The position numbers and the translations under genes were made by a program. A DNA stretch of 43,002 bases from an uncultured bacterium. Lineage in GTDB: Bacteria; Patescibacteriota; Patescibacteriia; Patescibacteriales; UBA12465. The stretch spans positions 1 to 43,002 of the forward strand of contig CALJZR010000027.1 of NCBI GenBank assembly GCA_937983635.1. Reading direction: 5' to 3'. This document shows positions 1 through 43,002 of this stretch, piece after piece. The first letter of the stretch is position 1, and each line of letters begins with the position of its first letter. The notes beneath the pieces were generated by a model. It saw only the letters and a list, made by a program, of their open reading frames with translations, was not told where the DNA came from and ran no database searches.

Positions 1-345
<345 letters not shown>

Positions 346-400
346 CCACACTTTTGTTTTTCAAATAAACATACTTCGAAAATATATAAAAAGACGCCAT

Positions 401-520
401 TGTTCTGGTGGTCAAAGCGGAGGGGTCACACCTGATCCCTTCCCGAACTCAGAAGTTAAGCCCTCCAGCGCCGATGATACTTGGGCCTGAGCCCTGGGAA
501 AGTAGGTCGCCGCCAGAACA
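401..520 (+). rRNA. rrf: 5S rRNA
   Basis: The terminal helix tgttctggtg/cgccagaaca is extended by ccat/atgg. The conserved loop string cccttcccgaactcagaagttaagc is present. Length is ~120 nt and it lies ~55 nt downstream of the 23S end. Confidence 0.9.
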
Positions 521-571
521 ATGGTGTTTTTTTATTGGAAATTTATTTCTAATTTCAGAAGCTATTTAAAA

Positions 572-604
572 AATCACCGGCAATTGCCGGTGATTTTTTT
601 TATT
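572..604 (+). terminator. Intrinsic terminator after the rRNA operon
   Basis: Perfect hairpin atcaccggc-aat-tgccggtgat followed by a run of 8 or more T. Confidence 0.75.
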
Positions 605-674
605 TGCTCCTCAAAGTGATGGTTTTTTTATTAGCTGAAAAAGGTTATAATAAAGAAATAATAATCTAGAATTT

Positions 675-2075
675 ATGTCTTTAATTAAATCCATTTCCGG
701 TATCCGCGGCACCATTGGCGGTCGGCCCGGCGAAAATCTCACCCCTAACGATTTATTGGCTTTTTTATCCGCTTTTGCCAGGCAGTTACGGCAAAAGTTT
801 CCAGAAATTAAGAAACCAGCCGTAGTTTTGGGGCGCGATGGGCGAGTTAGTGGTCCTCTTTTGCATGATTTTGCCCGTTCCGTGCTCTGTTTGAACGGTC
901 TAGATGTTTTAGATGCTGGCTTAGCCACCACTCCCACCGTCGAAATGGCAGTAATCCAAGAGAAAGCTCAGGGCGGTTTGATTTTGAGCGCTTCCCATAA
1001 TCCGCGGCAATGGAACGCTCTTAAGCTTCTTAATAACCAAGGTGAATTTTTGAGCGCAACTGAAGGGCAAGAATTGATTACCTTAAGCCAAGCCCTGGAG
1101 CCGTCATATCCGGAGCTGGATGACTTAGGAGTCGTGAAAGCCCTACCTCAGGCCTTAGATCGGCATATAGAGGCTATCCTGGCCTTAAAATTAGTGGACA
1201 GAGCGGCGATTGCTAATCGTAATTTTAAGATTGTGGTTGATGGTATTAATTCGGTTGGTGCTTTTGCTATTCCCGCCCTTCTTAAGTCTCTCGGCTTGGA
1301 ACAGGTGGAGATAATTAATGCTGAAGTTAATGGTGAATTTAATCATAATCCTGAGCCCTTAGATGAATATTTAGGGGATATTAAAGAGCGAGTTAAAGCT
1401 AGCGGAGCTGATTTAGGAATTGTGGTTGATCCTGATGTCGACCGTCTGGCCTTTATTGACGAACGCGGAGTAATGTTCGGAGAAGAATATACCTTAGTAG
1501 CAGTGGCGGACTACGTTTTACGCGGCTATTGCCCTTGTTTTTATCAGAAAATTAGCGTCTCTAATCTTTCCTCTTCCCGTGCCCTCAAAGATGTTACCGA
1601 GAAAAAAGGCGGCTCCTATTATGCCGCGGCTGTAGGTGAGGTTAATGTGGTGGCAAAAATGAAAGAAGTGGGGGCAGTTATTGGGGGTGAAGGTAACGGC
1701 GGTATTATTTATCCAGAATTGCATTACGGCCGTGATGCTTTAGTTGGCACTGCTTTATTTCTAAGTGCCCTAGCGCAAGCAGATCTTTCTACTTCTGCCT
1801 ATCGCGCTCAATTTCCCGAATACTATATGGTGAAAGATCGGATTGATTTAAAACCGGGAGTTGATTTAACGGTGCTTTTGAATAAGGTTAAGGCAGTTTA
1901 TGCTGGCGGAGAGATTAATGATATTGATGGCGTTAAAATCGATTGGCCTGATTCCTGGGTTCATCTTCGCGCCTCCAACACCGAACCCATCATTCGTATT
2001 TATGCAGAAGCATCTACTCTTGAACAAGCGCAAGCTCGCGTGACGGAGATAAAGAACATTATTATTACTACCTAG
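675..2075 (+). CDS. glmM: Phosphoglucosamine mutase / alpha-D-phosphohexomutase family
   Basis: 466 aa. Has the catalytic-Ser loop SASHNP, the Mg loop DPDVDR and the sugar loop GGEGNGG. The N-terminus SLIKSISGIRGTIGG resembles Bacteroidetes-type GlmM. A GlmU-like gene is adjacent. Confidence 0.8.
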   Translation: MSLIKSISGIRGTIGGRPGENLTPNDLLAFLSAFARQLRQKFPEIKKPAVVLGRDGRVSGPLLHDFARSVLCLNGLDVLDAGLATTPTVEMAVIQEKAQGGLILSASHNPRQWNALKLLNNQGEFLSATEGQELITLSQALEPSYPELDDLGVVKALPQALDRHIEAILALKLVDRAAIANRNFKIVVDGINSVGAFAIPALLKSLGLEQVEIINAEVNGEFNHNPEPLDEYLGDIKERVKASGADLGIVVDPDVDRLAFIDERGVMFGEEYTLVAVADYVLRGYCPCFYQKISVSNLSSSRALKDVTEKKGGSYYAAAVGEVNVVAKMKEVGAVIGGEGNGGIIYPELHYGRDALVGTALFLSALAQADLSTSAYRAQFPEYYMVKDRIDLKPGVDLTVLLNKVKAVYAGGEINDIDGVKIDWPDSWVHLRASNTEPIIRIYAEASTLEQAQARVTEIKNIIITT

Positions 2076-2241
2076 AGCGTACTATTGCCAAGTTCGGCTT
2101 AATCTATCCTGCCTAGCCCTTGAAAACGATTTTTTTGATAATATTAAAATATTTTTGTCAATATTATTAAGGGAAGATAGGTAGTAATTTTAAGATGGAG
2201 GTGATAAAATGAAGAAAATAAATTAAGGATAATCCGTATTT

Positions 2242-2982
2242 ATGAAGACAAAAATTATTATTCTCGCGGCAGGAAAAGGAACTCGTATGGGCTCGGAGTT
2301 ACCCAAGGTTTTAGTTCCGGTTCAAGGTAAGCCGATGATCCATTATTTAATGGAGGCGGTGATGTCGTCGGCGGTTGATAGCCGTCCTGTAGTAGTAGTT
2401 GCTCCTTGGAATAAAGATGTTATTAGTGAATCTCTGAATTCTTACGACTTAGACTACGCTATTCAAGACCAACAACTAGGTACTGGTCACGCCGTAGCCT
2501 GCGCCCGTTCTTTCGTGGGTGATGAGTATGATAATATTTTAGTTTTATACGGTGATCAACCTTTTTTACAATCTACTTCAATTAAATCCTTCGCTGATTC
2601 CGAGCCGCAACCGCTGACCGTAGTTTCTACTTTGCTGCCTGACTTTGAAAATTGGCATCATAATTTTTTTCATCTTGGTCGTATTGCTCGCAACGATCAA
2701 GGGAAAGTTTGTGGTATTGTCGAATTTAAAGATGCTAGTGATCAGGAAAAAGAAATTCGTGAGATCAATCTCGGTTTTATGTGTTTTCAGAAAAATTGGC
2801 TTTTTTCTAATATCGATAGCTTGAAAGATAATAATAATGCTCACGAATTTTACTTAACGGACATGGTAAAAATTGCTTTTCAGCAAGGACATGAGGTAAA
2901 AACAATTAACGTTGAACCCCGCGAAGCCATGGGTATTAATAGTAAGGAAGAACTAGCCATTGCTGAGGGCCTAGTCTCTTAA
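2242..2982 (+). CDS. Sugar-1-phosphate nucleotidyltransferase, GlmU N-terminal (uridyltransferase) domain only
   Basis: 246 aa. Has the motif ILAAGKGTRMGSELPKVL and the GT-A nucleotidyltransferase motif LYGDQP. There is no left-handed beta-helix acetyltransferase half. Confidence 0.75.
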   Translation: MKTKIIILAAGKGTRMGSELPKVLVPVQGKPMIHYLMEAVMSSAVDSRPVVVVAPWNKDVISESLNSYDLDYAIQDQQLGTGHAVACARSFVGDEYDNILVLYGDQPFLQSTSIKSFADSEPQPLTVVSTLLPDFENWHHNFFHLGRIARNDQGKVCGIVEFKDASDQEKEIREINLGFMCFQKNWLFSNIDSLKDNNNAHEFYLTDMVKIAFQQGHEVKTINVEPREAMGINSKEELAIAEGLVS

Positions 2983-2984
2983 AT

Positions 2985-4244
2985 ATGCGCCGTATCTTGG
3001 ATTTACATATCCATTCTCGTTATTCTCGCGCCTGTTCTCCGCGTTTATCTTTAGCTAACATCGCGGCCACCGCTCAGAGAAAGGGTGTTGATATTGTGGC
3101 TACTGGCGATTTTACTTATCCCGCTTGGTTCCAGGCAATTTCTTCCGAGTTAGAAGAAAAAGGAGATAGCGGCCTCTACCAACTTAAAGAAGGAAATTTT
3201 AAAACTTTATTTTTACTCAGTACCGAAGTCTCTCTAGTCTATAAAGACGGGGGTAAAGCTCGTCGCATCCATTTAGTAGTGCACGCTCCGAATTTGGCGG
3301 CCGTCGCTTCTTTAAATAAATATTTAGACGCTAAATATAATATCCGTTCGGATGGTCGGCCGATTTTAGGAATGAGTGCTCCTGATTTTGTTCGCATTTG
3401 TTTGCAGATTAATCCGCAATTTTTAATATACCCTGCTCATATTTGGACTCCTTGGTATGCTGTTTTTGGTTCGAAGTCCGGTTTTGATTCTTTCGAAGAA
3501 TGTTTTCATGAACAAACAGAATTTATCTACGCCTACGAAACTGGTTTATCGAGCGACCCCGAAATGAATTGGCGTCTCAGTGCTCTTGATAATTTAACCT
3601 GTCTATCTAATTCTGATGCCCATAGTTTAGAAAATATTGGTCGCGAGGCTAATATCATGTCGCTGGCGGAGGACCGCTATGATCATATTTTTCAGATTAT
3701 TAAAGAACATCGTCGCAGTTCCGATTTAACAAGCGAGGGGATGATGGCCACGATTGAATTTTACCCAGAAGAAGGCATGTATCATTGGGATGGCCACCGT
3801 GACTGCCACTTCAGCTGCGCGCCTACGGAGAGCCGCCGTCTAAAGGGTTTGTGTCCACGTTGCGGCCGTCCACTCGTCATCGGTGTTTCTAGCCGAGTAG
3901 AAGATTTAGCGGATAGGCCTTTAGGTTTTAAGCCCCAGGCCGCAGTTCCTTTTCAGCGCTTAGTTGAACTGGATAAGATTATTGCCGAGTCTTTAAATAT
4001 CAAAAATCGACAAGCGGCTAAAGTGACCGCGGTATATAACAAATTAATTGATAGTTTTGGTTCTGAACTGTCCGTTCTCTTAGATCTAGATTTAGATCAA
4101 TTAAAGATAGTAAATCCGCGCGTGGCCACGGGATTAGCTCGTGTCCGTCGTGGCGAATTATCTCTTCGGCCCGGTTTTGACGGCCAATATGGTCAAGTCC
4201 GCGTTTTCTCTGAAGACGAATTACAACCGGCTGCTTTATTTTAA
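2985..4244 (+). CDS. Endonuclease Q (EndoQ) family PHP-domain protein
   Basis: 419 aa. The strings DLHIHSRYSRA, PAHIWTPW, ETGLSSDPEM...LSNSDAHS, GREAN, the Cys cluster CHFSC...CPRCGRPL and the C-terminal GFDGQYGQVRVF match remembered Pyrococcus EndoQ motifs along the full length. Confidence 0.8.
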   Translation: MRRILDLHIHSRYSRACSPRLSLANIAATAQRKGVDIVATGDFTYPAWFQAISSELEEKGDSGLYQLKEGNFKTLFLLSTEVSLVYKDGGKARRIHLVVHAPNLAAVASLNKYLDAKYNIRSDGRPILGMSAPDFVRICLQINPQFLIYPAHIWTPWYAVFGSKSGFDSFEECFHEQTEFIYAYETGLSSDPEMNWRLSALDNLTCLSNSDAHSLENIGREANIMSLAEDRYDHIFQIIKEHRRSSDLTSEGMMATIEFYPEEGMYHWDGHRDCHFSCAPTESRRLKGLCPRCGRPLVIGVSSRVEDLADRPLGFKPQAAVPFQRLVELDKIIAESLNIKNRQAAKVTAVYNKLIDSFGSELSVLLDLDLDQLKIVNPRVATGLARVRRGELSLRPGFDGQYGQVRVFSEDELQPAALF

Positions 4245-4248
4245 AATT

Positions 4249-4728
4249 ATGCGACGCATTTTATCGCAAATTGTCATTCTTGTTCTCTTCTTATTCCTTA
4301 CGGTTTTTGCCGCGATTTGGTTTGACGATACGGGTGGCGATGAAGAAATGGAGGTGGAGAGGGCCCATTCTGTATTATGGCTTGTTCAAGCCGGTAAAAA
4401 GACTTGGCAGATTATTGATGGTGTTTCTAATCTTTCCCCTGAAAGCTATCAAGCTGAGAATACGATTGAAAATGAAGATTCTGGGGCTAGAGTTGATGAT
4501 AGCGGAATGCTAGTGATGGCTGGTGACGCCATCGCTTTAGTGGAAGATTTTGATACTAGCTATTCTGAGAACGGGACCGGAGCTAGTGATGGTAGTTTCC
4601 GTGAATTTTTAGCTAATGTTTTTAAAAAAGCCCCGGAAAGATATCTTGATACTAAGATTTATAGCAACGGCTGGCGTAATTTCGGCTCGCTTTATTGGCT
4701 GAAATATCAAGAATTGAAGCCGCAGTAA
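4249..4728 (+). CDS. Hypothetical membrane-anchored acidic protein
   Basis: The ATG at 4249 gives MRRILSQIVILVLFLFLTVFAAIWF (one N-terminal TM segment) followed by an acidic soluble region. The tracked start at 4141 would overlap EndoQ by 104 nt. Confidence 0.55.
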   Translation: MRRILSQIVILVLFLFLTVFAAIWFDDTGGDEEMEVERAHSVLWLVQAGKKTWQIIDGVSNLSPESYQAENTIENEDSGARVDDSGMLVMAGDAIALVEDFDTSYSENGTGASDGSFREFLANVFKKAPERYLDTKIYSNGWRNFGSLYWLKYQELKPQ

Positions 4729-4901
4729 GCGCCCTTTTCTGTTAAAAAAAGATTTTTTATAGTATAATTAAGTGCGCCGCTATTATGTTTTTACCAATAG
4801 TTTAAGTCAGGGTTAACAGCGGTCTGCTACCCTTAATTTATTAATAAGTAACGCGCGCCTTTGAGCGGTGAATAATACTTTCCCGTTCCGGTGCTATTTG
4901 T

Positions 4902-5972
4902 ATGCCTAAAGATAAAAAAAGCGCAGAAGAAAAGGATGAGGCCGTCAGCGCTGCGGCTCATGATAAGAAAGCGGAAGCAGCAGCTAACGCCATGGAGCAG
5001 ATTAAAACTAAATTTGGTGATGGGGCTATCATGAAATTTGGTGATGTCCGTAAAACTAATGTTGACGCCATTCCCACCGGTTGTTTGTCGCTTGATTTAG
5101 CTTTTGGTATTGGCGGCGTTCCGCGCGGACGCGTGATTGAAATTTTTGGCCCGGAATCTTCTGGAAAAACTACGCTTGCTCAACATATTGTATCTGAAGT
5201 GCAAAAAATGGGCGGCATTGCCGCTTTCGTTGATGCCGAGCATGCTTTAGATCCTGACTATGCCGCTAAAATTGGGGTTGATGTTAAAGAATTGTTAATT
5301 TCTCAACCAGATTCTGGAGAACAGGCTTTAGAAATCGTGGAAACCTTGGTTCGCTCTAACGCGGTTGATGTTATCGTGGTTGATAGCGTCGCCGCTTTAG
5401 TACCACAGAAAGAAATTGAAGGGGAAATGGGCGATCAGCACATGGGTTTACAGGCGCGTTTGATGAGCCAAGCTCTACGCAAGTTAACTGGTGCGATTGC
5501 TAAAACTAAAACTAGCGTAATCTTTATTAATCAGATTCGTAATAAAATTGGCGTGTTCTTCGGCAACCCCGAAACCACTACTGGGGGTAACGCTTTGAAA
5601 TTTTATTGTTCCGTCCGAGTGGAGGTGCGTAAGGCCGCTCAGATTAAACAGGGGGAAGCGATTATTGGCAATCGCGTTAAGGTAAAAATTGTTAAGAATA
5701 AAGTAGCGGCTCCTTTTCGTACTTGTGAATTTGATATTATGTATAATGAAGGTATTTCCGTGGCTGGCGATCTCGTTGATACTGGCGTCGAGTATGGCGT
5801 AATTAAAAAGAATGGCAACTCTTTTTCCTTTGGCGATATTAAAGTCGGCGTTGGTCGGGAAAATGCCAAGAAAACAATTAAGGAAGATAAAAAGTTACAA
5901 GCGGAAATTCGCAAAGCCATCCTCGCCGAGGTAAAAAGCAAAGAAATTGAGGCGGCTGGCGGCAAGAAATAA
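4902..5972 (+). CDS. recA: Recombinase RecA
   Basis: 356 aa. Has the Walker A motif GPESSGKTT, plus [17 protein letters not shown] and FINQIR. Confidence 0.97.
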
Positions 5973-5987
5973 AATTATTTAAAAGCT

Positions 5988-6018
5988 AACAGGCGCCGAG
6001 AAGGGCGCCTGTTATTTG
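5988..6018 (+). terminator. Hairpin terminator after recA
   Basis: aacaggcgcc-gagaag-ggcgcctgtt forms a 10-bp stem. The following T-run is weak (atttgt). Confidence 0.6.
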
Positions 6019-6022
6019 TACT

Positions 6023-6703
6023 ATGACTTATATTCTCTCAGTTGGCGGCTCTTTAATTGCTCCCGCCACTGGCATTGATACCGTTTTTCTTAAAGCTTTT
6101 CGCCGCTTTGTCCTCAATCGTTATGATGCTGGCGACCGTTTGATTATTGTCGCTGGCGGGGGCGCTACCGCTCGGCAGTATGTGCAGGCGGCTTCAGCAG
6201 TGGAGAGGGTCCCCGAGGACGATCAGGATTGGCTAGGAATTCATGCCACTCGTCTCAATGCCCATTTAGTCCGCACCTTATTGCGCGATTTAGCCCATCC
6301 AGAGATTATTACTAACCCCACCAAGCCTTTACCCACCAGGTCGCGAGTGTTAGTGGCCGGCGGTTATCGCCCGGGCTGGTCGACTGATTATGTCGCTGTT
6401 CTCTTGGCGGAAAAGTATAAGGCCAAAACGGTGATTAATCTTTCCAATATTGATTACGTGTATGCGCAAGATCCCCGTAAATTTCCGCAGGCTAAAGTTA
6501 TTAAAGATATTAACTGGGAAGATTTTCGTTTGATTGTCGGTGATCAATGGCGCCCCGGACTTAATGCCCCCTTTGATCCGATTGCCTCTCGTCTCGCTCA
6601 GGAGAAAAAACTACGGGTTGCGGTTTTAAATGGCCACAAGCTGGTTAACGTTCAGAAGTTTTTAGATGATGCTAATTTTCAAGGGACCTTGATTCATCCT
6701 TAA
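6023..6703 (+). CDS. pyrH: UMP kinase, archaeal/short type (amino acid kinase fold)
   Basis: 226 aa. The strings LSVGGSLI...VAGGGATARQY...GIHATRLNA resemble ~225-aa archaeal PyrH rather than ~240-aa bacterial PyrH. Confidence 0.7.
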   Translation: MTYILSVGGSLIAPATGIDTVFLKAFRRFVLNRYDAGDRLIIVAGGGATARQYVQAASAVERVPEDDQDWLGIHATRLNAHLVRTLLRDLAHPEIITNPTKPLPTRSRVLVAGGYRPGWSTDYVAVLLAEKYKAKTVINLSNIDYVYAQDPRKFPQAKVIKDINWEDFRLIVGDQWRPGLNAPFDPIASRLAQEKKLRVAVLNGHKLVNVQKFLDDANFQGTLIHP

Positions 6704-6724
6704 ATAATAACTTTGATTTGCATT

Positions 6725-6756
6725 ACAAAAAAGAACGCTTGTGGGCGTTCTTTTTT
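6725..6756. terminator. Bidirectional terminator between convergent pyrH and adk
   Basis: The hairpin aaaaaagaacgc-ttgtgg-gcgttctttttt is flanked by an A-run and a T-run. Confidence 0.75.
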
Positions 6757-6773
6757 GTATGTTCATTTTATTA

Positions 6774-7328
6774 TTAAATTCTTTGCACCAGACGCTGGTA
6801 AACTTCCTCGATTGTACCTTCGCCGTCAACGCTGATCAAGCGTCCACGTTCGGCGTAGAAATCGAGCAAGGGTTGGGTTTGAGCCGTGTATACGCGGAAA
6901 CGATTTTTTATAGTCGTCTCGTTATCATCGGCGCGACCAGTTTCGCGGCCGCGCGCTATGAGCCTAGTAATTAGACTGGCTTCGCTTACCTCCAAATTTA
7001 ATATCAACGGGAGAGCCTTTGCGGCAAGGAGTACATCCAAGCTTTGTGCTTGGCGGAGGGTACGGGGATAGCCATCAAAAATAAAACCGGCCGCAAGTCC
7101 GTTTTCTTCTATCTTATTCTTGATAATTCCGTCGACGATTTCATCATCGACTAGTTCTCCCCGCGCCATTATGTCTTGCACTCTTTGTCCGATTGGTGTT
7201 TGGCGGGAAACTTCTTCCCGCAATAGCGCTCCAGTAGAGAGGTGCTCCAAATTAAGCGTAGACGCGATTTTTTGGGCTTGAGTCCCTTTGCCTGCCCCTG
7301 GCGGTCCGAATATAATAAAATTACGCAT
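6774..7328 (-). CDS. adk: Adenylate kinase (short lid, no zinc knuckle)
   Basis: 184 aa. Has the P-loop GPPGAGKGTQ, plus LSTGALLR and GFIFDGYPRT. Confidence 0.95.
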   Translation of the reverse strand: MRNFIIFGPPGAGKGTQAQKIASTLNLEHLSTGALLREEVSRQTPIGQRVQDIMARGELVDDEIVDGIIKNKIEENGLAAGFIFDGYPRTLRQAQSLDVLLAAKALPLILNLEVSEASLITRLIARGRETGRADDNETTIKNRFRVYTAQTQPLLDFYAERGRLISVDGEGTIEEVYQRLVQRI

Positions 7329-7359
7329 AGATATTTGAATAATGAACCGCTAATCAAAG

Positions 7360-7432
7360 TGCGCCCAGAGGGATTCGAACCCACGACCGTCTCCTTAAGA
7401 GGGAGCTGCTCTACCAGCTGAGCTATAGGCGC
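7360..7432 (-). tRNA. tRNA-Lys(CUU)
   Basis: Reverse complement gcgcctatagctcagctggtagagcagctccctcttaaggagacggtcgtgggttcgaatccctctgggcgca folds as a cloverleaf with anticodon loop cuCUUaa. CCA is not encoded. Confidence 0.9.
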
Positions 7433-7449
7433 TTATTTATGTGTTAATG

Positions 7450-7523
7450 TGGCTGGGGAGGGGCTCGAACCCTCGACCTTAGCGTTATGAGTGCTACGCT
7501 CTAACCAGCTGAGCTACCCAGCC
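7450..7523 (-). tRNA. tRNA-Met(CAU), elongator type (tRNA-Ile2 with lysidine not excluded)
   Basis: Reverse complement ggctgggtagctcagctggttagagcgtagcactcataacgctaaggtcgagggttcgagcccctccccagcca has a fully paired acceptor stem and anticodon loop cuCAUaa. The 5' half resembles E. coli elongator tRNA-Met. Confidence 0.85.
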
Positions 7524-7601
7524 ATATTTTGTCGGATTTATTCCGCCGTCTACTCGCTGGCAGAGGCGGAAGAGCTACTCAGCCCGACCACGCACAGGTC
7601 T

Positions 7602-7630
7602 ATTATATTTATCCCTTGCTCAAGAGTCAA
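7602..7630 (-). promoter_or_regulatory. Sigma-70 type promoter driving the tRNA-Met/tRNA-Lys pair
   Basis: The minus strand reads TTGACT, then 17 nt, then TATAAT (-35 at 7630..7625, -10 at 7607..7602). Confidence 0.6.
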
Positions 7631-7650
7631 GACCTAAGGACTCTGGATTG

Positions 7651-7724
7651 TGCTCCGGAGAGGACTCGAACCTCTAACCTTGTGGTCCGAAGCCACACAC
7701 TCTATCCAATTGAGCTACCGGAGC
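7651..7724 (-). tRNA. tRNA-Arg(UCG)
   Basis: Reverse complement gctccggtagctcaattggatagagtgtgtggcttcggaccacaaggttagaggttcgagtcctctccggagca has anticodon stem tgtgg/ccaca and loop cuUCGga. Confidence 0.9.
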
Positions 7725-7771
7725 TTATATTATTTCCTGGTCGCCTTTTAAAAAGCGGTTTGATAGGCACA

Positions 7772-7800
7772 AGGCTTGCCCGGAAACACCGGGCAAGCCT
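7772..7800 (-). terminator. Strong hairpin downstream of the HU gene
   Basis: aggcttgcccgg-aaaca-ccgggcaagcct forms a 12-bp perfect stem. The U-run on the minus strand is displaced and weak. Confidence 0.5.
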
Positions 7801-7822
7801 GATGGGAAATAATTTATTAAAT

Positions 7823-8110
7823 TTATCTCTTGCCCTTGAGCGCCTGTTTCAGGTTGTAGCCAGTTTTAAACTTAGCCACTTTGACTGCCGGGATGGTAAT
7901 TCTTTCTTTCGGGTTTTGGGGATTAACTCCGCCTCGAGAATAGCGAACGCGAGACAGGAAAGTGCCGAAGCCGGTAATAGTGACCTCGCGGTCATTTTTT
8001 AATTCCTCGATGATGGTGTCGGTAAGAACATCCAGCATCTTTTCTGCTTGCTTTTTGTTCAAGCCCTCCACTTCGCGATAGAGCTTGTCGATGAGTTGCG
8101 CTTTATTCAT
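7823..8110 (-). CDS. hup: DNA-binding protein HU/IHF family
   Basis: Starting at MNKAQLIDKL gives 95 aa. The string GFGTF...R..RN/GVNPQNPKE..IPA...KF is the HU arm signature. The tracked start at 8131 adds 7 unlikely residues. Confidence 0.9.
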   Translation of the reverse strand: MNKAQLIDKLYREVEGLNKKQAEKMLDVLTDTIIEELKNDREVTITGFGTFLSRVRYSRGGVNPQNPKERITIPAVKVAKFKTGYNLKQALKGKR

Positions 8111-8157
8111 ATATTTGGCGCCAGACCCCAAAGCGGAGCCGGAGGCGTTAATTATAA

Positions 8158-9672
8158 TTATCGGGCGTATTCGATTACCCGGGTTTCCCGGATAACGTTA
8201 ATTTTAATCTCTCCTGGATATTTTAGCTCACTTTCAATCTTTTTGGCAATATCCCGGGCTAAGTTATGAGCTTTTAGGTCATCGACTGCTTCTGGTTTAA
8301 CAAAGACTCTGACTTCGCGGCCGGCCTGGATGGCATAAGCTTTTTCAATTCCGTCAAAGGTGGTGGCAATCTTTTCCAGTTCTTCTAAGCGCTGGATATA
8401 GTTTTCATGACTATCGCTGCGAGCGCCAGGTCGGGCCGAAGAAATAGCATCAGCAACTTTAACGATGACGGAGATTAGGCCATCGGGCTGGTCATCGTGG
8501 TGGGTGGCAATCGGAGCAATAATTTCTGCGGGTAAATTGAATTTTTTAGCGATATCGCGTCCAATTTCGGTGTGATTTCCTTGGACTTCGTGGTCAACGG
8601 CTTTGCCAATATCATGGAGTAAGCCACCTTTTTTAGCTAAGGTGACATCAGCGCCCAATTCTTCGGCGAGCATGGCAGCGAGATGGGCAACTTCAATGGA
8701 GTGGCTTAAAGTGTTTTGGCCATAACTGGTTCTATATTTTAAGCGACCAAGGATTTGCACTAATTTCGGGTCAAAGCCGGTAACACCCACTTCATACATC
8801 GCTTCTTCACCTGCTTTTTTAATATCAACGGCTAATTCTTTCTTTGCCATTTCCACGGCATCTTCAATCTTAGTAGGATGGATGCGCCCGTCTTTAATTA
8901 AATAATCTAAAGTCTTTTTAGCGATATGGCGGCGGATAAGGGAAAATCCAGAAACGGTGATAGCATTAGGGGTGTCGTCGACAATGATTTCCACGCCCGT
9001 CATTTGTTCAATTGCTTTGATGTTACGACCTTCGCGGCCGATGATGCGACCCTTCATTTCGTCATTAGGCAAATCAATGGTAGTGGTGGTTAGTTCGACG
9101 GTATAGGAGGATACCATTCTTTGCATAGCTAGAGCCATAATGTCTTTGGCCTTTTCTTCTAGCTTGTCGTTAGAATCATCTTCTAATTTTTTAATTCTGA
9201 CCATCAAATCTTCAGCAGATTTTTCTTCAACATTCTTTAGAAGTAAGTTTTTGGCCTCGTCTTGGCTTAAGCGGGCGACCTCCTCTAATTTATTCAGCTG
9301 TTCTTCTTTAATCGCCTTGATTCTCTCCTTAATCTCTTGGACTTCATTAACCTTGTCGTAAAGTTTCTGTTGTTTTTCCTGAAGATCAAGTAATTTCTGG
9401 GAAAAGGAATTTTCCCTTTGTTCTAAGCGGCTTTGGAGGCCATTAATTTCTTTGCGCCTTTGCGCTTCTTCATTTTTAGCCTCGTCAATTATCTTTAAAG
9501 CTTTATCTTGGGCTTTAAGTAACAGCTCTTTTTCTTTAACCCTCGCATCATTAAGGATTTTTTCTGCCTTATTTTGCGAATTTTCCACCTTTTGGCTGGA
9601 TTTTTTTTGGTGGAACCAGATACCAATAAAAAAACCACCCACGGCAACAATAGCGGCAATTACATATTCCAT
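8158..9672 (-). CDS. rny: Ribonuclease Y
   Basis: Has an N-terminal TM segment (MEYVIAAIVAVGGFFIGIWF), a coiled coil, a KH domain (GRIIGREGRNI) and an HD domain (LLHDIGK...HH). The ATG at 9672 is preferred over the TTG at 9693. Confidence 0.93.
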   Translation of the reverse strand: MEYVIAAIVAVGGFFIGIWFHQKKSSQKVENSQNKAEKILNDARVKEKELLLKAQDKALKIIDEAKNEEAQRRKEINGLQSRLEQRENSFSQKLLDLQEKQQKLYDKVNEVQEIKERIKAIKEEQLNKLEEVARLSQDEAKNLLLKNVEEKSAEDLMVRIKKLEDDSNDKLEEKAKDIMALAMQRMVSSYTVELTTTTIDLPNDEMKGRIIGREGRNIKAIEQMTGVEIIVDDTPNAITVSGFSLIRRHIAKKTLDYLIKDGRIHPTKIEDAVEMAKKELAVDIKKAGEEAMYEVGVTGFDPKLVQILGRLKYRTSYGQNTLSHSIEVAHLAAMLAEELGADVTLAKKGGLLHDIGKAVDHEVQGNHTEIGRDIAKKFNLPAEIIAPIATHHDDQPDGLISVIVKVADAISSARPGARSDSHENYIQRLEELEKIATTFDGIEKAYAIQAGREVRVFVKPEAVDDLKAHNLARDIAKKIESELKYPGEIKINVIRETRVIEYAR

Positions 9673-9975
9673 AAAAGTAAAGACCGAAAACAAGAAAGCG
9701 GGTGGCGCAATAACAAAATTAAAATTTTCCTTAGATTAAGGTTTTTTGGGGGTATAAATAAAGCTGGGGGCAGATGGAGTTAAACATCGGTAAGGTAAAT
9801 TTTAAATATAAGATGAAAAGCGAGAAAGGGGTAAGCGGTTATCTATGAGTGGCAGGAGTTGCCAAAAACCGCGCTTATCTTGAATTACGGTTAATTAATA
9901 AATTGCTAAGTAATATTAGTAATTATCTTAGCAAGTATTTTTGGCTTTGTAAAGTGATTTTTAGGCTGTTTTTTA

Positions 9976-10004
9976 TTGACTAAATTTAAAAAATAAAGTA
10001 ATAT
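9976..10004 (+). promoter_or_regulatory. Candidate promoter for infB
   Basis: TTGACT, then 17 nt, then TAATAT, lying ~50 nt upstream of the infB ATG. Confidence 0.5.
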
Positions 10005-10056
10005 TTAGAAATAATTAATATAAAATCGTCTAAAATAGGCGTTTGTCAAATTTTTT

Positions 10057-12039
10057 ATGAATATTACCGAACTAGCTCGTATTCTCCGGATTTCTCCCCA
10101 AGAATTGCGCGACCTCCTACCGGAGCTCGGCTTTGCTATTGGTCAGAAGGCGATTAAAGTTGATAACAATACAGCTAAAAAAATTATTAAAAATTGGCCA
10201 ATTTTTAGACGTCAATGGGAGCAACGCAAGGCGGTTGAACGAGCCAAGAAGCAAGATGAAGCGATTTTACCTAAAGAAAAGAAAACAATTTATATTCCCA
10301 GTGTTATTACCGTTCGCGCTTTGGCCGAGGTTTCTCAGATTCCGGTTAACCGTCTTTTAACTGAATTAATTAAGAACGGGGTTTTTGCCTCTATTAATGA
10401 AAAAATAGATTTTGATGCCGCTTCTATTATTGGTAGTGATTTAAATTTGGACGTGCAATTATTAGCTGAAGACGAAGATAGCGGTGAGGCTGAAGAAAAG
10501 AAATTACAGGATATTTTAGACTTAGAGAGGCCGGAAGATATGCAGAGCCGCCCCCCGGTGGTAGTAGTGATGGGTCACGTTGACCACGGTAAGACCAAGC
10601 TTTTAGATTCTATCCGCTTAAGTAACGTGATTGCAGGCGAAGCCGGTGGTATTACTCAACATATTGGCGCTTATCAAGTCAGCCGTAAGGATAGACGTCT
10701 GACCTTTATCGATACTCCTGGTCATGAAGCTTTTACGGCGATGCGTAGCCGTGGTGCCAAAGTGGCGGATATTGCTATTTTAGTAGTAGCGGCCGATGAT
10801 GGCGTCAAACCCCAGACGGTTGAAGCTTTTCGTATTATTGAGGCGGCTAAATTGCCATTTTTAGTGGCTATTAATAAAATTGATAAACCAGAATCAGACG
10901 TAATGAGGACAAAACAAGATTTAGCTAATCAATTGAATATCACTCCCGAAGATTGGGGCGGGAAAACTGTTTGCGTTCCTATTTCCGCTAAAGAGGGAAC
11001 CGGCATCGAAGAACTTTTAGATATGTTAATCTTGACCGCTGATGCGGAGCTTGGCGATTCTTTGCGCGCCAATCCGGAGGCGGAGGCGGCCGGTACGGTG
11101 GTTGAATCTAATGTTGATAAGGCCGCTGGTCCCGTAGCTACCATTTTAATCCAAAACGGCACTCTCCGTGTGGGCGATCAACTTTGTTTTGAAGATGTCG
11201 TCTATGGTAAAGTTAAATCTTTAAAAAATCATAAAGGCGAGAATATTGAAGAAGCCGGACCCTCGGTACCAGTCAAGATTTTAGGTCTAAAAATATCTCC
11301 TTCCGTCGGCGATATCCTTTATGTTGGCGATGGCAAGAAAGTGAAGATGCGCAAGATTAAGAGCACTGATGTTAAGAAAGAAAAAATTATGTCTATCGCC
11401 CAGCAAGAAAATGGTGATGACAATATTCCTAAAGTTAATGTTTTGGTTAAGAGTGACTTTTTGGGCTCAGCGGAAGCGATCGAAGAATCTTTGATGAAGA
11501 TTAATACCGAAAGAGTAAAAGTTAAAATCGTGGCGAAGGGTTTGGGTAATGTGACTGAAGGAGATGTCAACCGTGCTGGTGACTCAAGTGCTCAAATTAT
11601 TTGCTTCAATACGAAGATGCCGCCGAATGTAGAGAACCTAGCGCGAACTAAAAATATTCCCGTCCATTCCTTTTCGATTATTTATGATTTAATTAAGCAT
11701 GTTAAGGCCGAGATGCAAAAATTAGTGCCCGTTGAAGTTACTCGGGTTTATTTAGGCAAACTTAAAGTATTGGCCATTTTCCGTACCGAAAAACAACACC
11801 AGATTGTTGGCGGTAAAGTTATTTCTGGTAGCCCAGAAAATAACGTGATGATTAATGTTTGGCGCGGGGAAGAATTTATTACCACCGGCAAGATTACAAG
11901 TTTGCAATCAGCTAAGCAGGAAGTAAAATTTGTGGAAGAGGGGGAGGAGTGCGGCTTGAAGTTTGAAGGTCAGCCTTTAATTCAGGAGGCAGATATTTTA
12001 GAATTTTATCGCGACGACAGCAGTATCGCTACTTTATAA
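10057..12039 (+). CDS. infB: Translation initiation factor IF-2
   Basis: 660 aa. Has the GTPase motifs [13 protein letters not shown] and NKID, plus the C-terminal IF-2 domains. Confidence 0.97.
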
Positions 12040-12040
12040 T

Positions 12041-12403
12041 ATGGCCAAAGTTGAGCAATTGAATGAATTGTTGCACCGGGAACTTTCCGTTGCTATTAAT
12101 CGAGAATTAGAATTTCCGGAAGCTTTTATTACAGTAGTTTATGTTTCCTGTAATCCTGATTTACAGTTTGCTAAAGTTGGTGTCTCTGTTTTACCTGATC
12201 GGCTAGCAGGCACAGCCTTGAAGAAGCTTAAAGCCTCTTCCGGTCGTTTGGCCTCCGTGATTACTAAAAATACCCGCCTGCGTAAGGTGCCGCGCTTGCT
12301 TTGGGAGTTTGATCCTACCGAGAGAAAAGCGGCTGTCTTAGAAGAATTTTTTCTTAAAATTGAAGATGACGACGAGGATTCGCCACCGATTTCGATTGCT
12401 TAG
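12041..12403 (+). CDS. rbfA: Ribosome-binding factor A
   Basis: 120 aa. Starts 2 nt after the infB stop. The string RKVPRLLWEFD is typical of RbfA, and the infB-rbfA order is conserved. Confidence 0.85.
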   Translation: MAKVEQLNELLHRELSVAINRELEFPEAFITVVYVSCNPDLQFAKVGVSVLPDRLAGTALKKLKASSGRLASVITKNTRLRKVPRLLWEFDPTERKAAVLEEFFLKIEDDDEDSPPISIA

Positions 12404-12407
12404 ACTG

Positions 12408-12436
12408 ATTCCGCCCCTAGAGGGCGGATTTTTTTA
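12408..12436 (+). terminator. Intrinsic terminator after rbfA
   Basis: Hairpin tccgccc-ctagag-gggcgga followed by 7 T. Confidence 0.75.
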
Positions 12437-12476
12437 GCTTTGACTTTTTTAGGTTTTTCCCTTAGAATAAGGGGTT

Positions 12477-13502
12477 ATGCTCATGAAAGAACGTTTAGTT
12501 AAAGCTTATGAAATAATGCGCTTGTCTCAGCGCATTCTTTTTGTGGCGCATTTGCGCCCGGATGGCGATGCCTTATCTTCAGTTTTAGCTTTGCGTTTGA
12601 TTGCCTCCGATTTAGGCAAAGAAAGTTTTGTTTTTTGTAAGGATAAAAATCCAGAACTATTTGATTATTTGCCCGGTTTTTCCCATATTCATGGCAGCGT
12701 AGAAAGTTTACAGCAAGCCATTGGTCGAGCTGAAGATTGGTATCAATATTTTGATTTAATTGTGGTTGCCGATTGCGGCTCTTTAGCCCGGACTGCTTTA
12801 GTCGAAGAAATTAAAGTTTTCAAAAGATATGGAGGAAAAATTATTGAATTTGATCACCATCCGCGTATTGATGATTACGCTGATTTAGAGATTCGTTATC
12901 CCGAATTATCTTCTACGGCCGAATTAGTTTATAATTTTATTATTGTTAATAAGGTTATGTTTAGCCGTGAGTTGGCTGACTGTATTTTAACGGGAATTTT
13001 AACCGACACCGGCAATTTTCTCTATCCCTCTGCTTCTGACGCTACCATGCAAGCTGCCTCAGCGTCTTTAGAGGCGGGGGCTCATTATGCCAAGATTGTT
13101 AATTATACTTTGCGCAATAAGGATGTGGCCATGATTAAGATGTGGGGTTTGGCTCTAGAACGTTTGCGTTTAAATCCACGCTATCAAATAGCCACTTCGG
13201 TGATTACTCGCGATGATATTTTACAGATTTTTGGCAGCGACAATCTTGATAGTGCTGCTGAAAGTGATTTTTTTAGCGGGCTGGCCGGTTTTCTTAGTAA
13301 TTTAGCCGGAGCAAAAGCCATTATGCTTCTTTATGAAGATCAGCGTGGTTTAGTTAAAGGCAGCCTACGCAGCACTCCTGATGGTATTTTGGTGGACAAA
13401 TTAGCCCGGGCTTTAGGCGGCGGCGGTCATGAGCGTGCTTCTGGTTTTGCCCTGCCCGGACGTTTAGTGCAAAGAGAAAAAGATTGGCTTGTTGTTAATT
13501 AA
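12477..13502 (+). CDS. DHH/DHHA1 phosphoesterase (NrnA-like oligoribonuclease / pAp phosphatase)
   Basis: 341 aa. Has HLRPDGDALSS, the DHH motif (FDHHP) and the DHHA1 motif GGGGHERASG. Confidence 0.85.
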   Translation: MLMKERLVKAYEIMRLSQRILFVAHLRPDGDALSSVLALRLIASDLGKESFVFCKDKNPELFDYLPGFSHIHGSVESLQQAIGRAEDWYQYFDLIVVADCGSLARTALVEEIKVFKRYGGKIIEFDHHPRIDDYADLEIRYPELSSTAELVYNFIIVNKVMFSRELADCILTGILTDTGNFLYPSASDATMQAASASLEAGAHYAKIVNYTLRNKDVAMIKMWGLALERLRLNPRYQIATSVITRDDILQIFGSDNLDSAAESDFFSGLAGFLSNLAGAKAIMLLYEDQRGLVKGSLRSTPDGILVDKLARALGGGGHERASGFALPGRLVQREKDWLVVN

Positions 13503-13557
13503 TTAAAATATAAAATAAAAAGTTCTTTTAATAAATTCACCCTTAAATTGTTTAGTC

Positions 13558-13866
13558 ATGGCTAGTTTAGAAGAAGTTAAGAAAAAGGTGCAAACCTATT
13601 GGTATGCCGAGCCCCTGAATCCGGCAACCAATGAATCCATTGCCAGAGAATTGGCAAAAAGTGCAGACGTCTCCGAAGCTATTAATTTAGATGTCGGTGA
13701 TGGTGCTCAACACTCGGTTTATCAATTACCCAGCTATCAACTGGTTTCAATGTTGTATGCCGGCAAGAGACAATTTAGTTTTAAATTTAAAATTTATCGT
13801 CGCCAGGGAAAATATGGCAAAGTAGCTGAATGGAAATTTGGCGAAAAAAAGAAAAGCGGTATTTAA
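13558..13866 (+). CDS. Hypothetical protein (102 aa, basic C-terminus)
   Basis: Intact ORF in a gap between terminators. I recognise no family. Confidence 0.4.
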   Translation: MASLEEVKKKVQTYWYAEPLNPATNESIARELAKSADVSEAINLDVGDGAQHSVYQLPSYQLVSMLYAGKRQFSFKFKIYRRQGKYGKVAEWKFGEKKKSGI

Positions 13867-13888
13867 ATTTAAAACAATTTGGTTTAGC

Positions 13889-13915
13889 AAAAAGGACCCT
13901 CCGGGCCCTTTTTTC
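13889..13915. terminator. Bidirectional terminator between the hypothetical gene and trmD
   Basis: aaaaaggaccc-tcc-gggccctttttt, with one A-C mismatch in the stem. Confidence 0.6.
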
Positions 13916-13930
13916 TTGTTAAAAAATTAT

Positions 13931-14602
13931 TTATTTCTTAACCTTTTGCTGCTGTTGGCGCCAGGCTTTGATTTTAGCATGGTTGCCTTCGAGGAGGACG
14001 CTTGGTACTTTATATTTTTTACCAGCGGCACTAAAGACGGCGGGGCGAGTATATTGAGGATATTCAAGAGTATTAGTCTCTGAATGCGATTCTTCATTAA
14101 TACTTTCAGCATTGCCTAAGACTTCGGGCAGAAGGCGGGTGATTGAATCAATAATAACTAGAGCGGGGAGCTCACCACCGGTTAAAACATAGTCGCCAAT
14201 GGAAATTTCTGCATCGATAAACTTTTTGATGCGAGCATCAACGCCCTCATAGCGGCCACAAACAAAAATTATCTCTTCTAGTTTAGAATATTGTTTAGCT
14301 AACTTTTGGTTCCAGGTTTTGCCGCTAGCGGACAGGAGAATAACCTTTCTTTTAGCCTCTTTAGTTTTACTTTTCTTTTTTAAATCAGTTAAGGCGGCAT
14401 AAAGGGGCTCAATTTTCATGAGCATGCCGGCACCACCGCCATAGGGAGCATCATCAACCGTGCGGTGACGGTCATTAGTCCAGTCGCGGGGATTATATTT
14501 ATCCAGCTTGATTATTTTTTTATCCAGAGCCCTTTTGATAATACTATCTTGGAGATAGGAATCGAGAATGTCTGGAAAGATGCTTAAAAGTTTGAATTTC
14601 AT
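13931..14602 (-). CDS. trmD: tRNA (guanine37-N1)-methyltransferase
   Basis: 223 aa. Has DDAPYGGGAGMLM and GRYEGVD...SIGDYVLTGGELPA, the SPOUT knot motifs. Confidence 0.95.
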   Translation of the reverse strand: MKFKLLSIFPDILDSYLQDSIIKRALDKKIIKLDKYNPRDWTNDRHRTVDDAPYGGGAGMLMKIEPLYAALTDLKKKSKTKEAKRKVILLSASGKTWNQKLAKQYSKLEEIIFVCGRYEGVDARIKKFIDAEISIGDYVLTGGELPALVIIDSITRLLPEVLGNAESINEESHSETNTLEYPQYTRPAVFSAAGKKYKVPSVLLEGNHAKIKAWRQQQQKVKK

Positions 14603-14619
14603 ATTTATTATTTTATAAC

Positions 14620-14651
14620 AAAAAAGCCAGATTGGGAAATCTGGCTTTTTC
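14620..14651 (-). terminator. Hairpin between the KH-protein gene and trmD
   Basis: aaaaagccagat-tgggaa-atctggcttttt. Confidence 0.6.
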
Positions 14652-14668
14652 TATCTTTTATCTAGAGA

Positions 14669-15004
14669 TTAAATCTTCAGATCGTCCAAGGCGGAAGTAT
14701 CAACATCGCCAAGGTCAGAAGTGTGCTCGTTAGACGGGCGGCTGCTGCGGCGATTACCTCCCTCCGGGTCATAGATTTTCAAATTGACGCGAGAGTTATT
14801 TTTAGCGCCGACAATCTTTAACAAGGTGCGAATCGCTTGCGCGGTCTGACCCTTGCGGCCGATGACGTAACCCATATCGGCAGGATTGATTTTCAGGGTT
14901 AAAAGTACCCCCATCTCATCCACGGTCCGATCAACGGAGACATCATTAGGATTGCTGACGATGCTCTTTACGATCATTTCGAGAAACTGTTTGTCTGCTT
15001 CCAT
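14669..15004 (-). CDS. KH-domain RNA-binding protein (KhpA/YlqC-like) with a disordered C-terminal tail
   Basis: 111 aa. Has the KH GXXG loop VIGRKGQTAQAIRTLL. It sits between rpsP and trmD as in most bacteria. Confidence 0.8.
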   Translation of the reverse strand: MEADKQFLEMIVKSIVSNPNDVSVDRTVDEMGVLLTLKINPADMGYVIGRKGQTAQAIRTLLKIVGAKNNSRVNLKIYDPEGGNRRSSRPSNEHTSDLGDVDTSALDDLKI

Positions 15005-15107
15005 ATTTGTTGTTACTGGGCTTTCAAATCAGTCGGGCGAACGCTCGTCAAACTTGAAAGATCCTAGACTTAAATTATATTACCTTGCTCACGCAAGATT
15101 TATACTA

Positions 15108-15136
15108 ATATTATAATTATTGCCCGCCTTTGTCAA
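15108..15136 (-). promoter_or_regulatory. Candidate internal promoter upstream of the KH-protein gene
   Basis: The minus strand reads TTGACA, then 17 nt, then TAATAT, directly after the rpsP stop. Confidence 0.4.
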
Positions 15137-15137
15137 T

Positions 15138-15548
15138 TTAGGCCTGGTCAACGGGGGCTTCTTCCACGACTGGGGCCGGAGTTTCGGCAGGGGCTTCTTC
15201 CACGGCTGGAGCGGTTGCTTTTTCCGCGGCGGCGCGTTTATCCGCCTTGGCTTTTAACTGAGAAACCCGTTTTTCGTTAACCTTTCCTGCTTTTGAGGCG
15301 GTTACCTTCTTGCCTTCAATTATCCCTTTACCAATTAAAAGATTATTAATGGTAGCGGTCATGCCGGCGCCTTTTTCTAGCCAGTATTTAACTCGGTCGC
15401 CTTTTACTTGCAAATCTTTGGAATAGGGGTTATAGGAACCCAAAATTTCTAAAGAATTACCATAAGGATCGCGGCCCTTTTCGGAAATAATCAGGCGGAA
15501 AACTTTTTTGTTGGTTTTGCCGATTTTAGACAATTTAATCATTAACAT
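15138..15548 (-). CDS. rpsP: 30S ribosomal protein S16 with an Ala/Pro/Glu-rich C-terminal extension
   Basis: IKLSKIGKTNKKVFRLIISEKGRDPYG...LEKGAGMT is the S16 core. The real start may be the third codon (ATG at 15542). The tail is AAEKATAPAVEEAPAETPAPVVEEAPV. Confidence 0.9.
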   Translation of the reverse strand: MLMIKLSKIGKTNKKVFRLIISEKGRDPYGNSLEILGSYNPYSKDLQVKGDRVKYWLEKGAGMTATINNLLIGKGIIEGKKVTASKAGKVNEKRVSQLKAKADKRAAAEKATAPAVEEAPAETPAPVVEEAPVDQA

Positions 15549-15620
15549 AGGTGTTTTTAGAGGCGCATCCGAGCGGTAAATCCAGACGAATAACGCTGTT
15601 GTATTTTTCTATATTGACAA

Positions 15621-15649
15621 ATATTAGCTTAATGCCCAGAAAAAGTCAA
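15621..15649 (-). promoter_or_regulatory. Candidate promoter for rpsP
   Basis: The minus strand reads TTGACT, then 17 nt, then TAATAT, starting 2 nt after the pnp stop codon. Confidence 0.5.
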
Positions 15650-15650
15650 G

Positions 15651-17918
15651 TTAGAAGCGTGGTCTTCTGGGGGCGTCATCGCGCCTCGGAAAGCGACCGC
15701 GATCACCGCCGGGAGCCGGGCGACGGAAGCCACCCATGCGATTTTCCGGACTGCCTTTACCTTTTTCGTCTTTCCAATAGGCTTCATTTTCGCTTAAACC
15801 TTTCATGGTGAGGTTAATGCGTCCCTGATCATCAATTTCGATAATTTTTACAGTAACTATGTCACCGATATTGAGTAAATCACCAGGAGTATTAACGAAG
15901 TAGGGCGCAAGTTCGCCGGCCCTCACTAAGCCGTCTTGGCTGTTGTTTAATTGGACGAAGGCGCCGAAATCCATCATTCTTACCACCTTACCAGTAAATA
16001 TTTCTCCGACTTCAAAAACATGGACAATGGCTTTTACTTGCTCAACCGCCTCGTTAACTTTAACGCTATCAGTGCCGCAGACCATTACTAGGCCGTCATC
16101 ATCGATGTCGATGCTGACACCGGTTTCATCAATAATTTTATTAATAACTTTTCCGCCCGGACCGATGATAGCGCCGATTTTTTCAGGATCAACATGGAAG
16201 CTGATAATTCTCGGAGCATAAGGGGATAGTTCGGTGCGGGGAGCGGGAATGGCGTCAGTAATAACTTTTAAGATTTTATTTAAAGCTTCGCGCCCTTGTT
16301 TAAAGGTTTGCTTCATGATTTCTGGAGTGAGGCCTTCGGTCTTAGTATCTAATTGGATGCCAGTTAAGCCAGTATCGGTACCGGTAATTTTAAAGTCCAT
16401 GCCGCCATCTCCGTCTTCTAAATCTTGGATATCAGTTAATACTTGCCATTTGCTTAAGTCTTTATAAGAAGCTAAGCCCATAGCGATGCCCACCACTGGT
16501 TTTTTAATAGGAACGCCAGCATCCATTAAAGCGAGAGTGGAGGCGCAGGTAGAAGCCATTGAAGAGGAACCATTAGAACCAAGGGTTTCGCTGACCACGC
16601 GGACAGCGTAAGGAAAATCTTCTTTATTAGGAATCATCGGCAGCAAAGCTTTCTCGGCTAGAGCACCATGTCCGATTTCTCTTCGGCCAGTGCCGCGTAG
16701 CGGAGAAGCTTCACCCACGCTGAAAGGCGGGAAATTATAGTGATGCATGTAGCGCTTCTTGCTTTGCCCTTCCATGCCTTCCAGTGATTGTTCTAGACCA
16801 GGAGCACCTAAAGTTACAATTGATAAGACCTGGGTTTCGCCCCGAGAGAATAGGGAGGTGCCGTGATCGCGGGGGAGTAGACCAACTTCTGCGTTTAAGG
16901 CGCGGATTTCATCAAGAGCTCGACCATCAACGCGTCTGCCTTCTTCTAAGATAGCGCGCGTTATTTCTTCATCAACTATTTTTTCCACTAGCGATTTAAT
17001 GGCGTAGCCGCGTTTATCGGCGCTGATATTTTGGGAGAAAAGATAGGCGTCTAATTGTTCTTTAATTGCACCAATGGCTGCCTTACGTTCGCCTTTAGTA
17101 TAATATATTTTATCAAATAAAATATTTTTTACATTTTCTCTCAACCAAGTTTCGCCGAGATTAAGGAGGGTTTTTTTATCTTCTTCTTGCTTGAGTTCAT
17201 CTTCGCTCTTTAAAGATTTTTTAATGCTGACAGTCTTAGGAGTGACTTGTTTTTGTAATTCTACAATCAAGTCAATGGCTGGCTGCATTTTTTCTTGACC
17301 AGCCAGAATTGCCTCCAAGATTAAATCTTCTGAGACTTCATTAGCACCGGCTTCAATCATGATAGTTTTTCCTTTGGTGCCGGCTACTACTAAGTCTAAA
17401 CTGCTTAGAGCTTGCTCAGCATAGGTGGGATTGAAAATGAATTCATTTTCAATGCGGCCGATGCGGATGCCGCCGATGGGGCCGCGCCAATCTATTCCAG
17501 AAATAGCGAGGGCCGCGGAAGAGGCGACGAGGGAGACGATATCATGGTCGTTTTCTTGGTCAACTGCCAGTACCGTGATAATCACTTGGACATCGCGGCG
17601 GTCGTCTTGATCAAAAAGCGGGCGAATCGAACGATCAATCATACGTCCGGTCAAAACGGATTCATCAGTAGGGCGGCCTTCGCGCTTAACCCAGCGGGAA
17701 CCTTTAATGATGCCGGCTGCGTAAAGTTTCTCTTGAAACTCCACCATTAAAGGGAAGAAATCAATTCCTTCCCGAGAAGATTTGTTTTGCACGACGGTGG
17801 CCATGACTACGGTTTCGCCGTATTGGACCAAGACGGCGGAATCGGCCTGTAAAGCCATTTTACCAGTCTTAATAGTGAGCTGGCGGCCAAGCCAGTCAGT
17901 ACTAACTATTTTTTCCAT
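15651..17918 (-). CDS. pnp: Polynucleotide phosphorylase with an Arg/Gly/Pro-rich C-terminal tail
   Basis: 755 aa. Has two RNase PH domains, KH (IIGPGGKVINKI) and S1 (GKVVRMMDFGAFV). The tail is GGFRRPAPGGDRGRFPRRDDAPRRPRF. Confidence 0.97.
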   Translation of the reverse strand: MEKIVSTDWLGRQLTIKTGKMALQADSAVLVQYGETVVMATVVQNKSSREGIDFFPLMVEFQEKLYAAGIIKGSRWVKREGRPTDESVLTGRMIDRSIRPLFDQDDRRDVQVIITVLAVDQENDHDIVSLVASSAALAISGIDWRGPIGGIRIGRIENEFIFNPTYAEQALSSLDLVVAGTKGKTIMIEAGANEVSEDLILEAILAGQEKMQPAIDLIVELQKQVTPKTVSIKKSLKSEDELKQEEDKKTLLNLGETWLRENVKNILFDKIYYTKGERKAAIGAIKEQLDAYLFSQNISADKRGYAIKSLVEKIVDEEITRAILEEGRRVDGRALDEIRALNAEVGLLPRDHGTSLFSRGETQVLSIVTLGAPGLEQSLEGMEGQSKKRYMHHYNFPPFSVGEASPLRGTGRREIGHGALAEKALLPMIPNKEDFPYAVRVVSETLGSNGSSSMASTCASTLALMDAGVPIKKPVVGIAMGLASYKDLSKWQVLTDIQDLEDGDGGMDFKITGTDTGLTGIQLDTKTEGLTPEIMKQTFKQGREALNKILKVITDAIPAPRTELSPYAPRIISFHVDPEKIGAIIGPGGKVINKIIDETGVSIDIDDDGLVMVCGTDSVKVNEAVEQVKAIVHVFEVGEIFTGKVVRMMDFGAFVQLNNSQDGLVRAGELAPYFVNTPGDLLNIGDIVTVKIIEIDDQGRINLTMKGLSENEAYWKDEKGKGSPENRMGGFRRPAPGGDRGRFPRRDDAPRRPRF

Positions 17919-17930
17919 ATTGTTTTTGAG

Positions 17931-18030
17931 CCTGGCCTTTAAATTACAGAACTGTATAGCCTTCCGCTCGGATAATTAAATAATTAGGCGCGCGCGAATC
18001 ATCTACAGTGCTATCTATTTAAAGGTCAGG
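17931..18030 (-). promoter_or_regulatory. pnp 5' leader with a long-range stem
   Basis: On the minus-strand RNA, cctgacctttaaat (18030..18017) pairs with atttaaaggccagg (17944..17931). This is 14 bp with one A-C mismatch. The 3' arm ends 12 nt before the pnp ATG. Confidence 0.5.
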
Positions 18031-18052
18031 ACATTAATAAAAAATTTTGATT

Positions 18053-18080
18053 TACTAAAAGATCGGCCTAGCGGCCGATC
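18053..18080 (-). terminator. Hairpin overlapping the stop codon of the NYN gene
   Basis: gatcggcc-gcta-ggccgatc on the minus strand, followed by ttttagtaaatcaaaatttttt. Confidence 0.5.
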
Positions 18081-18568
18081 AAGAATTTACGGTCGCTGCT
18101 AAGATCGATGAAGTCATCGACTTCTTCGATTAAGCGGGAAGAGCAGGTCTTACGGAAAGCCATTACTTCCACTAGACAGCCTTTATTGTTCTGCAGGTAG
18201 GATACTAACGGTAGATAATCACCGTCGCCAGAAACTAAAACAATCACATCTAATTTATCGGCAAGCTTGATCGCGTCAATTGCAATTCCTACATCCCAGT
18301 CAGCTTTTTTAGCACCGCCGGCAAAAATTTGCAGGTCCTTCATTCTCACTTCAAAACCTTGCTGGCTTAAAGCTTCAAAGAAGGCAGTTTCTTCCTCATT
18401 TTCTGCCCGGATAACATAAGCAGTGGCCCGGATCAATTTCCGGTCGGCCACTGCTTTGCTAAGTATTTCTTTAAAGTTAACGCGTCTGCCGTAAAGGTTT
18501 TTAGCAGAATGGTACATGTTGGCGACATCTATCAAGACGCCGACGCGCTGTTCTTTGTGTTTAATCAT
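18068..18568 (-). CDS. NYN/LabA-like (PIN-related) domain protein, predicted RNase
   Basis: 166 aa. Has VGVLIDVANMY...ATAYV...KADWDVGIAIDAI...DVIVLVSGDGDYLPLV, the acidic signature of the LabA/DUF88 NYN fold. Confidence 0.75.
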   Translation of the reverse strand: MIKHKEQRVGVLIDVANMYHSAKNLYGRRVNFKEILSKAVADRKLIRATAYVIRAENEEETAFFEALSQQGFEVRMKDLQIFAGGAKKADWDVGIAIDAIKLADKLDVIVLVSGDGDYLPLVSYLQNNKGCLVEVMAFRKTCSSRLIEEVDDFIDLSSDRKFLIGR

Positions 18569-18574
18569 AAGTAA

Positions 18575-18961
18575 TTATTCATTTTCTTCCGTCTCTTCTG
18601 GAATGATTTCTGCCACCTCTTCTTCATCTTCGTTGGTGACGCTATATTTCTTTTCTTTTAACTTTTCTTCCTCTTCTTCGGCTTGTAATTTTTGAGCAAT
18701 CTTTAACTTAAGCTTTTCAGCTAATTCTTTAAATTGATCAAAATTTTCTTTTTGTAAATATTTTAAGAGTTTGCGGCGCTCGCCTACTTTTTTCAATAAA
18801 CCGCGGCGGGAAGAGTAGTCATGCTTATGCTGTTTCAGGTGTTCGGTCAATTGTTTAATTTCTTCAGTTAAAATCGCAATTTGAACTTGCGGAGAGCCGG
18901 TATCAGTATCATGAACGCGGAATTTCTTAATGATTTTTTCTTTGTTTTTTTTATCTAACAT
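18575..18961 (-). CDS. rpsO: 30S ribosomal protein S15 with an acidic C-terminal extension
   Basis: From the ATG at 18961: [69 protein letters not shown]. About 40 additional Glu-rich residues follow. The tracked GTG start at 18997 is unlikely. Confidence 0.9.
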
Positions 18962-19032
18962 AGTTTTTTCGCTTTTTCCGAGAAAGGGGACTTGCACCCG
19001 TCTCCCAGAAGAAGTGGTTATTTATAAAACGC

Positions 19033-19293
19033 TTATTTCAGCGCGTTGATTTTTTTAGCCAAACGAGATTTCTTGCGGGCAGCATTGCCTTTTTTGATAA
19101 CTCCTTTTTTAGCAGCCTTGTCCACCGCCTTCATTACCAAGGCCAGGTCTTCTTTCACGCTCTTATCAGCCGCTTGCACTTTTTTTAGGCTCTTTTTGAC
19201 AGCGGTTTTCATGACGTTTTTAACTTTGAGATTGGCGGCTTCTCTCTTTACGCTCTTGCGCAGTTCTTTTTTCGCCGATTTCTTATTAGGCAT
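19033..19293 (-). CDS. rpsT: 30S ribosomal protein S20
   Basis: 86 aa. Lys/Ala-rich, with KSAKKELRKSVKR...NLKVKN...KGVIKKGNAARKKSRL. Confidence 0.85.
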   Translation of the reverse strand: MPNKKSAKKELRKSVKREAANLKVKNVMKTAVKKSLKKVQAADKSVKEDLALVMKAVDKAAKKGVIKKGNAARKKSRLAKKINALK

Positions 19294-19414
19294 ACAAAAT
19301 TTTTGATAAATTAGGTAAATTATTAAAAGTATTCTTATGTTAGCACAAAACTAAACAAAAATCAAGACCCAGTTAGGACTGATTTTGGGGTGATATTATT
19401 GTAAAAATGAGCTT

Positions 19415-19678
19415 TTATCCTAGAGAAATTATTTGCAATCCCTTTTCTCTGATTTCCTCTTCCGTCCAGAAGAGTTTTTCAATCTTAAATTGATTTACTC
19501 CCAGGACTTTTTTCTCTAATGTTCGCCCAGTATATTCTTTAGTTTCGGGGTTATATTCTTTCAAAACTAACAAATCGCCAGTCTTGATTATAAAGTCGTT
19601 TAAACGGAGTTCGAAGGTTTTACTGCCGTCCATGATTTCTTGGAAATATTGAGGCAGAATTTTTTTCTTTATAATCAT
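19415..19678 (-). CDS. DUF3850 / ASCH-like small RNA-binding-fold protein
   Basis: 87 aa from the ATG at 19678. ILPQYFQEIMDGSKTFELRLNDFIIKTGDLLVLKEY....YTGR matches the remembered DUF3850 pattern. The tracked N-terminal extension runs through tRNA-Pro. Confidence 0.55.
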   Translation of the reverse strand: MIIKKKILPQYFQEIMDGSKTFELRLNDFIIKTGDLLVLKEYNPETKEYTGRTLEKKVLGVNQFKIEKLFWTEEEIREKGLQIISLG

Positions 19679-19685
19679 ATAAATG

Positions 19686-19759
19686 TCGGGGTACTGGGAC
19701 TTGAACCCAGAATCTCCTGCTCCCAAAGCAGGCGCCCTAGCCAATTAGGCCATACCCCG
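19686..19759 (-). tRNA. tRNA-Pro(UGG)
   Basis: Reverse complement cggggtatggcctaattggctagggcgcctgctttgggagcaggagattctgggttcaagtcccagtaccccga has anticodon loop uuUGGga. Confidence 0.9.
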
Positions 19760-19764
19760 TTATT

Positions 19765-20451
19765 TTAATTCTTGAATTTTTTCTTCAAAAAGTCAATCCA
19801 ACCAATTAGACGGAAAAAAAGAACGACGTTGTTTATTCTTAAATGGATTGTCCCGTGTTGAAGTTTATTTTTAACTTTACTCCGACTAGATTTGCTAATT
19901 ACATGACTTACTCGTAAGAAGTTATTATCATGCAAGCCTGTGGTTTTCTTCCAGAATTCTATATTTTTTGCATCGTCGTTGACGTTGTGAGACATTAATT
20001 GGACCTTGATATCAGATTTTTTTATTGGCAGGAACTTAAAGAAAAACTTTATCATCACTTTAATCATTTCTGGATCTGAGTTAGCAAAATCTATACTTTT
20101 CCACTTACTCCCTTCAGCACCTTTTTTATAGCCTTCGCCCCAATAGAGAGCCAAACCCGTCAGAAATAAAGGGTCATCAGAAAATTTTTTTGCTTCATTC
20201 TCGGCTTTTATTCTATTTTTTCCATGATTTTCTTGCGTTATTTTGCTTCTAAGTTTATTTCTTTGTATTAATTTTATTATTTTTGTAGACCGGACATGCT
20301 GGTTTATTTTTTCTTTTGACTGAGGGTTTAATTCAATATTTTTTAACCAAGAGCTTAAAGTGCTTTTGGGGACATTAAGGCTGTCCCTTATTTGGCTGTA
20401 AGTAAGACCGTTATATCTTAATTTTATCGCTGTAGTTTTATCTTTTCTCAT
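19765..20451 (-). CDS. HTH-domain protein with a LAGLIDADG-like motif, possible free-standing homing endonuclease
   Basis: 228 aa. The N-terminus has a resolvase-type HTH (LTYSQIRDSLNVPKSTLSSWLKNI). Residues ~96-107 read LTGLALYWGEGY (compare LAGLIDADG / LAGFxDGEG), followed by IDFANSDPEMIKVMIKFF. A hand count of a 100-nt sample gives ~31 percent GC. Confidence 0.4.
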   Translation of the reverse strand: MRKDKTTAIKLRYNGLTYSQIRDSLNVPKSTLSSWLKNIELNPQSKEKINQHVRSTKIIKLIQRNKLRSKITQENHGKNRIKAENEAKKFSDDPLFLTGLALYWGEGYKKGAEGSKWKSIDFANSDPEMIKVMIKFFFKFLPIKKSDIKVQLMSHNVNDDAKNIEFWKKTTGLHDNNFLRVSHVISKSSRSKVKNKLQHGTIHLRINNVVLFFRLIGWIDFLKKKFKN

Positions 20452-20498
20452 AAAAAAATGAACCCAATATTATCAATTTATCATGGGTTCATTTTTTT
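20452..20498. terminator. A/T-flanked hairpin between tRNA-Phe and the HTH ORF
   Basis: aaaaaa-atgaaccca-(17-nt loop)-tgggttcat-tttttt. On the minus strand the U-run abuts the ORF start codon. Confidence 0.5.
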
Positions 20499-20511
20499 GT
20501 CCACTTATTTG

Positions 20512-20828
20512 TGCCCCGGGTCAGAATTGAACTGACGACACAAGGATTTTCCTTTATTGGTGCTTAGGTTTCCCTAAGGATTGGACTATATCATCTCCGT
20601 TTTATCAAAAGATAAAGGGCGGAGTCGGGCGCTCGCGGCGGGGTTATTGTTGGGCTCACCCGCTAGTCTCTACACCTTCTTCAATCTAAAACCCGATTGA
20701 AGCTTGGCTCGGGATTGCCTGGCGTAAAACGCTGAAGGTTTCCCCGAATTCACCCGATTTTCATTCCAGTGTTTCCACTGAACGGACCGAAAATCCAGTC
20801 CTTTGCTCTACCACTGAGCTACCGAGGC
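20512..20828 (-). tRNA. tRNA-Phe(GAA), interrupted after U33 by a 245-nt intron (exons 20828..20797 and 20551..20512)
   Basis: The 5' exon is gcctcggtagctcagtggtagagcaaaggact and the 3' exon is gaaaatccttgtgtcgtcagttcaattctgacccggggca. Joined, they give a 72-nt cloverleaf. It has a 7-bp acceptor stem (one G-U), anticodon stem aagga/tcctt, loop cuGAAaa, variable loop gtgtc and discriminator A, as in E. coli tRNA-Phe. Confidence 0.9.
20552..20796 (-). ncRNA. Group I intron (IC3-like) in the tRNA-Phe anticodon loop
   Basis: P1 pairs exon ggacU with intron Ggucc (20788..20784). P10 pairs intron uuuuc (20793..20789) with 3' exon gaaaa. The terminal base is G at 20552. P2 is uucagug-GAAA-cacuggaa and P9 is cuuagg-GAAA-ccuaag. 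The core strings gagccaagc (20710..20702) and gaaggtgtagagactag (20679..20663) match the remembered Azoarcus tRNA-Ile intron. Confidence 0.88.
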
Positions 20829-20847
20829 CTGACTGAAAACAGATTAG

Positions 20848-20920
20848 TTGCGGGAGCTGGATTCGAACCAGCGACCTCCAGGTTATGGGCCTGGCGAGCT
20901 GCCAACTGCTCTATCCCGCT
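20848..20920 (-). tRNA. Initiator tRNA-fMet(CAU)
   Basis: Reverse complement agcgggatagagcagttggcagctcgccaggcccataacctggaggtcgctggttcgaatccagctcccgcaa has an unpaired 1:72 position, A11:U24, G-C pairs closing the anticodon stem and the 3' end GCAA as in E. coli tRNA-fMet. Confidence 0.85.
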
Positions 20921-20945
20921 ATTTTTTAATTTTTGAACGGCAAAG

Positions 20946-21019
20946 TGGGCAATGGAGGATTCGAACCTCCGACCTCAACATTATCAGTGTTGCGCTCTAA
21001 CCAACTGAGCTAATTGCCC
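20946..21019 (-). tRNA. tRNA-Ile(GAU)
   Basis: Reverse complement gggcaattagctcagttggttagagcgcaacactgataatgttgaggtcggaggttcgaatcctccattgccca has anticodon loop cuGAUaa. Confidence 0.9.
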
Positions 21020-21121
21020 TTAATTTTAGGAAAGTAACAATAAAAAATAAGTTTCTGGCAACTTCTTGATAAAATATAACAGAATAGAAATAAAAAAGCA
21101 AGCGTTTTTTTGGGCTGATTT

Positions 21122-22090
21122 TTAACTTAAATCTGCGGTTAACAGGAAGAGTTCGCTTTTGATATCAGCCTGACCTTGCTTATTTTTAAAATCAAGGAGA
21201 AGTAGTTTATCTAGATTGCTTTGGAGTTCGTTTAAGGAGAACTTGGCGCTTTGGCTTATACCCTTCTTTACTACGAAGGGGTGGAGTTTTAATTTGCTGA
21301 CGAGCTGGTTTTCACTTAGGCGTTCTTGAGATTGCATTACTTTGATTTGAAGCATGATTTTAAATTGGCGCTGGAACATGGCGAGTAGGTATTCCGCGCT
21401 TAGACCGGCGGCAAATTGTTCGGCCAAGAGCTGGAGGGCGGCTTTACTGTTTCTAGCCCCTAAAGCATCAGTGAGGGCAAAAATATTGTCTTCGATCTCA
21501 CCCTTTACCATCTCTTGGACTAGGGTGTTATCAATGATTTTCCCGTTACTGGCGGCTAATAATTTTTTAATTTCATTATCCAGGCGCCAGAGATCATTGC
21601 CGGTGCGGGCAATGAGCAAGGAGAGGGCGCTGGGGGTAATTTGCCCCTTGTGGTCGGCGATTATTTTTTTAGCCCAATCTAAGGTTTGAGTATTATTCAA
21701 AGGTTTGAATTCTTGGACAAAGGGCTGTTTTAAGAGCCAGGCGTATAATTTTTTTGCTTCTGCTTTTAATTTGGTAGGAGTAGTCTCTTCCTCGCTAAAG
21801 ACAATCGCATTATCTTCAGCCCCAGCATTTTTAGAGCACAATTGTAAAAGCAGGCTAAAAACTTCTTCATCTTTGTTGAGAAAAATGTTTTCAATAATTA
21901 CCATTCTTTTTTTGGTAAATAAAGAAGCGCCGCTGATTTTTTCTTGAAGTTCCTGGCGGTTGCTTTGCTTGCCGTCGAGCACTACTAAACTTTGCCCCAG
22001 GACGTCAACGGCGGCCATGAAACGTTCTTTTAGTTCTTTAAGTTTTTGCCGTCTTCGAAAAGAGTCGGCACCGTGCAGCAGAAAAATCAT
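21122..22090 (-). CDS. holA: DNA polymerase III delta subunit
   Basis: ~322 aa. Has IFLLHGADSFRRRQKL and an overall HolA-like helical C-terminus. The ATG at 22090 forms an ATGA overlap with the murI stop. The tracked TTG start at 22108 is less likely. Confidence 0.75.
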   Translation of the reverse strand: MIFLLHGADSFRRRQKLKELKERFMAAVDVLGQSLVVLDGKQSNRQELQEKISGASLFTKKRMVIIENIFLNKDEEVFSLLLQLCSKNAGAEDNAIVFSEEETTPTKLKAEAKKLYAWLLKQPFVQEFKPLNNTQTLDWAKKIIADHKGQITPSALSLLIARTGNDLWRLDNEIKKLLAASNGKIIDNTLVQEMVKGEIEDNIFALTDALGARNSKAALQLLAEQFAAGLSAEYLLAMFQRQFKIMLQIKVMQSQERLSENQLVSKLKLHPFVVKKGISQSAKFSLNELQSNLDKLLLLDFKNKQGQADIKSELFLLTADLS

Positions 22091-22908
22091 AGAGAAATTA
22101 TTTGCCAATCATCAATTTTTTTACCTAAAAAGCCTTCTCCTAATTTCAGGAAACTCTCCGGCTTATCAGTCAGGCAAAAGCGTCGCTTGCCTTCAAGTTT
22201 GCTAGTGCTTTTAAAATCAGGGTGGCGCTCTAAATACTCGCTCAGGCTGAGGGCGACAATTTCGCCGGGATCAGGCACGCGGCAATTTTTTCCCATTATT
22301 CGGCGTGCATCTTTAAGCAGGAAGGGGTAGTGGGTACAGCCTAAAATCAAAGTCTCCACCTTTTTATTTTTTAAAGGGTGTAGATATTTTTTAAGAATTT
22401 TATTACTGACATCTTTACCGGCAAAACCTTCTTCGATTAAAGGTACAAGCAAGGGGGCGCTGTTACTGATTATTTGCGCTTCTTTGTTTATTTTTTTAAT
22501 TTCATGTTCATAGGCGCCGGAGTTAATGGTGGCGCGGGTACCGATGACGCCAATTTTTTTGCTTTTAGCGGCGTATTCAGCTAAAGGAATAATTACTCCC
22601 AAGATGCGGCGGTCCGGATATTTTTTAGGAAGATATTCTTGTTGCAGGCGGCGGAGCGCTTGGGATGAGGAAGTATTGCAGGCAAGGATGACGAGACGGC
22701 AGCCTTCGGCAAAGAGAAAATCAACCGCCTCTTTGGTATAGCGGTAGATTACTTCTTGGGAATGGCCGCCATAGGGAACGCGGGCGGTATCACCTAAATA
22801 GAGATAGTCATATTGCGGCAGTTTTTTTAAAAGATGCTTAAGGACGGTCAAGCCGCCTAAGCCGGAATCGAAAACGCCGATGTTATTATTTTTTTTATTG
22901 CTGGGCAT
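22087..22908 (-). CDS. murI: Glutamate racemase
   Basis: From the ATG at 22908: NIGVFDSGLGGLTVL...YLGDTARVPYG...LACNTSS...LGCTHYP. The tracked N-terminal extension overlaps murD in another frame. Confidence 0.93.
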   Translation of the reverse strand: MPSNKKNNNIGVFDSGLGGLTVLKHLLKKLPQYDYLYLGDTARVPYGGHSQEVIYRYTKEAVDFLFAEGCRLVILACNTSSSQALRRLQQEYLPKKYPDRRILGVIIPLAEYAAKSKKIGVIGTRATINSGAYEHEIKKINKEAQIISNSAPLLVPLIEEGFAGKDVSNKILKKYLHPLKNKKVETLILGCTHYPFLLKDARRIMGKNCRVPDPGEIVALSLSEYLERHPDFKSTSKLEGKRRFCLTDKPESFLKLGEGFLGKKIDDWQIISL

Positions 22909-24211
22909 AGTATTTAAATTGATCACCGCGCTCTTTATAGTTTTTAAAAATGCCAAAACTGGCGCAGGCGGTGGATAAGAGAATGACATCACCGGCTTGA
23001 GCGGCTTGTCGCGCTTGTTTGACCGCTTGAGCCATGCTCTCGGCCTGATAGATTTTTTTGGGATCAAGACCAGCTGCTTTAACTTCTAATAAGAGCCGAG
23101 GAGTCGCTTCTCCTTTTAAGAGTACTAAAGCTTTCACTTTTTTGGCTATAACTTGTGCTAACGGTTTAAAATTTGCCCCCTTATCAGCGCCGCCGGCAAT
23201 TTGAATAATTGGCGCGGAGAAGGAGACTAAATCAAGGGCAGTACTTTCGGGAGTGGTTGAGAAGCTATTGTCAAAATATTTAATCCCGTTTTTTTCGCCC
23301 GCAAACTCTAAGCGGTGTTCTAGGTTTTTAAAATTTTTAATAGCAGCCGTATAGACTCCTTTCGGAATTTTTATCGCCTGGCTTAAAGCCACGGCTGCTC
23401 CGACATTTTCTTGATTATAGATTCCTTGGAGGCGGGAGCTTAAATCTGAGGCTTGGAAGTAGATAATTTTTCCTGGCATTGTTTCTTTTTCCAGCTTTGT
23501 CTGTAATTTTTTATTAGCAACTAAGATTTTATTATTTTGATGCTGGGCAACTTTAAGTTTAGCTTGCCAATAGGCATGGTAGGAACGGTGGTAATTAGGA
23601 TTTAAGGGGTCAGCGGGCGCTAGATGCTCTTTAAAGAGATTGGTAATGATAGCATAACGTGGACCGAAATTTAAATCTTCTAGTTGGAAGCTGGAGAGTT
23701 CCATCACTATCCAGTCATTTTTACGGATTTGGTCAAAGAAGCTAAAGGGAGCGACGCCAATATTGCCGCCCAGCCAGACGCGTTTTTTTGCTTTTTTTAA
23801 AATTGCCACCATTAAAGAAGCGGTGGTGCCTTTGCCCTTGCTCCCGGTTACGCCGATAGTTTTAGTGCTGGGACAAGCCGCAAAAAAATATTCCATCGCA
23901 CTGGTTACTAGGGTGCCGTGAGTTATAGCTTTCTGTACTCCGGGGCAGAGTAGAGGCCAGCCGGGAGAGCGAAATAAGACTTCAAAGTCTTCTAGGTCTT
24001 GGTTGAATTTAGCTTCTACCCGCCAAGCTAGTTTGGGGAGGTGTTTTTTTAGGGCAGGATTTGACTGGATGATTGCCTTTAACTGTTCTTCTGTTCTTTG
24101 GTCGCAGATAGTGACGGTATGGCGGTAGCCATGTTTAAAGAGCCAGGCTAAGAAAGCTTGATTTTCTTTGCCTAGACCGAGCAGAGCAATATTTTGGGAA
24201 TTGAGAAACAT
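22895..24211 (-). CDS. murD: UDP-N-acetylmuramoyl-L-alanine--D-glutamate ligase
   Basis: 438 aa. Has GVTGSKGKGTT and Mur ligase central and C-terminal domains (EHRLE). Confidence 0.92.
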   Translation of the reverse strand: MFLNSQNIALLGLGKENQAFLAWLFKHGYRHTVTICDQRTEEQLKAIIQSNPALKKHLPKLAWRVEAKFNQDLEDFEVLFRSPGWPLLCPGVQKAITHGTLVTSAMEYFFAACPSTKTIGVTGSKGKGTTASLMVAILKKAKKRVWLGGNIGVAPFSFFDQIRKNDWIVMELSSFQLEDLNFGPRYAIITNLFKEHLAPADPLNPNYHRSYHAYWQAKLKVAQHQNNKILVANKKLQTKLEKETMPGKIIYFQASDLSSRLQGIYNQENVGAAVALSQAIKIPKGVYTAAIKNFKNLEHRLEFAGEKNGIKYFDNSFSTTPESTALDLVSFSAPIIQIAGGADKGANFKPLAQVIAKKVKALVLLKGEATPRLLLEVKAAGLDPKKIYQAESMAQAVKQARQAAQAGDVILLSTACASFGIFKNYKERGDQFKYYAQQ

Positions 24212-24212
24212 A

Positions 24213-27005
24213 TTATTTTAATTCTCCCCAGTTATGACCGCTGGCCGCCTCGACAATCACCGGTACAGCCAAGGGCAGGGCTTCGGCCATTAATTTTTTT
24301 AGGGCTTCCGAGTGTTTTTCTAGCTTATTCGCTTTCACTTCAAAAATCAATTCGTCGTGGACTTGAAGCAGGAGGCGAATTTCTTCTTCTTGGCCATTTA
24401 AATATTTATCAATATCTAACATGGCTTGTTTAATCATATCAGCGGCTGTTCCTTGGATGGGCATATTAATGGCCATGCGTTCGGCATCACGGCGGATCTG
24501 AGGCATATCAGATAACAGGTCGGGCAAGGGGCGACGGCGCTTGAAGAGGGTTTCGGCATACCCTTTAGTACGGGCATCGGTAATGAAACGGTCCATCATT
24601 TTTTTAATGCCAGGATAAACTTCTAAGTAGCGGTCGATGAAGTCCTTGGCTTCGGCGTAGCTGATGCCGGAGCCTTGGCTGAGACCATGTGGTCCTTGGC
24701 CGTATAAGATACCGAAATTAATAGCTTTAGCAGCTCGGCGCATTTCTTTTGTTACCGCTTCTAAGGCAACGCCGTTAATGGCAGCGGCAGTGGCGGCGTG
24801 AATGTCTTCATTTTTCTGAAAGGCCGACATCATTTTTTTATCTCGGGAGAGATGGGCGGCTAGGCGTAGTTCAATTTGAGAATAATCAAGTCCGAGCAGG
24901 ACATAATCTTTTTCTGAGACAAAGGCGGCTCGAATTTCCCGACCCTCTTCGGTGCGGGTGGGAATATTTTGCAGGTTGGGGTCAGTCGAAGACAGGCGTC
25001 CAGTGGCGGCTACGCTTTGGTTATAGCTAGTGTGGATGCGGCCATCATGGGCATTAATCAGGGCGGGTAAAGCCAGAACATAAGTGTTCTGCAGTTTGCT
25101 TAGTTCTCGATATTCTTGGATGAGAGTAATAATTTCATGTTGGTCGCGCATTTTTTCCAGCTCATCATCCGCCGTAGAAATTCCAGTTTTGGTTTTTTTT
25201 AAACCTCTATTATCTAAACCTAAAGTTTCAAAGAGAATATGTTGGAGCTGTTTGGGTGAATTGAGATTGAATTCTTCGCCGGCGAGACGATAGGCTTCTT
25301 TAGTTAATTCATCGAGGCGTTTTTCCAATTTTTTTGCTAATAGTTGGAGGGGCTTAGGGTCGAGTTTGATGCCCCTGTCTTCCATCTTCGCCAGGACATT
25401 TAGTAAAGGCATTTCTAAGTTATAGAAAAGCTTGTCCAAGTCGACGGATTTTAATTCTTGACTGAGAATTTTTTGCAGCTGCCAGGCGCAATCGGCATCT
25501 TCGCCGGCGTATTGTGCCATTTTTTCAGCGGGCACTTGAGAAAAGGCTACCGCTTCTTTGCCTTTACCAATCAATTCTTCCGTACTTATTTTTTCCCAAC
25601 CGAGACTGCGGAAAGAAACGCTGTCTAAGTTATGCTGACGATTTTCCGGGTTGAGGAGATATGATGCTAAGAGGCTATCAAAGTTGATTCCTTGAAGCTT
25701 GATGCCATGGCTATTTAGGACGCGGTAATCGAACTTAAGATTGTGGCCGTATTTCTTGATTTTTTCATCTTCTAAAATTGGCCGGAGCTGTTTCAGCCAG
25801 GCATGGGTAGATTTCTTTTCTTTTTGGTAGCTGAACAGATCAATATTTTCCGCCGTTTGCGCCCCTAAGTGGAGATAATAGGCACTCCCTGCTTGCCAGG
25901 AAAAAGACAGTCCCAGCAGTTGAGCGTCTAAAGGATTAAGTCCTTCTGTTTCTGTATCCAGGGCAAAGGCTGCCTGTTTTTTTAGCTCTTTTAAGAATTT
26001 ATTAAAGCTAGTTTCGTCACTAATTAGTTGGTATTTTTTTTCAGCTTGATTGCGAGTGAATTTATCTTGATAATTTTCGGTCTGGGCAGCGGTGGCGTCG
26101 CTTTGGTGTAAGTTTTTTACTTGTTTTAATTTGCCGAGTAGAGAGCGGAACTCTAATTCTTGAAAAAGGGTGATAGCTTGATTTTCGTCAAAAGAATCGA
26201 GCCGGAATTCTTCCCATTTTATTTGGATTGGCGCCTCGCGGTTGATGGTAGCTAAATTTTGACTGAGGTAGGCCTGATCTTTTTCGGCTAATAATAATTC
26301 TCGCAGGCGGGGTTTAATTTTTTCATTACTGGCTTCGGCGGCCGCGTAGACACCATCAAGAGTCTCAAAGTTTTGCAGGAGTTCCGTTGCTCCTTTTTCA
26401 CCAATACCTTTTACCCCGGGAATATTATCGCTAGCATCGCCGCGCAGGGCCTTATAGTCAATAATTTGATTAGGACGGAGACCATAGCGCTCTTGGACTT
26501 CTTTATCACTATAGAGCACGCTTTCATTTAAGCCTCGGCTCATGGTGTAAACACTGGTGCGGGTATTAATTAGCTGCAGGGTGTCCATGTCCCCGGTAAT
26601 AATAATGCTGTGCCAGTCAGTCTCGGCCGCGGCTTTCTGGGTAATGGTGCCGATAAGGTCATCAGCTTCGTAGCCGTCTAGTTCAAAAATAGGAATATCT
26701 AAGACTTTAGCCACTTCTTTTACTAAGGGAATTTGCTCATAAAGCTCATCGGGAGCCTTGGTGCGGGTAGCTTTATACTCCGTATATTGTTCGTGGCGGA
26801 AGGTGGGGGCGGGGCGGTCGAGGGTGAGGACCACAAATTCTGGGCGTAATTCCAAGAAAGCCCTTAAAATGAAGGAAGTGAAGCCGTAGACGGCATTGAC
26901 TAGGCGGCCATCTTTAGTGGTCATCGTCGGCGGCAAGGCGTGAAAACTGCGGTGAATTAAAGCGTTACCGTCAATAATTATGAATTTAGGGGGTATTTTT
27001 TGCAT
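24213..27005 (-). CDS. polA: DNA polymerase I (5'-3' exonuclease, 3'-5' exonuclease-like and polymerase domains)
   Basis: 930 aa. Has LIIDGNALIHRSFHA, GIGEKGA, motif A DYSQIELR, motif B RRAAKAINFGILYG and motif C QVHDEL. Confidence 0.97.
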   Translation of the reverse strand: MQKIPPKFIIIDGNALIHRSFHALPPTMTTKDGRLVNAVYGFTSFILRAFLELRPEFVVLTLDRPAPTFRHEQYTEYKATRTKAPDELYEQIPLVKEVAKVLDIPIFELDGYEADDLIGTITQKAAAETDWHSIIITGDMDTLQLINTRTSVYTMSRGLNESVLYSDKEVQERYGLRPNQIIDYKALRGDASDNIPGVKGIGEKGATELLQNFETLDGVYAAAEASNEKIKPRLRELLLAEKDQAYLSQNLATINREAPIQIKWEEFRLDSFDENQAITLFQELEFRSLLGKLKQVKNLHQSDATAAQTENYQDKFTRNQAEKKYQLISDETSFNKFLKELKKQAAFALDTETEGLNPLDAQLLGLSFSWQAGSAYYLHLGAQTAENIDLFSYQKEKKSTHAWLKQLRPILEDEKIKKYGHNLKFDYRVLNSHGIKLQGINFDSLLASYLLNPENRQHNLDSVSFRSLGWEKISTEELIGKGKEAVAFSQVPAEKMAQYAGEDADCAWQLQKILSQELKSVDLDKLFYNLEMPLLNVLAKMEDRGIKLDPKPLQLLAKKLEKRLDELTKEAYRLAGEEFNLNSPKQLQHILFETLGLDNRGLKKTKTGISTADDELEKMRDQHEIITLIQEYRELSKLQNTYVLALPALINAHDGRIHTSYNQSVAATGRLSSTDPNLQNIPTRTEEGREIRAAFVSEKDYVLLGLDYSQIELRLAAHLSRDKKMMSAFQKNEDIHAATAAAINGVALEAVTKEMRRAAKAINFGILYGQGPHGLSQGSGISYAEAKDFIDRYLEVYPGIKKMMDRFITDARTKGYAETLFKRRRPLPDLLSDMPQIRRDAERMAINMPIQGTAADMIKQAMLDIDKYLNGQEEEIRLLLQVHDELIFEVKANKLEKHSEALKKLMAEALPLAVPVIVEAASGHNWGELK

Positions 27006-27011
27006 GTCTTT

Positions 27012-27041
27012 ATTTTAGCACGGGCACAAGTGAATAGGCAA
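27012..27041 (-). promoter_or_regulatory. Candidate polA promoter giving a leaderless or near-leaderless mRNA
   Basis: The minus strand reads TTGCCT, then 18 nt, then TAAAAT. Only 6 nt separate the -10 box from the polA ATG. Confidence 0.35.
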
Positions 27042-27058
27042 AGCCTGTTTAGGCATAG

Positions 27059-27095
27059 AAAAAAGGCACCCCCCGGGAGATTAGGGTGCCTTTTT
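27059..27095. terminator. Intrinsic (bidirectional) terminator 54 nt upstream of the polA start
   Basis: aaaaaggcaccc-(12-nt loop)-gggtgccttttt. On the minus strand the hairpin is followed by uuuuuucu. Confidence 0.75.
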
Positions 27096-27107
27096 GCAAA
27101 GAGCAAA

Positions 27108-27319
27108 GTTTCTTGAGTTAGGGCGGTAAGTCTGGGTACGCATTTTTGCGTAAGTGCGCTGAATGCGTTTTTGTGCGCCAGATTGGGGCGCAGATCTTTC
27201 CCCCTGAACTCAAGAAACATGGAGGAACAACAATTGGCTGCGGCATTATGGCCATTAGGGCACATAAGCAAAATAAGCAGCTACCGGCGTAAACAGTGAT
27301 GGTTAGTTCCATGTTTCTT
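27108..27319 (-). other. Structured GC-rich element (candidate sRNA or small-protein mRNA). Strand is inferred, not proven.
   Basis: Segment B (27207..27223) can pair over 12 perfect bp either with segment A (27308..27319) or with segment C (27108..27119). The two helices share gtttctt. Internal hairpins are tgcgcc/ggcgca and tacgca/tgcgta. A TTGACT-16-TAAGAT promoter-like box lies at 27361..27334 on the minus strand. Confidence 0.4.
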
Positions 27320-27465
27320 AATTTGGTACCAGTATCTTAATATAATTAATAAAAAAGTCAAGGTCTCTTTCTCAGATGGAAATTTTTGGTTTTTTAGACT
27401 TGTTTAGTTTTACCATCCTCCCGCTTTCTGATAAAATAGATACATCAATTATTAATTTTAAATTT

Positions 27466-28455
27466 ATGCGCAAAGTTGCTTTATTTTTTGGCGGTTTAGG
27501 TAACGAAGCTTCGGTTTCCGTGGTTTCCGCGACTAATGTGGCGGCTAATTTTGATCAGAAACGCCAGCGTCTAGTTTTGGTATATTGGCATCGCGATGGT
27601 TATTTCTATAAATTAGAAAAGATGGCGGACGCGAAGAAGCCATCAGTAAAAAAACGTTTGGCTGTTTCTGACTTTAAAAAATATTTTGACTCCGCGCTTT
27701 TAATGACTCATGGTCGTTATGGTGAAGACGGCGTCTTGCAGGGAATTTTAGAGAGTCAGAAGATACCTTATAGCGGTTGCGGAGTTTTGAGTTCGGCTCT
27801 TTGTATGGATAAGGCGGTTTTTAAATTATTAATGTCTGGGCAGAAGATTCCGCAGGTTCCGTTTTTTCTTTTAGACTATTCTCGCCATAGCCAGAAAGAA
27901 TTGTCAGCCATTGTCGCTAATGCTCAGAAGAAGTTGCGCTTGCCCGTTTATGTGAAGCCAGCTAATTCTGGTTCTTCCGTTGGTATTAGTAAGCTCGATT
28001 CTTGGAAACAATTAGTGGCCGCCCTGAAAGAAGCTCGCCGTCATGATTATAAGATTATTTTAGAGCAAGGTTTAGTGAAGCCGAGAGAAATTGAAGTAGC
28101 GGTTTTAGGGAATGATAAATTAACTGTTTCTCGACCGGGAGAATTACGTTTGCCCCAAGATTTCTATGATTTTGAAGAAAAATATCAGAAAGGAAGAACT
28201 GAAGTCTTGATTCCTGCGCCCCTGGAGAAAAAACAAGAAAAATACATTCAAGAATTAGCCGCTCAGGCCTATCGCTTGGCTGATTGCCGCGGCTTTTCTC
28301 GGGTTGACTTCTTTTTGTCTGGAAAGAAATTGTATTTAAATGAAATTAATACTCTGCCGGGCTTTACCGATATCTCGATGTATCCGCAGCTAATGATGAA
28401 GATGGGAATGAGCTATTCTGGTTTGATTAATAAATTAATTGATTTAGCTGCTTAA
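27466..28455 (+). CDS. ddl: D-alanine--D-alanine ligase
   Basis: From the ATG at 27466: MRKVALFFGGLGNEASVS aligns with Ddl N-termini. Has ATP-grasp motifs (VKPANSGSSVGI, EINTLPGFT). The 30-aa tracked extension is unlikely. Confidence 0.93.
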   Translation: MRKVALFFGGLGNEASVSVVSATNVAANFDQKRQRLVLVYWHRDGYFYKLEKMADAKKPSVKKRLAVSDFKKYFDSALLMTHGRYGEDGVLQGILESQKIPYSGCGVLSSALCMDKAVFKLLMSGQKIPQVPFFLLDYSRHSQKELSAIVANAQKKLRLPVYVKPANSGSSVGISKLDSWKQLVAALKEARRHDYKIILEQGLVKPREIEVAVLGNDKLTVSRPGELRLPQDFYDFEEKYQKGRTEVLIPAPLEKKQEKYIQELAAQAYRLADCRGFSRVDFFLSGKKLYLNEINTLPGFTDISMYPQLMMKMGMSYSGLINKLIDLAA

Positions 28456-28473
28456 AGCAGTTGCTTCTTCTTT

Positions 28474-29466
28474 ATGACAACGACTATCGCTCTATTATTT
28501 TTAGCCGCTGTCTTTTTTTCTATTTTAGGTCGGGGCGCGGATTTATTAGTCGGCAATTTACGAGCCTTGGCTGATAAAACAAAGATTCATCCGGTTCTTT
28601 TGGGGACAATCTTAGGGTTTTTGACTACTATCCCTGAATTTATGGTTGGCTTAAATGCGGTGAGGCGCGACATGATTGCCATTTCTCTTGGTAATATTTG
28701 GGGGGGAATTGTTGTTATTTTCGGCTTTATTCTCGGGCTCTCAATTATTTTTCAACGAGAGATTAAAACAGATGGCAGGCTACGAGTTATTCTTCCCAGT
28801 TTTATTTTAATAACTTTTTCAATTTTTTTAGGATTGAAAGGAAGCCTCCATTATTATGACGGTCTTTTATTAAGCGCCTGTTATTTATTATTAGTTTATT
28901 TAGATTATTTAGCAGGAGGTAATTACCAAGCTGATGACTCGGCGGAACGGGCTGTTTTAAGGGAAGAATCTCCGTCTCGTGGCTGGATTCGTTTTTGGGA
29001 AAAACTTTTGTATTGGCACCGGGAATTGAGCCGAGAAACGCGCTGGGCTTTAATTGGTTTATTTCTAGTCTCCGTTTCTTCTTATGCCATTATGGAATTG
29101 GCGGACATTGCCTTGGGAATTTTTCCTTTGCCCCCATTTTTAGTTGGTTTGTTAGTGTTTTCTTTGGGGACAAATTTGCCAGAAATTACTGTGGCAGTGA
29201 GGGCTCTGAAGACAAAAAATGGCTATTTGTCTTTTGGTCATCTTGTGGGTTCGGCGGTTAGTAATGTTTTAGTCTTATCGCTCTTAACTTTTATTGCGCC
29301 GGTCGATATGTTGGTGTCTTGGCGCTATTACGTTTTAATTTTATTTATTGCCTTTATTCTCTCGGCCGTTTCTTTTTTCTACGTAACGCGTCGTCGTTTT
29401 CAGCGTTGGGAAGGCTTCGTTCTCCTATCATTTTATCTTGCTTTTGTTTTGTTTGAATTACTATAA
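28474..29466 (+). CDS. Ca2+/cation antiporter (CaCA, YrbG-like) membrane protein
   Basis: 330 aa and polytopic. Has two alpha-repeat-like motifs, GFLTTIPEF and GTNLPEITVA. Confidence 0.7.
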   Translation: MTTTIALLFLAAVFFSILGRGADLLVGNLRALADKTKIHPVLLGTILGFLTTIPEFMVGLNAVRRDMIAISLGNIWGGIVVIFGFILGLSIIFQREIKTDGRLRVILPSFILITFSIFLGLKGSLHYYDGLLLSACYLLLVYLDYLAGGNYQADDSAERAVLREESPSRGWIRFWEKLLYWHRELSRETRWALIGLFLVSVSSYAIMELADIALGIFPLPPFLVGLLVFSLGTNLPEITVAVRALKTKNGYLSFGHLVGSAVSNVLVLSLLTFIAPVDMLVSWRYYVLILFIAFILSAVSFFYVTRRRFQRWEGFVLLSFYLAFVLFELL

Positions 29467-29479
29467 AATTTTTATTTTC

Positions 29480-29512
29480 AAAAAAGACCTCAATTGTAGT
29501 GAGGTCTTTTTA
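29480..29512. terminator. Bidirectional terminator between convergent genes
   Basis: aaaaaagacctca-attgtag-tgaggtcttttt. Confidence 0.75.
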
Positions 29513-29533
29513 TTTTTTAATTGGGCAAATATA

Positions 29534-32500
29534 TCACGGCGCTAGAGTGCCTAGAGGTATTTGATTTAAGTCTAAATTGGTGATGCCAAGGCTAAGTTGC
29601 TGCATGATGGCAAAGGCTTCTTCAGGGCGGCCGAGATAGTAGCGCTTACTGTCTATCGGATTAAGATACCAGGCTTCACCGTTATTTTCTGTTTGCAGTA
29701 AAATCCGACCCAGTAGGTTATTAATTAATTGTTTGTCAACATTAATTTTTCCGGTTCTCAGGGGGCTGTAGCCATTTTCAATTTCTTGATAATCAGAGAA
29801 GCCATCATTATCGCTATCTTTTTGATCTAATTTGGTAAATAAGCCTTTCTCCATCCGGTCGGAGAGTCCGTCTTCATCTTGGTCTTTGTCTTGCATAAGT
29901 TGGCTTTTGATTAATCCAACCGGTATATTGTCTAAGTTTTTGTTACTTACACCGAGACTTAATTTTCTCATTATCACAAAAGCTTGATTAGGGCGGCCTA
30001 GGTAGTATTTATTTTTGTCTTGTGGGCTAATATACCAAGCCTCGCCTTTGCTTTCTGTCTGGATAACAATATTACCAAGAGTTTTTCTGACAATTTCTGG
30101 ATTAATTTTAGTGAAGTCTAATTTTACCCTCTCAAGAAAGGCAGCTTCTTCATCTTCAGACTTTTTTTCGACTGGGGGTTCATTGTTATTGGCGCAGGGG
30201 CGGATTAGGCTGAGTTGCTGTTCAGTGCTAAGGCTGCAATATTTGGGTGATTTGGAAATAACAGTTCTAATTTGAAAGTCGTTGCTACAAGCGCCCCATT
30301 CACTGTATTCTATTTGGCTGCAATTATTACTTATATTTCCCCCGCCGCCGGACGGACGATTAATTACCTTAACCAAACGGGTTGCACTCGCTTGGTTGCC
30401 GGCGCTATCAATCACGCTATAAGTTATCAGATAATTACCAGTTACATTTTTGTTAACAGGATTATCTATTGTGATACTAGTGCTAATATTGCCATCAATA
30501 TCATCCTGAGCAATCGCGCCGCCATCATTATAATTACTGTCTTTATAGATAGTGACGGGATTTTCTCCGATAACGGTGATGACTGGAGCATCATCTTTAA
30601 TAATTTCAAATACTTTTTCCGAATAGCCGCCAGTGTAATTGAAGCTTATCACGCCATCATTATCGGCTGTTTCTACGGCAAGCAGACCGCCATCTACTTG
30701 AATACGATACTTTTGGCCAGACAAAAGATCGCCGACTTCACGAACAGAAGAGGCTGCGTTTGCATTGCTACTTTCTTTCCATTTTTTATAGTAGTCGCCG
30801 GTAGTATTCCAAGTATCGATGTTAATTGTAATTTCTCCTCTTGACGGCGTGATGTCTAGAGGGATATTGCTAATAGTACTTGTGCTCTGAGCGGGGATGT
30901 TTATGGATATTTGTGCCTCTAAAGCAGAAGTGACGGTGGTAGTGGCATTAAGGAAGGGGCGATTGGAGTCGGTGATAGTTAGATTAGTACTGGAAGCAGT
31001 CGTGAGAATATTGCGCAGGGTGACTGTTATAGCTTTTTCATCGTTCACTTCGGCAGTGGCGGCCAGTAAAGATAAATTATCATTATCAATATTCTTAATT
31101 TTTACTGTTTGTGCATAGAGACGGTTAAAATCTACGGAAATAGGATTAGATGGGCTGCTAATTAAATTTGGTCCCGCCCCTCTGAATTTTAGAGATAACC
31201 AATGCCAGCGACGATTATTTTCCATCATCCAGTTCACGTCAGTAAAGTTTATATCTGTCGGGAGTGGTATGTAGTCATATTCTGAAATTGGTAATTCGTA
31301 GGAAGTTATGTCCGAAAATTCTGTGTATTTAGAAAAGCGTTCTAAGCCAAATCGACCCTCCTCGCCAACTAGATATAAGCCTCCCTGGACAGAGGCGCTG
31401 TCTATTTGAGCTAGAGGATAATCAGGTTTTTCATTAATAGCGTTTTGTACCCACACGCCGCAACCCCAGTTTTCTTCTATTGTCGGTGGGCTAAAAATTA
31501 ATGATTTAGCATCAGTTGAACCTGGTTCTCCGTAGGCTTGGGCATTGCCTGGCTTGGTGAGACTAGTGTAGTAGCGAGTAGTCGTAGCTATCGTGGGGCC
31601 GACAATAAAAAGATAAATATCTTCGCTCGTATTTCCACCGGTATCAGTAACAGCGACATTAAGAGAATAGGTGCCCAGTCGGCTAGGGCTAAAACTACCA
31701 CTGACGTCATTGCCAGACTTTTCGGCAGTAATTGTTTCTGCCGGATTACTGGTGATTGTATAGCTGCAATCTGTACAATCAGTATTATTGAAATGGCGCA
31801 TGGCGAAAGCAAAAGTAACGGGAGTGCCGGTAGCGTAGATGCGACTTTGTTCTTGCCAGTCAATCCCTTTGTTTAGGGCGTTATAGTATAAAGAATTATT
31901 TTCCACTTTATTGGTGCCGCTGTAGGTTATGCCTCTATTATTATAGTTAAGTTGATTATTAATTACATCATTGTTACTGGATCCGGTAATAAAGATAGCT
32001 AAATCATTATAATTTAAAGTGTTATCCTCTATGGTGTTGTAAGCTGAGCCATTACTTATATGGATTGCGCTTGAAGCTTGAGGCAATCCCCCGTTATTTT
32101 CTAAGGTATTATTGTTGATTTCATTGCTATCGGCGTTATTTAGAAAGATAGCGGCGCCCTTGGCGGTTTTAATATAATTGTTAGTGAGAATATTATTGTT
32201 GGAATTGTTTAGATATATCCCGTATTCGGTTGGGCCTTCAACATTAATGTTATTTATTGTTGAGCTACTGACATTAGTAAAATTAACCGCCGTGTAGTCA
32301 TTAAAAGAGGCAATGTCGCTTGTATATATTTCTTTAAATTTTATTTGGCTGATAGTAATGTTACTGCTGGTCGCCGCTTTTATTCCGTTAATACCTCGGC
32401 TAATACTGTTAAAATTGGTGATGATAATATTATCTCGGGAGGGGATATTAATTCCGGCCACCATTAAGTCGTTGTTGCCATTTAAAGAATAGCCGCCGCC

Positions 32501-32722
32501 ATTGAGAGTGATATCAGAGGCGCCAATAGTTAGGGCGGAACCAGTGAAGGCTTCACCGCAGGTGATGTCGGCGGTTAGGGTGGTATTTTCGATTACAGTG
32601 TCACCACAGGCACAAGGCACAGCCCCGCCGCAGTTAGCCGCTCTTGCTCCATCTATTTTTATACCCATTATAGCCATAGTTACTATTACGGCTATAAATA
32701 TTATATTTTTATGTAAAAACAT
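29534..32722 (-). CDS. Large secreted or cell-surface protein: parallel beta-helix (NosD/pectate-lyase-like), Ig-like domain, Asp-rich Ca-binding-type repeats and two C-terminal GEAWY modules
   Basis: 1062 aa. Has an N-terminal TM/signal segment, the Cys motif CGGAVPCACGD, and many N-rich beta-helix coils (NNxLxNN). The DUF5011-like segment is PVITVIGENPVTIYKDSNYNDGGAIAQDDIDGNIS...GNYLITYSVIDSAGN. DxDxDG repeats are also present. Confidence 0.8.
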   Translation of the reverse strand: MFLHKNIIFIAVIVTMAIMGIKIDGARAANCGGAVPCACGDTVIENTTLTADITCGEAFTGSALTIGASDITLNGGGYSLNGNNDLMVAGINIPSRDNIIITNFNSISRGINGIKAATSSNITISQIKFKEIYTSDIASFNDYTAVNFTNVSSSTINNINVEGPTEYGIYLNNSNNNILTNNYIKTAKGAAIFLNNADSNEINNNTLENNGGLPQASSAIHISNGSAYNTIEDNTLNYNDLAIFITGSSNNDVINNQLNYNNRGITYSGTNKVENNSLYYNALNKGIDWQEQSRIYATGTPVTFAFAMRHFNNTDCTDCSYTITSNPAETITAEKSGNDVSGSFSPSRLGTYSLNVAVTDTGGNTSEDIYLFIVGPTIATTTRYYTSLTKPGNAQAYGEPGSTDAKSLIFSPPTIEENWGCGVWVQNAINEKPDYPLAQIDSASVQGGLYLVGEEGRFGLERFSKYTEFSDITSYELPISEYDYIPLPTDINFTDVNWMMENNRRWHWLSLKFRGAGPNLISSPSNPISVDFNRLYAQTVKIKNIDNDNLSLLAATAEVNDEKAITVTLRNILTTASSTNLTITDSNRPFLNATTTVTSALEAQISINIPAQSTSTISNIPLDITPSRGEITINIDTWNTTGDYYKKWKESSNANAASSVREVGDLLSGQKYRIQVDGGLLAVETADNDGVISFNYTGGYSEKVFEIIKDDAPVITVIGENPVTIYKDSNYNDGGAIAQDDIDGNISTSITIDNPVNKNVTGNYLITYSVIDSAGNQASATRLVKVINRPSGGGGNISNNCSQIEYSEWGACSNDFQIRTVISKSPKYCSLSTEQQLSLIRPCANNNEPPVEKKSEDEEAAFLERVKLDFTKINPEIVRKTLGNIVIQTESKGEAWYISPQDKNKYYLGRPNQAFVIMRKLSLGVSNKNLDNIPVGLIKSQLMQDKDQDEDGLSDRMEKGLFTKLDQKDSDNDGFSDYQEIENGYSPLRTGKINVDKQLINNLLGRILLQTENNGEAWYLNPIDSKRYYLGRPEEAFAIMQQLSLGITNLDLNQIPLGTLAP
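29537..29716 (-). repeat. C-terminal GEAWY module, copy 2 (intragenic coding repeat)
   Basis: LLGRILLQTENNGEAWYLNPIDSKRYYLGRPEEAFAIMQQLSLGITNLDLNQIPLGT. Identical to copy 1 at 32 of 57 positions by hand alignment. Confidence 0.8.
29912..30082 (-). repeat. C-terminal GEAWY module, copy 1
   Basis: TLGNIVIQTESKGEAWYISPQDKNKYYLGRPNQAFVIMRKLSLGVSNKNLDNIPVGL. Confidence 0.8.
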
Positions 32723-32881
32723 GTTTTTTGTTTAATTTTTATAACTATATCATAGCTTATTTAGGGTTCAAACACAAAATTATTAGCATTAAATTTTTAT
32801 TTATTATCTAATATTAGTATTATTTTTTTAAATAAGCTTTTTCTATTCTATTTCCATAATCTGGATAATTATGCTTAATTC

Positions 32882-32910
32882 TTGACAAATAGTATTTTAT
32901 ATGTTATAAT
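32882..32910 (+). promoter_or_regulatory. Perfect consensus sigma-70 promoter
   Basis: TTGACA (32882..32887), then exactly 17 nt, then TATAAT (32905..32910). It lies ~130 nt upstream of the lipoprotein ATG. Confidence 0.7.
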
Positions 32911-32949
32911 TACTTTGTTAAGTTGAGATTCTTTAACAAACAGGACTAG

Positions 32950-33003
32950 ATTGGATTAATTACTAAGAACGCCTATTAAGACGAATTTAGTAATTAATCC
33001 AAT
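32950..33003 (+). repeat. Perfect 17-bp inverted repeat with a 20-nt spacer in the 5' UTR of the lipoprotein gene
   Basis: attggattaattactaa (32950..32966) and ttagtaattaatccaat (32987..33003) are exact reverse complements. Confidence 0.9.
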
Positions 33004-33039
33004 GTTTCAAACCTTAATTTTTAACCTTTAAACCCATCA

Positions 33040-33555
33040 ATGATGAAAAACCTGTTTGCAATTCTCGCAGTAGCTGCGATTGCTCTTCTGAGCGCATGTA
33101 ACAACAACGAAACCAAGTCGGACACTTCCTATCTGACGGATGCAGCCGCCGCCGTTGCCGTACCCACTGAAGTTGAGCCTGCGCCGCAGATTGTGACTCC
33201 CGAAAAAATCGGGGTAAGTAAGATGGAAACAAAGTTTACCCCATTCCCCAAATTTGATGGGGGAGAAGGATATGAACTCAATTTTACCATCGGACTTAAG
33301 CTTAAAGCTGACAGTGCTTCCCGGGAAATACCGGTCCATACGGTTGCCTTTAGTCCCACTAAAGGAGGTTCCGATCAGGATATCGACGTGCTGATAGCGC
33401 AAAAAATGTACAATGACGTTTTGACCGCTAAGCCTGAAGACGTTAGAGTCACCCTGTTAGACAAGCATGTTATAAAGATCGCCACCGCTGAAAAATGGGA
33501 GGGCAACAAATTCACACCCGCTGTCATTTTATGGCAGGACCCAGTCTTTAAATAG
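33040..33555 (+). CDS. Predicted lipoprotein of unknown function
   Basis: 171 aa. The signal peptide MMKNLFAILAVAAIALLSAC carries the lipobox LSAC. Codon usage is visibly richer in CTG, NNC and NNG codons than in neighbouring genes. Confidence 0.7.
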   Translation: MMKNLFAILAVAAIALLSACNNNETKSDTSYLTDAAAAVAVPTEVEPAPQIVTPEKIGVSKMETKFTPFPKFDGGEGYELNFTIGLKLKADSASREIPVHTVAFSPTKGGSDQDIDVLIAQKMYNDVLTAKPEDVRVTLLDKHVIKIATAEKWEGNKFTPAVILWQDPVFK

Positions 33556-33573
33556 GCAATAAATCGTTCATTG

Positions 33574-33605
33574 AAAAAAGACCCGACACAACCGGGCCTT
33601 TTTTA
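33574..33605 (+). terminator. Hairpin terminator after the lipoprotein gene
   Basis: aaaaaagacccg-acacaa-ccgggcctttttt. The stem is imperfect. Confidence 0.55.
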
Positions 33606-33611
33606 ATAAAC

Positions 33612-33637
33612 AAAAAACAAGTCTGAGCTTGTTTTTT
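33612..33637. terminator. Second A/T-flanked hairpin
   Basis: aaaaaacaag-tctgag-cttgtttttt. Confidence 0.55.
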
Positions 33638-33649
33638 AAAAAGTATTTG

Positions 33650-33722
33650 TGGACCCTACAGGACTCGAACCTGCCACCCCCTGCTTGCAAAGCAGGTGCT
33701 CTACCAGATGAGCTAAGGGCCC
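33650..33722 (-). tRNA. tRNA-Ala(UGC)
   Basis: Reverse complement gggcccttagctcatctggtagagcacctgctttgcaagcagggggtggcaggttcgagtcctgtagggtcca has the G3:U70 identity pair and anticodon loop uuUGCaa. Confidence 0.9.
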
Positions 33723-33772
33723 TCTTTCTCGATAAAGCTTAGTTTACCGAGATTATTAGGACTAGTCAATAT

Positions 33773-34015
33773 TTACTGCTTAGGAATCAGCGGACTCAGC
33801 AACCAAGTGAAAAAACTATTGCCGTTGCCGCTCATTAAAACAATGCCGATAAAAATTGCAATGACTCCTAAAATTTTGTAGCCTAGGCGGGATCCGCCTT
33901 CGGTGCCAAGCTTGTCTTCAAACCAAGCGATGCGGCCAAAGTTTTGTAAAAACCATTCCGTTTTTAGAATTAGGACCGCACCGACAGCAATGATAATGAT
34001 GCCAAGGATAATCAT
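33773..34015 (-). CDS. Small membrane protein (2 predicted TM segments)
   Basis: 80 aa. Hydrophobic segments are IILGIIIIAVGAVLIL and ILGVIAIFIGIVLM. Its start lies 5 nt downstream of the upstream gene's stop. Confidence 0.5.
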   Translation of the reverse strand: MIILGIIIIAVGAVLILKTEWFLQNFGRIAWFEDKLGTEGGSRLGYKILGVIAIFIGIVLMSGNGNSFFTWLLSPLIPKQ

Positions 34016-34019
34016 ATTT

Positions 34020-35345
34020 TTATTTAATATAATTTAAGGGGTTATATCTAGTTCCGTTGATAATAACTTCAAAGTGAAGATGGGAGCCAGTGGAGCGGCC
34101 GGTTGAACCCATTAAAGCAATTAGTTGCCCTTTTTCCACGTCTTCGCCTTTCTTCACTAATAATTTAGAGGCGTGGCCATAGCGAGTTTTTTTACCGCCA
34201 CCGTGATTAATTACAATCGTGTTGCCATAGCCGCCATTATAGCCGCCCTGGGAGATTTCAACCGTGCCAGAATCAGCGGCATAAATTGGCGTTCCGACTT
34301 TATTAGCAATGTCGACGCCGTTATGTTTCCAAGAAAAATATTGAGTGATGCGATTGCCGGCAGTCGGCCAGGTCATCTTGTTGCTGCTAACAATCGGTTT
34401 ATCAGACGAAACGATGTCTTTGATAACCGCGATACCTGAATAGCTGCTTTGAGAAGTGTTTTTAGCAATATTGCTGCTGACGCTACGTTTAACACCGGGA
34501 ATAATCAATTGCTGTCCGATAGAGATTGAGCCACCCCCACTTAAATTATTACTAGCGATAATTTTATCAACATCTAAGTTATAGTCTTGGGCAAGTTTGC
34601 CGATGGTGTCGCCACGTTTAACGGTATAGAGAAAACCGTCAGTAGGGAGGATGGCAAGATTGTCGCCAGCTCTAATAATGCTGAAGGCGCCAAGGTTATT
34701 TGCCCAAAGCACGGTATTAACGTTAAGACGGAAGCGTCTGGCGATGATGCTAATAGTATCGCCAGTCTGGACGGTATAGGTAATAATAGTTTTACGTTCG
34801 GTCGGAGTTTCGGCGGCATTAGTTTCTCCCTCGGAAACTACTCCGATTTGTCTGGGTTTATTTAAACCACTTCCATTTTTAGCAATAACTGTTTCGTTGC
34901 TTTCTTCTGTTTCCGGAGTGACACCGCGAGGAGAGCTCACAGCACTTTTTTTACCAAGATATTTTTCAGCTCCAAGAGTTTGCAGATTCATGGCAATCGC
35001 TGTTTCCTGCACTAGTTCATCATTGTCTTGGCCGATATCGCTGAATTCATTTTTAACAATTTCGGCCATAACGCTTTTTCGGCTTTTGCCGACCGCGGCG
35101 CTAGCTTGTTTTTTGTCGCCAATGTTAAGGATGATGGCAGAGGAAATTAAGATTAGGGCGGCCACATGGAAAGATTTTTTCTTAATCAGCTCTCTTTTAG
35201 ATTGCCGACCTAAATCATATTTTTTTACCCTGAAAATTAGGTAGTAGAGGTGGGTAAAAGGGCGATAAAGGAGAAATTTGCCTAGCAAAAACAAAGGCTT
35301 GATTAGAGCCGGAACGGCCGTTGCAATTAGCTCTTTTAAGCCCAT
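34020..35345 (-). CDS. LysM-domain M23 metallopeptidase (peptidoglycan hydrolase)
   Basis: 441 aa. Has an N-terminal TM segment and LysM repeats (YTVQTGDTISIIARRF..., YTVKRGDTIGKLAQDY...). M23 motifs are HNGVDI and GSTGRSTGSHLHFE. Confidence 0.9.
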   Translation of the reverse strand: MGLKELIATAVPALIKPLFLLGKFLLYRPFTHLYYLIFRVKKYDLGRQSKRELIKKKSFHVAALILISSAIILNIGDKKQASAAVGKSRKSVMAEIVKNEFSDIGQDNDELVQETAIAMNLQTLGAEKYLGKKSAVSSPRGVTPETEESNETVIAKNGSGLNKPRQIGVVSEGETNAAETPTERKTIITYTVQTGDTISIIARRFRLNVNTVLWANNLGAFSIIRAGDNLAILPTDGFLYTVKRGDTIGKLAQDYNLDVDKIIASNNLSGGGSISIGQQLIIPGVKRSVSSNIAKNTSQSSYSGIAVIKDIVSSDKPIVSSNKMTWPTAGNRITQYFSWKHNGVDIANKVGTPIYAADSGTVEISQGGYNGGYGNTIVINHGGGKKTRYGHASKLLVKKGEDVEKGQLIALMGSTGRSTGSHLHFEVIINGTRYNPLNYIK

Positions 35346-35514
35346 GAGTACTTTTAGGCCTAGGAGTAGAGATTCAATGGCTATTTTTTTCAGTTTTAAG
35401 TTTTTCTTAGGAATAAAATGATTATCTTAAGTCTTTTTATACTACCATCTAAGCTCTGGTGGAGTCAATTTTTATATTACAAAATTGTTAAAAGTTAGCA
35501 ATAATTTGAGTTTA

Positions 35515-37035
35515 TTAGTATTTTAAGAAACATTTTCCATCCATCTCTTTTGGCTGTTTTAGGCCCATAACTTTCAAGATGCTGGGAGCAACGTCTTTTA
35601 GGCCGGCGCCTTTCTCAATTTTAGCTTTTTTAAGTTTTACATCTTCAGAAATTAGTAATACGGGCACGGGATTAATCGTATGGCTTGTTGCTACCCCGGC
35701 ACTTTTATCTTCGGCATTACCGTGATCAGCCAAGATGAGACAGCTATACCCTGAAGCTAAGGCGGCTGTGACAATTTCCCCTTGGGCCTTATCAACCGCT
35801 TCTATGGCTTTGGCAATAATCGATATTTTCCCGGTGTGCCCAACCATGTCGCCATTTACTAAATTTACAACGACGAAATCATATTTTTTGTTTTTTATTT
35901 CCTTTACTAAACGAGAGGCAATTTGAGGCGCGCTCATTTCTGGTTTTAAGTCGTAAGTTGGAACCTTTGGAGATTTAATTAGAATTCTATCCTCACCTTT
36001 ATTGGCTTTTTCTTTTTGTCCATTAAAGAAGAAGGTGACATGAGCGTATTTTTCAGTTTCGCTAATACGAAGTTGTTTTAAACCAGAGCGGCCTATGCAT
36101 TCACCCAGGAGATTATCTAGAGATATGTTGGTAAAAGCGACTCTTGCCTTCATTGGCTCATAATACTGAGTCATGGCGGTAAAATTAACGGGAATCATTT
36201 TTCTCTTGAAGCCTCGGAATTTTTTTTCTATAATCGCTTTCGTTAACTGGCGTGGGCGGTCGGTGCGGAAGTTAAAGAAAATAATGCCGTCTTTTTTATT
36301 AAAACCAGAGTAGCCGTTTAAGACTTTAGGCTTAATAAATTCGTCGGTTTCTCCTTTTTTATGGCATTCCTTAACCTTTTCCGCTATATTGGTAAATTTT
36401 TCTCCCTGTCCAAGAACTATAGACTCATAGGCTAATTTTGTTCTCTGCCATCTATTATCTCTATCCATTGCATAGTAGCGCCCAACAAAGCTAGCTATCT
36501 TTCCGAATCCTATTGATTTTATTTTCCTCTCCAGCGCCGCTATATGTTTTAAGCTTTCCGTTACTGGAGCATCGCGGCCATCAGTAATTACGTGGATGTA
36601 TACTTTTTTAAAATTATTTTTTGCGCATAAATCTAACAAGGCAAAAAGATGTTTAGTGTGCGCGTGCACCCCTTGATCTTGGAGCAGCCCAATTAAATGT
36701 AGGCTGGTGTTATTTTTTTTGCACTCTTTAATTGTTTCCAAAAAGGCTTTATTTTTGAAAAAATTACCGCTTTTTATATCTAGATTTATTCTGGCCATAG
36801 ATTGGAATATCCGGCGGCCAGAGCCAATGGTTAGGTGTCCAACTTCAGAGTTGCCTTGGTATCCTTTTTCCAATCCAACCGCCTCACCACTGGCAGCCAA
36901 GAGGCCGTGAGGGTAATTTTTTAGATATAAATCTTCATTAGGAGTTTTGGCTAAGGCGATGGGATTATTTTTTTTCTTGGGGTTATGTCCCCAGCCGTCA
37001 CGTATTATCAGAATTATAGGTTTAGTGGTTTTCAT
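35515..37035 (-). CDS. gpmI: 2,3-bisphosphoglycerate-independent phosphoglycerate mutase
   Basis: 506 aa. Has ILIIRDGWG, GNSEVGHLTIGSGR, DGRD and ADHGNAE. Confidence 0.93.
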   Translation of the reverse strand: MKTTKPIILIIRDGWGHNPKKKNNPIALAKTPNEDLYLKNYPHGLLAASGEAVGLEKGYQGNSEVGHLTIGSGRRIFQSMARINLDIKSGNFFKNKAFLETIKECKKNNTSLHLIGLLQDQGVHAHTKHLFALLDLCAKNNFKKVYIHVITDGRDAPVTESLKHIAALERKIKSIGFGKIASFVGRYYAMDRDNRWQRTKLAYESIVLGQGEKFTNIAEKVKECHKKGETDEFIKPKVLNGYSGFNKKDGIIFFNFRTDRPRQLTKAIIEKKFRGFKRKMIPVNFTAMTQYYEPMKARVAFTNISLDNLLGECIGRSGLKQLRISETEKYAHVTFFFNGQKEKANKGEDRILIKSPKVPTYDLKPEMSAPQIASRLVKEIKNKKYDFVVVNLVNGDMVGHTGKISIIAKAIEAVDKAQGEIVTAALASGYSCLILADHGNAEDKSAGVATSHTINPVPVLLISEDVKLKKAKIEKGAGLKDVAPSILKVMGLKQPKEMDGKCFLKY

Positions 37036-37131
37036 ATTTTGATTTATCTTTATACTTTAATCTTTATTTATGTATTAATATTATATTAAATATTGTTTTT
37101 CGCCAACTATTTTTTTAAAATAATTTCTAAT

Positions 37132-37155
37132 AAAACCCCCTAAGTTGGGGGTTTT
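37132..37155 (-). terminator. Hairpin terminator after the SIS-domain gene
   Basis: aaaaccccc-taagtt-gggggtttt with flanking A/T runs. Confidence 0.65.
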
Positions 37156-37177
37156 ATTTTACTATCTCTTGTTTGAT

Positions 37178-38089
37178 TTAATTCCCCGGCACAATAACAT
37201 CAAAGGGTTTGGCGCCAGGATAGGCTTTGTAGCCATAATCTTTGCAGAATTTACTGATATTAGGTCGGAAGTAGTCAGGGTGGGAATCTTGGATGAGACC
37301 GATGAGAAAATATGATAGCGCCATTGTCCAAGCTTTATTGGCCCCTTTAGGGATTTTAATTTCCAAGCGGTTTTTAGGGTCACCAAAATATTTATTTTCT
37401 CCTAAACTGATAACTAATTCTTTCTTTTCTCTAATTACGAATTTGGCATGTCTGGCTTCACCGTAGGAAAAAGCGCGAAGCGACAAATTTGGACCGAAGA
37501 GTTCGCTCTTTTTGATTTCCAGCATAGGTGCAATCGCTCCCCATTCATCAGGAAGAACAAAAGCATAGGCCGAGTATTTTTTAAAATTTTTGGGAAGTTT
37601 CAGTTTAAGGATAAATCTGGCAATCTCTTCGGCTTTTTCGCCGCTGGCGGCTAGCAGCATGCCGAGGTAGGTCGAGGTGTTATAGGTATAGGGTTCTGGC
37701 AATTTACGGAAAGCATAAACCTCATTTGCTAATTTGGCGGCACTAGAATTTGGGGAACAGGTGAGGAGGACGGTCTTTAAGCCTGCTTTTTTTGCCATTT
37801 TTGTTTCCCAGATTGAATCTTTTTCGCCAGAGGCCGAGATAATGATAGCATGGCTAATAGTTTTGTTTTTAATTAAGTCGCGATAGCGTTTAAGCATTTC
37901 TAAAAAATTGCTTTCATTGGCGAAGAAAGCTTTTTGGCTGTCGAAGATTGCCTGGCCGGTGTTATAGGCATTGCCGCTGCCTACGACAATGGGAAAGGGA
38001 TATTTTTTTAGGTTTAAGCGGGGTGGCCGGTTTTTTTGAAAAAAATTTAGCGCTTTTAAGACGCTAAGGTTGAGAGAGTCTAATTCCAT
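37178..38089 (-). CDS. SIS-domain sugar-phosphate isomerase-like protein (possibly PGI/PMI-type)
   Basis: 303 aa. Has VVGSGNAYNTG and IIISASGEKDS, typical of SIS folds. Its size is similar to archaeal bifunctional PGI/PMI enzymes. Function is not established. Confidence 0.4.
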   Translation of the reverse strand: MELDSLNLSVLKALNFFQKNRPPRLNLKKYPFPIVVGSGNAYNTGQAIFDSQKAFFANESNFLEMLKRYRDLIKNKTISHAIIISASGEKDSIWETKMAKKAGLKTVLLTCSPNSSAAKLANEVYAFRKLPEPYTYNTSTYLGMLLAASGEKAEEIARFILKLKLPKNFKKYSAYAFVLPDEWGAIAPMLEIKKSELFGPNLSLRAFSYGEARHAKFVIREKKELVISLGENKYFGDPKNRLEIKIPKGANKAWTMALSYFLIGLIQDSHPDYFRPNISKFCKDYGYKAYPGAKPFDVIVPGN

Positions 38090-38146
38090 AGCCTTATATT
38101 TTTAATAATTTGCCTAATTTTATTGACGTTTCCATTATAACGGATA

Positions 38147-38175
38147 TTGATTTTTATTTCAATTTAGGATAAGAT
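38147..38175 (+). promoter_or_regulatory. Candidate promoter for yebC
   Basis: TTGATT, then 17 nt, then TAAGAT, lying ~30 nt upstream of the ATG. Confidence 0.35.
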
Positions 38176-38205
38176 TGGGGCGTAAATAATTAATTTCAAA
38201 AAAGT

Positions 38206-38928
38206 ATGTCCGGACACTCTAAGTGGGCGACCACTCATCGTCAAAAGGAATTGGTGGATGCTAAGCGTGGCGCCATTTTTACCAAATTAGCCAATATTAT
38301 TTCTATTGCTGCCAAAAAGGGCGGCGACCCTGACTCTAACCCAACTTTGCGGGCGGCCGTTGATCGCGCCCGGGAAGCGAGTATGCCTAAAGATAATATT
38401 GAAAGAGCAATTAAAAAAGGCACTGGGGAATTGGGTGGTAATCAGGTGGAAGAATTATATTATGAGGGTGTCGGTCCGGCCGGCGTCCAGGTTATTGTTA
38501 AATGTGTTACCGACAACCGGAATCGTAGCGCCTCTACTGTCCGCCACGCCTTTTCTAAAAACGGCGGTTCTTTTGGGGCGGTGATGTGGAATTTTGAACA
38601 AGCTGGAGTGCTGTTGCTTAGTCAAATGGAACTAGCGGCCAAAAAAATCAGTTTTGAAGATTTTGAATTGGAATTAATTGATAACGGCGCTAATGATATT
38701 GTTCAAGCGGAGGAGGGCCTGACTATTTATACTGTGTTAAGTGATTTTCAAAAAATGCAGGACTTTCTCAAAAATAAAGGCTTAAAGCCGGAGTCGGCTG
38801 AAATAGAATATGTTGCCAAAGAGAAAATTGCTTTAAATGCAGCTGATCAAGAAAAGTGCGATAAATTTTTAGAAGAATTGGAAGATAATGAGGATGTCAG
38901 CGACTACTATACTAATCTCGCGGATTAA
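38206..38928 (+). CDS. yebC: YebC/PmpR (TACO1) family protein
   Basis: 240 aa. Has MSGHSKWATTHRQKELVDAKRGAIFTKL and YEGVGPAGV. Confidence 0.93.
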   Translation: MSGHSKWATTHRQKELVDAKRGAIFTKLANIISIAAKKGGDPDSNPTLRAAVDRAREASMPKDNIERAIKKGTGELGGNQVEELYYEGVGPAGVQVIVKCVTDNRNRSASTVRHAFSKNGGSFGAVMWNFEQAGVLLLSQMELAAKKISFEDFELELIDNGANDIVQAEEGLTIYTVLSDFQKMQDFLKNKGLKPESAEIEYVAKEKIALNAADQEKCDKFLEELEDNEDVSDYYTNLAD

Positions 38929-38997
38929 TCTGGATAATGGCGATTATTATTTATTAAGGCTCGGAAGAAGATTACTGCTGATTCCGAGCCGCTATGT

Positions 38998-39477
38998 ATG
39001 GAAAAAATTGTCTTAGGCATTGATCCCGGCATTGCCGATACCGGCTATGGCTTTATCCGCGTTAGTGGTAGTCGTTTAGAATGTTTGGAATATGGTTCTA
39101 TCAAAACTCCGGCCGGCACGCCTTTGCCGGAAAGATTGCAAACTTTATATAATGAATTGAAACGCTTGTTAAAGAAGCATCGCCCGCAAGCGGCGGCAGT
39201 GGAGCAGTTATTTTTTAATAAGAATGTGCGGACCGCTTTAATTGTGGGTCAGGCCCGGGGCGTCGCCCTGCTTGCGGTTAGCCAGGCGGGCGTACCTCTT
39301 TCCGATTTTACCCCCGCTCAAGTGAAAATGGCGGTCTCTGCCTATGGCCAAGCCTCTAAGCTTCAAATCCAGAAAATGGTAAAATTGATTTTAAATTTAA
39401 AAGAATTACCTCAGCCCGATGATGCCGCTGACGCTTTAGCGGTCGCCATCTGCGGTGCTAATCACCATCGTTATTAG
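38998..39477 (+). CDS. ruvC: Crossover junction endodeoxyribonuclease RuvC
   Basis: 159 aa. Has LGIDPGIADTGYG, AVEQLFF and DDAADALAVAIC. The yebC-ruvC order is conserved. Confidence 0.93.
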   Translation: MEKIVLGIDPGIADTGYGFIRVSGSRLECLEYGSIKTPAGTPLPERLQTLYNELKRLLKKHRPQAAAVEQLFFNKNVRTALIVGQARGVALLAVSQAGVPLSDFTPAQVKMAVSAYGQASKLQIQKMVKLILNLKELPQPDDAADALAVAICGANHHRY

Positions 39478-39485
39478 TAAAAATT

Positions 39486-40955
39486 ATGAGCAAGATTCTA
39501 AAAATCGTCCATATTGCCTCCGAAGTTTCACCTTTTTCTAAAACGGGCGGGCTTGCTGATGTTGCTCGGAGTTTGCCTAAATCGCTGAAACGGCTGGGTC
39601 ACGATGTTCGTTTGATTACGCCTTTGTACGCTAAAGTTGTCAGCAAGACGGAACATAAGCTTAAACCTTTGTTTATGAACGTGAAGCTGACGCTTAATTC
39701 TGCTGAAATTATCGTCGTTAATTATTGGCAGGGACAATTAATGGAAGATTTGCCGGTGTATTTTATCGAGTGTCCGAAATATTTCTCCAAGCATAAGCGT
39801 TTATATGGTTCTAGCCATGAGAATGCTCGTTTTTTAGTCTTTGATGTTGCCGCTTTAAAACTTTTATCTTTATTGAAATTTGAGGCGGACATTATTCACT
39901 GTCATGACTGGCAGACCGGTTTGATTCCTTATTATCTTAAACATGATTTTCGTTACTCAAAGACTTTAAAAAATGCTAAAACTGTTTTTACCATCCATAA
40001 TTTAATTTTCCAGTTTGGTCATAATTGGTGGGAGGTGCCGAATGAAAATAAGGATTATGGTCGTGGTCAGTTGCCCCATCTTGATAATCCTCAGTTAGAA
40101 AATATTAATTTTGCTAAACGGGGAATTTTGTCTGCCGATATTATCAATACAGTGAGTGAGCAGTATCGTTCAGAAATAATGACTAAGCGTTTTGGTCAGG
40201 ATTTACATCGAATTTTACGCAATCGCTCTGATCGTCTTTTTGGGATTATTAATGGCATTGATTATAATGCCTATAATCCCGAAAAAGATCCGGGTTTAGT
40301 TCAGCGCTATAGTGCTCAATCTCTGGGCAAGCGGCTATCAGCAAAGAAAGCTAATAAATTAGCACTCCAATCTCGAGTGGGCTTACCTCAAGAAGCATTG
40401 ACGCCAATGTTGTGTACGACTTCTCGGGTCACCTTTCAAAAAGGCTTCAATCTTATCCTCAACATTATCCCCTCGCTTCTGCGTTTAGATATTCAGCTGG
40501 TATTTATGGGTGACGGCAATCAGGAGTATATTCAGCCTTTGAAAAAATTACAGAAAAAATTTGGGCGAAAGTTGGTCTGGCTGCCTTTTGATGACAAATT
40601 GGAAACTGCTCTTTACGCCGCTTCTGATCTTTTTCTTCTTCCTTCTAATCATGAACCTTGCGGTATCAATCAATTGATTGCGATGCGTTACGGCTGTATC
40701 CCCGTGGTGAGGGAAATCGGCGGTTTGTATGATACGGTTGAGGATTATAATCCAGCTACGGGTCGAGGTAATGGTTTTAGCTTCCAGCAGGAAGACGCTT
40801 TAGATTTCTTCGGCGCTATCGTCCGGGGTTTAGAAAATTATAGTCATCGTCTATCTTGGGAGGCTTTAGTTAAACAAGCCATGAGGCAGTCTAATAGTTG
40901 GGAAATACCAGCTAAGAAATATATCCAGCTTTATCGCCGGGCAAAACGTTTATAA
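39486..40955 (+). CDS. glgA: Glycogen (starch) synthase, GT5
   Basis: 489 aa. Has SEVSPFSKTGGLADV, HCHDWQTG and the C-terminal PSNHEPCGINQL. Confidence 0.9.
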   Translation: MSKILKIVHIASEVSPFSKTGGLADVARSLPKSLKRLGHDVRLITPLYAKVVSKTEHKLKPLFMNVKLTLNSAEIIVVNYWQGQLMEDLPVYFIECPKYFSKHKRLYGSSHENARFLVFDVAALKLLSLLKFEADIIHCHDWQTGLIPYYLKHDFRYSKTLKNAKTVFTIHNLIFQFGHNWWEVPNENKDYGRGQLPHLDNPQLENINFAKRGILSADIINTVSEQYRSEIMTKRFGQDLHRILRNRSDRLFGIINGIDYNAYNPEKDPGLVQRYSAQSLGKRLSAKKANKLALQSRVGLPQEALTPMLCTTSRVTFQKGFNLILNIIPSLLRLDIQLVFMGDGNQEYIQPLKKLQKKFGRKLVWLPFDDKLETALYAASDLFLLPSNHEPCGINQLIAMRYGCIPVVREIGGLYDTVEDYNPATGRGNGFSFQQEDALDFFGAIVRGLENYSHRLSWEALVKQAMRQSNSWEIPAKKYIQLYRRAKRL

Positions 40956-40956
40956 T

Positions 40957-42108
40957 ATGTTGTGGTTAAATTTTATCCATCTTTATCAGCCCGCTAATAG
41001 CCCCTCTGTGCACATTAAAGAGGCGGTAGAGAAGAGCTATCTGCGTTTGACCCGTCTTTTAGAAGAGCATCCTGATTTATATTTTAGCGCTAATATCAGT
41101 GGCTGTCTTTTAGAACGTTTGCGAGATGAGGGTTTCACTGACCTCTTAGCGCGTTGGCGCTCTCTCGTGGCTTCGGGAAGATTAGAGTTAGTCGGCTCTG
41201 CCGCTTATCACGCCTTTTTACCATTATTGCCGGATAAGGAAATTATTTATCAAATTCAGCGTCATGAAGAGCTGACGGAAGAGATTTTAGGGGCGGTAGT
41301 TAAAGGTGGCGGTTTTTTCTTGCCGGAAATGGCCTATACTCCCGCTTTGGCTAAATTAGTAAAAGAGCGGGGCTATCGCTGGTTAATTTTAGATGAAGCT
41401 TCTTTGCCGGCTGGCGCTGCGGCTGACTCCGGTGCTGCCTATTTGGATAATAATAGTGGCCTGCAAGTTTTAGTGCGTCAACGCGAACTCTCTAATTCTT
41501 ATGCGCCTGATTTAATTCAAGCTCTTTTAGCTACAGATAATCCTCAAGCTTTATTAGTTACCGCCACTGATGCTGAACTTTATGGTTTACGGCATGAAGA
41601 TCCGACTGCGGAATTAGAGAAGATGGTAAAACTACCAAATTTACGCACGGAAACAATTTCTTTTTTCCTGAGCAAGGCTAGGCCAGTGCCAGCCACCTTC
41701 CGTTCCGCCTCTTGGGAAACTCAACGCCCTGATGATGATAGCCAGGTTTTCTTAGTTTGGAATGATCGTCATAATCATTTACATCGTGACCTTTGGCGCT
41801 TGGCTAATTTAGCTTTAGCGGCCGGCGATAAGTATCCGCAAGATCCTAATTATTTTTGGTATCGTTGGCACCTGGATCGCGGTTTAGCTAGTTGTGTTTT
41901 TTGGTGGGCTAGTGGTCGCGATTTTTTTAAGAATTTTGGGCCGAAAGCCTGGAGCCCAGATGAAGTGGAAAATGGTATTAATGATTTAATCCGTTCTGTC
42001 CGCGCTTTACAGAGTCCAGCCAGCAAGAGGGAAAAGTTGTTAGCGGAAAAATTAGTTAGTAATATCCGCAGGCGCCTTTGGCGCCAACATTGGCAGACAT
42101 ATTTTTAA
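40957..42108 (+). CDS. Glycoside hydrolase family 57-like protein
   Basis: 383 aa. GH57 conserved regions are readable: HLYQP, GRLELVGSAAYHAFLPLL, FFLPEMAY and ATDAELYG. Confidence 0.7.
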   Translation: MLWLNFIHLYQPANSPSVHIKEAVEKSYLRLTRLLEEHPDLYFSANISGCLLERLRDEGFTDLLARWRSLVASGRLELVGSAAYHAFLPLLPDKEIIYQIQRHEELTEEILGAVVKGGGFFLPEMAYTPALAKLVKERGYRWLILDEASLPAGAAADSGAAYLDNNSGLQVLVRQRELSNSYAPDLIQALLATDNPQALLVTATDAELYGLRHEDPTAELEKMVKLPNLRTETISFFLSKARPVPATFRSASWETQRPDDDSQVFLVWNDRHNHLHRDLWRLANLALAAGDKYPQDPNYFWYRWHLDRGLASCVFWWASGRDFFKNFGPKAWSPDEVENGINDLIRSVRALQSPASKREKLLAEKLVSNIRRRLWRQHWQTYF

Positions 42109-42143
42109 AAAATAATTATCATTTTTTTGTTTTGGAAAAATTT

Positions 42144-43002
42144 ATGAACAAGATTTTAACTCTGTTTGACGAAACCGCTGCCAAAAAATTATTAGAAAAA
42201 GAAGTTTTACCGCTATATCCGGAATTTAAGGATATTATTAGTTTGAAGATTAAGCCTTATAAAAAATTGATTTGGGAAACTACTTATCATGTCGTGATCG
42301 CCTATCGCGTGCTTTTTTCTAAGAAGGCCGGTGGTGAGGAGAAGCTAGAAATCGTTTGTTCTGCTCATAGCAATGAACCGCGGGAAGTGGTTTTCAAGGT
42401 TTTATCTTTTCTTTGGTCTAGCGGTTTAGCAGACGCTGAGATTGTTCTGCCTCGCCCTCTTTTTTATTCGCCGGAATTTAACGGTTCTTTTTACCGAGCG
42501 ATTGCTGGTAAAAATTTATTAAATTTTATTAAGGAAAATGATCGGGCCAAGACCGAAAGAATGATTCCTCAGGCGGCTCGTCTTTTAGCGCGTTTGCACT
42601 CTTTGGCTTTACCGCTGGATCTCAGCATTTTTAGTGATGATAATCGCTCTCTTCGTCATGTCGTTCCTGGCCGAGACTTGATTATCAGGGAAATTAAAGA
42701 GCGGTTTAATGGTAAATTTGTTGATGATATTGCTTCTTTCTATGAAAAGTTTATCGTTGAGGAAGAATTATTTTTTAATAATCAACAACAACGCTGGCTT
42801 ATTCATGGTGATGCTCACCCGGAAAATATCATTGCGGTCGGCGGTCATAAGATTGGCGTTATTGATTTCACGGATTTTTGCCCCGCTGATTATGCTCGAG
42901 ATTTAGGAGCCTTTTTGCAACAGTTGGAGTATAAGATTATTCGCAATCTGGACGACCCTCTTTTTGCCTCAGCGATGAAGCATCTTTTTCTTAAATCATA
43001 TT
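42144..43002 (+). CDS. APH/choline-kinase-fold phosphotransferase (partial, runs off the window). Possibly maltokinase-like.
   Basis: Not in the ORF track because it has no stop codon. I translated it by hand from the ATG at 42144: MNKILTLFDETAAKK...WLIHGDAHPENII...VIDFTDF. HGDxHxxN plus IDF(T)D is the APH-fold catalytic signature. Confidence 0.7.
   Translation, partial: MNKILTLFDETAAKKLLEKEVLPLYPEFKDIISLKIKPYKKLIWETTYHVVIAYRVLFSKKAGGEEKLEIVCSAHSNEPREVVFKVLSFLWSSGLADAEIVLPRPLFYSPEFNGSFYRAIAGKNLLNFIKENDRAKTERMIPQAARLLARLHSLALPLDLSIFSDDNRSLRHVVPGRDLIIREIKERFNGKFVDDIASFYEKFIVEEELFFNNQQQRWLIHGDAHPENIIAVGGHKIGVIDFTDFCPADYARDLGAFLQQLEYKIIRNLDDPLFASAMKHLFLKSY

What the first reader, a model, noticed from the sequence alone, without database searches (positions are those of the whole stretch)
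20512..20828. tRNA-Phe(GAA) gene split after U33 by a 245-nt self-splicing-type group I intron
Two half-tRNAs on the minus strand (20828..20797 and 20551..20512) join into a canonical 72-nt tRNA-Phe. The 245 nt between them show the group I elements in the expected order. The 5' exon ends in U, paired to G in P1 (ggacU : Ggucc). A contiguous guide uuuuc-ggucc also pairs with the 3' exon gaaaa (P10). The intron ends in G. P2 and P9 are GAAA-capped hairpins. The core strings gagccaagc and gaaggtgtagagactag are near-identical to what I recall from the Azoarcus tRNA-Ile IC3 intron. The bacterial tRNA group I introns I know of sit in tRNA-Leu(UAA), tRNA-fMet, tRNA-Ile(CAU) and tRNA-Arg(CCU). I am not aware of a tRNA-Phe host or a 33/34 insertion site. 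U33 is the only U available in this loop for the obligatory U-G pair. If this is the only tRNA-Phe gene, decoding of UUY codons depends on splicing.
Basis: partly seen in the sequence, partly recalled or inferred. Interest (0 to 1): 0.8.

Follow-up and report, generated by a model that had tools for sequence, protein, structure and literature searches.

The report
Group I intron splitting tRNA-Phe gene
The tRNA-Phe gene of this candidate-phyla-radiation bacterium really is split after U33 by a well-formed 245-nt group I intron, but this intron class ("Phe.2Ug") was already catalogued by computer in 2020 and is common in such bacteria.

Summary
On the minus strand, exons 20828..20797 and 20551..20512 join into a clean tRNA-Phe(GAA). 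The 245 nt between them score 79.7 bits on Rfam Intron_gpI (cut-off 50).

An intron-less orthologous gene in a relative matches the predicted ligated exons at 71 of 72 positions. Across 57 split tRNA-Phe genes, the P1 guide follows the anticodon stem and the P10 guide follows nucleotide 37. On a 53-sequence alignment, 88% of cells in the proposed fold pair, against 34-50% in shifted controls.

The host is a Patescibacteria (Magasanikbacteria-like) chromosome: polA-murD-murI-holA, tRNA-Ile, tRNA-Met, the split tRNA-Phe, then tRNA-Pro.

The novelty claims fail. Williams (bioRxiv 2020) lists 21 tRNA settings, including a "Phe.2Ug" seed identical to one of my loci. The classical fMet intron also sits at 33/34.

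At the orthologous locus, 8 lineages carry the intron and 5 lack it. No homing endonuclease is encoded. Dependence on splicing is plausible but unproven, because the rest of the genome could not be scanned.

By-products: the core is IC3-like but has an extra P7.1 hairpin, and its loop appears to pair with L6a. Related introns are frequent on viral contigs.

The parts
20797..20828 (-). tRNA-Phe(GAA) 5' exon: acceptor 5' strand, D arm, anticodon-stem 5' strand, C32 and U33. The last 5 nt (GGACU, 20801..20797) form the exon strand of P1.
   Evidence: ARAGORN on the spliced sequence and in intron mode. An intron-less orthologue (L125) is identical across this exon.
20552..20796 (-). Group I intron, 245 nt. 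It starts GGAUUUUCGGUCC and ends ...AAUAAAG, with omegaG at 20552. It has no ORF longer than 39 aa.
   Evidence: RF00028 at 79.7 bits, E = 8.8e-19. Fold supported by covariation and by the MFE structure, z = -3.0. ORF list.
20784..20793 (-). Internal guide sequence. UUUUC (20793..20789) pairs with the 3' exon GAAAA (P10). GGUCC (20788..20784) pairs with the 5' exon GGACU (P1, with U33.G).
   Evidence: Read from the sequence. In 57 homologues the P1 guide changes with the anticodon stem and the P10 guide changes with nt 37.
20765..20782 (-). P2 hairpin, 7 bp with a GAAA loop.
   Evidence: All 7 pairs show double (compensatory) changes; 94% of cells paired.
20751..20757 (-). P3 5' strand (UCGGGUG). 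Its partner is 20631..20625 (CGCCCGA).
   Evidence: 100% of cells paired; the 2 outer pairs covary (CG/UA/GC and UA/CG).
20709..20747 (-). P4-P5-P5a domain: P4 is 20747..20742 with 20714..20709; P5/P5a is 20738..20718.
   Evidence: P4 is 99.7% paired and 2 pairs covary. P5/P5a is variable and poorly aligned (47-66% paired). The MFE fold recovers it in the window.
20674..20708 (-). P6 (GCC 20708..20706 with GGU 20676..20674) and the 8-bp P6a hairpin (20702..20679). The P6a loop carries GGG at 20694..20692.
   Evidence: In P6a, 7 of 7 aligned pairs covary and 97% of cells pair.
20664..20668 (-). P7 5' strand (GACUA). Its partner UAGUC is at 20588..20584. P7 forms the G-binding helix and is a pseudoknot with P3.
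   Evidence: Invariant and 100% paired in 53 sequences. The sequence is the same as in the Azoarcus-type seed.
20638..20663 (-). Extra hairpin between P7 and P3' ('P7.1'): a 5-bp stem GCGGG/CCCGC with a 16-nt loop UGAGCCCAACAAUAAC. CCC at 20654..20652 is the candidate partner of the L6a GGG.
   Evidence: The stem covaries at 3 pairs and is 99.5% paired; the loop is nearly invariant. Loop-loop complementarity test.
20595..20624 (-). P8/P8a hairpin.
   Evidence: In P8, 4 of 5 pairs covary. The MFE fold recovers it.
20563..20578 (-). P9 hairpin, 6 bp with a GAAA loop.
   Evidence: It covaries wherever it is present. A subfamily lacks it.
20512..20551 (-). tRNA-Phe 3' exon: G34-A35-A36 anticodon, A37, anticodon-stem 3' strand, variable loop, T arm, acceptor 3' strand and discriminator A73. 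CCA is not encoded.
   Evidence: There is one T-loop difference (A versus G) from the intron-less orthologue.
20452..20498 (-). Terminator-like hairpin after the tRNA cluster: a 15-bp stem followed by a U run.
   Evidence: Folds at -17.6 kcal/mol, z = -4.1. The consensus terminator scan did not call it because the loop exceeds its limit.
20847..21019 (-). Upstream members of the same tRNA cluster: tRNA-Ile(GAU) 21019..20945 and tRNA-Met(CAU) 20920..20847.
   Evidence: ARAGORN and Rfam tRNA model. The same cluster order is found in every relative examined.

Best explanation
This is a working group I intron, of the catalogued 'Phe.2Ug' class, inside the chromosomal tRNA-Phe(GAA) gene of a Patescibacteria/CPR bacterium related to Magasanikbacteria.

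Proposed mechanism:
1. The Ile-Met-Phe tRNA cluster is transcribed. It ends at a terminator-like hairpin.
2. The intron folds into the P3-P8 core, with P2 and P9 GAAA hairpins and one extra P7.1 hairpin.
3. The guide GGUCC pairs with exon GGACU, placing U33 in a U.G wobble (P1).
4. An external guanosine bound at P7 attacks after U33.
5. omegaG (20552) replaces it, the guide UUUUC holds the 3' exon GAAAA (P10), and the exons are ligated to give a normal 72-nt tRNA-Phe.

Shown here: the intron's identity, its boundaries, conservation of the fold and guide-exon co-evolution. Inferred: catalysis in vivo, autonomy from proteins, and that this is the cell's only tRNA-Phe gene.

The intron encodes no endonuclease. 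Its patchy distribution among close relatives points to repeated precise loss, or to gain by recombination through the near-identical tRNA exons (or by reverse splicing), on top of vertical descent.
For: - Rfam RF00028 matches at 79.7 bits, full length. The homologous introns in L001-L004, L127 and L129 score 77-86 bits.
- ARAGORN finds the split tRNA-Phe with a 245-nt intron.
- The intron-less orthologous gene in L125 equals the predicted ligated exons at 71 of 72 nt.
- I collected 57 split tRNA-Phe(GAA) genes, giving 49 distinct mature tRNAs. The P1 guide matches the anticodon stem: GGACU:GGUCC, GCCCU:GGGGC, GGUCU:GGACC, GGCCU:GGGCC. The P10 guide matches nt 37: GAAAA:UUUUC in 19 cases and GAAGA:UCUUY in 32.
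- On the 53-sequence alignment A2, 88.3% of cells pair, against 34-50% when partners are slid. The covariation score is 0.372 against 0.06-0.13. None of 500 shuffles reaches the observed values. P2 and P6a covary at every pair, and P7 is invariant.
- The MFE fold, computed independently, recovers the helices.
- The intron is 86-93% identical among the close relatives (78-84% to L003), while flanking DNA is about 72-75% identical.
- The context is housekeeping chromosomal genes. Relatives are named Magasanikbacteria, Parcubacteria, Falkowbacteria or Patescibacteria.
- Williams 2020 lists the Phe.2Ug class, and his seed is identical to L058.
- No second tRNA-Phe occurs in the 43-kb window or in 62 loci (443 kb) that hold split copies.
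- Lui et al. 2021 needed intron-bearing tRNAs to complete the tRNA sets of closed CPR genomes.
Against: - There is no expression or splicing data of any kind.
- The rest of the genome could not be scanned, so a second, intact tRNA-Phe gene cannot be excluded.
- In the window, P5 lacks a canonical 11-nt tetraloop receptor.
- P5/P5a and P8a are poorly supported on the alignment (47-66% paired), though this is partly an alignment problem.
- My set of 57 was selected by requiring the U33|...G|GAA junction, so the uniformity of the site is by construction. Only the P1 and P10 complementarity is an independent observation.
Confidence: 0.9

Rival explanations
1. The intron is real but does not splice on its own in the cell. 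It would need a protein cofactor or chaperone, and the nearly invariant P7.1 loop could be the binding platform.
For: The 16-nt L7.1 loop (UGAG(N)CCCAACAAUAA) is nearly invariant across all sampled members, although the scan pattern itself selected for it in most of them. The window's P5 has no canonical GAAA receptor. Many group I introns need proteins in vivo (general knowledge).
Against: Small tRNA introns with the same core (Azoarcus, Anabaena) self-splice in vitro (established knowledge). All core helices and two GNRA loops are present. The L7.1 loop has a plausible RNA partner in L6a that covaries across intron types. No candidate maturase lies next to the intron; the adjacent 228-aa ORF has only a weak HTH match.
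Confidence: 0.1
2. The split gene is a decaying pseudogene, disabled by a dead intron, and a separate intact tRNA-Phe gene elsewhere serves translation.
For: The rest of the genome was not available. Default tRNA finders miss the gene.
Against: The exons are under strong constraint: 71 of 72 positions match the intron-less orthologue. The intron core is conserved, with compensatory changes and guide-exon co-evolution. Relatives keep their tRNA-Phe at exactly this locus, with or without the intron. No second copy occurs in 443 kb around 62 split genes. Closed CPR genomes rely on intron-bearing tRNAs for a full set.
Confidence: 0.04
3. It is an assembly artefact or a chance resemblance.
For: None found.
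Against: The same architecture occurs in independent assemblies from different projects: 4 genome MAGs, several ENA/JGI/NCBI contigs and more than 50 metagenome contigs. The Rfam E-value is 8.8e-19.
Confidence: 0.01

Closest known systems
'Phe.2Ug' group I introns of bacterial tRNA-Phe (Williams 2020, bioRxiv 10.1101/2020.01.27.920355; seed Mba55.Phe.2Ug)
   Same: Same host tRNA (Phe, GAA), same site (after U33), U-1/omegaG, same core and the same extra P7.1 hairpin with the loop UGAG(N)CCCAACAAUAA followed by AGCGCCC. The two are alignable along their whole length (A2). The seed is identical to L058 in my sample.
   Different: The window's subfamily has the anticodon stem GGA/UCC with A37, so its guides are GGUCC and UUUUC rather than GGGGC and UCUUU. 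It also has a GAAA-capped P9 that many Mba55-type members lack, and its L7.1 loop is one nucleotide shorter.
Azoarcus tRNA-Ile(CAU) intron (subgroup IC3; 'Ile2.5Ug')
   Same: The P4-P6-P7 core strings are near-identical (GAGCCAAGC, GAAGGUGUAGAGACUAG, AUAGUCC). It also has GAAA loops on P2 and P9, is similarly small and encodes no ORF.
   Different: It is inserted after position 36 rather than 33 and sits in a different tRNA. It has no hairpin between P7 and P3', and it has a canonical receptor in P5.
Cyanobacterial tRNA-fMet intron ('fMet.2Ug')
   Same: Same insertion site in the anticodon loop, between U33 and nt 34, by Williams' numbering.
   Different: A different tRNA. Some members carry an endonuclease ORF (review text seen). 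It has no P7.1 hairpin in the seed alignment.
Cyanobacterial/plastid tRNA-Leu(UAA) intron ('Leu.3Ug')
   Same: An IC3-type core in the anticodon loop, and a history that mixes vertical descent with sporadic gain and loss (literature cited).
   Different: Its site is 34/35. It lacks P7.1. Its hosts are cyanobacteria and plastids.
Phage subgroup IA2 introns (with P7.1/P7.2)
   Same: They also have extra structure between P7 and P3'. Related cores with the same AGAGACUA...AGCGCCC signature are frequent on viral contigs.
   Different: IA2 is defined by two helices, P7.1 and P7.2, joined by G-U-A. Here there is a single hairpin. IA2 introns sit in protein-coding genes and often carry endonuclease genes.

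Membership tests
Group I intron (Rfam RF00028) | Score at or above the curated gathering threshold over the catalytic core | tested here: met
   79.7 bits against 50, model positions 1-253, E = 8.8e-19.
Group I intron (Rfam RF00028) | 5' splice site after a U that forms a U.G wobble in P1 with an internal guide | tested here: met
   GGACU:GGUCC in the window. The guide covaries with the exon in 57 homologues.
Group I intron (Rfam RF00028) | Terminal omegaG, and P10 pairing of the guide with the 3' exon | tested here: met
   The intron ends in G (20552). UUUUC:GAAAA pairs in the window, and the guide switches to UCUUY where nt 37 is G.
Group I intron (Rfam RF00028) | Conserved P3-P4-P6-P7-P8 core, including the P3/P7 pseudoknot | tested here: met
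   P3 is 100% paired, P4 99.7%, P6 96%, P7 100% (invariant) and P8 87%. Covariation occurs in P3, P4 and P8.
Group I intron (Rfam RF00028) | Guanosine-dependent self-splicing activity | not testable with these tools
   This needs in vitro transcription and splicing, or RNA-seq.
tRNA 'Phe.2Ug' intron class (Williams 2020) | Host is tRNA-Phe, the intron lies between anticodon-loop positions 2 and 3 (33/34), and it has U-1 and omegaG | tested here: met
   The nomenclature is defined.
tRNA 'Phe.2Ug' intron class (Williams 2020) | Homology to the catalogued seed intron | tested here: met
   The window aligns with the seed (identical to L058) and 51 other members over the whole core, and shares the P7.1 hairpin and its loop motif.
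Subgroup IC3 (Azoarcus/Anabaena tRNA introns) | IC3-type core sequence, and compact periphery (P2, P5, P6a, P8, P9 only) | tested here: inconclusive
   The core strings are identical to the Azoarcus-type seed. An additional P7.1 hairpin, absent from the classical IC3 seeds, is present and conserved. No formal subgroup classifier was available, and the definition of IC3 used here rests on my general knowledge.
Subgroup IA2 (phage-type) | Two helices, P7.1 and P7.2, linked by G-U-A | tested here: not met
   There is only one hairpin between P7 and P3'. The criterion is as stated in PMC3428280.
Mobile (homing) group I intron | Intron-encoded homing endonuclease | tested here: not met
   The longest ORF overlapping the intron that lies within it is 39 aa. 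The adjacent 228-aa ORF shows only a weak HTH match.

The most novel reading that the evidence does not exclude
These CPR tRNA introns and their relatives on viral contigs may form a distinct structural subclass of group I introns. It would have an IC3-like core plus a single P7.1 hairpin whose loop makes a covarying kissing contact with L6a, a contact I could not find described. Lacking an endonuclease, the subclass would spread between CPR lineages, and possibly their phages, by recombination through conserved tRNA exons or by reverse splicing. In this organism all Phe decoding would depend on the ribozyme.
Probability: 0.3. Interest if true: 0.5.

Novelty: new member of a known kind. Interest (0 to 1): 0.3.

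Why it matters
The practical lesson is about annotation. Default tRNA finders miss this gene, so the genome would appear to lack tRNA-Phe. That affects completeness estimates and codon-usage inference for CPR genomes.

Biologically, it is one more case where a reduced-genome bacterium probably depends on a ribozyme to make an essential tRNA. The family is large and natural (at least 57 members here, 49 distinct host tRNAs) and shows clean guide-exon co-evolution.

It does not open a new category. The host tRNA and the insertion site are already catalogued, although only computationally and in a preprint, and no member of the class has been tested experimentally as far as I could find.

Tried and rejected
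1. My metagenome pattern required TGAG-N-CCC. The window has TGAG-CCC, so that scan sampled the wider Mba55-like family rather than the window's closest kin. I reached the close kin through the junction 29-mer and holA synteny.
2. My first crude regex for the exons mis-assigned many loci. I replaced it with a stricter extraction checked by ARAGORN.
3. Global pairwise identity to the published seeds (70-82%) did not discriminate between classes and is not used.
4. The primary papers on the fMet intron (PMC395396, PMC179611) are not held. The 33/34 site of the fMet intron therefore rests on Williams' numbering and on the seed's P1.
5. Williams' Table 1 is an image, so the count of Phe.2Ug introns and their distribution by phylum could not be read.
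6. The consensus scan found no terminator. A long-loop hairpin was found by folding instead.
7. I considered the 228-aa ORF next to the gene as a free-standing endonuclease or transposase. It gave only a weak HTH_23 match and a sub-threshold IS3 match, so there is no support.
8. Within the Phe family, L6a GGG and L7.1 CCC are invariant, so there is no covariation to read. The signal came only from comparing different intron types.
9. A 2017 paper that claims 22-49-nt 'group I introns' in cyanobacterial tRNAs was judged irrelevant, because such lengths cannot hold a group I core.

Full report
**1. The observation**

On the minus strand the region reads GCCUCGGUAGCUCAGUGGUAGAGCAAAGGACU | GGAUUUUCGGUCC ... 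AAUAAAG | GAAAAUCCUUGUGUCGUCAGUUCAAUUCUGACCCGGGGCA.

ARAGORN with default settings reports seven tRNAs in the window and no tRNA-Phe. When I joined 20828..20797 to 20551..20512, it called a clean 72-nt tRNA-Phe(gaa). In intron mode it found the same gene with a 245-nt intron at the same boundaries.

Rfam's Intron_gpI model matches 20806..20562(-) over its whole length at 79.7 bits, against a gathering score of 50, with E = 8.8e-19.
- P1 is GGACU:GGUCC with a U.G pair.
- The guide UUUUC-GGUCC is contiguous and gives P10 with GAAAA.
- The intron ends in omegaG.
- P2 and P9 carry GAAA caps.

**2. Independent support for the boundaries and the fold**

*Relatives with the same junction.* A 29-mer spanning the 5' junction occurs in four species-representative genomes, all Patescibacteria/CPR MAGs: an uncultured bacterium, Parcubacteria ADurb.Bin115, Ca. 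Falkowbacteria CG1_02_41_21 and Ca. Magasanikbacteria AMR_MDS_3990. Each has a 77-79-bit Intron_gpI match in the same tRNA cluster. The five introns are 90% identical on average, with compensatory changes in the hairpins.

*An intron-less orthologue.* Using the upstream neighbour holA as a synteny anchor, I fetched the orthologous polA-murD-murI-holA-tRNA cluster from relatives. Some of them have an uninterrupted tRNA-Phe at this position. In L125 it equals the window's predicted ligated exons at 71 of 72 positions. This confirms the splice junction by comparison.

With the loci above, this gave 57 tRNA-Phe(GAA) genes split after U33, with 54 non-redundant introns of 195-440 nt and 49 distinct mature tRNAs.
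- The P1 guide follows the anticodon stem: GGACU:GGUCC, GCCCU:GGGGC, GGUCU:GGACC, GGCCU:GGGCC.
- The P10 guide follows nucleotide 37: GAAAA:UUUUC in 19 cases and GAAGA:UCUUY in 32.
- The junction itself was a selection criterion. The guide complementarity was not.

*Pair counts on the alignment.* I projected an explicit P1-P10 structure onto a 53-sequence MAFFT alignment.
- 88.3% of cells pair, against 34-50% when partners are slid by 1-3 columns.
- The covariation score is 0.372, against 0.06-0.13 for the slid versions.
- None of 500 shuffles reaches the observed values.
- P2 and P6a covary at every pair. P3, P4, P7.1 and P8 covary at several pairs. P7 is invariant.

*Single-sequence fold.* The MFE fold of the window's sequence alone recovers P2, P3, P4, P5, P6a, P7.1, P8 and P9, with z = -3.0.

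**3. Context and organism**

The gene lies in ordinary chromosomal DNA. The order is polA, murD, murI, holA, tRNA-Ile(GAU), tRNA-Met, tRNA-Phe with the intron, a 228-aa ORF with a weak HTH match, tRNA-Pro, rpsT, rpsO, a NYN-domain gene and pnp. A terminator-like hairpin follows the tRNA-Phe gene.

The window is 72-75% identical in DNA, over 5-7 kb of synteny, to the Magasanikbacteria and Parcubacteria MAGs. Most named holA relatives are Magasanikbacteria, Falkowbacteria or 'Patescibacteria group', although two MAG entries carry Bacillota or Clostridia labels. The close-relative introns are 86-93% identical (78-84% to L003), so they are better conserved than the surrounding DNA.

**4. Distribution and mobility**

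At the orthologous locus the intron is:
- present in 8 lineages: the window, L001, L002 (same as L004 and L135), L003, L127, L129, L132 and L136;
- absent in 5 lineages: L125 (same as L126), L130 (same as L131), L133, L134 and L137.

The two states are interspersed. For example, intron-less L134 has a holA 82% identical to that of intron-bearing L002.

Intron identity broadly tracks host identity (Spearman 0.65, although the pairs are not independent). There is one clear discordance. The L127 and L129 introns are 96% identical while their holA is 58% identical. L127 and L136 have 88% identical holA but introns only 87% identical.

The intron has no ORF longer than 39 aa, so it encodes no homing endonuclease. 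The simplest reading is vertical descent with repeated precise loss, plus occasional transfer. The near-identical tRNA exons and the neighbouring tRNA genes offer ready homology for recombination. Reverse splicing is an alternative. This part is inference.

**5. Is splicing essential?**

There is no second tRNA-Phe in the 43-kb window. None of the 62 loci holding split copies, 443 kb in total, also holds an intact one. Relatives keep their tRNA-Phe at exactly this locus. Lui et al. [quoted passage not shown]

This makes dependence on splicing likely. I could not scan the whole genome, so it remains unproven.

**6. Comparison with what is known**

Williams (bioRxiv 2020) scanned 80,413 bacterial assemblies and found 5,292 split tRNA genes. 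He raised the four classical settings (Leu.3Ug, Arg.5Ug, fMet.2Ug, Ile2.5Ug) to 21.

In his numbering, site 3 is CUU/AAAA, which is 34/35. Site 2 is therefore 33/34, and the classical fMet intron already sits there. His seed alignment contains 'Mba55.Phe.2Ug'. That intron is identical to my locus L058 and aligns with the window's intron throughout.

So both the host and the site are catalogued, though only computationally and in a preprint. I found no other paper describing a bacterial tRNA-Phe group I intron and no experimental test.

Standard tools still miss such genes. The tRNAscan-SE 2.0 paper says the program was not designed to detect them.

**7. How it differs from the textbook IC3 intron**

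Between the P7 5' strand and the P3 3' strand there is a conserved extra hairpin, which I call P7.1 (20663..20638). Its stem covaries and its loop, UGAG(N)CCCAACAAUAA, is almost invariant. Azoarcus and the other classical seeds lack it. Williams' Phe, Lys.2Ug and Asn.4Ug seeds have it.

It does not fit IA2, which has two helices, P7.1 and P7.2. I therefore describe the intron as having an IC3-like core with one extra hairpin, and I leave formal subgroup membership open.

**8. By-products**

My own rough estimate of chance matches was about five. Only 8 of the 120 get a split-tRNA call. Six carry the same L7.1 loop as the window's family, and four of those six reach the Rfam threshold as full-length group I introns outside tRNA genes.

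*A candidate loop-loop contact.* Across 72 distinct L7.1 loop types, the L6a and L7.1 loops of the same intron are more complementary than permuted pairs.
- 18 types have a Watson-Crick run of at least 4, against 7.1 +/- 2.1 in permutations (0 of 500 reach it).
- Outside the CCC class the figures are 17 of 58, against 5.4 +/- 1.9.
- The partners differ between types: CCAU:AUGG, CGCU:AGCG, CUUUC:GAAAG, UGUAG:CUACA, UGGC:GCCA.
- In the window the partners would be GGG (20694..20692) and CCC (20654..20652).

It should be treated as a hypothesis.

**9. Verdict**

The claimed novelty of host and site is not supported. This is a new member of an already catalogued class that is abundant in CPR metagenomes. 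Interest is modest: it is an annotation pitfall, probably an essential ribozyme in a reduced genome, and a good natural data set for guide-exon co-evolution. There is some upside if the P7.1-L6a subclass and its phage relatives prove to be undescribed.

Noticed in passing
window 20692-20694 (L6a GGG) and 20652-20654 (L7.1 CCC); loci L138-L257: The loop of P6a and the loop of the extra P7.1 hairpin look complementary in many related introns, and the partner sequences differ between types (CCAU:AUGG, CGCU:AGCG, CUUUC:GAAAG, UGUAG:CUACA, UGGC:GCCA). 18 of 72 loop types have a Watson-Crick run of at least 4, against 7.1 +/- 2.1 in permutations (0 of 500). This may be a kissing contact. I did not find it described in the searchable literature.
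   Followed up: partly
L138-L257 (IMG/VR viral contigs), e.g. L186:8405-8642, L193:8090-8340, L241:2190-2459, L227:57-348 and 1001-1226: Group I introns with the same P7...P3' signature are frequent on viral contigs (at least 120, scan truncated). 112 of the 120 get no split-tRNA call. Six share the window family's L7.1 loop. In L186, L193 and L232 the ribozyme starts just after promoter-like intergenic sequence. What these introns interrupt was not determined.
   Followed up: partly
L009, L026, L031, L032, L035, L042, L052, L053, L057, L060, L062, L064, L098, L117: The same intron family (same L7.1 motif) is called by ARAGORN inside other tRNAs: Gln(CUG), Thr, Asp, Asn, Arg and Leu(UAA). This fits Williams' wide range of host tRNAs. 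The individual calls were not verified.
   Followed up: no
L005, L025, L027 and other 'short-tail' Phe.2Ug members: Many members lack the P9 hairpin. Their 3' tail (for example AGCCUUG| or AUGUUCG|) looks complementary to the anticodon-stem strand of the 3' exon (GGCU, GCAU). This could be an extension of P9.0/P10 that mimics the anticodon stem.
   Followed up: no
L005-L124 tRNA-Phe exons versus window 20547-20551: Two tRNA-Phe types occur among these bacteria: A37 (GAAAA, the window type) and G37 (GAAGA, the Mba55 type). As far as I recall, G37 is unusual for bacterial tRNA-Phe. A trmD (m1G37 methyltransferase) gene lies at window 13931-14602.
   Followed up: no
window 19765-20451 (-); compare L125:6775-7662, L127:6081-6761, L129:5978-6790: The space around the tRNA cluster is a variable slot. 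It holds a 228-aa weak-HTH ORF in the window and in L132, a VanW-domain gene in L125 and L134, a Kazal-domain gene in L127 and an HD-domain gene in L129. No link to the intron was found.
   Followed up: partly
window 1-518: The window opens with the 3' end of the 23S rRNA gene (1-349) and a 5S rRNA gene (404-518). The 23S end shows a short deletion relative to the bacterial model near model positions 2815-2831.
   Followed up: no
P0008, P0037 (holA homologues): Some public MAGs that carry this CPR-type syntenic locus are labelled 'Bacillota bacterium' or 'Clostridia bacterium'. This is probably mis-binning or mis-labelling.
   Followed up: no
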